From: Octopus vulgaris
Lineage: Eukaryota
DNA: 64,000 bases
NCBI GenBank assembly: GCA_951406725.2
Contig: OX597816.1
Span: forward strand, 9,796,001-9,860,000
Direction: 5' to 3'
The notes below the pieces were generated by a model. It was not told the DNA's origin and did no database searches. It was given only the letters and a program-made list of their open reading frames with translations. The number at the start of each line of letters is the position of its first letter. Positions within the stretch are counted from its first letter, which is position 1. Below, piece by piece: positions 1 through 64,000 of this stretch. A program made the translations under genes and the position numbers.

Positions 1-23
1 ACTGTGTAAAAAAGATAAATATT

Positions 24-230
24 CTTCTTTTATTTGTTTTTCAATCATTTGACTGCGGCCATGCTGTAGCACCGCCTTTAGTCGAGCAAATCGACCCCAG
101 GACTTATTCTTTGTAAGCCTAGTACTTATTATATCAGTCTCTCTTGCTGAACTGCTAAGTGACGGGGACGTAAACACACCAGCATCGGTTGTCAAGCGAT
201 GTTGGGGGGGGGACAAACACAGACACACAA

Positions 231-279
<49 letters not shown>

Positions 280-443
280 CGATGGGCTTCTTTCAGTTTC
301 CATCTATCAAATCCACTCACAAGGCTTCGATTGGCCCGAGGCTATAGTAGAAAACACTTGCCCGAGGTGCCATGCTATGGGACTGAACCTGGAACCATGT
401 GGTTGGGAAGCAAGCTACTTACCACACGGCCACTCCTGCGCCT
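24..443 (-). mobile_element. tRNA-derived SINE, family A (octopus OR-type/CORE-like), near full length
   Basis: On the minus strand: head AGGCGCAGGAGTGGCCGTGTGG (A-box-like), GGTTCAGTCCC (B-box-like), a GGGCAAGTG core-like block, an internal (TG)n/(TA)n tract and a tail ending CAGTCAAATGA..AAACAA. More than 15 homologous copies lie in the window. Confidence 0.9.
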
Positions 444-794
444 ATTATATCAGATATTTTGTTAAATGTTACATTAGTAATTGAAGATAAAATTCTGTAT
501 ATATCAGTAACAAAATGTTTTCTTCTGTGGTCATAACTCATTTTTAATTAAGGAGTAACCACACACACACACATTACAATGCAATAAAACAGAATAAGTG
601 GATTCTCTGGTGATTTTAATTCTCTGGTGATTATTCCTATTGTTTGAACAATGAAACTACTTAACTAATTACAGACAAGACTGTGTCATTAAGAATTTTG
701 TTTCCCAGTCAAATGGTTTGGGGTTCAGTCCCACTGTATGGCATCTGACCAAAACCTTGTCAGTGGATTTGGTGGATAGAAACTGAAAGAAACC

Positions 795-803
795 TGTGTG
801 TGT

Positions 804-869
<66 letters not shown>

Positions 870-950
870 TGTGTGTGTTTGTGTGTGTGTTTGTGTGTGT
901 GTGTTTGTGTGTGTGTTTGTGTGTGTGTGTGTTTGTGTGTGTGTGTATGT

Positions 951-987
<37 letters not shown>

Positions 988-992
988 GTGTG

Positions 993-1041
<49 letters not shown>

Positions 1042-1053
1042 CTGTGTGTGTTT

Positions 1054-1131
<78 letters not shown>

Positions 1132-1160
1132 TTGTGTGTGTGTGTTTGTGTGTGTGTGTG

Positions 1161-1242
<82 letters not shown>

Positions 1243-1262
1243 TTGTGTGTACATATGTGTGT
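795..1262. repeat. ~470 bp imperfect (TG)n microsatellite grown from the internal tract of a + strand family A SINE fragment (~705-795)
   Basis: Directly follows GTGGATTTGGTGGATAGAAACTGAAAGAAACC, the SINE A position just before the internal dinucleotide tract. Confidence 0.9.
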
Positions 1263-1660
1263 TTGAGTTTGTATTTCCCTTGTTTCTCGGAGTGTTCATG
1301 GATAGTGTTGTTTGCTTGCATCCACCATGAAAGCATGACTGAATTTCTTGACATGTCTTGGCTTGTTGTGTGATCTTTGTGGCTGTGTAGCCGGAAGTTT
1401 GCTTCCCAACCAATGGTTCCGGGTTCAGTCCCACTGTGAGGCACCCCAGGCCAATCAAAGCCTTGTGACTTTTTATTAATAATTGGCAGAAGTTATTGTC
1501 AAGGGCTGAGATTTTTGTGTGCCTTGGCACTTATCAAATGCATAAAACTCTCAGCCCCTGGGTCACGCTGTAACTTCTGCCAATTATTACATATCTATAC
1601 TCATGCTTCCTGTTTGCATCACCAAACCTATATGATATATATATATATATATATATATAT

Positions 1661-1885
1661 AGGGAGAGTTCACGAAAAAAATAAAAGATGAAGACAGATG
1701 GTGTACAAAACAAACAGATGTATTAGTATAACGCTCAGGAATAGAAAAAATCTTTTACGTTTTGAGTCTACGCTCTTCTACAGAAAGGGACACAGAAAAA
1801 AAAACACGGAGAGAAACAAGGAGAGAAAAAAAATGTGTGTAGTGGCTACCGATCTATCATGGCGACTGCCAGACAGAAGGGTCAT
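1661..1885 (-). mobile_element. Short repeat, probable Penelope-like element terminal remnant, abutting (TA)n
   Basis: Homologous to 34533-34760. Carries a degraded CTGTAGAAGAGCGTAGACTCAAAACGT motif on the minus strand. Confidence 0.55.
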
Positions 1886-1889
1886 ACAT

Positions 1890-2277
1890 TTTTCTTTTTT
1901 TAATTCTTTTATTTGTTTCAGTCATTTGACTGTGGCCATGCTGGAGCACTACCTTTTTAGTTGAACAAATTGACCCCTAGTACTTGTTCTATCAGTCTCT
2001 TTTGCCAAATCACTGACTTATGAGAATGTAAACCCACCAACATTGGTTGTCAAGCATTGATAAGGGAGAAAATAGACACACAAATACACACACACACACA
2101 CACATATACAATGGGCTTCTTTCAGTTTCTGTCTACCAAATCCACTCACAAGGCTTTGATTGGCCTGAGGCTATATAGAAGACACTTGCCCAAGGTGCCA
2201 CACAGTGGGATTGAACCTGGAACCATCATCATCATCATCGTAAACAAGCTACTTATCACACAACCACTCCTGTGCCT
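1890..2277 (-). mobile_element. SINE family A
   Basis: Homology to the other family A copies from tail to tRNA head. Confidence 0.85.
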
Positions 2278-2285
2278 ACATACAT

Positions 2286-2507
2286 ATTTCTTTACTACCC
2301 ACAAGGGGCTACACACAGAGAGGACAAACAAGGACAGACAAACGGATTAAGTCGATTATATCGCCCCCAATGCGTAACTGGTACTTATTTAATCGACCCC
2401 GAGAGGATGAAAGGCAAAGTCGACCTCGGCGGAATTTGAACTCGGAACGTAGCGGCAGACGAAATACGGCTAAGCATTCGCCCGGCGTGCTAACGTTTCT
2501 GCCAGCT
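2286..2507 (-). mobile_element. tRNA-derived SINE, family B (tail type i)
   Basis: Sense strand has GAGTTCAAATTCC (B-box), a GTCGACTTTGCCTTTCATCC core and a tail ending CCCCTTGTGGGTAGTAAAGAAAT. Confidence 0.88.
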
Positions 2508-3108
2508 ACACACACTCACACACATTATACACCTGCACACATATATATGTTTTGAAGCTTCTATCTCACCATTCTTTTCACCACAACACTTTAACCCTGT
2601 TATCCTAACTGCATCATTTTTTCTGGTTGTTTCATGTATATCTCTATTGCCCTCCCTGTCCAAATTTTTAATCTTTCTTCATCTCTTCACCTCCTTCAGT
2701 TCTTAACCCCTTACACCCCACCTCTCGCTTGGCAATTCCCATCCTCACCTAATCAATACATCATCTTCACTTTATATTCCTCATTTCCTTACTCTCAGAC
2801 AAATGACCAAAACAATGCAACATATTCTGCAGGATTCATGACAAATAAATTTCACCAATTTTTCATATCTTGTATTGACTGATTTTTTACCAATACAGAC
2901 CATTTCCTTTTATTCCAGGCTTTTTGCCTATTTTAATATTACATTAATGAAGCTATATTATGTTGTTGAACTTCTAATTTTTTTCTTTTACATAGAATTG
3001 GTGTTTAAAAGTTTGGTAGCGTAGCAAAATGACTCTCAAAACTTTGGCAGCTGTGTGAACTGGTTGTTAAATCTTGGCAGCTCACCATTGGACACACACA
3101 CACACGAA

Positions 3109-3145
<37 letters not shown>

Positions 3146-3155
3146 TGTGTGTGTC

Positions 3156-3261
<106 letters not shown>

Positions 3262-3713
3262 CACACACACACACACACATATGTACTGTTTTCCTCTTTT
3301 ACTAGTTAGAGTTTATGATTTTTCTTCATTAGCTTTTCAATTTTAATTTTTTTTTTTGCTTTGTTTTCTTTTGAAAATATCATTTTATTAAAATCTTTCT
3401 AAATGGCATCCTGATTTGTAACTGACATTTCGACTTGTATCAAAGTTATTAGATACAAATCAAAATAGAATAATATTGGATGAATTCCATTTTTAAACCG
3501 ATGTAGAATATGTCATTGACCTTTCTAGGAGGAGACTTTCAATGGAAGAATATATTTCTATACATTGAATTTCAGATGTGGATATTGGTTGGATAAGATC
3601 TGCATATAGAATGAAGATGCTAGTCCCAGGGTTTTTAGAAGAGGATTCATGTAGATTTTGGTAAATGTGGGTTTGGTAGATGTGAATCTCTCTCTCTCTC
3701 TCTCTTTGCACAT

Positions 3714-4110
3714 TGGCAGGGTTATGGTTGTGTGGTAAGAAGCTTACTTTCCAAATACTTGGTTCCTGATTCAGTCCCAGTACATGGCACCTTGGGTAAA
3801 TGACTTCTGCTATGGCCTTGGGTCGACCAAAGTCTTGTGAAGAGATATGGTAGGTGGAAACTGAAAGAAGCTTGAAATGTGTGTGTTTTTGTGTGTATGT
3901 GTGTGGGTGTGTGTGTGTGTTTGTCCCCCAACATCGCTTGACAGACAGTGTTGGTCCCTGTAACTTAGCAGTTTGGCAAAATAGTCTGATAGAAACAAGT
4001 ATCAGGCTTCAGAAAAGTAAGTATTGAGGGGGGGGGGTTGATTCGTTTGACAAAGATTCTTCAAGCGGGGCTGTAGTCTAATGACTGAAGCAAATGAAAG
4101 ACAGAAAATA
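3714..4110 (+). mobile_element. SINE family A, diverged
   Basis: GGCAGGGTTATGGTTGTGTGGTAAG head through CTGTAGTCTAATGACTGAAGCAA tail. Confidence 0.8.
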
Positions 4111-4636
4111 AAGCAGTAGGAACTGGAGTCTTTCAATCCAATAGCTGGATGCAAAAAGGACACCTGGTTGATGATGTTATCCAATATTCCCATTTACATT
4201 CATTATGTTGATAGGTATATAATGTAGGGTAGCTATGAATCTCTACAGCAAAACACCTGTTACTGTCCCCCTGTCATGCTTCAGCTTCTCCACACTGAAC
4301 ATAAAACTCTCTCTCTCTCTCTCTCTGTTATACCTACCTTCAGGTAAAGGTGTATTTTATCTAGTGAGTTACTTGGCAACTTCATTATGGCTTGTGCCAT
4401 AAAAAAGAATGTGACCAATATCCTCTGGTTGGCATTTGGAAGACCAGCCAACAATAGAAAATCCTGCCATAATACACATCAGAACTGTTACCAAACCCTG
4501 TTGAATCATTCTACTCATGCCAGAACAAGAAAGGTAGATGCTAAATGATGGAATGATGATAATGGTTTATTAATGATTAACTGTTTGAAGAATTCAACCT
4601 TAATGTTTTTGATATCAATCTGCCTGAGAGCCTACC

Positions 4637-5052
4637 TTTACTCTTTTACTCTTTTACTTGTTTCAGTCATTCGACTGCGGCCATGCTGGAGCACCGCCTT
4701 TAGTCAAGCAAATCGACCCCGGGACTTATTCTTTGTAAGCCCAGTACTTATTCTATCGGTCTCTTTTGCCGAACCGCTAAGTGACGGGGACGTAAACACA
4801 CCAGCATCGGTTGTCAAGCAATGCTAGGAGGACAAACACAGACACACAAACACACACACACATACACACACATATATATACATATATACGACAGGCTTCT
4901 TTCAGTTTCCATCTACCAAATCCACTCACAAGGCATTGGTCGGCCCAGGGCTATAGCAGAAGACACTTGCCTAAGATGCCACGCAGTGGGACTGAACCCG
5001 GAACCATGTGGTTGGTTAGCAAGCTACTTACCACACAGCCACTCCTGTGTCT
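4637..5052 (-). mobile_element. SINE family A, young full-length copy
   Basis: (TTTTACTC)n tail on the + strand, intact body and head. Very similar to 17513, 35873 and 52817 copies. Confidence 0.92.
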
Positions 5053-5227
5053 GTTTTATAATTTTTTTTTTGATACACATATCCTGTTTTAAAATGAGCT
5101 GGATTAAAACTTTTCATCAAAATTTCCTTTTAATTTGTTCCAGACACCAGCTTAATTATGACAATGTTATTTTACTAAATTCTTCAATAGTCTCAAATTA
5201 TCTGAAGTGAAGTAAAGATTCAATAAT

Positions 5228-5588
5228 ATTTTCTCCTAGAAGCACAAGGTCTCAAAATTGAGGGAAGGGATTAAGTCGATTACATCAACCCCAGTGCATA
5301 ACTGGTACTTATTTAATCGACACTGGTAGAATTTGAACTCAGAATGTAGTGGAAGACAAAATACTTATTTCTTTACTACCCACAAGAGGGTAAACACAGA
5401 GAGGACAAACAAGGACAGACAAATGGATTAAGTCGATTATATTGACCCCAGTGTGTAACTGGTACTTAATTTACCGACCCCGAAAGGATGAAAGGCAAAG
5501 TCTACCTCGGCGGAATTTGAACTCAGAACAATGGCAGACGAAATACTGCTAAGCATTTTACCTGATGTGCTAACGATTCTGCCTTAGG
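5228..5588 (-). mobile_element. Two tandem SINE family B copies
   Basis: GAATTTGAACTCAGAA and AACTGGTACTTA blocks each occur twice. Confidence 0.8.
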
Positions 5589-6350
5589 TAAAGCTTTAAT
5601 AATATTTATTTCCAATGAAGTATTACTGCTGAACCCAGATGTTTCAATCAAAGAGAAAGTGTCTTATCTTAACATTTGGCTTAACTCAAATTTTATGTCA
5701 CAAGTTTTTCCAACAATGTTTCTGTGGTGAAAATGGCCTTTGAAGTATTAGCACCCATTCATAACCTGAAGGTGTTGATAAAAGCTATGAATTCTAACTA
5801 TAATAAATGTGATAATTATACCAAACTCATAGATAATAATATTGATTTCATTTTCTTTGTGTACAAGGCCAACACTTGAGGAGATGAGTTGGTCAATTAA
5901 TCCACACCAATATATTATTGCTATTCATTTTTGCAACCTTGGCAGAAAATGACCCGGCAGTTAGGAAGTTTGCTTTGCATTCATGCTGTTCTAGGTTCAA
6001 TCCTATTAAAGTGCACCTCAGATTATTTTTTTCCATTATAGTCTCAGTTGACCACTATCTTGTGAATGGAATCAGTAAATATAAACATTGTGCAAACATA
6101 TAATTATACATACATATATATATATGATTAATCAAAGGACATATTAAGTATGTCTACCTGCTGGAAATAACAGTCAAAACTCTGATTTAATCTCATAAAT
6201 GGTTTAGCTTTATGGCATATCATCAGATCCCAAAAAGCAACAGGTTTTAGGGATCTGATATGCCATAAAGCTAAACCCATTATGGAAAGGAAACCTAAGG
6301 TAATCCCATAAACTGGCCTGCCCCACTTTTAAAATATATAAATATGTATG

Positions 6351-6394
<44 letters not shown>

Positions 6395-6397
<3 letters not shown>

Positions 6398-6561
6398 CAC
6401 TCCTGGAGTGGTTGGCGTTGGAAAGGGCATCCAGCTGTAGAAACTCTGCCAAATCAGATTGGAGTCTGGTGCAGCCATCTGGTTTTCCAGACCTCAGTCA
6501 AATCATCCAACCCATGCTAGCATGGAAAGCGGACATTAAACGATGATGATGATGATGATGA
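6395..6561 (+). mobile_element. Retroelement 3' end, family C (RTE-like tail) with (GAT)n terminus
   Basis: GGAGTGGTTGGCGTTGGAAAGGGCATCCAGCTGTAGAAAC...CATGCTAGCATGGAAAGCGGACATTAAACGATGATGATG. RTE assignment is recalled family knowledge. Confidence 0.75.
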
Positions 6562-7672
6562 GTGTGTGTGTGTGTATTTGTTTATTTTGCATTCATATCT
6601 TCCTAGCTACATGGTTTCGGGTTCAGTCCCACTGCGTGGCACTTTGGGTAGGTGTCTTCCACTATAGCCCCGAGCCGACCGGAGCTTTGTGATTGAATTC
6701 GGTAGGTGGAGGTTACTGCCGTGTGTGTATGTGTGCGTATAGCTGCTCAGTGCCTCTCCGAAAGAGAGAGAGAGGATTTTTCCCATGCTAACATGTGTTA
6801 GACAAATATAATATTGAGGTCTTGTTTTACTGCTGGATGTCCATCTTGTCTCTTACCTGTTTTTCAAGTAAAGGATCTCTCATTCCGTATGGCCATGCAG
6901 AGCCAGTGGACGATGTGTTGATAAGGGAAATGGCAACTATGTCAACGTTTGTAGCTCAGTGATTTTTGGAAAAGTCCAAATGTAAGCAGACACACTTGCA
7001 ACATGCACAGATGCACTCACATGTGCAGACACACTTGCACATACACATGTGCATATGTGTGTGTGTGGTTTGTTTTAGTTTCTGTCTCCCAAGTCAACTC
7101 AAAGCTTTGGTTGACCCTGGGCTATAGGAAGAGACACTTGCTCAATGTGCCGGGCAGTGGATATGAGTTCATGCTTGTTGACATAGCATGAGTGCTCTCC
7201 ACAAGAGCATTTGATTGTGCATACACACACAAACACACACTCACATAACTACATATATTTGCTCATGCACATATATATACACACCCGAGTGCATAAAACA
7301 ACTGTTATGGTACTATAAACTTAAGCATGACTGTTTTAAGCAGGGTTGTTTACCAAAGTAGTTCACTTGTATTAGTAATTAATTCAAGTAAATTAAAATT
7401 AAAAACAAAGATACAATTGTAAAAAAATTATTAAAAAAACTTTTTTCTTTTCAAGTAAATTTAAATTTTAAATTTCATTTGGCTTAAAAGAATTAATCAT
7501 CATCATCATCACTAATACTCTGGCTTTAATTTTGTCGTCACCAGCATTTTACTATCTTCCATATCATCACCACAATCATCATCTTTGTCATCGTTAGTGT
7601 TATCACTATGTCGATACTAATTATCATGGTGATGATCATCATTATTAAAATCTTCCTTGTTGTTATTATTAT

Positions 7673-8340
7673 TAAGGCAAAAAGGCAGAGAGCAGGCAGA
7701 ATTGTTAGCACGCTGGGTGAAATGTTTAGCAGTCTGCCGCTACGTTCTGAGTTCAAATTCTGCTGAGATCAACTTTGCCTTTTATCCTTTCAGGGTCAAT
7801 AAATTAAGTACTAATTATATACTGGGGTTGATCTAATCGACTAGCCCCCTTCCCCCAAATTTCGGGCCTTGTGCCTATAGTGGAAAAGATTATTATTAAG
7901 ACAATGTGATGGCAGAATCACTACCACATCTGATAAACTGCTTAATGGTGTTTCTTCTAGATCTTTACAATCAGAGTTCAAATCCTGCCAAAGCCAGTTT
8001 TATCTTTTATTCTACTAGGGTCAATAAAATAAAGTACCAGATATATACTGGGGGCAATTTGAGCTATTAGTCCCTCCCTCAAAGTTTCAGGCTTAGTACC
8101 TGTAGCAGAAGGTTTATTACGAAGATAGTAAGCTGGCAGAAACATTAGTAAATCGAACTAAATGCCTAGCAACATTGCATTTGGCTCTATACGTTCTATG
8201 TTCAAATGCCACTGAGGTCAACGTTGCCTTTCATCCTTTGAGGGTTGATAAGATAAAATACCAGTCAAGTACTGAATTCAATGTAATCAATTAGCCCCCT
8301 CCCGCTTAAATTGTTGGCCTTGTGTCGAAATTAAGAACAA
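7673..8340 (+). mobile_element. Head-to-tail array of three SINE family B copies (tail type ii)
   Basis: Three successive GGCAGAA..GTTCAAAT..AAGTACC/AAATACC..CCCT units joined by short (TTA)-rich spacers. Confidence 0.8.
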
Positions 8341-8627
8341 CCTTGATCATCATCATCATCATCATCACCATCTTACTCACCAGTGTCATCATTATCATCA
8401 GTGTTGGTGTCATCATTTTTCAAATTTGTAATCATTTTCGTTATCGTTATCACCATCATTATTATCATCAATCATTAGCATCATCTTTGTCATCACCGTT
8501 GTCACCATTATGACTATCATTACGGATATCATCATCATCATCATCATCGTCATTTCATCAATAATTTTCTGTTTGTATTTTCTTTTTTTTTTCTCTTTTT
8601 CTCTTTTTTTTTTGTTTTCCCTTATAC

Positions 8628-8676
8628 CTTCATTAGTTAAGCAGAAATCTATCCCCAACCCAGCTGCCGTCCACCA
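8628..8676 (-). CDS. Candidate 49-nt internal exon (WWTAAGLGIDFCLTNE-G), product unknown
   Basis: Acceptor CTTTCATTTCAG and donor GAAG|GTATAA on the minus strand. One open frame, in an island more GC-rich than its low-complexity flanks. No homology recognised. Confidence 0.3.
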
Positions 8677-9914
8677 CTGAAATGAAAGTCCTGGTTACAA
8701 CAAATTGCATTAAACGAAAATGACATTTTCTCATTAATACTATTGGTTTACATTAGTAGTGAAAGCAATGACCAAATCATAACGATTCCTACGATGATTA
8801 TGATGATGATGATGAGAAAGAGGAGAAGATAGAGGATAGAGGCTAATACTGCTGATGATGGTCATACATTGATTTGTGCAGGTAATATGAACTATTAATA
8901 TAATAATCTTTCATATCATTAACATGGAAGATGGACCAAAATTGATAGCTCTTCTAATAGATAGAGTTTCATATGAATTTGTTTCTGTTTTCGATTTTCT
9001 TTTTCGTTTTTTCTAAATATTTAGTATTTGCATCTTGTTTGACTTGAAGAAGTAGAAGAGTAAAAGGACAAATATTAGGGTGAGGTGGGTGTTAGGCACT
9101 GGTGCCAGAAGCTAAATCCTGCCATAAATTTAGTAGAATGCTTGGTTTTGATATCATGTATACATTGTAAGAAATATTCCTGCAAAGATCTGTGCGAATA
9201 TGTGATAATATAGTCTTAATCCTTTTGATACCAGCTTAAATGAGACAGCTGCATGATGTATGATATGATACAAAATTCAGATTTTATAATGATCAAAATT
9301 TAAATTTTCCATCATAATTTAATATTGATTTGTGTTTGAAACAATCAGATTAATAGTGAGTTAATTTCTATATTTTTTCACTGCCTATGTAAAGAAATTA
9401 GAAATACAAAAGGGACCTCTATTGAAACATTAAAAAAAAAATACATTGGATAAACTCTTAAGGATGATACTGGTCCAGCCAGCCATTCAATGATACACTC
9501 AGAGATTAGCAGTTTCAAACTCAAGTTCCAGCCAAGGACAGACAAAGGGATAAATTAAGCTGGTACTTAATTTATCGACTCCAAAAGGATGAAAAGCAAA
9601 GTCAACCTTAGCAGAATTTGAACTCAGAACGTAATGGTAGACGAAATACCGCTAAGCATTTCGCCCAGTGTGATAACATTTCTGCCAGCTCGCTGCCTTC
9701 ACCATGTTTCTGTTGAGATATATTGCTTTCTGTTTCAGTTAATTATGGAAAAAAAGAAGAATTTAGTAAAATAACTCATTAATACACTGGAGTAGGAATT
9801 AACCTGAAAGTTTGTTGAAAACTTAATTCAAATCACTTTAAAGCATTAAATTTGTATCAAAGTTAAGTGGGGGTCAGCATGATTAAACCCAGTTAGTCTA
9901 CATTACTTACATAA

Positions 9915-10130
9915 GGACCATAGGGCCAGTTTTCTAGTTTCTCTGGTGTATATATTCCTCCTTGGATGAGACGCTGGTCTGTCACTCATTTTTACCTTTT
10001 GAGTGGACTGGAGCAACATGAAATGAAGTGATTTGCTCAAGAACACAATGCATTGCCCAGTCCAGGAATTGAAACCACAATCTTATGATCTTGAGTCCAA
10101 CATTCTTACCACTAAGTCATGTGCCTCCAC
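9915..10130 (-). mobile_element. tRNA-derived SINE, family E, diverged
   Basis: Sense head GTGGAGGCACATGACTTAGTGGTAAG...GGTTTCAATTCC followed by TGTGTTCTTGAGCAAA. Related to 41375-41491. Confidence 0.7.
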
Positions 10131-10979
10131 TAGTAAATTGTAGATACATGCTTTATTGACTTTTAAGAGACAAAAATAAATGTTAGCTTCAGCAAAATAG
10201 AAAAAGTCAACAGCCATTAGAATGCAGATCATGTCTGCATCTCATTGTCTCTCAGGGAGTAATGAGTAGTTATAAATTGAAAGAAATAGTAATGAGATGA
10301 CATTCACAACATAACTGTCTGGAGACCAGCGTTATAATTTATATAAATGATATTGACATTGGTGCTTCCTCTTTACAAAACTATCAAAATTTGCTGCTTT
10401 GACCAAGATATTGATGCACAATAAGTGTTTGGTCTTAAACCTACAACAGAATGTGATCTGAGTACAACAGCTAATTGATCCTTGGTCATGAGGTGAAAAT
10501 AGTACAAAGGATATTTCAGCCTGTCAGTTGGAATTTTTTCTTCGTTTCTCTTTTATTGTTTGGATCTAGAAAATTCATTGTCAGGTTCAGTAAAAATGCA
10601 AATATATTTACTTTGTAAGAAAGAATTTTTCCGAAAGATGAATAAAAATGAGAGACTATGAAATTGGCCTTTATACATGTTTCAGCCTCGTAATATCTCA
10701 TCAGCAATAGCTAACTCTTGCATCACTGATTAACCTCCCTCCTCCCTCTCTCTCATTTATATATATATATTTACATATATATATACACACACACATGTAT
10801 ATGTATGTATGATTGCATGTATAGATTGTTTGAAGTGGTGTACATACGTATTTTATAAATTAAGAAAAGGAAGATAAATCAGAATTTTGGTTATCAAAAA
10901 ATTTGACAACCTCCTTTTCCTTTATATCATATGTGTGTGTTTGGAAATACAAATGAGGGGAAAATAGAAGTCAATAGTC

Positions 10980-11301
10980 CATAATCTGTTGTGTCTGGGG
11001 AGAGTCATTTTCTTTTTGTGCCTTATAATGTAACACACTCACCGGTAAAATTTCTACTTATTTCTTATTTTTATTGTCCTAAAATTTTCATTGCGTCTTT
11101 TCAATAGTCTTGAGAGTCAAGGGTATTGAAAAGGTTGCAAGAAAATTTTAGGACAATAAAAATAAGAAATAAGTAGAAATTTTACTGGTGAATGTGTTAC
11201 ATTATAAGGTACTAAAAGAAAATGACTCTCCCCAGACACAACAGATTATGCTTCAACACACGAACTCATATAAAGAATCTTGCAAACCAAATCCAAAAAC
11301 G
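10980..11301. mobile_element. Foldback insertion: ~270 bp hairpin (arms ~125 bp) plus a ~50 bp unique tail
   Basis: CATAATCTGTTGTGTCTGGGGAGAGTCATTTTC... is inverted at ...GAAAATGACTCTCCCCAGACACAACAGATTATG. AATAGTCCATAA occurs on both sides (10973-10984 and 11303-11314). Confidence 0.8.
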
Positions 11302-12171
11302 AAATAGTCCATAAGTTTTTTAATTTTAGTTGGCAGAAATTAAAAAGCAACTCAAATGTTGATTAATATAAGTTTGCTCCCCATCCATGTAGTTTTGGAT
11401 TCAGTCCCACTGTGTGTCACCTTGGGCAAGTGTTTTCTACTACTGCTCTGGGCAAAGCAAATCCTTGCAAGTGGACGGAAGTTGAAAAAAGTTTATCTTT
11501 CTTCAGTTTTCTTTAACAATTTGTCATGTGTGTATGTACCTGCCATCTTGACATCACTTAATAGTTGTAAGCAAGCATCATTGTCATACAATGATGTTGT
11601 TCATTTGTTCTGTGCAGAACATGTATGGCCATGGGGGAATATTACCTTGCTTGGAACAGGTAGAGATTGGAGATAGGAAGGGCATAGAAAAGCCATAGAA
11701 AATCTTCTTCAACGAATTGTCTGACTCATGCAAGCATGGGGAAGTGGATGATAAATGATGTGTGTATGCATACATGTTTCTAGAAACTGCTAATAAACTG
11801 GGACATCAGACAATACCATGTGGCATTCAAGTCTGGATCAGTTACTCTGACTTCCTTTGTCCTTCTTGCCATCAGAAATGCAGTGAACCTGTGATTGGTC
11901 TATTAGGAAACTATAAACCAGTGACATTACTGTTCATAAAATGCATGTTATACAGAAATTCTTGAAGTTAGTACTAGTGATGAGAAGAATACTAATTGGA
12001 ATCTACTGCCAATTGCGAACAGGATTGGCATCAATTATTTCCAGTTAAACAGTATATCTTTGAAAAGAAATTGTGGTTAATAGAGATGACCTGGACTTAA
12101 GTATGTTTTGGTTTAACTGAATGACAACACTTTAATATGATTTTCATACAAAAATTAGCTGTTTGTCTTAA

Positions 12172-12391
12172 CCCTTTCGTTGCTGTATTTCTGTTGAGAT
12201 GCTCTGTGTTTCTTCCAATTACTTTAAGTATAACAAAGAATTTAGTAAAATAATTTTGTTATCATTCAGCTATTGTTAGGAACGTAAATTGTGATTAAGG
12301 TTTGGTGGAAGATTTTAATTCAAAACTTATGAAAACAAGACATTTGTACTCAGAGCCAGAGCCGGTTTCAGCTGGGTTGGTAATGAAAGGG
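12172..12391. mobile_element. piggyBac-type MITE (family P1)
   Basis: TTAA|CCCTTTCGTT...AATGAAAGGG|ATAA. Homologous to 12746 and 40957. Confidence 0.85.
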
Positions 12392-12745
12392 ATAATGCCT
12401 TGATTTTTCAATACCAACCTCCTTGAGACTGCCCTTGGTTCTGTGATTCAAACCTCCTGTTTCGAAGTGCTGTAAATTATAAACTCCTATCAAAATTTCA
12501 TGTTAATATATGTTCTGAACACCACTTCGAAAATTTTATTTTACTAAATTCTTCATTTACAGAATTATTTGAAACAAAAGTAGTGTATATTTCACCATCA
12601 TCACCACTTAACATCTATGTCCCATGCTATTGTAGGGTGGATGGTTTGACAGAATCCTACAAGCCCAAGGACTGTATTTTGCTCCATAGTCTACTTTGAT
12701 ATTGTTTTCATGACTGGATTTCCTTCATAATGCCAGCCACTTTAA

Positions 12746-12966
12746 CCCTTTTGTTACTGTATTTATTTTGAGATGCTCTGTGTTTCATTCAATTAATTTA
12801 TATATAACAAAGAGTTTAGTAAAAGAACTTAGTTATTATTAAGCTAGTGTTGGGAACATAGATTGTGACTAAGGTTTGGTGGAAGATTTTAATTCAATAC
12901 TTATGAAAACAAGACATCGGTACTACAGAGCTAGAGGCGGTTTTGGCCGGATTGGTATCAAAAGGG
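12746..12966. mobile_element. piggyBac-type MITE (family P1)
   Basis: TTAA|CCCTTTTGTTAC...GTATCAAAAGGG|TTAA, with a perfect TTAA TSD. Confidence 0.9.
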
Positions 12967-13326
12967 TTAAAGCATTTTTTGGGGCCATTTATGGCTATTT
13001 TTGGGCCACCAGCACTAGTGAGGGAGGTGGCTTTATGCTTGGCAATGAGAGGTTAAAATTTGAGAGAAGAGGTTATAGCAGAAGAGATTTCTTGCTGTAG
13101 GGGGAGCCACGTGGCTACTCACATTTTAAAGAGAAGATTGGGGTAAGCAGGTGGAGCTTGAAAGAGATGAATATAAGGGTTAAGAAATGTCTGGGTCAAC
13201 CCTCAAGGTACAAGGTAACTAGAAGTGAGTGGGGACAGAAGAACCAGATTGTAGGTGGGTAGAAGCTGCAAGAGTATATGGGAGAATGAAAGATGGAGAA
13301 TGGGTGATGGGTGTATGTAAATATTA

Positions 13327-13528
13327 TCATCATCATCATTGTTTAATGTCTGCTTTCCATGCTAGCATGGGTTGGACGATTTTGAATGAGGACTGGCGAA
13401 CCAGATGGCTGCACCAGGCTCCAACCTTGATCTGGTAGAGTTTCTACAGCTGGATGCTCTTCCTAATGCCAACCACTCCAAGAGTGTAGTGGGTGCTTTT
13501 ATGTGCCACCGGCACGAGGGCCAGTCAG
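13327..13528 (-). mobile_element. Family C (RTE-like) 3' end
   Basis: (ATC)n followed by GTTTAATGTCTGCTTTCCATGCTAGCATGG...CTACAGCTGGATGCTCTTCCTAATGCCAACCAC. Confidence 0.75.
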
Positions 13529-14121
13529 AATGAAGAAAAAGTGTTGAGAAGTGGATGTAGTGAATGGTGGAAACAAAAATTTATGTAAACCAGAAATGCC
13601 TTCCTATCTCAGCAATTTCAGCTGATGGATGGAAAATAAAATTCAAGTTAATATAAACTTAACCTGAAATGGATATAATGCTTTAACTATAAATAGAACA
13701 TAAGCAGTGTTTTAATCTAATGGTAGACATTAAGTCATTGAACTGCTTACAGTCATTCCCTCTATACTTCTTACTTTCTTCCATTTAACTGATTCTCTCC
13801 ATTAATCATGCCTTCCAGTTAAGTGAACCTACCAACTTTAGCTAATGTATCATTGACACAAACCACGGTCTTTGAACAAACATCGTCTAGTTTAGTTTAA
13901 CATCTTGATGTACGAGTGCACAATTAGTAATGTTGCATTAACTGACAGTTAAAATTTAACTGGTCACCGAAACCATTTAAGAAATTCTGAAATGATTAAT
14001 TCTTTCTTTATTATATTTATCTTGTTACTCTCTATGTATGTATACGATTCTATGTACATATCATCATATCATCATCATCATCATCGGTTAACGTCCGCTT
14101 TCCATGCTAGCAATAGTTATA

Positions 14122-14171
<50 letters not shown>

Positions 14172-14199
14172 TATATATATGCATTGTTTATATATATTT

Positions 14200-14261
<62 letters not shown>

Positions 14262-15355
14262 TATATATATTATATATATATTATATATAATATATATTAT
14301 ATATATATTTATATAATATATATATAAATATTATATATACTATATATAATGTATATAATATATATTATATATTTATATATATGTATGTATATATATGTAT
14401 ATGTGCATATGTACATGTGAATATACATGTATGTATATATATTTGTATGCATGTGTGTATGTATGTATTTTGTATACACATACACAAACACAAACACACT
14501 CAGTCACTCACCAAACACACACACACACATGTGGAGTTGTGGAACTTATTTAATTTGAGGAATGAATTTATGTTGTTTGCAATCATGATGAAATTTTTTT
14601 TGCTTTCTCAGACAACTTTCCATATTTATACTTCCTATTTTTTTCCTTTCTTTTATTTCTGAATTCATTTGCAAATGAAATTTTGAATTACAAATTAATG
14701 AAATAATCAAAAATTAAAATAAATGAGATGCACCTGTCCCCCACCTGCTGCATATGCACATACATAATTAATATTTGAAATTTTTTAGGCAGTTAATGAC
14801 AGAAATGTTAACATAACAAAATAAATGCAAAATTCCGTCTCTTGTTTCTGTGAATAAGTTCAAATGGTGAGAGTGTATATTTTACCTTTCATTCCCTCAA
14901 GAGTCAAAATATATTTTAGAAATTTATGATTGTAAAATAATCATTAAAAAAAAGTTATTTTTACCTTTTTAGAGTAATGGAGTAATAGAAGGTGTTAATG
15001 ATTTACAATATTTGTTTCAGATGTCTACAATCTGATTTCAAATCCTGCTAAGTGATAATTACTTTTCCAGCACCAATTATCATTGTTTTAATGTCCACTT
15101 TTTCCATGCTTGCATATTTGAGACAGAATTTGTTAAGCAAGATGACATCTTGTTGCCAACTCATGCCTGTTTCTTAGCAAGGTAATATTCCCCCATGGCC
15201 CAGCATCTTTCCATGGAAGAATTACAACAATAAACAGCAGAAAGAAATCACTATAATTGATTATGTTTAACCCTTAACCTGTCTAGTGATGCTCACTCAC
15301 AACCATCACATGATGTCAAGACAAGGAGAGGCAAACACACACATACATATACAAG

Positions 15356-15611
15356 AGTTGCTGAAGCATGGAACAAACTGCCGGCATCAGTTGTTAGTTG
15401 TTGGAGCACTGCATCCTTCAAAACTTCCATGCTTCCTGAGATTCGGTAACACTACACCTGATTTTCTCCCCTCCATACACACGCAAGCATGTATTTGACT
15501 CATACACTGTTCACTTTCCAGACATTTGTACATTACTGCATATGCCTTATATGCACCTTTGACAAGTTGTGGTGCACCTGAGCACTGTATACAATAATTT
15601 CATTATTATTA
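15356..15611 (+). mobile_element. 5'-truncated CR1/L2/Jockey-type LINE 3' end
   Basis: Frame reads VAEAWNKLPASVVSCWSTASFKTSM, matching the WNxLP..VV...S...FK C-terminal ORF2 motif. A short UTR and (ATT)n tail follow. Confidence 0.75.
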
Positions 15612-15726
15612 TATATAGTTGGCTTGATGCTATGGCAGAAAAAGACTTGCTGAACATATCATGGAGTGAAGCTGAACTCAAAAGCTCATGGCTGGGAAAC
15701 AAACTTCTAAATCCCACAGCCATGTT

Positions 15727-15991
15727 CAGTGGCAGACTGGGTCTAAAAATATTGGTTGCTAAGAGACTAAGGGGGTCCACCCACAACTGCAATGCTATCA
15801 TTTAATTTTTGTTTTTATTAAAAGTATTCTTTTCAACTGTCTACAAATACAGCCAGGCTGAAATAAAGTATTCTTCCAGGAGTGAATAAAAAATTCTCAA
15901 ACTTGAGGGGATGGCCTCCATATATGGATTCTAATGGCATAGGAGCCCACTTGCCATTGGGCAAGTTGGCAACCTGGCCAGTCTGCCACTG
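15727..15991. mobile_element. hAT-like MITE
   Basis: 14-bp TIR CAGTGGCAGACTGG...CCAGTCTGCCACTG. Flanks GCCATGTT/ACCAAGTT match at 6 of 8, consistent with a decayed 8-bp TSD. Confidence 0.7.
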
Positions 15992-17413
15992 ACCAAGTTT
16001 GTGCCTTATATAATTCAAATGAAATTGGTGTCTTATTGAGTGAATTAACAAAATTATAAGCATAGTGTAATATAGCTTGTATACCCATGGCAAGGAAATC
16101 ATTTGCAACATATCACTTTTATTATTGTGTAAAGTCTACAAATATGTCATTTGGAAAATTCTATGAGTTCTTGCTTCATATTCAGTGAAACAAAACTGGC
16201 AATTAAGTAGATTAAATGGAATATTTGATTTTCATGAAAGTTTTCTTGTAGAGATGAACCAGGTTGGAAGAAAACTTAATGGCAGATTACTAAGTGCTAT
16301 CAAATTAAATAAAATACTATCAAATACGATTATAATATCAATAATTTAGAAAACTGAATGACATTTAATTTTAAAGCAAGTTTCAGAAAATTTTGCAGAC
16401 CGCTGGGCTTCCCAGGCAGAAAGAAATGTCAGCTTACTGATTATCAAGGAAAATAAAGAATGAAAAAACAAAATAGTTGAATGAACCTGAAAATAGATTG
16501 GTTTTACTATGGTGTTAACAAGAGGCGTGAATTTTCGTGTTATTTTTAAACATTAACTGAACGAGAAGAAATTTTTTTACTCTTGTATAGTATTAAAGAA
16601 ATCTTGTGTTGTAATAGAAATACCTGACATTAGACTAGATGTTGGACTTTAATTGCCATTAGAGATGTTTCTCACAAATTTATCGAGGAAAGAATATCAC
16701 ATGGTGCATTCTGTGTGTGTCTTCTGCTATAACCTTGGGCTGACCAAGGCCTTGTGATTGAATTTGGCAGGCGGAAGTACCCATCATGTGTACTTGTGCA
16801 TGCAAAAATGCTTATACCTGCTTTAACACATAGGAGGGAAAGCATACATACATACATATACATATATATATATATATATCATCATCATCATCATCATCAT
16901 CATCATCGTTTAATATCCGCTTTCCATGCTAGCATGCGTTGGACAATTTGACTGAGGATTGGCGAACCAGATGGCTGCACCAGGCTCCAATCTGATCTGG
17001 CACACACACATATATATATGCATACATACATACATATATGCATGCATGCATGCATGCATGCATGTATGTATGTATGTATGTATGTATGTATGTATGTATG
17101 TATGTGTGTGTGTGTATGTATGTATGTATGTATGTATGTATGTGTGTGTGTGTATGTATTATGTATGTATGTACTGTGGGTAAGATGAGGTTAGTGCATG
17201 CATAAAATAGATGCACCTAGTTTATGGTCAGACAGATAAAATTCTTAAACCCCTCAACTACTTAATCAGGGTGAACTATTTCAGCAGAACAAGAGTTGGT
17301 TATATGAAATACAAAGCTAGGGTGTAATGAAAAGAGAATAGATGGATGAACAAATTATAGTTTCATAGATTTGGCCGATGGTTGATATAATGTATGTTAT
17401 GCAAACAGGTGTA

Positions 17414-18130
17414 ACTGGCACTCTGCCAATTATAACATGGGTTCCAATGACCCGATCAGTGGAACAGCCTGCTTATGAAATTAATATGTAAGTGGCTGAG
17501 CACTCCAGACATACTCTTTTACTTGTTTTTGTCATTTGACTGCGGCCATGCTGGAGCACCACCTTTAGTCGACAAATCGACCCCGTGACTTATTCTTTGT
17601 AAGCCCAGTACTTATTCTATCGGTCTCTTATGCCGACCCGCTAAGTGACGGGGACGTAAACACACCCGCATCGGTTGTCAAGCAATGCTAGGGGGACAAA
17701 CACAGACACACAAACACATACATATATGTATATATACATATATACGACAGGCTTCTTTCAGTTTCCGTCTACCAAATCCACTCGCAAGGCATTGGTTGGC
17801 CCAGGGCTATAACAGAAGACACTTGCCCAAGATGCCACGCAGTGGGACTGAACCCGGAACCATGTGGTTGGTTAGCAAGCTACTTACCACACAGCCACTC
17901 CTGCGCCTATGTATGCCCATAATGTAGTTCTAAGGAAGATTCAGTATGATACTGGATGTGACAAGACTGGCCCCTTTGAATTACTGGTACAACTCATTTT
18001 TGTTAGTTAGGTGGACTGGAACAATGTGAAATAAAGTGTCTTGCTCAAGGACACAAGGCACTGTTAGGAATTGAACTCATGACTTTATGGCCATGAACCA
18101 CATATACCCTAACCACTAAGCCACATGCAT
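17414..18130 (-). mobile_element. tRNA-derived SINE, family D, interrupted by a young family A copy (17513-17908)
   Basis: The D body (GGAACAGCCTGC..AAGTGGCTGAGCACTCCA) resumes after the A copy and ends in a tRNA-like head. An inverted D fragment lies at 18545-18706. Confidence 0.75.
17513..17908 (-). mobile_element. SINE family A, young copy nested in family D
   Basis: Full body and head homology to the other A copies. Confidence 0.9.
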
Positions 18131-18777
18131 TCACAAACATGAGTACATAACGAGGCAGTGTTACACAAAGCATACACCCAAAGATATTATCCACTTGCAT
18201 GAAGCTTAATATTCCTGCAGGAATTGTCAAACAGTCTCTGAAGAAGAATGATTGAAGGAGATAATAATGTCATGAGGTTTTAAACTTAAATATCATGATT
18301 GGCAAAAAATATGGAAAGATTTTACCCTGATACCTCATCATGATCTTTATGTCTTTCCAGCTACTCACAACCACCTTTATATAATAGCCATGTATCTCCT
18401 TGTAATGAAAGGCTTATTCCTGTCCTATCATATTTTTACCTCTCAACACCTGGCATAAAGCTACCTTATTTTTTACTGTATTCCCACTCATTTGAGGGTT
18501 CTTTTCTTGGTGACCTCACTTCCTGTTGTACTTTTATTTCGAAGGGCCTTATCACACTTTGTGCCATGCTGAATCTCCCCGAGAATTACGTTAAGGGTAT
18601 ACATATCTGTGGAGTGCTCAACCACTTACACATTAATTTCATGAGCAGGCTATTCCATTGATTGGATCAACTGGAACCCTAGTCATCATAACCGATGGAG
18701 TGCCACGATGACGACTTCCTCATTCTAATATTGCCAAACCTCTTCTTTCAATCAAACCATACTTATTTCTTTATACT

Positions 18778-19221
18778 GTTTTCTATTCTAGGCAAAAGGC
18801 CCGAAATTTTGGGGGAGGGGTCCAGTCGATTAGATCAACTCCAGTACACAACTGGTACTTAATGTATCGAACCTGAAAGGATGAAAGGCAAAGTTGGCCT
18901 TGGTGGAATTTGAACTCAGAACACGAAGACAAACGAAATACTGCTAAGCATTGCACCTGGTGTGCTAACGTTTCTACCAGCTCACTGCCTTTCTTCATTC
19001 TAATATTCTTTTCCACTCTAGGCACAAGGCCCGCAATTTTAAGGGAGAGGGCCAGTTGATTAGATCAACCCAGTACACAACTGGTACTTAATTTATCGAC
19101 CCTGAAAGGATGAAAGGCAAAGTCGACCTTGGTGGAATTTGAACTCAGAACGTAAAGACAAACGAAATACTGCTAAGCATTTTGCCCTGCGTGCTAATGT
19201 TTCTGCCAGCTCGCTGCCTTT
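18778..19221 (-). mobile_element. Two tandem SINE family B copies (tail type ii)
   Basis: Two ~215 bp homologous units flanked by a ~58 bp direct repeat. Confidence 0.85.
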
Positions 19222-19851
19222 CCTCATTCTAATATTGCCATACCTCTTCTTTCAATCAAACCATGCTTACTTCTTTATATTACTTCCTTGCCGTAATATT
19301 TTCTTACCAAGCGAAGCACTTCATTAAGTCAAGCCATCGAAGTGTATCTCTACACAGTCACACACGTCTACTACTTCACGTTATTTCCTCTCAGTTTTCT
19401 ATTACTACTTCATTCAATCAAATCAACAAGGTTTGGAGTTTGTTTGTCAGTCAGAGATGCATGTAGCTGATGAAAGCGTTTGATGCTGAAAGCCAAGGTT
19501 TGTGAAAGATTCAAATTATGCACCATTGGCATCAATGTAAGAGGAGTGATAATTAAAAAGATTTGCATTTTGAAGTCATCATGGATGATGACTTAGGAAA
19601 GTTTGCCTTTCATCTATTTGGGTTTAGTAAAATAAAAGACCCGGCAATATTGAGGTTGGTGATTTTTAACTAATCCCCTCCCTTAAAATTGCTGGCCTTG
19701 TGCCTGAATTAGCAACCGTTATTATTATTCAGGTGGAAAGCTGGCGGAATCATTAGCATGCTAGACAAAATGCTGGGCTTTTCTTCCAGCTTTATGTTCT
19801 GAGTTCAAATTCCACTGAGGTCAGCTTTCTCTTTTTTCTTTTTGGGGTTGA

Positions 19852-20108
19852 TAAAATAAGTACCAGTTGTGTACTGGGACTAATGTGACCTAACTAATTC
19901 TTTCCCACCCAATTTCTAGCCAATAGATTATTTTTATAATCATTAAAATTTCAAATAATTTTTTTCTTAAAGCACTTGAAAAATAAGTACCAGTTGTGTA
20001 CTGGGACTAATGTGACCAAACTAGTTCTTTCCCACCCAATTTCTAGCCAATAGAAAAGATTATTCTTATTTTCATTAAAATTTCGAATTATTTTTTCTTA
20101 AAGCACTT
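19852..20108. repeat. ~127 bp tandem duplication covering a SINE B tail and its flank
   Basis: AAAATAAGTACCAGTTGTGTACTGGGACTAATGTGACC...TTTTCTTAAAGCACTT occurs twice in succession. Confidence 0.85.
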
Positions 20109-20434
20109 AAAAAAAGGTTAGGGGGAAACAAACATACGAAGACCTGTTGATAAAAGAAGATCAAAGCAGTGCATTGATTTTTCTACTGATTAAAACAATT
20201 GTAGGTCATGAAGTTAAGAAAGCTATAGTGTATAGGAAGTATTTTCTCACCTATTGGCAGTATAATGCAAGATATGCCGTGACCCACTTACCTGTTTATA
20301 TACACCTATACATGTGCATTGGTACCATGAAAATGGTAATGTGTGTATGTGTACGTGTGTTTGCATGTGTGTGTGTATGCATATTCTGCATAAGTTAAGA
20401 AACGCTGATGAGGGAAAATATTGTAAGTATTATT

Positions 20435-20776
20435 TTCTTTTTATTCTTTTATTTGTTTCAGTCATTTAACTGCAGCCATACTGGAGCGCCACCTTATTCT
20501 TTGTAAGCCTAGTACTTATTCTATCAGTCTCTATTGCCAAACTGCTAAGTTACAGGGACGTAAACACACGAGCATTGGTTGTCAAGAGATGTTGGAGGGA
20601 CAAATACACACACACACACACACACACAAATGTGACAGATTTCTTTCAGTTTCTGTCTACCAAATCCACTTTGGTCAGCCCAAGGCTATAGCAGAAGACA
20701 CCTGCCCAAAGTACCCATGCAGTTGGAACCATGTGGTTGGTAAGCAAGCTACTTACCACACAGCCACTCCTACGCA
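20435..20776 (-). mobile_element. SINE family A with internal deletions
   Basis: Homology to the family A consensus blocks. Confidence 0.8.
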
Positions 20777-21948
20777 TATATATATATATATATATATGAT
20801 ATGAGTATGTATTATACAGATTATGAAAGATTAAAAATATATTTCATGCTACTGTAGTTGTTTCCACAGCAATAATGCCACTTCATTTGGAGATTGTACC
20901 AAACTATAAACATACATGTATACACATGTATATGTGCTTACATATATGTGTGTATATGTGTATGTATATAATGTATATGTATTTTTTTGTTTGTGTTATT
21001 CTATATACAACAACAAAAAATGCTCAATAAAGCCTTGTGTTAGAAAGCTACAGAGTCTGATATATTTATTTATATGAAAGATAATTATAATCATAAAGAG
21101 AATATCTGTAGTATTCACAATGCTAAATCGATACAAAATAAAAGTGAAAAGAGCCCCAAATATTTTTGATGTATTGACATTTGCCTGAATTCATATATGA
21201 ATATCATCATCATCTCTTTGCACCTATTTTTCTATGCCAGCATGGGTTGGCTGCATTGCTGGTTAGTTCTTAGTCAGAGTTACTACTCTCTGAGGTAGAT
21301 CAGAGAGCCTCCACATTCAGAGATCATATTTTGCTACCATGATAACGTGATACGTCATAGACAAGCACCATAAAATTTGACCTTCACTCTAAGAGAGAAA
21401 AAAACCTTTGTTTCCAGCAGGTAGATTCTGGGGATAATGCAACACTCATTGATTGCAAATAGAGAGTTTGAATGTATAGTTATATAGCTGAATGTGTAGT
21501 AATATGTGTTTACATAAATAACATTACTTTGTCTTCTAATAAAGCAGTTCATGATGGTAAAAAAGAGAAAGAAAGAAAGAGTGTTGAATAGATAAATATG
21601 AGCCATATTTTAGCATAGCATTTGGTTAATTAAATAAAAAGGAAAATTATCATTTGTTTGTACAATTAAATGCTAGGAATTTAGTACTTCCATTGATGTA
21701 GCAAAATCTGAAAACAAGAATCTATATTATTGCTGGAGTGATTTTTCACCCAATAATATGTATATACAAGTATATATATATATATTTATGAGTGTATATG
21801 TATATATTCACCTATATGCATACTAAATCTCTTTCTATAAAAACAATTTCTCATATGTATAATATCAGTTGGAATTATAAAGTCAGTCTCTCTCCCTCCT
21901 TTTCTTTTTCTCTCTCCTTCTCTCTCTCATTTTCTCTGTCACTCTCAT

Positions 21949-21979
<31 letters not shown>

Positions 21980-23313
21980 ATATACGCACACATGTATCTG
22001 CGTATGATCATTTTAATTTCGGTTGCTGTGATCTTGTGTAATATTTGACAAGATCCTAATGATTGAACACAGCTGTAAAGTGGTCTTTAAAACAAAGTTT
22101 AAAACTCAACATTCGTGTTTATGTATTGAAAGATATCATTTGAACTCTGTCAATAGAAACATTAAAAATGTGTTTGTGTATGTATAAAATTGTACATCCA
22201 TATGTATACATACGTCTCTATGTATATGTATGTACATATATGTATATCTATACATACTGAGATCTATGTAATCATGTAAGCATAAACATGCGTGCACACA
22301 CACACACATATGCATAATTGTGTATACATGTATAGCTATGAGTATATGTATTTGTTTATATGTATATAAAATGTATAAATGTATATGAATGTATATACAG
22401 TGTGTGTATTGGCATGTATATATACATATATGTTGATAAATATATCTTTATATACATTTTTGCACATTCATGTACAAATGTATATGTACATTTTTATACA
22501 CAGATTTTATATATATTTTATATATATTTATATAAATGTATATATGAGAGAAAGGGTCGATTTTATGAATAAAAATACATATACAAGAAAATGCTCTAAA
22601 TTCTGTAAAAATGAGTTGTCATAATTTAGTTTCTACAGAGTTTGTAGGTTAAAAACTATTTGGCTTTAAGCTATTTTTTTTCTCAATATATCTGATAGTA
22701 GGCTATTACATGTTCAGATGTATTGTTTTTATTATGGATGAAAGCTTCATTAAAATAAAATATTTCCCTGTGAAACACTATTCGCATTTTTAGATGCAAA
22801 ATCATGTTCCACCACTGAATTCTCTACTGTTATCTTTTTGATAATTGTGTATTCTTTTTTCCAGATATCTAAAAGCATATGTATGTTGAGTAAGTCTTTT
22901 CTTAAATGGATGTTCTCTAGTTTAAATGTAAGGATTCCTTCGGTATATTTTGTAAGCTAGACACTCTCTTTCTGTATACTATAACTTTAAAAATGTACCT
23001 GCAATTCAGTTTACAATAAAAAAAATTTAATGCAAATTATTATGAGAATTGTAAGTATTTGTGCTAATAAATCTCCCACTGTTCCTTTTAGTAACCAGTA
23101 CATTTGAATTAACAATGTACCTGAAGCTACCATCTGAATTTTTTCTGATAAAATTAACAGACACACAGTGTGTGTCTGCATGTGTGTGTATGGTGTTTTA
23201 AATTAAAAGAACTCTAGCAATGTTAAGACTATAAGAGGGCTTCGACCATTATCACTGCTTTACTTTTTTTCTGTTAAAGGGACATGGATTATTTGGTAAA
23301 TGATATGCGCTAT

Positions 23314-23621
23314 CCGGTGGCATGTAAAAAGCACCATCCGATCGTGGCCGTTGCCAGCCTCGCCTGGCCCCCGTGCCGGTGGCACGTAAAAAGCACCATC
23401 CGTCCGTGGCCGTTTGCCAGCCCCGTCTGGCACCTGTGCGGGTGGCACGTAAAAAGCACCCGCTTACACTCACAGAGTGGTTGGCATTATGTAGGGCATC
23501 CAGCCGTAGAAACACTGCCAGATCAGACTGGGCCTGATGCAGCCTTCTGGCTTCACAGACCCCAGTTGAACCGTCCAACCCATTCTAGCATGGAAAGCAG
23601 ACACTAAATGATGATGATGAT
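23314..23621 (+). mobile_element. Family C (RTE-like) 3' end with three internal GGTGGCA(C/T)GTAAAAAGCACC subrepeats
   Basis: Three ~57-60 bp subunits precede the GGGCATCCAGCCGTAGAAAC block and the (GAT)n tail. Confidence 0.8.
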
Positions 23622-25349
23622 TTAAGGCACTTTTAAGGCACTATTGTAATACAATTTAGGTTTCTCCATAATATAGAATGTCACATCCAATATTGAAATG
23701 TATATGCTTATTGTTTTTAAATTCCAAACAGGTATTGAGAGTGTATTTTATTTTCATCTGGTTAATGTTCTGAAATTATGCCTATGTTGATTGCACTCCA
23801 GCTTCAAAGAGTTTACCACTCATCTGATATAGGACTTAACCATCTGTTTCAATGGCTGGCACTTTTGTACTGTGAATATTTGCACTGAAATACTTACCAA
23901 TGACAAACATGTGTCAGGTATTAGAAACTAAATTTTGTGTTTTTTGCTGTTGTAGAATAGCCAACTTGGATAAAAAAAATATTTTTTTGTTAGGAGAAAT
24001 ACTAAAACTGTTTAAGCAGTTTCTAGAAATTCAAGATTACAAAGATGATTGTACCATAAAATTTTTGTTCCTTATTTTCCTTTTGTTTATATATGTTATA
24101 ATTATTTTTTATTATCATTTCTTTGATAGTGAAGTTTCTTTACAGGTGATGTATTACATTATTAAATATTAAACAAAGAATCAGTGCATAAAATGATGGC
24201 TAACATTTTTGACTAAATTCTTTAAAAGAGAAAGAGAACAGTTTGAGTTTTGTTGATTTACCATAATATTTTATTTAGTTTCGGAGTTTAGTACAAAGCC
24301 AAGGAAATTAGATAGGTTGGTGACGGTCAAACCTTCAAGTTTATTTCTTTGAAGAAATTGATATTTTTTCTAAAAATAGCTTTTGGTTTTCTGCATTTTG
24401 TATAATTGAGAAAAGGCTACTTGGAGGGCCATTAATGATCTGGTTGAGTAATTTGGGTCAAGATGTAAAAGAGTGGTGCAATCAAGGCAGAACTGGAAGT
24501 GCATTGTGACTAGCAGTGTAAAACAGCATTTGATGGTCTGGTTGATACTGTGATACTGTGATTTTTAAAAGACTATTATCTTAGTACAAACTAACCTGTA
24601 AAAAGTGGTATTATACATGGAATGAGTGTAGAAAATAAAGACCCATTAATTCACAGATTCTGACTGAATGCTCTGCTTTTAAACTGAATGAATGCCTCAC
24701 ACTATCAACAGCGTTTCACAGCAAGAGGCAAGTAGTTTACAAAATGCATTCAAGGCACAGCCTATGAGAATTAAGAGTAAAAATGTTGTCTTTCTGATAC
24801 GAATAATATAATTTCAAAAGATCTAATACATTTATACCTGTCTTGTACATTGCTACTTATCACCTGATGCCAAGACTCAAAATTTGGACAGGATCTTCCT
24901 GTATGTAACTGGAAGAAGCTTCTGAAAGTTGTCATCAATGACATGGGAGTTAATGGGATACATGTTTGTGAGGGCTGAGTTCCGCAGACATTTCTTGTCA
25001 CTCAATATCAAAAATGCGGTGAACCAAGATGTGGCCTGTTGGAACCCAATACCCAATTGATGCTTTTGTTTTCAAAGGCATGCAATAAAAAAAATCGATG
25101 CCTACATACAAAAATACATATATATGTGTATGTATGTGTGTGTGTGTGCATGGGGGGGGGGTATATATGTATACATGTGTGTGTGTGTATATATATATAT
25201 ACATACATACATATGCATATATATATATATACACATACATATACATATATATACAAATATATATATATATATATACACAAATATATATATACATACATAT
25301 ACATATATATATACATACATATACATATATATACAAATATATATACAAA

Positions 25350-25386
<37 letters not shown>

Positions 25387-26868
25387 TTACATATATATAC
25401 ATATATATATATGTATACACACGTTTTATATGTATACCATCATCATCATCCTTTGTATGCAAGTATTTAGGTATGTGTCTATGTGTACACGTGCATACAC
25501 ACATAAATGCTTATGTGCATTACCAATGCATACACGCATACACATGAGTGTCTCTACAGAGGAGCGCATCTTAATTTCGGTAAATTCCTATGTTACCAAG
25601 TTCCAGAGAATAACTTTGCAACTTTACATTTTAGTACAAAGTAAAATGTTCCAGCTCCATTATTAATGATCAGACTTAAGTATCTTTTTCATTTTTTTCC
25701 TAACAAGCCATAAAAGTAAACACTTCCAGTAAGTAGATATATAAAAACAACACCAAAAATTGAAGCTCTTAAAAAAGAATATACATAAATGGCCTGTGTG
25801 AAAAAAAACAGAGTTGACGATAAAATGGTTCCGTCTTTGTACACAATTGGTTCTGTATCTTGTTACAAAGGCAGATAAGCAGCACTTGGTTAACTCGACT
25901 GGTTTGGAAGAACATGTGGCTTTATACTGTGTGGAACAATATTAATGGGTTACTCTCTCTCTTTCTCCTCACTCTCATTTATTTACTCTCTATATATTTC
26001 TCTGTCTATCTCTTTCAATTCTCTCTCTCTCTCTCTCTCTTTCTCACTTGTTCTCACTCTGGCTTTTCATTCTGTATTTTTCTCTCTCTTCGTATTATTC
26101 TCTCTCCTTCATTCCGTCGCTTTTTCTTTCTCTCTTTCTCTGAATTTGTCAGGAATTTACTCAGAATCCTGAGATATTGGAAAATACCTTACAATATTTT
26201 TTCCTACCTGTTTCTGTTTCATGTTCAAACCCTGTTGATGTCTGCCTTTCCTCCCTCCGAGGTTGATTAAAAAAATTACCCATCCTGTACTGCGGCCAAT
26301 TTAATCAACTAACACCCTCCATACCTCTGGGGCCATGTCTCTAAGTTACAATCAATTATTTCTATCACTCAATTTTTCAGTCTATCTCCCAAACTTTCCA
26401 TTCTAGTTTTCACTCTATTCCTCTTTCTTTCACCCTCAATTCTCTTCTAGCATTATCATTCTTCTCTCTTTCTCTCTCTCTTACTCACACACACACACAC
26501 ACACACATGCTTGCTTACTCTCACCACTGTTTCTTTCTCTTCCTTTCTCCCATGCTCTCTCTCCCACACTCCCATCCATGCTCTTTCTTTTTCACTCTCC
26601 CACTTTCACTTTCTCTTTCACAATAATCCCCTCCACCCACCTTGTTACAGTCTTTGCCTCAGTCCTCTTTCTTCTTCTTGTCTTTCATTTCCTTTTCTCC
26701 TGAGCATCAATACATAACACAATAAATTCTACAGAAGGCACCTGTTACTGTTGTTCAAAAATCTTCTATCCTTCTCTGCATTTTTCTCCACCTAGACTTT
26801 TCTTTTGCCCCATCTTTGTACACACATCTCCATTTCTCTCTTTTTCTCCATTAGATACAAATATATAT

Positions 26869-27246
26869 ACTCTTTTACTTGTTTCAGTCATTTGACTGTG
26901 GCCATGCTGGAGCACCGCCTTTAATCGAGCAACTCGACCCCGGGACTTATTCTTTTGTAAGCCCAGTACTTATGCTATCGGTCTCTTTTGCCGAACCGCT
27001 AAGTAACAGGATATAAACACACCAGCATCGGTTGTCAAGCAATGCTAGGGGGACAAACACAGACACACAAATGCATATATACGACGGGCTTCTTTCAGTT
27101 TCCGTCTACCAAATCCACTCACAAGGCTTTGTTCGGCCCGAGGCTATAGTAGAAGACACTCACCCAAGGTGCCACACAGTGGGACTGAACCCGGAACCAT
27201 GTGGTTGGTAAACAAGCTACTTACCACACAGCCACTCCTGTGCCTA
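26869..27246 (-). mobile_element. SINE family A
   Basis: Full-length homology. Confidence 0.9.
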
Positions 27247-27390
27247 TATGTTAATGAAAATATATCTAAGACAAAGTATACAAATCTGAACAGATGTAAG
27301 TGAAGACGCATGTAAGCTTATAGCTCTCTGTAGAAATGAGATCTATACCTGTGTGTGTGTGTGTGTATGTGTGTATATATGCATGGATAC

Positions 27391-27453
27391 TTTTTAACTC
27401 ATTAACGTTTGTTTCAGCTTTAAAGCTGTGGTCATGCTGGGGCACCACTGTTG
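27391..27453 (-). mobile_element. Retroposon 3' tail (variant of the SINE A tail) fused to the U6 3' end
   Basis: Sense CAACAGTGGTGCCCCAGCATGACCACAGCTTTAAAGCTGAAACAA compared with SINE A AAAGGCGGTGCTCCAGCATGGCCGCAGTCAAATGACTGAAACAA. Confidence 0.8.
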
Positions 27454-27551
27454 AAAAAAACATGGAATGCTTCATGAATTTGCATGTCATCCTTGTGCAA
27501 GGGCCATGCTAATCTTTTCTGTATCTTTCCAATTTTAGAATATGTACTGCC
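27454..27551 (-). pseudogene. U6: U6 snRNA retro-pseudogene, lacking ~11 nt at the 5' end
   Basis: Minus strand reads GGCAGTACATATTCTAAAATTGGAAAGATACAGAAAAGATTAGCATGGCCCTTGCACAAGGATGACATGCAAATTCATGAAGCATTCCATGTTTTTTT. This gives about 10 mismatches to the vertebrate U6 sequence as recalled. The ACAGAGA box is mutated to ACAGAAA. Confidence 0.95.
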
Positions 27552-28430
27552 ATATCAGTATGTGTGTATATATGCATGTCTGGGTGCATGTGAGTGTGTA
27601 AATATATGTGTGCATGTATGTTGTGTATGTGTAAGTATACATGTGTATGTATATATATATATATATGTGTGTATATATATATACATATGTGTTTGTGTAT
27701 ATATAATATACATACTCACAATTCATGTGTTGATTAAGCCCCTTCCAAGAGACCTTGGCTTTACTTTATAATCCTTTATTACTGTTGATCCTAGTTACCC
27801 CTCTCAGATACTTACAAGCTATTTGTTTTGGCTTATCGAAAGTGTTACACAAACACTATAAATCTAGTTAAAATCACACCAACAACCTTTGCCATACTTT
27901 ATAATTGTTTATGCAAACAAACTCTTCAAATCATATCTTTGCTTGGGTCTTATTGTATTTGTTTATCTTCCCTCAAACTAATAAGGATTTCTGATTTAGA
28001 TACACAGTCATCAACCTCAGTATTTTTTTACACATGGCCTGCATTTTCAGGGAGGGAGTTTATTTATTTAACCCTGAAAAGATGGAAGGCAAAGTCAACC
28101 GTGGCAGAAATTGAACTCAAAACATAAAGACAGATAAAATGTTGCTAAGCAATTTGCCCAGCATTTTAACAATTCTGTCAGCTTGCCACCTTATGAATAA
28201 TACTAATTAATACAACAGTTTTCAGTTTAGACATGAGGTTAGTACTTTTAAGTGGAGGGGTAAGCCAATACTGTTGATCTCAGTACATGACTGGTACTGT
28301 ATTGTATAAAGCCTGAAACAATGAAAAGCAAAGTTGATCAGGAGTTGAACTCAAAATATAAATTGTCCAAAAGCAAATCTCTGTAAGCATTTTCCTTGAC
28401 ATAGGAATGATTCTGCCACCCTGGTCCTAA

Positions 28431-28653
28431 CCCCTTAGCATTCAGGTTATTCTGCCAAATAGAATGCTTGTTTATCCACATTGGTTTCATCAGTTAATCA
28501 GGCATTATCTCCTAGATTCAAAATTTTGATGCTGTGATTGTTTATTTTTAGAATAACATTGTAGGATAGGTGTGAGAGGTCAGATCTGGCCGGTTCCAAC
28601 ATAAAACAGGTACAATGCTTGGGTTGGATATGGCTGGTTTAAACACTAAAGGG
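28431..28653. mobile_element. piggyBac-type MITE (family P2)
   Basis: CTAA|CCCCTTAGCATT...ACACTAAAGGG|TTAA. Homologous to 55831-56351. Confidence 0.75.
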
Positions 28654-29321
28654 TTAAACTAATAAGGATTTCAAATTTTGACACAAGGCCAGCAATTTTA
28701 GTGGGAGGGTTTTATTCAATTACATCAATCCCCAATGCTCAACTGGTATTTATTTTATTGACCCTGAAAGAATGTAAAACTAAGTCAACCCAAGTGGAAT
28801 TTGAACTTGGAACATATAAAACCAGAAAATATATCACCAACAATTTTGATAATAATTAATACACAAAATAGGTACATTCTACACATTCTGACCTAAAAAC
28901 ACTTATTTTTAATGGTCAATACTAATATATAATCATAAAATTCAACTACTATATATTTGGCCCAACACATGGTATCTCAAAACGATGACCCATTTTCAAC
29001 TGGCATCTTCACTTTTTCTCGCTCTCAGCTTCTATCTTTTTCTGATCATTTCCTACCATCAGGAAGGCAGATATCTCTGTAGCTCAAATTTTCTCTCCTA
29101 CTATAATTGTGCATCTTCATTGTATATCCACCTTTATGGCCTTTGTGTGTGACTGCTTCTATATGGAAACACCCTCCTCTTGTTATTGCTATGAGGATGT
29201 TTATTACATGTATACATAGACTGGCTCTCTTATAAAATCACTTCTGCCTTTGAAGAGGCACAAAAATATGTTGAAATAGTTGTATGATTGCCAGCCATTG
29301 CCTAGTTAAATGATATATGTA

Positions 29322-29514
29322 TTTCTATATACCAATTCTGGCTTCATTGCCAGTTCATGCAAAAGTTCAAAATGAAAATTTATGTAATACTTGCAGTTTT
29401 AGACATTAGAGTGGAATTTTCTCAGACTTGCATCAAAGTGAACCTTTGATATTCATAAATTTTTACTTTGAACTTTTGCGTGAACTGGCATCGAAAGAAG
29501 AATTGGTACAGAAA
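29322..29514. repeat. Imperfect inverted repeat, ~60 bp arms with a ~70 bp spacer
   Basis: TACCAATTCT..TGCCAGTTCATGCAAAAGTTCAAA..AAATTTATG is inverted at CATAAATTT..TTTGAACTTTTGCGTGAACTGGCA..AGAATTGGTA. Confidence 0.8.
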
Positions 29515-29599
29515 CAGTTGTAACTAATCATTAAATATATGTTAAAGTCTCTCTTTGTCTTCTTATTCAGATATATTTTACTCTTCACTAAACCCATTG

Positions 29600-30530
29600 G
29601 AAAAGTTACATTCCAAGAATAGTTCATGTTTCTCATGAAGATGATTTAAGCAACATTGGTATTTTGCAAGTGGTATTTGGCAAAACATAAGGCGGCGAGC
29701 TGGCAGAATCGTTAGCATGCCTGGCGAAATGCTTAGCGGTATCTCATCTGCTGTTACGTTCTGAGTTCAAATTCCGCCGAGGTCGACTTTGCCTTTCATC
29801 CTTTCGGGGTCGATTAAATAAGTACCAGTTACGCACTCGGGTCGATATAATTGACTAAATCCGTTTGTCTGTCCTTGTTTGTCCTCTCTGTGTGTAGCCC
29901 CTTGTGGGTAGTAAAGAAATAGGTATTTAGCAAACCATGTAGAAGACACACATAAAAATTGTTTGGAGTGATGAGGCTACACTCAAATTAAATGGCTCAG
30001 TTAACGGCCACAGTCTCACCTATTGGGAACCTGTGGACCTACATATTACAAGGGAACATCATGTTAATTTATCAGCAGTTACAGTGTCATGTTGGGTATC
30101 AAAAAGATTAACTGGACCATTCTTTTTTTTTGACGGTACTATGACTGGTCCCATTGACTTGAACTTGTGGTATTCTGTCATGCCAAGCATACCAGAAGTC
30201 TTTGAAGATGTGGAGTTTTATTTCTAGCAAGATGGGACACCCCAACACTACCACTGAAATGTAAGGACCTGCCTTGAGGAAATTTTGCCAAAAGATACAT
30301 CGGACAACGGGGTTCAGTAGATCACACATCATTAGGCTATTCTTTTAAGGGGATGCTTAAAAGATAAAAGCTTACAATACAAAACTTGCAACAGTCTATA
30401 AACTGAGGGCAGCTATTGAACTAGAATGTGCACTTAACAAATGAAATATTACCAAATGTTTACAATTCTGTTGCTTTACATAATCAGCATTGCCTGGACC
30501 AGAATGGTCGTCCATTTGAAAACAGGCATT
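29600..30530 (+). pseudogene. Decayed Tc1/mariner-superfamily transposase, interrupted by SINE B
   Basis: Fragments [43 protein letters not shown] (first catalytic D), FYF*QDGTPQHY (second D), LRAAIE and QNGRPFE, with stops and frameshifts. Confidence 0.85.
29689..29921 (+). mobile_element. SINE family B (tail type i), full length with TSD
   Basis: AAGGCGGCGAGCTGGCAGAATCG...AAAGAAATA, flanked by GGTATTTGGCAAAACAT (29672-29688) and GGTATTTAGCAAACCAT (29922-29938). Confidence 0.93.
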
Positions 30531-32681
30531 CATGAAAATATTGAATTCTAGATTCTTTTTAAATTTGAAAATGAAATGTATTTTAATAAATACTGAATTG
30601 ATAAAAGTTCAATGTGTATATTAATTTCAGTGGAAACATCCTTTATATGTGCATGAGTACACGTGTTGTGTGTGTGTGTGTGCACGCGCGTCCATTCTAC
30701 GTCATGTATGTGCGTGGTTGTATAAGTATATCCCAAAAAACACAAATATAATATGTAAGAAGTTTGAATTTCAGAGATGAGTTTTTAAATGTTATAATTT
30801 ACTCCAGGTTTAACAGCTGATAAGAAAACAAGATATTTAATTATAAAATTATATTTTTAATAAAATTATTATCACATGCACTTAACTCAGTATCTCTCTA
30901 CATATATCTACTATTGTAAAATGTTTGTATGTATGTATCATTCTATCACTATACATACACACACACACAGCCATATACGTGTGTGTGTGTATTTATATAT
31001 ATTTATATAAAATCTCAAAAACGACAAATGTATTTTCACATATGCATATAAATGTAAATATATATATATATGTATATATAAATTTTGTACATACATATAC
31101 ATATATGCATCTTTAATCCTATTTGCCCATACATGAAAATATACACATACATATCCTCACATACATATATGTATATTAACGCATCTACATAAACATGTAA
31201 ACACACATTTTTCTGTATTCATGTGTGTATGTATCCATCCATCCACCTATTTATCTATCTGTCTATCTACCTATCTCTGTCTCTGTCTCTAGTGTTCTTT
31301 ATCTATCTGTCTGTCTGTCTGTATGTCTTTCTATTTTTTTTCCACAATACATATTCTGCTATCTATATTTTTGATCTGTCATATTTTTGTTGTATATGTG
31401 TAGCTATCTTTTTTTCATCTACGAATATCTCCACTTACTTAATTCTATTAATATAGACAAGTGGTTCGCAAACCTTTTTACACTCTTGGTGTGCACTTTA
31501 ACATAATGAAATATATTTTGGCATACTCTGTGTTAACTCACAAAATGAATTAAAAACGAAAAAAAAAACCCAAACAGCCATACAATTTAATTTACCAATA
31601 TAAATAATTTAAAGTGCAGAAAATTTATTAATTACTTAAGTTAATATTCAATAACTGAAGCATAATTGACAAGACTTACTTTCTGACTTTGTAATTTTCA
31701 AGTTTTTTTAAAAAGCTATAATTTTATTATATTAGTAGCACACGTAGGAGTGCTACATGGTGCACCACATGAAAATGATGGTCGATAAACAAACGTTATC
31801 TACATGCAATTTTTTTGTATATGCACCTGTTATTTTTTTCTTGTATATAACCTCCCTCTCCTATATATACATACATGCACACGTTTTCAAGTGAAGATGG
31901 ATGAATGTATAGCTTTAGGCGCACGCATATGGGTGTGCAGATGCACATGTGTAGGTATGAACAGGCGCGCTTACGTGAATACTATGAACTTTTTATCCCC
32001 TTACTTAGCAGTCATTTGAATACTCTTTTGTCTTGATAACGGTCAATCACACAGTAATTTCCCTTTATATAACGGTAATTTTTCATTGCATTTTTCCGAT
32101 GGCTGGTTAACTGAAGAGATGGTGGCGTGGATTTCCACCTTGGCATCAGAAACTAGGAGCTTTATCATGGCTACCAAGTAATTGTCACATATTACATTTA
32201 CAGATATATATATATATATATATGTACACACAGACACATTCCCTCTCTATAAATGTGTGTGTGCGCACATGCATATATCGATTTCTTTAAGTGATCACAA
32301 TCCAAACGTATCCAAAGTGGTGCCAGAAATCTCTGCTTTCCCCCACTTCTTTATCTTTGATAAGTCCTCAGTTTCAATTTGTGTGTCTCTGCCAATAACA
32401 CCAATGTAGTTGAATGGTCTTTGTCCTCTGTTTGGATGCAGAAGTCTCCAAAATATAATTTCAAACCTGGCCTACTGTTTCAGCATGGCATTAGTGGACA
32501 TCAAGGCCTGCTCTTCACTGAGCAACAATAGTTGATATGGTTGGAATGTGTTCTTGACTCTCCTTTAAATGGACATTAAATGATGATAATGAGGATAGAT
32601 GTATTTGTGTGATATATTTGGTATATGCCTTTTCTTGGATACCTAAATGGCACTAAAAAAAGGCATCACAGTTATCTCTCT

Positions 32682-33087
32682 TTACTCTTTTACTCTTTTA
32701 CTTGTTTCAGTCATTTGACTGCGGCCATGCTGGAGCACCACCTTTAGTCGAGCAAATCGACCCCAGGACTTATTCTTTGTAAGCCCAGTACTTATTCTAT
32801 CGGTCTCTTTTGCCGAACCGCTAAGTGACGGGTAAACACACCAGCATCGGTTGTCAAGCAATGCTAGAGGGACAAACACAGACACACAAACATATACACA
32901 CACATACATATATATATATACATATATACAACAGGCTTCTTTCAGTTTCCGTCTACCAAATCCACTCACAAGGCTTTGGTCGGCCTGAGGCTATAGCAGA
33001 AGGCACTAGCCCAAGATGCCACGCAGTGGGACTGAACCCAGAACCATGTGGCTGGTTAGCAAGCTACTTACCACACAGCCACTCCTA
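32682..33087 (-). mobile_element. SINE family A, young
   Basis: Full-length homology with a (TTTTACTC)n tail. Confidence 0.92.
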
Positions 33088-33108
33088 TTTTGTTTATAAA
33101 AGCTGTTA

Positions 33109-33197
<89 letters not shown>

Positions 33198-33198
<1 letters not shown>

Positions 33199-34300
33199 GA
33201 AAAAACAAGTCAAAAATAGAAAATGCTAAGATGATTTTATAGTGAATCTTTCAGTACCGGTTTCGGTCATTTTGAGACCTTTTCAACTGTAACGATTAAA
33301 TAATTAAATTTTGAAAAATTTAGAAAAATTAGAAGAAAGGTTTTTTTACAGGAATACTTCCATAGTAGTGTTCAGATATATGTGGCATTCTGCCTTTCTC
33401 TGACTCCCTTGTTTGCACTTGTGTATTCGAGGTCATACACATATAAGAGGGATGACCAAATTCTGGTGCCTCAACTTAAGTACCATATTCATCTGAATCT
33501 AAATCGTATATGTATGTTATATAATTTTTCTGAATCTTCAGATTTTTCTATATGCTAGACCACTGGTTTTAAATTGATATTAATCAGATTAATATTCAAT
33601 TTTTCGCCCTTATTATTTTAAATATATATATATATTAGAAGGCTTGGAGATGGTATACATGTGTTATATATTAGAAGAAATGAGGTACTCATAAATCTGG
33701 ATGGTTTTATGTTTACAGATATTTATTAGTATGTTACATGTTTATATAAATCATATATCATATATTAGCGCTTTCGTCCACTCTAGTGGAGTTGTCAAAT
33801 TGAACTTTTGCAAGAATTTTGTCTCTTTTTATAGTGTTATTGATTGTGTAGGGGTGGGGAGAGATATAAAATAGTACAAGAGGGTGAGGAATGGGGAGAA
33901 AGTGAGAGAGAGAGAGTGTGTGTGTGTGTTTGTATCTGAAATAGGTGTTAAAGAAAAAGAGAAAGGAAAAAGGAGAGAAAGAAGAAAAAATTTGTTGATA
34001 TCTTCGCAGCTGGTCAGTCTTTCAATAGTAAGTGATTCTTGGCTTTTAGAAATATCAAACCCAGCTGGTCACTCCAAGGGGGGCAAAATGTCACTTTTCA
34101 AAAAATTGTCTGGATTTCTTTTCATCATTGTCTTGTGAGTGTGTGTGTGTGTGTGCATGCACACGTGTGTGTGGGTGTCTGTGTATCTGAAAGGGGTGTC
34201 AAATGGAAAAGGGAATAAAAGGAAGGAAGAGGAGAGAAAGAAGAAAAAATGTGTTTACATTTTTGCAACTGGTCAGTCTTTCAATCGTAAATGATTCTTG
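33198..34300 (-). mobile_element. Cluster of probable Penelope-like element remnants next to (TA)n tracts, with an internal ~130 bp direct repeat
   Basis: Hammerhead-like motifs at 33251-33290 and 33765-33800. Block 33930-34042 is repeated at about 34180-34301. Confidence 0.45.
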
Positions 34301-34532
34301 GATCATATGTTCTACGTTGCCAATTCATCAACATCACCTAAATTTCACGAATTCTCTCATTATATGACCTACCACCTCGAAACTATTCTTAATTGGACTA
34401 AAAAATATAAGACATAATTTTACATACAAACATTCCAATACACACACAAACACATTTATAGACATGTACCGCATAATATACATAAAGTCCTACAGTACCA
34501 TATACTGTTCGTTTAATGTATATATATGTAAC

Positions 34533-34760
34533 GGGAAGCTTTATGAAAATAAACAAAAGACGAAGGCAGGTGGAGTACAAACAAACAATTGTATTAGTAT
34601 GGCGCTCAGGAATAGAAATAAAACAAGTCTTTTACGTTTCGAGCCTACGCTCTTCAACAGAAAGATACACAGAAAAGAAACACGGAGAGAAAAAAATGCG
34701 TGCAGAAGCTAGTGATTCAACATGGCGATCTGATTCCGGCCAGAAGTCAGAGATCAGACG
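34533..34760 (-). mobile_element. Probable Penelope-like terminal remnant (same family as 1661-1885)
   Basis: Minus strand CTGTTGAAGAGCGTAGGCTCGAAACGT. Homology to 1661-1885 over ~220 bp. Confidence 0.6.
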
Positions 34761-35819
34761 TTAGACGCAAGAGGGATAGTAGGGGAGCTAACAGGGTCAA
34801 ATGACCTCGCCCCAACATAAGGGTGCGTGTGTGTATGAGAGAGTATGTAGTGCGTATGAAAGGTCTGGACGTGTGTATGTATGTATGATGTGATGTGTAA
34901 TGTCGTATGGTGTAGTGTAGAGAGAGGAGATGAGGGGGAGGAGATGAGGGGAGGTGTGTGTGTGTATAGCCCATAACACATGTTTGAAAAGTTGAACACT
35001 GAAAATGCTTACATACAATATGAAAATTTCTTTGCAAAAGCTTCGTGTTACTCTGTTTTTTCAAAATTAAATTGTTCTTTTATTCTTCTATTCTTTTATC
35101 TGTTTCAGTCATTTTGACTGCAGCCATGCTGGAGCACCACCTTTAGTCGAGCAAACTTTTATGAATATCTTTCTTTAAATGTGTGTGTATGTGTATAGAT
35201 GTGTGTATATATGTGGATACATATTATATAGATAGATATAAATGCATCTACGCACATATATATCTATACACACACACACACACACACACACACTCAATAT
35301 ATGCATGGTTACATCTAAACACACATGCCTGTGTACAAATATTTGCAATACATAAGATCACATAGAGAATAAAATATTTCATGCATTTTAGGCATATGCA
35401 CACTTTCATACACATATGCATGTATATTGATTTATATGCATGCATACATATATGCATACACATTCACGATACTGTAACACAAGGCTCAGAATGGGAACAA
35501 GTTCATAAACGTATTCAAACATACAGATACATAATTATACATGGATGCATACGCAAACGCACTCATATATACGCATGCACTTACTCGTTTCTACTTTCTC
35601 TTGAAACATATCCATTTACACAAAAACCTTGAAATAAGATTCTCCCCCCCCCCCGCCCCGCAACACACAGACATAACCACATCACATACACACACTTACT
35701 TAGTCATAAGCACTCATAGACACAATTAGATCCACTTATACACTTTCATTTGCAGCAAGTGCATCTGCTTTTCTATTGAACATGGAGTGTGCACAAGTGA
35801 CAATACTAGCATATATATA

Positions 35820-35872
<53 letters not shown>

Positions 35873-35874
<2 letters not shown>

Positions 35875-36280
35875 TCTTTTACTCTTTTACTTGTTTCAGT
35901 CATTTGACTGCGGCCATGCTGGAGCACCACCTTTTAGTCAAGCAAATCGACCCCGGGACTTATTCTTTGTAAGCTCAGTACTTATTCTATCGGTCTCTTT
36001 TGCCGAACCGCTATGTGACGGGGATGTAAACACACCAGCATCGGTTGTCAAGCAATGCTAGGGGGAAAAACACAGACACACAAACACACAAATACATATA
36101 TATATATACATATATACGACAGGCTTCTTTCAGTTTCCGTCTACCAAATCCACTCACAAGGCATTGGTCGGCCCGGGGCTATAGCAGAAGACACTTGCCC
36201 AAGATGCCACGCAGTGGGACTGAACCCGGAACCATGTGGTTGTTTAGCAAGCTACTTACCACACAGCCACTCCTGCACCT
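35873..36280 (-). mobile_element. SINE family A, young, tail abutting (TA)n
   Basis: Full-length homology. Confidence 0.92.
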
Positions 36281-36642
36281 ACACACACACTTACATTCAT
36301 GCAGATCAACTCAGATACACATACATGCATTCACATATACATACAAAATGACATACTATTACAAAAGGCAAGCACTAAAAACACATGTATCTATTCTTTC
36401 TTGATATAAAGGCAATGATAATTTTATCTTTGATCCAGCTTCCCAAATTCAAAGTTGCCATGCAAACAGCTGGTTAATAATTTGATCTCAGCTGTTTGGT
36501 GGTGGGGTTTTTTTTCCTGCTTGTGGCAGTGGGGAGGGCAGTAATTGCAGTGGTGGTGGTGGTGGTGGTGGTAGGGCAATTATTGTTATCTCCTGCTTTC
36601 CTTTCTGTCAGTGAATCATTTACTATAGCTACTGGCAATAAC

Positions 36643-36705
36643 CTTGCTTAAGAATGTTAAGCTAGGATCGTCAGTGTCAGTGGCTACATCTAGCGATGTG
36701 GAAAT
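36643..36705 (-). CDS. Candidate 63-nt phase 0-0 exon (ISTSLDVATDTDDPSLTFLSK), product unknown
   Basis: Long pyrimidine tract, branch-like GCTGAC and acceptor TTCTGTACTTTACAG. Donor AAG|GTTATT is weak. Only one frame is open. Confidence 0.3.
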
Positions 36706-37019
36706 CTGTAAAGTACAGAAGTGTCAGCCATAAGAGAAGGAAGGGTGAGAAAAAGAGGCTGTGATAGACAACTAGGTTGATAGAGTTAATTAGTTCATTT
36801 GATAGCTAGAGAGCTAAGCAGCTAAACAGAATGTTTGATATATATATGATATATATATGATATATATATATAGATTAAACAGCCGAAATTGCTAAGATGA
36901 TCCGGTTCCCGACTGAAGATTAGAGGCTTCGAGTGTCCCGTCTGTTTTCTTGTGTCGTCTCTTTGTGTGTTTTTGCGTTCTTGTCCCACTTTGTAATTTA
37001 TAATTTATATTTAATTTCT

Positions 37020-37063
<44 letters not shown>

Positions 37064-37179
37064 GCATATGTATATGTATATATATCATACATGCATACGG
37101 AGTTAGTAAGGTATATGTAGTAAGGTAAAACAGAGAAATATAGTTGGTTGGATATCTTTCTTTTTTTTTTATCTTTAAA

Positions 37180-37712
37180 GCTTGGTACTTATTCTATCAG
37201 CCTCTTATGCTGAACTGCTAAGTTATGGGAATATAAACACACCAACACTAGTTGTCAAGTGGTGGTGGGGGGACAAGCACGCACACACACTCACACATAC
37301 ATACATAACAGGTTTCTTTCAGTTTCCTATTTCTTTATTGCCCACAAGGGGCTAAACACAGACGGGACAAACAAGGACAGACAAAGGGATTAAGTCGATT
37401 ATATCAGCCCCAGTGCATAACTGGTACTTAATTTATTGACCCCGAAAGGATGAAAGGCAAAGTCGACCTCAGCAGAATTTGAACTTAGAAAGTAACAGCA
37501 GGCGAAATACCGCTAAGCATTTCGCCCGGCGTGCTAACGTTTCTGCTAGTTGGGCGCCTTGTTTCTTTCAGTTTCCATCAATCAAAATCCACTCACAAGG
37601 CTTTTGGGTGGACTGAGGCTAGAGTAGGAGACACTTTCTCAAGGTGTCACACAGTGGAACTGAACCAGGTAACATGGTTGGGAAGCAAACTTCTTACCAC
37701 ACAACCACACCT
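37180..37712 (-). mobile_element. SINE A split by a SINE B insertion (37328-37560)
   Basis: Perfect 16-bp TSD GTTTCTTTCAGTTTCC at 37312-37327 and 37561-37576. Confidence 0.9.
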
Positions 37713-38392
37713 GCAGTTCTGATAGATAAACAGGTGATTCAAAATAGTATTATTTTGTATTGAAGGCAGCAAAGATCCAAAAATTTAGAATTAAAAAAAA
37801 ATGTATTACACTTAAAAAAACTTAATTGATAAAATGTAAATTTGAGTTTTGATGTTTTTTTTAAAGTTTGGAATGTTGGCTGTGTGGTAAGAAGTTTACT
37901 TCCAGCCACATGGTTCCAGGTTCAGTCCTACCACGTGGCACCTTAGGCAAGGGTCTTCTACTATAGCTTTGTGTTGACCAAGGCTTTTAAGTGGATTTGG
38001 TAGACAGAAACTGAAAGAAGCAGTATGATCGTTTCATGCAACTCCATTTAATTGAGCAATACAATCATTACATGAACTTAAAATGCAGAGCAATCTTCAG
38101 CTGTACAAAGACATTGAATTTAATTAAATTAGAACAGATGGACACATTAGTATAATTATACCTAAAGTCTCCCAGAAGTTAAGGAGATAGACAAAGAACA
38201 TGTTGTCTCTACTTCAGCAGACTCTACTGGTATTCGCCTGTTGCTGTGTTCTGAGTTCAAATTCCACCGAGGTCGACTTTGCTTTTCACCCTTTCGGGGT
38301 CAATGAAATAAGTACCAGTTGAACACTAGGGTCGATGTAATCAACTTATTCCCTCCCTGACAATTTCAGGCTTTGTGCTTATTGTAGAAAGG

Positions 38393-38446
<54 letters not shown>

Positions 38447-39129
38447 CTCATAGAAGCATAATTATGTTTAAAGTAACAAAACTATATATATTTTTTATTT
38501 TGATATTTAGATCTTTACTAAATTTCAGTTCATTCTCATTGCATTATACAATTAGTTTGATAAATTAAAGACACACACATACACACACACATACACACAC
38601 ACACACACACACAGAATTTGTTGCTTAGAAATAATATTACGTAGATATACAGAGAGAGTTAATTAATTAGGTATGTGCATAGCTAATTATATAGTTAGAT
38701 ACATAGAATAGATACATTTGTAAATAGTCTGAGGAGCTGATGCATTGAAAAAGAGAGTAAAAAGAATTGCTCAAGGTTGAGGTAAAGCGTGCAAGGAAGG
38801 GAAGTATTAGAAGTGAGTGGGAGTGAGGTTGATCAGGATGTGAGAGATCAATATATTACAAGAAAAGTGGCCTCGGAGACATATATGCAGCAATAGGTGA
38901 TCAGTTTTATTTTTTATGCATTGCTTTTTTTTTTGTTTGACTTTTTTTGTTATTTTATTGTTTCAACTTTTTGTCTTTTTGTGTTGTAGTGCTGCAAACA
39001 GTATGGCAAAGTAATAAGGTGGAATTTAAGAGTAAGTGGAAGGAAAGGAGATATGTGTGTGTGTGTGTCTATATACACCACACAAACATACACTATATAC
39101 ACATCATATATATATATATATACACTCAT

Positions 39130-39172
<43 letters not shown>

Positions 39173-39400
39173 AACACACACAAGTAATATATACAAATAT
39201 ATATATAAAAAAAAAAACAAACATACTCTATATGTACACATGCATATACACACACACACATACATTTAAGTATATATATATAGATAGATAGATAGATACA
39301 TACATACATACATACATTCATACCTGTATGCCTGTTAGTGTGTGTTAGTGTATTGTGTAAATTTTCCTTGAATATATATATATATACATATATATATATA

Positions 39401-39446
<46 letters not shown>

Positions 39447-39891
39447 CACCTATTCGTGTGTATTTGGATGTATATGCATACATAACATGCGTGATGTTTT
39501 GTAATCCTTAAGGGACTTAATATATTTCAAGATTTTACACTCCTATATGAATGTATGTATCCCTATATAATCCCTATATAGAAGTGCAGGTGTGCCCATG
39601 TGAATATGTGTGCTTGTGTTTATGTGTATGTGTGTGTGTGTAAACACACATGTACAAATGTAGAGATATATGCATGTGATTTGTGTATATGTACATGCAT
39701 AAATGTAGATGCCCAATCTATGTGTATATGCACATGCCCCAATTAATTTCTAATTATAATGTATTGCTGTATGTTAATATCTGTAATTTATAATTAGATG
39801 CAGAGCACTGTCACTGAATAAATGCCTCAATAAGAAGAATAAAGACTTGCATTGTTAAGTTTGTGTGTACCTGGCTAATCTGTATATGCAA

Positions 39892-39926
<35 letters not shown>

Positions 39927-40069
39927 TATATATATTATGTCATATGTAAACAAACATAAGTTTGTTTTTGAAGTGTTGAAATGTATTGTATAAACAAGTA
40001 GAAAGATTTTTATATCTTTCTACTTGTTCTAATGTGTGTGTGTGTGTGTGTGTGTATGTCATTATTCAG

Positions 40070-40167
40070 TTTATTTCAAGATTTTTTGGCAATAGAGAAA
40101 GAACCGGTTTCTGACCTAGATCCAAGGTCCTTCATTGGAATTTCAACATCAACAACAGGGTATTTTT
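40070..40167 (-). mobile_element. Short probable Penelope-like remnant within a microsatellite
   Basis: Minus strand CCAATGAAGGACCTTGGATCTAGGTCAGAAACCGGTT. Confidence 0.4.
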
Positions 40168-40956
40168 GCATGTATGTATGTATGTATGTATATCTGTCTG
40201 TCTGTCTGTATGTATGTATGTATGTACGTATGTATGTCTGTATGTATGGATGTATGTATGTATGTATGTATGTATGCGCGTATGTGTGTATGTATGTATA
40301 TGTGCAATCATGTATGTATCTATATTTGTGAAATTTATGTGTGTATTAGTTTGTACAAATGTATGTATATATGTGAACATATAAATGTACACATGTGTAT
40401 ATGTGTGTGTGTATGAATATATGTAGGTATCATCGCATGCCAACATAGAAAGCAAATATAAAATTATGAAGATGATGATGGATGTAGATGCCAGCTCCAG
40501 TTCTTTTTTTATTATGATTCTACTAAGATTTTAAATTCCAAATGATATAACCCATTCTCTTACATAGATGCATTGGTGTATAGTTTTTCATTCCTAACAT
40601 TTCTATTGGGTCTCTTAATCGTTATCAATCATTCACATTGAACTGTATGTGCTTGTTACTCATGGCAACTGTTGGTTAGAAAAGCTGTCATTAAAAGCTC
40701 CCTAAGTTTAGTGTTGTATTCCCAATCTGAAGAAAAACAAGTGTTTGGAATTTCAATTAACAGCCTGATATTTTGTACATCTTTTTTTTTTCATTTTCTG
40801 TCTCATACATGTTCAGAATTTCTCTGTTCGATGATGGTTAACATGTGCAGGCGTGGCTGTGTGGTTAAAAAGTTTGCTTATCAACTATGCGGTTTTGAGT
40901 TCAGTGTCATTGCACAGTATTTTGGACGAGTATTTTCTGTTATAGCCCTGGGTTAA

Positions 40957-41158
40957 CCCTTTCGTTACCAACCCGGCTGAAACCGGCTCTGGCTCTGTAG
41001 TACAAATGTCTTGATTTCATGAGTTTTTAATTAAAATCTTCCACCAAACCTTACTCACAATTTATGTTCCTATAATAGCTTAATGATTACTGAGTTATTT
41101 TACTAAATTCTCGGTTAGCAACACAGAGCATCTCAACAGAAATATGGTAACGAAAGGG
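40957..41158. mobile_element. piggyBac-type MITE (P1, opposite orientation) nested in an old + strand SINE A (40847-41250)
   Basis: TTAA|CCCTTTCGTTACC...GGTAACGAAAGGG|TCAA, a perfect 13-bp TIR. Confidence 0.9.
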
Positions 41159-42261
41159 TCAACAAAGGTTTTGTGAAAGGATTTTGTAGATAGAATCTGA
41201 ACAACAGAAACTTTGTGAAAGTTCATCAAATGTGTGTGTGTGTGTGTGCATATACAGGGATGGCCATAACAGGGATGACCATTTCTAATAATAAACACAA
41301 TAGGCATAGGAGTGGCTGTGTGGTAAGTAGCTTGATTACCAACAGGGGTCGCCACCACCCCCTGTTGAAGCCTCGTGAAGCTTTAAGTGTTTTCACTCAA
41401 TGAACACACACAACGCCTGGTCTGGGAATCGAAACCGCGATCCTCCGACTGCAAGTTCGCTGCCCTAACCACTGGGCCATTGCACCTCCACTGCTGCTGT
41501 TGATGATGATGATGATAACATTAGAATGAAAAACCTTCTTATTAAGATGAAAAGACAAAACTATAAACCACAGAACTTTGTTCAGACAACCAACGTAATA
41601 TGCAAATGTCTATGTAAGCATGAAAGTTGTAAACCTCATGGCTTGAAATGTTACATCAGACACACTGTTCCAACACTTTTTCATCACCTGATTGATTTTC
41701 CATCTATTGCACAGGTGGGAAATTGGTGTAATTGTTAAAGTATCAAATAGAATACCTCACAATATTTGTTTGAAGTTTCTGCACTCTGAGTTCAAACACT
41801 ACCAAGATCACTATTTTGTCTTTAATGCGTTCAATCAATAAATAGGTACCAATCAAAGATGATAAATTGGTGGAACTGTAACAGTATTGGACCAGATACC
41901 TTGTGGTATTGATTCCATCTCTGCATTCTGAATTCACATCCCCAACCCCCTCCTTGGCCCGTTTGTTTGATAGACTGAATCTAATGGGTTGACATTATGC
42001 CCTGCTGTCCGGAGTACCTTAAGTTAAGTCACCTCTGTTGCACTTGTTTGGGTCAGCTTTCCAATTTCAGGATGCCTTTCCATCCCTGCTAATCTTGGAC
42101 CCCTGTAAAAGGTCCTGAGCAATGCCTTTCAATCTGACAGAGATATAAATAGGTGTTATCACAACTCCACAAAAATATTATACATGAAATAAGATTGGAT
42201 AAGATAAAATACATGCTTGAAAGAAAAGCTGTCCCCTATTTACCCCTCTCTGCCCCCCCCC

Positions 42262-42305
<44 letters not shown>

Positions 42306-42346
42306 GTTAAAGAGGATGATAACATTAAGAAAAGGCAAACATCTCA

Positions 42347-42434
<88 letters not shown>

Positions 42435-43770
42435 TGTATCTTTTACTTACTTCAGTCATTAGACAGTGGCCATGCTTCCACCTTGAAAAATTTTAGTTGA
42501 ACATATCAAGTCTAGTACTTATTTTTTTAAAGCCTGATACTAATTCTATTGGTCTCCTTTGTCAAACCACTAAGTTACAGGGACATAAACTCACCATCAC
42601 CAGTTGTCAAGCAATGGTAGGAGACAAACACAGGACATGAACACACACACACATGTATATTTATGGCTTCTTTCAGTTTCTGTCTATCAGACCCACTCAC
42701 AAGGTTTTTGTTGTCCCAAGGTTATAGCAGAAGACACTTTCCATAGGTGCCATGCAATATAATATGATATAATTCCTGTTCTGTCTGTGTGTATGTGTAT
42801 ATTTTTCAACTGATTTTCTCCAATCAGGGAACATACATTATTTATGTTTAAGAGATGATTTTAGACTCTTAATGAGTAATAGGCTCCCTGGGTGACAGAA
42901 AATACCCATTGCTGGATTATGTGGAAAAGGGAATAACTCTTTGTGAAGTAGCTTTCAGAAATTGATTGCCACCCTTACATCCATTGGTCAAAACATTATC
43001 ACAATCTCATCCAATACATAAAACAGAGATGTGTGTGTATTCGTTTTACACATGTATCTCTATCTCTCTCTCTCCATCTCTATATCTATCTATATCTCCG
43101 TATCTGTCTATATCTTACCTATCTGTCTATCTTATTTGTCTAACTAGCTCTCTCTGTATCTCACCCACTCTCTATTGTTTTCACACTCATTTTTCAGACA
43201 GTATTGTTTTTACTTTAAGTTCAATCGCTATTGTTTTCACTATAAGTTTTAAATCGCTATTCACAAACAACAATGACAAATTACTGACAGAAAGAAGTTC
43301 ACAATTACTGATGAAAGTAATTTCCTACATAATTTACTGACAGAAGTAACTTCATACATTTCACTTCAATCTGTACACTTCATTAAATTTGCCTACAAAT
43401 TTCTTATTTACTTTTGCAATGTTTTGTGCTTTTTTGGTGTTGACGGAATTGCTGTTAAAAGTAAGTTCATAATTTACTGACAGATGTAACTTCAAAAATC
43501 CTGATTAAATCCATACACTTAGTTAATTTCCCTAAAAATTTCTTATATACTTTTTGTGTTTTTCTGTTGTTAATGGCTTTTTTTCTGGCTTCTTCGATAC
43601 TTGCTCTTTGGTTTAAATTTTGCTTCAACCCGTACAATTCTTTATTTTCTGTAAAAATTTCTTATTTACTTCCTGACCATTGTATTAAGAAATATAATTT
43701 CCGTTACCCAGTTATTTTCATTGTTTACTATCTTTTTAACAGCCGTGTATTTCTGTATACGTATATGACC

Positions 43771-44365
43771 ATGCCTAGCAGGAAAGTGTCAAATTTGTCT
43801 ACAATGTCAAGGTTAGCCAAAAGAATATCTCTGTCCAGGGAAAGAGAGACAGCTACAGAATGGAAAGCATACAAAGAAACAAACAGACTGTGCGCTACAA
43901 AAGTCAGAGCATCTCAAAGTGAGGAACAGCATTATACATGGCTGACAAGGAATAGGATCTCCACTGCAGAATGAAGAGCAATCACAACAGCTCAGAGAAG
44001 CAGCTTTAAGTTATGATCCAGCAGTTCATTATGCAGATGACACTAGAGTTTCCATTGGTGCAATGACAAATGAGTGCATACATTGTAAAGCAAGGAAGTG
44101 GCCTGGAGAAACACTTGCACTGTGCTGCAGAGGTGGAAAGGTTAAATTCCCTGCAATCCCCATTGAAGAAACTGTTGTCATCAACTGACCAAGATTCTAA
44201 GCACTTCCAAAACAAAATTAGACAATACAATACTGCACTACAGATGACATCATTTGGAGCCACAAGAGATATAACTGAGCCAGGATTCGTGCAAACTTTC
44301 AAGATCCAAGGTCAGATTTATCATCAGATTGGATCTCTACTACCTCTGTCAAATGAATCATCAAA
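43771..44365 (+). pseudogene. Helitron Rep/helicase N-terminal fragment, frameshifted and truncated
   Basis: MPSRKVSNLS basic/charged N-terminus, then YDPAVHY..IGAMTNECIHCKARKWPGETLALCCRGGKVKFP, then SKHFQNKIRQYNTALQMTSFGA...FKIQGQIYHQIGSLL. These are hallmark Helitron motifs. Confidence 0.92.
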
Positions 44366-45825
44366 ATCGGACTTTCATTGTTTATAATCTGTGCCTGTTT
44401 TTTGGTTACGAAATAAGCTACACAAAACGTGTTCTTGAATTACATTTTTTTTTCTCTTTTATCTTTTACTTGTTTCAGTCATTTGACTGTGGCCATGCTG
44501 GAGCACCGCCTTTAGGTACATGTATATACTTTATATATATATATATATATATATATGAGTTGAAAACTTTCTTTTGATATTTCACTTAATATCTATGTTC
44601 TATGTAGAAAGATGGCATCTCAGCTACTAGCAGTTGCAACCTGTGTAATCGAGACAGCATTTTTAAATTTCAAAATCTGTACCTTTGAATTGTGGGTGTA
44701 GTTCATCCAAGTAGCTTCAGTACAGTTTCCATACACCCAATTTCAATCAGAAGGTATAGATCAACCTTAGGCTATAGAAAATGATTTTTTCCCCAGATTA
44801 GACACATAGGGATGAAACATGGAGGTTTGTTGTTGCAAAACAAATGCTTTAACCATTTAGCAACCCTGACTCCAACCAGTTAATGACTATTCTACTACTC
44901 TCTCCGCTACCATCTTATTGCAACTATGAAAACTATTCCTTTTATTCCCTCATCCCACCTCTCTCTGCTGTTAGCTCCTCATCAGTCACTTTAGGCTGGT
45001 GCTACAGAAAAGTACTCTATATGCACTGTAAAATGTTTGGCTTTAGGAAGGGCATCCAGCCATTGCAACTGTGCTAAATTACACATAGAAGCATGACTTG
45101 GTCCTCTAATTTCATCAGATTCTGTCAAACTGCCCAACCTATGCCAGCATGGAAACTAGGCATTAAATGATGATGATGATGATGATGATCACACATACAT
45201 GCATGTATCATTGTGTTTTTATGTTAATTATTCCATGCATGCTAACACAAAACTTGCCATTAGTTGCAGTCCTTTATCTCATCCTTCAGGGATTTTAGCC
45301 TCTTGAGATCAGCTTTCATTACATCTTCCTCCATCTTCTTGTGCAGGTTTCTTCTGCTTGGATTGTTTGGCACTTCCTTGCTCAGCTGTCATCCTTCATC
45401 TGCATCACCTGTCCATAACATTAAAATTTTCTCTCTTGCACGCTACAGCAATACCTGTTATGTGCAGTTTCCCCCTCAGCTTATCTCTGCCCTGTCATTG
45501 GTGCACTCTAGCATTACACATCTAATGGAACATGATCATTTCATTTCTTTGCTTTCACACTTTCTGCATTCAGCATCCAGTTTAAACTACCTTGCAGCAT
45601 TACACTTTGTACCCAACACAATACTGTCTGCCTTTAACTTGGCAAAAGAACCCATCCCTTTGTTGCTGCAAAAACAATTGTTTCATAAGCTTTTTATCCT
45701 CTTTCAACATTCATACCTTTTTAAGAACTTTAGGAGAGTAAATCAAATAGTTTTGAAATAAAATCTATAGTTTAGATTCATTTTCTTTTTTGTGGTATAC
45801 ATGTACATGCTTATGTGTACATACA

Positions 45826-45856
<31 letters not shown>

Positions 45857-45869
45857 GTACATACATATG

Positions 45870-45900
<31 letters not shown>

Positions 45901-45901
<1 letters not shown>

Positions 45902-46110
45902 AAGTTAATCCAAACAAGAAAACAAAAAGACAACAACGCAAGGACGTGGAACAAATAAAAGTATTATTGGACGCTCAGGAAAGAACGGAAGAAGGAGGGT
46001 TTGACGTTTCGAGCAGAGCTCTTCGTCGGAAACATAGGAGAAAGAAAGATCCCGAGGTGGGAGGACAGAGGGGAAAAAAATTGCAGGTAGTCTTCACGAG
46101 GTCACATACT
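45901..46110 (-). mobile_element. Probable Penelope-like terminal remnant inserted in (TA)n
   Basis: (TA)n on both sides. Minus strand GTTTCCGACGAAGAGCTCTGCTCGAAACGT. Shares ACGCTCAGGAA with 1661-1885. Confidence 0.6.
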
Positions 46111-46111
46111 G

Positions 46112-46162
<51 letters not shown>

Positions 46163-46380
46163 TGAAGTTGGTCTAACTGAAGTTGATTACTTTCATATGT
46201 GGTGTACAATACAAAATACAAAGGTAGAGTTTCACTTTTTTTTTTTTAAATAATTCACACTCTGATCGAGTTGATACCTGGTTGTGTTAAGGTGGAATTA
46301 TAAATATTTATTGAATAGTACTTGAAGATATCCAGGTGTCAAAATGATCAAAGTGCAAACACACACACACACACATACAT

Positions 46381-46450
<70 letters not shown>

Positions 46451-46715
46451 AGATATATATATGTAATATTATAAGTCTTCTAATTCTAGTTTTAACATTT
46501 TATATTGGAGATTTTTGTTTTATATTTTATTATTCTTTTCTGCTCTATACACAAGGCCTGAAATTTTGGGGTAGGGTGGGAGCAGTCGATTAGATTGACC
46601 CCAGTATGCCACTGGTACTTAATTCATCGACCTCGAAAGGATGAAAGGCAAAATCGTATTGCAATCATATATTGTAAAGATTACAACCTCACACACACAC
46701 ATAGGTGACTAGCTT

Positions 46716-46757
<42 letters not shown>

Positions 46758-46839
46758 CTTTAAAATCTCCATGATTACATGAATGTTGTAAATATCGCAA
46801 CTTCAACCGTTAATCCAGACTGTCCAACTACCAGATTTT

Positions 46840-46979
46840 CATAATGGATGGCCAGCTGTCTAAAATAAGGAAACTGCAACACAAGCTCAAATGAAACTGG
46901 AGACAGATACATAATGGATGGCCAGCTGTCTAAAATAAGGAAACTGCAACACAAGCTCAAATGAAACTGGAGACAGATA
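46840..46979. repeat. Perfect 70-bp tandem duplication
   Basis: CATAATGGATGGCCAGCTG...GGAGACAGATA occurs at 46840-46909 and 46910-46979. Confidence 0.95.
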
Positions 46980-47665
46980 TGTCAGTAAAAAAAATGAACT
47001 AGAATACTTGTGTAGAGGCTGTTTAAGAAGAAATAATTCACAGTCTAAAATATAGAGGTTGCATAACTTAGTATTGCTCTAATATCAGCCATTTTAGCCA
47101 AGTAATTTTCTGATTGCTGAAAGAAATTTGAAGCCAAGGGAGCCAGAAAATATAAATCTGGTGACAATCACTGTGAAACATATATAATAGTTTTCCCATG
47201 ATTCAAACCTCCAATAAAACAGCAATAACAATCACTACTAAAGCCATTTCAACCAGAAAAAAGGTTGGTGAGATCATGAAACACTGATGCATCTTCGGAA
47301 TTTATTGTTTGGAATAATACTTTGAGGACTAATAATGAAATGCAGAAAACACTTTGAGGAAATTTAAGACTGAAGCTTCATCATATTTTCTATAATAGAT
47401 TTAAAAGAAAGCTTGCTTCTCTGAACCTTGAGATAAACACATGCATATGCACACCCACAAACACCCACACACATACACAAGTATACACACATGCACACAA
47501 TTTTATTCAAGATGATGACCTTACAGCGTATGTAAGCTATTTAAATGTTTTTACATCTTGTTGGAGGTAGAAATATATTCCAATAATATAGAGAAATACA
47601 TTGAAATAATGTTTGCACACTGTGTGACTGCTTTCTTGACTAAATGAATATACACTCATATATCT

Positions 47666-47898
47666 ATTTCTTTATTGCCCACAGGGGGATAAACATAGAG
47701 GAGACAAACAAGGGCAGACAGAGGGAATGAGTCAATTACATCTACCCCAGTGCGTAACTGGTACTTATTTAACTGACACCGAAAGGATGAAAGACAAAGT
47801 CAACCTCGGAAGAATTTGAACTCAGAACGTAACAGCAAATGAAATATTGATAAGCATCTCGCCCAGTGTGCTAATGATTCTGCCAGCTCGCCACCTTA
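47666..47898 (-). mobile_element. SINE family B (tail type i)
   Basis: Full-length homology to 29689-29921. Confidence 0.87.
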
Positions 47899-47944
47899 TA
47901 TAGTCATATATTATAGCCATCTTGATATTTTTTATTTATTTGTG

Positions 47945-49180
47945 AATTTAACAGTTATATATATAAATATATCATAATTTAAATTAAACAGTTTTATATA
48001 TAATATATAATAATTTGAATTAAACATATAAATAATATATAGTTATTTGAATTAAACAGTTATATATATAATATATAATAATTTGAATTCAACAGTTATA
48101 TATATATTTATACTATATAATATTTTGAATTAAACTGTTATATATATAATATATAGTAATTTGAATTAAACAGTTATATATATAATATATAGTTATTTGA
48201 ATTAAACAGTTATATATATATAATATATAATAATTCAAATGAAACAGTTATATATATAATATATAATAATTCGAATTAAACAGTTATATATATACTATAT
48301 AATTTGAATTAAACTGTTATATAATATATAATAATTTGAATTAAACTGTTATATATATAATAATTTGAAGTAAACTGTTATATATATAATATATAATAAT
48401 TTGAATTCAACAGTTATATATATATATACTATATAATGATTTGAATTAAACAGTTATATATATATATAATATATTGTAATTTGAATTAAACAGTTATATG
48501 TATATAATATAGTTATTTGAATTAAACTGTTATATAAATACTATATAATAATTTGAATTAAACAGTTATATATATAATATATAGTAATTTGAATTAAACA
48601 TTTATATATATACTATATTATAATTTGAATTAAACAGTTATATATATGATATATAGAAATTCGAATTAAACAGTTATATATATAATGTATAATAATTTGA
48701 ATTAAACAGTTATATATATATATAATATATAATAATTTAAACGTCTATTTTTCCATATGTGGATGCGTTAGATGGAATTCATTGTGGCTGGATGTCCTTC
48801 CTGTTGTCAACCCTCATCTGTTTATATATAATATATAATAATTTGAATTCAACAGTTATATATATATATACTATATAATGATTTGAATTAAACAGTTATA
48901 TATATATATAATATATTGTAATTTGAATTAAACAGTTATATGTATATAATATAGTTATTTGAATTAAACTGTTATATAAATACTATATAATAATTTGAAT
49001 TAAACAGTTATATATATAATATATAGTAATTTGAATTAAACATTTATATATATACTATATTATAATTTGAATTAAACAGTTATATATATGATATATAGAA
49101 ACAATTAAACAGTTATATATATAATGTATAATAATTTGAATTAAACAGTTATATATATATATAATATATAATAATTTAAA
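47945..49180. repeat. AT-rich minisatellite, ~30-38 bp unit AATTTGAATTAAACAGTTATATATATAATATAT, about 30 copies
   Basis: Recurrent TTTGAATTAAACAGTT core separated by variable (TA) spacers. Confidence 0.92.
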
Positions 49181-49373
49181 CGTCTATTTTTCCATATGTG
49201 GATGCGTTAGATGGAATTCATTGTGCATGGATGTCCTTCCTGTTGTCAACCCTCATCTGTTTCCATGTCAGATAATATTTTACCAATGCTGGACATATTT
49301 ACACAGAATAACGGAAAGAAAAACACTTCTATAATGGTGACATTCATATACAACTCTTGTGATATCAAGACAA

Positions 49374-49411
<38 letters not shown>

Positions 49412-49550
49412 AGAATAAGTACTCAGATCAGTTTGTTCAACTGAACTCTTGAAAGAAGTGCCCAAGCATGGCCACAGTCCAATGACTGAAACAAATAAAG
49501 TTACTATTCTTAAATCTCACAATGTGAGATATTCAGCAACAGTACTTTGG

Positions 49551-49707
49551 AGTAAAGGTTGTTTGCTAACACTGCATGACAGCCCTGGTTTAGGACTAAT
49601 GTTGCTGTAATTAGCCTCAGGGCTAAATTACAGCAACTGGGGCTAAATTACAGCAACATTAGTCCTAAACCAGGACTGTCATGTTGTATTGGCAAACAAC
49701 CTTTACT
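49551..49707. mobile_element. Palindromic MITE-like element
   Basis: AGTAAAGGTTGTTTGC...CCTGGTTTAGGACTAATGTTGCTGTAATT is inverted at AATTACAGCAACATTAGTCCTAAACCAGG...GCAAACAACCTTTACT. Confidence 0.8.
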
Positions 49708-51014
49708 ACAACATAAATCATGTTGTTTATGTCCCCATAAAAGAAACTGATAGAATAAGTACTCAGATCAGTTTGTTCAACTGAACTCTTGAAAGAAGTG
49801 CCCAAGCATGGCCACAGTCCAATGACTGAAACAAATAAATGAATAAATAAATAAATAATTTCGGTAGTGATTTCTCATTGAGTGACTTTTCTTGTACACC
49901 TCCGCAGCCAAACAGTTATAGAATATAGAGATGTGACAGATGGGTTAATGGATGGATGTGAACCAATGTGTGTATGTGCATGCAAACAAGCATACATATG
50001 ATTTTGTATGTATGTGAGCTTGCACATATATATATATGTGTATATATGTGCATTTGTGAATGAACGTATTTACATGTGTGTGTGTTTATGTTATGCGTAT
50101 GATTTCTTGTAGCTTATGGATACTTTTATGCACATGAACGTGTGTATAGGCATATGTAGATGTGTACAAGTAAATACAGTTATTTGTATGTGTATCACTG
50201 GGCAGAGACCTATTAACGGACACTTATAGATTGTTCTGTGCATAAGGAGGTGAATATATGTGTGTGTGTGTGTGCACATGTAGGAATGCATATGCATGCA
50301 TGTTCATGGCAACCTTGCTAGTACAGCTGTCATGATCAAATGTACTCGATACACTATGGAAAATGGTTTTATGAATGAGGAAAGACAGTATTGGTTCCAG
50401 GGACCCATTAATCTTGTCAAGAACTATGCAACTTCTCTAGGTTGGAGCCATACTAAAATGGCCCCAGGATGACTTTTTCTTTTCTACTCTAGATACAAGG
50501 CCTGAAATTTTGGGGGAGGAGACCAGTCGATTAGATTGACCTCAATACACAACTGGTACTTAATTTATCGACCCCAAAAGGATGAACGGCAAAGTTGACC
50601 TCAGCAGAATTTGAACTCAGAATATAGAGACAGGCCACTTTGTAAAAGGATTGGTGTTATGAAGGACATCCAATTGTAGAAGCCATGCCAAAAAAAGCTG
50701 AAAAAACATGAATGGTTTCCTGACGTTTGCAAGAAAGGAAGTGAATCTGAATAAGAACTAAGATGGACTTTAGTGATCTGTCCATTTCACACTGGGACAG
50801 AAAGTTTATATGAAATGGTTTTGATGCACGGGATAGATACGTATAGGCGTATGTCTGTTTGTGAGCAATTTTGCACATGATTATGTTGTGTTTATACTTG
50901 GTTGTGAGTGAGTGTTCAGAAAATATACTGATGAAGAATTGATACAGAAAAAGAAATACATAGATTTATATATATATGTATATATATTTATGTATGTATG
51001 TGGTGTGTATATGT

Positions 51015-51060
<46 letters not shown>

Positions 51061-51574
51061 GCACATAGAAAGGTCAATGGATGTGTTGACAGTTGTATGG
51101 ATTATGTTATCGAGTGACAAACAATTTGATGATTGACAGCCTCATCGTTAGTTATGGATATATGGAAAGACGACATATATATGTGTGTGTGTGTAGATAT
51201 ATATATATATATATACATGTAATGCAGAGAGAGAGAGAGAGAGAGAAACAGAAAGAACATACAAATAAAACCATATGGTTGTATATGTGCGTTTATATAT
51301 ATACAGACATACATGCATACATATATATATATATATATATCCCAAATGTGTACATATGTCTTTATTTGGGAGAGATGGACAACATATAGATAATAAAAAA
51401 AAATAGACAGGCAGAAATTCAAGTAGAAACACAAATTGAAGTTTTGTTTTCAAGAGAGATAGATATATTGATAGATGTAAGAATAGTTATTTTGAGAGAT
51501 GAGGATGAAAATAGTTTGAAATAACCTGATACAGATAGACAGATACTTAGATAAGTACATGCAGGCACACACCT

Positions 51575-51873
<299 letters not shown>

Positions 51874-52816
51874 TGATCATACAGATAAATGGATACTCCA
51901 AAAGATATCCATAAGCTTTGAATGAATTATAGGAAATGAATTGAAACCACATCCTCTTCCTTTCGCTATTGACACATTCACTTATGTACAATTCTCTTTG
52001 CACGAGTTTGTGTGTGCGTGTGCATGTGTATGTGTGTGTGAGTGTGTGCGTGTGAGTGTGTGGAGATAGACATACACATACAGCTTTTATTCTGCTTCTG
52101 CTTTCCTTTCATTTCAATATATACACCGTCATTTTATTTTATTTTTTTTTGTATATTTTCATGTTTTCTGTTTTTTTCTTAATATAAAAATTTTATTTCT
52201 GTGATGACCGCCCATGCATATTATTTTATTATAAAGAAACATCATGTTTCAGATATCAGAAATCATTTCTGATCAGTGATATTTCCACAGATTTCTTAGT
52301 AACAGAGTAATCTCAATTTCAACAATACATGTATGTAGGAGGTGGGGTGGATGTGTGTGGGTGTCTGCATGTGACTGGGATGCTTGTATGTATGTGTGTG
52401 TATGTGGATGGGATGTTTGTGTGTGTACTGGTATTTGAGAGTGCGTGTGTGTATGTTCATCTCCATTATCAGGTTATGAAAATTTCTTGAGACTAAGGTA
52501 AGCCTATTTCTGGTGGTGAAAACTCCGTAGGCGTACATTTTAATGCGCAAAAAATTGCCACTTTTGTGAATGGATAATCTCAGCTTGAGTCTAGATCCAT
52601 CGGTGAGAGAGGCTGCAATGAATGATGAGATTGCTTGAGAGGTAGAGTCTCATGGACTTAGAGTGGAATTGATTCTCTACTGTTTGGTAAACTGATGCAA
52701 TAAAGTGTAAATTGTTCTCCACAAATACACTGAAAGAACAGCTCTGTATTTGAACTCATCTTCCACCAGTTTGCAGTTCTATATTTTATCACTTGAGCAA
52801 AGTATACTCTCCTTTC

Positions 52817-53229
52817 TTACTCTTTTACTCTTTTACTTGTTTCAGTCATCTGACTGCAGCCATGCTGGAGCACCGCCTTTAATCGAGCAAATCGACTCCG
52901 GGACTTATTCTTTGTAAGCCCAGTACTTATTCTATCGGTCTCTCTTTTGCCGAACCACTAAGTGACGGGGACATAAACACACCAGCATCGGTTGTCAAGC
53001 AATGCTAGGGGAACAAACACAGACACACAAACACATACACACACACATATATATATACATATATATGACAGGCTTCTTTCAGTTTCCGTCTACCAAATCC
53101 ACTCACAAGGCATTGGTCGGCCCGGGGCTATAGCAGAAGACACTTGCCCAAGATGCCACGCAGTGGGACTGAACCCGGAACAATGTGGTTGGTTAGCAAG
53201 CTACTTACCACACAGTCACTCCTGCGCCT
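52817..53229 (-). mobile_element. SINE family A, young
   Basis: Full-length homology. Confidence 0.92.
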
Positions 53230-53826
53230 ATACTCTTAATTCTGTTTCTCCTTCTAAGTATGTATATATTCTTTCTTGCTTACTCCTACATACTCCTATA
53301 TGTGAGGTAGCCATGAGTCTCTTCTATAGCAAGACACCTTGCCGGTTCCTCAATCATACATTAGCTGCTCAACACCTGGCATAAAGCCACCTCCTCCTTT
53401 ACTACAACCACACTCAGTTGAGGAGGTTTCTTCTTTGTCTTTGCAAGACACTTGGCGACCTCATTACTACTGGTATATGCAAAAAAGTACCCAGTGCACT
53501 TTGGGGCTTCCAACTGTAGAGACCATACCAAAGCAGACACTGGAGCTCAAAGCAGTCCTCCAATTCACAGAATCTCCTCAAGGCTGTTCAACCCAAGTCA
53601 GCATGGAGTATGGATGTTAAATGATGATGAAATACCTATATTGATCATCGATCTATACACATATATATGTGTACATTAGTTATTTTACAGTCATTTCTTC
53701 CATGTTTGTGGTTGGACAAATATCCTCTAAAAAAATAATTTTTTTTTCCCAGTCTCCAGCCACCTTTGTGTCGAATAGGATCAGCACCCACCATTTTTCT
53801 TATGACTTTCTTGTTTCATTTTTTTC

Positions 53827-54188
53827 AGCATCGCCTTACTGGCACTTGTGCCCATGCTAGTAGGGTGCCAAGAGCACCATCCGAGTGTGATCGTTGCCAG
53901 AGCGGCTAACTGGCTTCCGTGCCGGTGGCATGTAAAAGGGCACCATTCGAGCATGATCATTACCAACGTCGCCTTACTGGCACCTGTGCCGGTGGCATGT
54001 GTAAAAAGATTCAAGCAAGGTCATTGCCAGTACCGCCTGACTGCCCCCCCCCACCCATGCCAGTGGCAAGTAAAAAGCACCCACTACACTCTCGGAGTAG
54101 TTGGCGTTAGGAAGGGCATCCAGCTGTAGAAACTCTGCCAGATCAACCCATGCTAGCATGGAAAGTGGATGTTAAACCGTGATGATGA
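53827..54188 (+). mobile_element. Family C (RTE-like) 3' end with internal subrepeats
   Basis: Repeated GTGCCGGTGGCATGT..AAAA units, then TTAGGAAGGGCATCCAGCTGTAGAAAC and a GATGATG tail. Confidence 0.78.
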
Positions 54189-55191
54189 ATGTTTTTTCAC
54201 TTCAATTTCCTATCACTTCTTTACTCAGTTGTCATCCTCTATATTCATCACATGACCATACCAGTTCAACCTTCTATCAGACTTCTCCAATTCCTATTAT
54301 ATTCAGTTATTTTCTCCGTTCACTCATACTGAATAACAGAAGGCATTTAATGCTCAAAAGCCATGTTCTATTACTATTCAGCATTATATTTATCCAACAG
54401 GCATCATATAATCTCTCCTTCACTCAGAAAGAGTTTGCCTTTATTATTAGTAATGGTAACAGCTCCCTACACATTTTCCCCTCATGTTCTTAAACTGGTA
54501 CAATACTCTTGGAGCACTCTTGACCTCAGCTAATTTGGCACCAAAGAAATGGAAGGTATCTACTACTTAGATATCCTTCGGTCATTTACAAAATGTCAAA
54601 AGAAACTTTGAATAATAAAATATCCATGTCTTTGACATTTAAGAACATCTTATGAAGAAGATCTTATGTCTCATGATTGTTTAGCATCATCAGCTGAGCA
54701 TGAAATTTTGAGTCACAATATATTATCAATAACAGACTTTATTATTTCATATCCTGTTTTTAGGCTAAGTTTTATATAAAAACAATTAACATTAGACAGA
54801 AGGATTATTCAAGATTTTTCAGCAGAGTAGAGTAGATGTTTATTAAACATAAGAAGAGGAGCGGCAGTGACTTTATATTTTCAGCTTCCTGCCTATCCTC
54901 TGTGCGTGTGTGCGTGTATGCATATGTGTGTGCATGTGTGTGTGTGTGTGTGTGCATGTGTGTATGTGTGCCTGTATGTTTGTATATCTCACTAGGTGGA
55001 AATATACAGACAGTATTGTCGTTGTCATTTCTTCTGTCAACAAATCATCTGATCAAATTATATTTTTGAAAAACAGGCAAAAGTTAGCAACAGGGAAGGC
55101 ATCCAGCTGTAGAACAAAACGCTGTCTCTGCAACAATCATCTAACTCATGTAAACATGGAAAAACTATAAAACAATGAACGAAAATATTTA

Positions 55192-55605
55192 TAGGTGCAG
55201 GAGTGGCTGTGTGGTAAGTAGCTTGCTAACCAACCATATGGTTCCGGGTTCAGTCCCACTGCGTGGCATCTTGGGCAAGTGTCTTCTGCTATAGCCTTGG
55301 GCTGACCAAAGCCTTGTGAGTGGATTTGGTAGACGGAAACTGAAAGAAACCTGTCGTATATATGTATATATATATATGTATGTGTATGTATATGTTCGTG
55401 TGTCTGTGTTTGTCCCCCTAGCATTGCTTGATAACCGATGCTGGTGTGTTTACTTCCCCGTCACTTAGCAGTTTGGCAAAAGAGACCGATAGAATAAGTA
55501 CTGTGCTTACAAAGAATAAGTCCCGGGGTCGATTTGCTCGACTAAAGGCGGTGCTCCAGCATGGCTGCAGTCAAATGACTGAAACAAGTAAAAGAGTAAA
55601 AGTGT
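55192..55605 (+). mobile_element. SINE family A, young full-length copy in + orientation
   Basis: AGGTGCAGGAGTGGCTGTGTGGTAAG...GGTTCAGTCCC...CAGTCAAATGACTGAAACAAGTAAAAGAGTAAAA. Confidence 0.93.
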
Positions 55606-55830
55606 AAAGAGATATGAGTCTATGTACATGTGTATGAGAGAAACATGTGGCAGCGCATGGCCCAGTAGCTACAGTGTTCGGCTTTTAATAATAAGGTTGT
55701 AGGTTCAGTTAACAGATCAGGCAGTACTTTGTCTTTATGAGCAAAGTACTTCATTTAACATGGCTCCACATGTTTAGCAATCCTTTCTCTCTTTCTCTCT
55801 GCCACATCCTCAATGTTCAGTTGGGGTTAA

Positions 55831-56351
55831 CTCTTTAGCATTATTTTATTATCAAATGTACTTGTTGCCAGTGCTGTCATCAGTGCCACTGGACTGGCTC
55901 CTGTGCAAGTGACACATAAAAAGCACCATTTGAGCATGGCCGTTGCCAGTACTACCTAACTGGCCCTTGTGCCGGCAGCATGTAAAAGCACCCACTACAC
56001 ACTCAGAGTGGTTGGTGTTAGGAAGGGCATCCAGCTGTAGAAACTCTGCCAGATCAAGATTGGAGCCTGGTGCAGCCATGTGGTTCACCAGTCCTCAGTC
56101 AAATCGTCCAACCCATGCTAGCATGAAAAGTGGATGTTAAATGATGATGATGATGATGATGTAAAGTTTGTTTATTCACATTGATTTGAATTAATCACTC
56201 ATTATCTTTGTGACTTCAAGAATTCAATGATCTGATGGTTTATTTTCACCATAACATTGTCAAGTAGATGTGAGATGTTGAACTAAGCCAGTTTAAATGT
56301 AAAAGTGGCAGAATATTTTGGCCGGATATGGCCAGTTTTAATGGTTAAGGG
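55831..56351. mobile_element. piggyBac-type MITE (P2) carrying a nested family C insertion (~55860-56161)
   Basis: TTAA|CTCTTTAGCATT...GGTTAAGGG|TTAA. The body resumes with TTGTTTATTCACATTG after the (GAT)n tail. Confidence 0.75.
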
Positions 56352-57082
56352 TTAAGAGAGGAGAGGTTAAGAGGATACCTATATCAGTTCATGACTACAC
56401 GGGCAATTTAAACAATTAGTGCACTTGCTACCATGTCATATACATTTGCAAATGTCAACTATAACCATTGTAGTTTTTATATATACGTGAGTGTTTGACA
56501 GAACTAAAAGCACTTTATGACTTCTCATTAGATCTTTCTAGATTCTGAATCAAAACTCTATTGGATTGACTTTGACATTTCATTCCTTTAGGGTCAATAC
56601 AAAAAAAAAAGAGTACCATGCAAGTCCTCAGATCTTAGCTGTGTCCTCCCTTGACAAATGCATGACCTCATGTCATTGTGGGAAATCCGTTTTATCCGAG
56701 GCACACCAAAAACGATACATTGATGAATGGTCTTGCTGTTAGAGAAGCAATCAATACATCTGTGTATGCATGTGTACGCTCATATTTTGTATGTACCTGT
56801 GTTTCCACGGAGACATATACACACACATTCACACTCAAAAACACACCCATACACACAAATGCAAACACATTTGTATCTGTGTGCATGTACTCAAATACAA
56901 TGTGTATATATTCATGTATGTCGTGTGTGCATTCAAATGAATACATATCTATATAATTGTGCATGTATGTGTAGTGTGTGTGTATGTATATGTGTATATA
57001 TATTGTGTGTATGTATGCATGTGTATATATATATATCATCATCATCATCATCATCAATGTCCGTGATGATGAGGATGATGAC

Positions 57083-57113
<31 letters not shown>

Positions 57114-57125
57114 TACATACACACA

Positions 57126-57168
<43 letters not shown>

Positions 57169-57320
57169 TATATATATATAAAGTGTGTGTGAAAGTGTAT
57201 AAATATATATAGGGTGTATTTATGTGTATATCTGTACTGATATCTGTGTGTACTTGTATAAGTATCTCTAAAATAGTGTGTTTATATGTGTATATGTTTG
57301 AGTATGTGTGTGTCTGTGTG

Positions 57321-57362
<42 letters not shown>

Positions 57363-57643
57363 TGTGAGTGTGTATAAATATTGGACATTTGTATGTGTGT
57401 AAATAGAGATACGGTATAGAACGAGATAATACTAAAGTTAACTAAGTGCTGATCTATTTGTATTGAACACTCTTTTTTAGTGAAAGAGCTTTGGAGAAGA
57501 AAAGCAGAATGCTGTATGATGTCTGCAAACGAGAATAAGCTTTAGAATAGGCTAGAAAGTGATGGATTAGTTTGATGTCTTAAAATGCCTCAATCTATCG
57601 CACATACGTACATGTATGTTAGTATGTACATATACATATACAT

Positions 57644-57698
<55 letters not shown>

Positions 57699-57717
57699 TT
57701 TATACACACACATTTAT

Positions 57718-57750
<33 letters not shown>

Positions 57751-57774
57751 AAATATATAAAGTATGTGAGTGTT

Positions 57775-58187
57775 TTATCTTTTATCTTTTTCCTGTTCCA
57801 GTCATTAGACTGTGGCCATGCTGGGGCACTGCCTTGAATTTTTATTTAAATAGATCAACTCCAGTTCTCTTTTTTTTTTTTAAGTCTGATACTTATTCTA
57901 TCAGTCTCTTTTACCAAACCACTAAATCAGGGGGATGTAAACATACCAACACCGTTTGTCAAGCAATATTTGGGGATATATACAGACACAAAGACACACA
58001 CACACACACACACACACATGTATGTGTATATGATGGGCTTCTTTCAATTTCCATCAACGCAAGGCTTTGGCAGACCTGAAGCTAGAGTAGAAGACACTTG
58101 CCTTGCCCATTGTGCCATGCAGTGAGATTGAACTCAGAACCATGTGGTTGGGAAACAAACTTCTTATCACACAACCATACCTGCGCC

Positions 58188-58188
<1 letters not shown>
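57775..58188 (-). mobile_element. SINE family A, older copy
   Basis: Diverged full-length homology. Confidence 0.8.
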
Positions 58189-58218
<30 letters not shown>

Positions 58219-58998
58219 TTATAGTAATATTGAATTTTTGTTCTATGTGTATACCAATATTTCTCTCACTTTGCTACATCTGATACATGTATGCATGTGG
58301 AAACACAGCCACAAATTATGAGCATACCCACTCACATGCATGCTTGTGTGTATTTGAGTTCAGTTAATTTATTATACTTTATTTTATCGTCATTATTATC
58401 TATCATCACTCATTTAAAAAATAATGAACCAAGGATATTTTCAAGAATAAATATTAAAAACTGGTCCCTATCTTCTGGAATAAAATACCCTAAAATAACA
58501 AAACAGGAAAAAAAAAAAAAAAAATCCCCAAAACAAAAATACTAGAAAAATCAGAAAGCGATCAACTTTGAAAAAAATTTTGATATTTGAAGTAAAATCT
58601 ATCTATAAAAGAAAAAAAAAGCAACAAAAAAAATCCAACAAAACAAAGTAGATAAAATCATGGTGAACAGTAAAAAAAAAAATACAAAGTTCATATTTAA
58701 GTGGCAATATAAGTTGTGATTACATTTCTAAGGCTGGAAAGTGATCGGTTTAGAAAGATATTCCTCTCTTACAATTCTCCAGTTCTTTCTATTGCTTTTG
58801 CAACGCATCTCGTAAACTTATGGAGTGGGGGGGGGGGGCAAACGAAGAAAAAAAAATCAATTATTGCATTGTGAATTTTGGTTCATGTGTGCATGAATAT
58901 GTGTCTGTGTGTGTGCTTGAACATGTGCTTATACACACACACATATTCATATATATATGTCTGTATGAATACAGATATGTATTCGTGTCAGTATATAA

Positions 58999-59091
<93 letters not shown>

Positions 59092-59321
59092 AAATGATAT
59101 AATATATATTTTTTCTGCTTTGCTTCATTTTTTTTCCCTGCATTGCACGTTTTATTTTCAAAAGATCTATTAGGTTCATTTGATTTACGTTGAAAACAGC
59201 AGCTTCAGGTGTGCTGTAACTATGCATATATCAGCAACAGGTATATTGAAGAGATAAGCTAGATAAATGCTTTGAATAGCAACAGGTATATTAAAGCGTG
59301 TGTGTGTGAGTGTATGTGTGT

Positions 59322-59371
<50 letters not shown>

Positions 59372-59602
59372 TGCGTATTGGGTTTGTCAATAGAAAGGTT
59401 GTTGCTAGCTAAGTGGAATAAAGATATGAAGTTGTTAAGAATGCTGAAACACGTCAATATCTTGGATGAATGTTAAAAAAAAAAAAATTAAATTTAAACT
59501 GAATGGAGATTGAAGTGTCAACAGTTTTAATATTTTAATTAAACAGCTGTATTGTTAATTTATATGCATATATATATGTATGTGTGTGTGTGTCTTTGTA
59601 TG

Positions 59603-59655
<53 letters not shown>

Positions 59656-59960
59656 GTATATGCACATGTATGTGTGCGTGTGTATATATATATATATATA
59701 TATACATAGCTACACATATGTGTGCAACATATACACGTACATATATATATATATACACATAAAATAACGATCCAGCTGTTTAATTTTTATATATATACAT
59801 GCACAAATATTTATATATGTATTACAAATATAAGTATTATCTATGTATGCCTGTGTATATGTGTGTGTGTGTATCTATATCTATATATATCATATGTATA
59901 GTATGTATAATATATATATATATATATATATATATGATGATGATGACATATATATATGCA

Positions 59961-60181
59961 TTTTTTTATTCTTTTATTTGTTTCAGTCATTTGACTGTGG
60001 CCATGCTGGAGCCCCAGCTTTAGCCAAACGAATTGCCCCCAGGTCTTATTCTTTGTAAGCCTAGTACTTATTCTATGTCTCTTTTGTCAAACTGCTAAGT
60101 TACGGGGATGTAATCACACCAGCATTGGTTGTCAAGCAACGTTGAGATGGGTGGGGTGGGGGGACAAACACAGACACAGAA

Positions 60182-60227
<46 letters not shown>

Positions 60228-60396
60228 ATATACGATGGGCTTCTTTCAGTTTCCATCTACCAAATCCACTCACAAGGCTTTGATTGACCTGAGGCTATAG
60301 AAAAAGACACTTGCCCAAGGTGCCACGCAGTGGTACTGAACCTGGAACCATGTGGTTGGTACACAAGCTACTTACCACACAGCCACTCCTGTGCCT
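59961..60396 (-). mobile_element. SINE family A
   Basis: Full-length homology. Confidence 0.88.
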
Positions 60397-60946
60397 ATAT
60401 TTCACATATAAAATGTATAGCATAACATATAGTTTACTCTTAACATTTTACATTTTTTGCATTAATACATACTTTCCATTTGCACACACACACACTTAAA
60501 CCCCTCCCCACGCACATGTATCCTTACATTCACAACACCATTCTTTTATAACATATCACTACTCATCTCAGTGTCAACCTCCACTTATTTCCTATTTCTA
60601 ATTTCTCAAAAAATACTTATGTCATTATCCAATAAGATTCTCTTTGTTACATATTTTCCATGCAGCATCCTTTCATAATTTTTAAACCTAGGCACTCTAC
60701 ACTTATTATATACCAAAATTTTACATTCCATTTTTCAACATCGCCTGAAGATCGGCAATGAGGCACTCAGAATAACTATTTGCAAAGTATCATTTTCCAA
60801 TAATTTATATAATGCTACTTTTAGCATGTAGTTCACTCTACTATCTCTTGTTTGCACCTGTAGTTTTATATCTTTGTATGTGAGTGTGTAGTCACATATA
60901 TATATGTATATGTGTATGTATTATATATATATATTTGTGTGCATGC

Positions 60947-61006
<60 letters not shown>

Positions 61007-61845
61007 GTATGTGTATATAGAGATGTCTATATATTCATATGTATGTATATATATATACATATATATATGTATATAGAGATGTCTATATATTCATATATAT
61101 TCATATATATATATAGAGAGAGAGAGAGAAAGAGAGATATGTGTATATAGAGATGTCTATATATTCATATATATGTATGTATATATATATATGTATATAG
61201 AGATGTCTATATATTCATATATATTCATATATATATATATATCCACGCACACACATACACAGGTACACATATTTATGGACACGATGATGCACACTCACAA
61301 AACACGCATACATAGATGCACGTGTGTGCATGTATGTGTCTTGGTTTTTAGAATAGGTGCACCGTCTCCCTGTGTGTTGTAAGAGGTGACTAAAAGTGTA
61401 GGCGTAGAGAACAGCTTCTGGCCATAAAACAATGCCTGGAAATGTCTCATCCAACCCATGCTAATTTCAAATGCGGATGTGAAAATGATAATGATGATGA
61501 TCAACATGATTGTGTATATCTGTGTGTGTGTGTGTGTATGTGTGTATAGGTATGTGTGTGTATGTATATATATAATGATTATTTTATATGTATATATATA
61601 CATACATATATATATATATATATACCAATACACAAGCACACATGTATGTCGTGTGTGCGTGTGCATGTGTGTATAGGTATGTGTGTGTGTATATACATAA
61701 TGATGATTTTTATATATATATATGTATATGTATATATATACATACAGACAAACACACACACATGCACACTAACACATAAATATATACATACACATACACA
61801 CACACATGTATATAGACATTCTCACATAGACGTTTACAAATACAT

Positions 61846-61903
<58 letters not shown>

Positions 61904-62967
61904 GTGTATTCTTATGCGAGTGTATGTATATGCTTGTGAGCGTGCAAGTATTCTAATTTTTAGAATAACCACAACTATTCTCTCTCTCTCTTTATCTATC
62001 TATTTATCTATCTATCTCTCTATATACACACAGCACACACACACACAAACACACGTGCAAGTGTGTGTGTAGACTTCAACAAGTGGCTTAAGACAGTCTA
62101 CACAAAAAAACCGAAAAGAAAACAATATAAGGAATAATTTGATGACAATAACCAAGTAATTCATCTAAAATTTTGTTAGTAGAGAAGTCTTGGTTGACTG
62201 TAAACGATAGCAGAAAGCCACCTACAGCTGACTGCATATGCGTGTGTGTGTGCGCGTGCACGACTGTATATGCGTATCTGTACATATGCATGAGCGTGTG
62301 TGTGCATAAGTACGTATATATATATGTACATGAATATATTAGAGAATATTTTATTTAAAAGTAAAATTAAGGAAAGGTATTACAAGTTCTTTTCTTTTTT
62401 CATTTTTTCTGTTAATTGACAGTATGACAGAATGTGTTTTTACGTTGTGAAACTGTACTCATTTCATACAAATTTTCCTCCCCATTTTATACGATATCTT
62501 GATTATTTTCAAGAATCATTGTTTGTTTGAAATATTCATAATGACAAAATACCGAGGAAATGTCAGAGATTGTCTCGAAATATTTGAGGTAATTAAGCTT
62601 TGAGAAATGTTTGATTTTTGTGATTAGAAGATTAGAAGATTTTTGTGATTATAAGAATGGGAAAAGTTGCTTTATTTGTTGAGATTAATATTTCAGTAAA
62701 ATTGAGTAGATGAGAATTTCATAAATGTTTGATTATTTCAAAGTTTCTGATTTAGTTTCACTTTCTGTTTCATTTTCTGTTTTCCAGGAGACAAGAAGAA
62801 CTGAATTTGTTTGCTATCATATATGTGTGTGTGTGTGTTTGTGCATGTGCTTAAGAGCATGGAGTTTTACAGATATATTGGAGGAGAGGTGTTTAAAAGT
62901 AATTATGTGAGTGCCGTGCTTGAGTAGAAGACCCATCGAGCCGAGAGAATCATAGTTGTGGCAGATA

Positions 62968-63187
62968 CTGGTGTCATGCAACTGGTGCCCATGCCATAAA
63001 AGCACCCGTTACACCCTGAGAGGGGTTGGTGTTAGGAAGGGCATCCAGCCATAGAAAACCCGTGTCAAATCAGACTGGAGTCTGGTGCAACCTTCCAGCT
63101 TGCCAGCCTTGGTCAAACTGTCCAACCCATGCCAGCATAGATAACGGATGTTAAATGATGATAATGATGATGATGATGATGATGATG
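62968..63187 (+). mobile_element. Family C (RTE-like) 3' end
   Basis: GGTGTTAGGAAGGGCATCCAGCCATAGAAA...CGGATGTTAAATGATGAT tail. Confidence 0.78.
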
Positions 63188-63319
63188 CTACACACACACA
63201 CACACACATACACTTCACACATATGTGAAGGCATACACAAGCACAGGTGTGTCTATACACCTTCACATACACACCTACACTAAAATTTAAACACTTCTTC
63301 ATATATTCTTTCGTGTTTT

Positions 63320-63720
63320 TCTTCCGTTTACTAGTTACAGCCATTAGGCTGTGACCATGCTGGAGCATTGGTTGTAAAGGTTTTAGTGTATCACATCAAC
63401 CACGCTACTTATTCCAGTCTGGTGTTTATCGATATCTGTTTGTTGATCTGCTAATCTTACAGGGTCTAAAGGGATAAAACATACAGAATGATGCTGTGTT
63501 TTATTTTCTCACAGGTGTAAATGTAACACAGGCAGGAACACACAAACACACAAATATGTGTATGTAGCAGGCTTCTCTATAGTTTCCATGTACTGTATTT
63601 CACTTGCAAGAAGTAGAAGTCAACCTGAGGCTTCAGAGAAAGATACTGCTTAAGGCAGTGCACTGTGGTATTGAACCTAGTGCCATGTGATATCAAAGTG
63701 AGCTTCTTATACCAAAGCTT
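63320..63720 (-). mobile_element. Old, highly diverged SINE family A
   Basis: GTGACCATGCTGGAGCA tail block and a CAGTGGTATTGAACC-like B-box block. Confidence 0.6.
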
Positions 63721-64000
63721 GTGTCTATGGGTACATGAATGCTTATTGTATGAGAGATCACATGAAAGAGGGTAGACCCTCAAATAGTTTAGAAACAAGG
63801 AGATATTAAAACCAGGTTAAAAGGAGTGAAATTTACAAAAAAGAAAAAAAAAATGAAAAATATTAAATAACAAGAAAATGAGAAGAGAGATGACAGGTGA
63901 CAAAAACATTGTCCACACACACACACAAACAGATACACATACACAAACTGATACACACACACACACACAGAGAAAGATACCCACCCCCACCCCCACCAAA

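Follow-up and report, generated by a model that had tools for sequence, protein, structure and literature searches.

Chimeric retrocopies in which U6 snRNA is joined to the 3′ part of a LINE have been described in mammals, where a full sense U6 and its T-run are followed by L1 sequence within one target-site duplication (PMC4476161, PMC6789731, PMC11838501); there, the L1 part is variably truncated and the joint shows no motif, U6/Alu fusions are rare, and tRNA partners are mostly antisense halves. The human joints lie throughout L1 without a motif (PMC6789731), and human L1 chimeras with tRNA halves, 7SL and other RNAs are rare and often antisense (PMC11838501). Fusions of U6 with L1, L2, RTE and their SINEs have been described in vertebrates, among them U6/L2 and U6/Mon-1 in platypus and U6 with L1, L2, RTE or AnolisSINE2 in the anole; the partners are tail-recognising LINEs or their SINEs, the LINE part is short and the duplications are small or absent, as in octopus, but platypus U6 is almost always 5′-truncated, only vertebrates are covered, and the section on them mentions no fixed joint, tail-only class or other Pol III heads (PMC4476161). 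The bipartite and tripartite WEIRD-MGL (MINE) chimeras of Magnaporthe resemble the octopus units in their preferred-site jumps, double jumps and non-vertebrate host; there, however, six hot spots at GCC(A/U) are spread along the LINE and one RNA is the main passenger (PMC2104539).

A second group of related systems concerns the birth of SINEs, in which a Pol III head is combined with a hairpin-bearing LINE tail and template switching is the origin proposed: TguSINE1/PittSINE (tRNA and CR1 tail; PMC5729268), the CR1-tailed SINEs of bivalves (PMC4824008, PMC11481361) and 5S- and 7SL-headed SINEs (PMC5786205, PMC7245038). These are amplified families whose birth is reconstructed, whereas the octopus genome holds many unamplified one-off fusions, most of them with the terminator T-run still between head and tail. 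Finally, non-LTR reverse transcriptases (RTs) including those of R2 and L1 are reported to add untemplated bases and to join RNAs serially end to end (PMC8594491, PMC10830420); this was shown in vitro and for other clades. U6–LINE chimeras in vertebrates and fixed switch sites in a fungus are already on record. What appears to be new is the pattern, in which a fixed minimal tail, or a SINE in full, is fused end to end with Pol III transcripts. Compared with mammalian U6/L1, the octopus units meet the LINE at a single point, have entire SINEs as partners as often as tails, and include sense pre-tRNA, pre-5S and 7SL captured together with their trailers; compared with WEIRD-MGL, they use a single site, located at the base of the terminal hairpin, for passengers of many Pol III kinds. 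No published report of cephalopod U6 chimeras was found, nor one of tail-only copies as a prevailing class or of a single joint at the minimal tail for all Pol III RNA classes, in a search that did not extend to subscription journals, supplements or Repbase/SINEBase, which may describe them.

The locus under study lies in a 64,000-nt stretch of the Octopus vulgaris genome (contig OX597816.1), called the window below. Read on the minus strand, it consists of a 21-nt repeat, a full U6, a run of seven T (T7), a 68-nt tail and the 21-nt repeat again, the U6–tail chimera itself occupying 27386-27561 within this duplication (Table 1). A preliminary description of this DNA had recognised a near-complete minus-strand U6 ending in T7 and joined in sense to a tail, and this is borne out: Rfam model RF00026 matches 27456-27561 (minus) over its whole length (98.4 bits, model positions 1-105 of 105) and is the sole Rfam match in the 64-kb window. 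The U6 is identical to the gene copy L043 in 94/107 columns, with 6/13 differences at CpG, and is therefore a decayed copy. No extra base separates T7 from the tail. The tail, first put at ~60 nt with homology to SINE A, is indeed homologous to the SINE A tail and measures 68 nt once its terminal repeats are included. The variable 5′ truncation and poly(A) of the strict U6/L1 type are replaced here by a fixed joint and short tandem repeats. The locus is a real U6–LINE chimera and a dead copy, with no sign of function.

Table 1. Features of the U6–LINE chimera and its flanking repeats, in window positions
Feature	Position	Strand	Remarks
Target-site duplication, copy at 3′ end of unit	27365..27385	.	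21 nt, in CA/TA microsatellite
LINE 3′-terminal 68 nt	27386..27453	-	From an APE+RT LINE, subfamily with TTTAAA-loop second hairpin; 7-nt leader, two hairpins, AAAC, A-rich terminal repeats
Tail hairpin 2	27415..27428	-	Two pairs with changes on both sides
Tail hairpin 1	27430..27449	-	Outer pair lost at the locus through a CpG-type change; fixed joint just 5′ of this hairpin
T7 run closing U6	27454..27460	-	Last 1-2 T also readable as LINE sequence
Full-length U6 snRNA retrocopy	27454..27561	-	Without U6 upstream promoter; ~12% diverged from gene copies
Target-site duplication, copy at 5′ end of unit	27558..27578	.	Overlaps first 4 U6 positions

The 21-nt direct repeat had been described as low-complexity, as bracketing the unit and as standing 5-6 nt from its ends. 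The first two points stand; the spacing does not, as the repeat overlaps the start of U6 at one end and at the other is separated by 3 nt from the final A-rich terminal repeat (as judged by eye). Two exact copies of the 21-mer are present in the window, with one further match at 39239 carrying two mismatches, and none of 100 shuffles gave three matches, although such shuffles do not model microsatellites. Because the repeat is of low complexity and sits in a CA/TA microsatellite, it is, taken alone, fair rather than strong evidence that a single insertion took place. A complete SINE A at 26860-27230 (minus), 135 nt from the U6–tail unit, is a separate insertion.

The core of the tail is common to the abundant SINE A, and 18 core motifs are present in the 64-kb window. 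Fifteen of these lie on the minus strand and 3 on the plus strand, a bias which may reflect a host intron. A second tail-only insertion, with a SINE A-type tail cut at the same boundary after a TA run, is found at 44487-44507 (minus). The attribution of the locus tail to the 3′ end of SINE A was rejected: its source is a LINE subfamily in which an RT reading frame adjoins the 3′ UTR. The exact second hairpin of the locus tail occurs 39 times in the genome, and in 11 of the 30 copies read the same tail follows LINE RT coding sequence (seen with tblastn in 9, by eye in 2); the other 19, this locus among them, consist of the tail only. A sister subfamily (subfamily A), with 3,653 exact tail matches in the genome, encodes an APE endonuclease and an RT with no RNase H match, and its ORF and the 120 relatives listed for it contain PF14529/PF03372 and PF00078 only. 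The protein search gave no clade name, as the 120 listed relatives carry no informative names. From its C-terminal motifs, we provisionally take the LINE group to be CR1-like; the CR1-group traits seen in this partner LINE are APE and RT without RNase H, and a 3′ hairpin followed by short tandem repeats. Its 3′ UTR is very short and its tail ends in such repeats. In molluscs, tails of 35-61 bp are reported to be common to SINEs and to CR1-Zenon, Nimb, CR1 and L2.

Both hairpins are kept among eight aligned tails (six LINE types and SINE A), with 96.6% of cells paired. Three of the 12 pairs are changed on both sides, a count reached by 22/500 shuffles, so that this alignment lends modest support to the predicted hairpins; single-sequence folding of the locus tail was unremarkable (z -1.3). 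An Rfam scan for known ribozymes in the LINE 3′ end (L163, 60-600) returned three chance-level matches, none of them a ribozyme; a self-cleaving motif of an undescribed kind may still be present.

How general such fusions are was assessed by a census based on an exact 31-nt U6 pattern, which has 207 matches in the genome; the first 74 in genome order were read. Twenty-six of the 74 carry the two-hairpin tail (21 events once the six-copy segmental duplication L036-L041 is collapsed), in agreement with the initial proposal that a 3′-tail-recognising LINE had made a U6 chimera. Another 26 are fused precisely to the 5′ terminus of a complete tRNA-type SINE (15 to SINE A and 9 to SINE B by script, L067 and L077 by eye), and 8 are genes with a TATA-like element upstream (L042-L048, L064). 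The remaining 14 are a mixed group. Two are U6–U6 tandems (L057, arranged head to tail, and L058). In L060, L072 and L091 the partner is a third repeat family, joined at the same point in two of the three. L059 has a short duplication around U6 and a SINE B-type end of 12 nt, L085 joins SINE A internally, L087 is joined to a piece of SINE B in inverted orientation, and five copies are inverted duplications of U6 (L074, L075, L081, L088, L093). L100 is the one clear U6 copy without a partner. In 52/74 matches, or 52/66 non-gene copies, U6 is thus joined in sense either to the tail of a LINE or to the 5′ end of a SINE, where window densities lead one to expect ~0.4 chance neighbours; the chance adjacency named earlier as a possible refutation is not borne out. 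Exact U6–tail joints number 65 genome-wide, against none for a reversed-pattern control. All these census counts are lower bounds, because the patterns allow no mismatch. An earlier DNA search, in which 30/30 loci read were U6 plus tail, was biased by its query and was not used for frequencies. As side observations, seven of the U6 genes form a tandem array (L042-L048; G000:C1:139.42 Mb) with a spacing of ~1.1-1.4 kb; the retrocopies show at least three 5′-stem variants, the gene of one of which was not found; and in L058 U6 is joined to another 3′ end. Other LINEs may have fixed joints of their own (L060/L072/L091, L058, L059).

Two of the possible origins of these units can be weighed on the census. 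If they descended from one or a few master chimeras, that is, from a U6-headed SINE family of the SINEU-like kind, their uniform overall size and their many dispersed copies would be accounted for. However, 44 loci (from the biased and the unbiased set together) show 41 distinct joints; the U6 variants, of which three were roughly assigned, occur in free combination with either SINE and with as many as five types of tail; L036-L041, the one set of identical copies, also shares its flanks and so represents a segmental duplication; and the chimeric copies lack the upstream sequence of U6 genes. Descent from a master chimera is therefore very improbable.

Alternatively, the unit could result from two insertions, a U6, tRNA or 5S copy having been inserted first and a LINE tail or SINE later at its T-run, through the preference of the endonuclease. 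Tails and SINEs are dense (18 tail motifs/64 kb) and insertion sites are A/T-rich, which would make such events conceivable, and most tail chimeras have no clear duplication. Target-site duplications are more telling for U6 joined to whole SINEs: in 9 of the 22 units with both ends found (5 further units in which no end was found were dropped), a complex 9-24 nt repeat brackets the whole unit, against a mean of 1.0 and a maximum of 4 in shuffled pairs, whereas the sign of a nested insertion, in which the U6 3′ end would recur behind the SINE, is present in 1/22. L054 contains a SINE B head, a full U6 and a full SINE B inside one 24-nt duplication. The genes bear no tail, whether the 8 U6 genes, the 5 cluster 5S genes that were read or the clustered tRNA-Leu genes, and partnerless U6 copies are rare (L100). 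Several units (L278, L347, L376) moreover have the same microsatellite on both sides. A history of two insertions is accordingly hardly credible. The bracketing repeats are found in 8/9 SINE B units and in 1/13 SINE A units, and from these longer duplications SINE B seems to be moved by another LINE. Among 44 tail chimeras, duplications of at least 8 nt, mostly TA runs, were found in 15 (control mean 7.1, maximum 11), and complex ones in 3, which is not above the control (mean 1.6, maximum 5); since duplications are rare around tail chimeras, the 21-nt repeat of this locus is unusual for this LINE.

U6 is one of several captured RNAs. Among the first 30 of 63 tRNA-Leu matches, 10 show the trailer followed by a tail or a whole SINE A; several of these chimeras keep the intron and a few leader bases, two have no intron and five are 5′-truncated. 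The match between chimera L239 and gene L240 covers the body, the intron, the trailer and 5 nt of leader, and ends there. Of 47 scored 5S matches, 34 belong to one cluster and all 13 others were read: 7 are joined through the trailer to a tail, 4 to a whole SINE, and 2 form a head-to-tail pair (L352/353). The trailers of these dispersed copies match the cluster genes, and exceptions among the tailed ones are an internal deletion in L347 and a tail starting inside hairpin 1 in L379. The cluster itself (L345-L374; G000:C4:35.2-35.3 Mb) is of mixed orientation. A search for a T-run followed by the tail gave 17 distinct loci among 30 matches (4 with U6, 6 tRNA-derived, 2 SINE-derived, 5 headless), and 20 more, picked to skip two known U6 cases, included one full 7SL, five tRNAs and 14 loci without an Rfam head. 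In L344 the passenger is a fragment of tRNA-Pro whose CCA end precedes the tail. With ARAGORN, neither the window nor 49 tail loci yielded a tRNA, and a relaxed intron run was mostly noise; the tRNA heads that this program missed were found by Rfam.

Whatever the RNA upstream, the tail is entered at nearly the same point. The parent is known for 38 joints (six further ones, of a type for which no parent was found, were left out); in all 38 the partner contributes 4-8 nt 5′ of the GGTGC core, and in 23 of them 7 nt, which places the joint ~1-4 nt before hairpin 1. The same boundary ends most copies that carry no partner: among 71 subfamily A tails taken consecutively, at most 9 nt are kept in 47 (5-7 nt in 36 of these), 10-60 nt in 2 and more in 22. 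Tail-only copies are the commonest product of both LINE subfamilies (47/71 in subfamily A, 19/30 in that of the locus), whereas a lone SINE A is seldom cut there (2/90 bystander copies; Fisher p 3e-20 for 47/71 against 2/90, the two samples having been drawn differently). SINE A-type U6 chimeras in the census have 16 joints at the SINE 5′ end, 5 events at the tail boundary and 1 elsewhere; therefore, almost all joints fall at one of two kinds of place, the base of hairpin 1 or the native 5′ terminus of an RNA. Three near-identical loci, L279, L282 and L283, have the same flanks on either side of a tail and belong to a larger duplicated unit.

The boundary could in principle be set at the DNA level, if AT microhomology in TA repeats let the cDNA anneal early to the target, the RNA heads being incidental. 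A TA run overlapping the initial ATGG of the tail does precede many tail-only copies. Nevertheless, the boundary is the same for U6, tRNA and 5S joints, for tails with CAAC or CAGC leaders, and outside TA repeats in L170, L173, L197 and L199, and AT-rich patches 10-60 nt further in are used in 2/71 copies only; an origin in target pairing is thus most unlikely.

The reading that we prefer, with a probability of about 0.72, is that the locus is a single insertion, in which the LINE RT copied the two-hairpin tail and then jumped to the 3′ end of a U6 RNA. In this mechanism, the LINE protein would bind the two-hairpin tail and prime on a nicked target, often a TA/CA repeat; cDNA synthesis would proceed until the template ends, a few bases past hairpin 1 or at the natural 5′ end of a SINE RNA; and the enzyme would often add a few untemplated bases. 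The cDNA would then either be joined to target DNA, yielding a tail-only copy or a whole SINE, or be extended by a jump to a free RNA 3′ end, mostly that of an unprocessed Pol III transcript (U6, pre-tRNA, pre-5S, 7SL or another SINE), from which a further jump would be possible. End-to-end template jumping of this kind was reportedly described by Bibillo and Eickbush in 2004. The weakest step of the jumping model is the reason for synthesis ending at hairpin 1. A pre-existing trimmed RNA end, whether left by decay stopping at the protein-bound tail or by a cut, has about an even chance of being the cause; a stop or release of the RT is somewhat less probable, and any other cause improbable. 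The much higher tail-only rate in the LINE than in the SINE leans slightly towards a trimmed LINE RNA.

Bases from neither parent are present in 28 of the 38 joints. The first of them is C in 15 and A in 13. A C directly after the T-run (15/28 inserts) would fit an added dG pairing with the terminal U, although tailing of the RNA could be an alternative; inserts that begin with A fit purine-biased untemplated addition poorly and could stem from RNA tailing or slippage. Also speaking against the jumping model is the lack of a recognisable RNA head in 5/17 and 14/20 of the T-run-plus-tail loci.

The preliminary description had left both RtcB ligation and template switching open. According to the former, a nuclease would cut the LINE or SINE RNA 5′ of hairpin 1, leaving a 5′-OH, and RtcB would join it to a U6 ending in a cyclic phosphate before the chimera is inserted. 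The fixed joint often falls between a pyrimidine and A, a position where a cut leaving a 5′-OH might fall, and 10/38 joints, like the present one, are clean. The T7 joint of this locus fits ligation equally well, and this locus alone cannot separate jumping from ligation; it is the family evidence that leans to template jumping. The 5′ ends of SINE, U6 and 5S RNAs should bear a triphosphate or a cap, and pre-5S, pre-tRNA and CCA ends are expected to bear a 3′-OH. RtcB, the proven route for human U6/L1, is reported to need a cyclic phosphate and a 5′-OH, to join precisely and to refuse a 5′-triphosphate (PMC6789731). In octopus, by contrast, the natural SINE 5′ end is joined in 26/74 U6 copies, U6 and 5S also serve as downstream partners, the upstream partners include pre-5S, pre-tRNA trailers and a CCA end, and extra bases are common. 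On the strength of these partners, of the double fusion in L054 and of the extra bases, we favour template jumping and hold ligation to be unlikely. A hybrid, with U6–tail units made by ligation and the other chimeras by jumping, is possible.

The value of the locus is as an entry to a genome-wide pattern of fusions of tails and SINEs to Pol III transcripts. Accounts of the step by which a tRNA, 5S or 7SL head gains its LINE tail are usually reconstructions based on SINE families that are already complete; since many separate fusions are preserved here, all at the minimal tail, this step becomes countable and could be rebuilt in vitro from one enzyme and a 65-nt RNA. The joints also allow the two models for U6 chimeras, template jumping and RtcB ligation, to be tested against each other in natural material, and they delimit the minimal RNA element that this LINE requires. 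If the fusions arise by RT hopping between RNAs, as is likely, they would show the birth of new SINEs. A more speculative extension, which we regard as possible but doubtful, is that this LINE group routinely sheds a ~65-nt two-hairpin tail RNA and that its RT stitches this tail, or SINEs, onto new Pol III transcripts, a standing factory of proto-SINEs of tRNA, 5S, 7SL and U6 types whose terminator-free copies could be transcribed and mobilised; were this true, the birth of SINEs would have been caught in the act.

Copies of such a kind do exist. L376 (G000:C2:83482110-83482228) combines a near-perfect 5S (114 bits) with an intact tail, and L262 a full tRNA with an intact tail, in both cases with no run of four T between head and tail, which by their sequence makes them candidate transcribable proto-SINEs. 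L262 and L250 are tRNA-Leu(CAA) copies without intron, with a 3′ trailer, joined to tails; they are either spliced precursors or copies of an intronless gene that was not seen. The tRNA passengers L189, L339, L344 and L321 are cut just 3′ of the T-loop A, presumably position 58; this would fit an RT stop at m1A58, which would mean that their template was modified RNA. Lastly, inverted duplications lie directly beside U6, tRNA-Pro plus tail or LINE ends in L074, L075, L081, L088, L093, L340/L341 and L148, in the form of fold-back or palindromic insertions.
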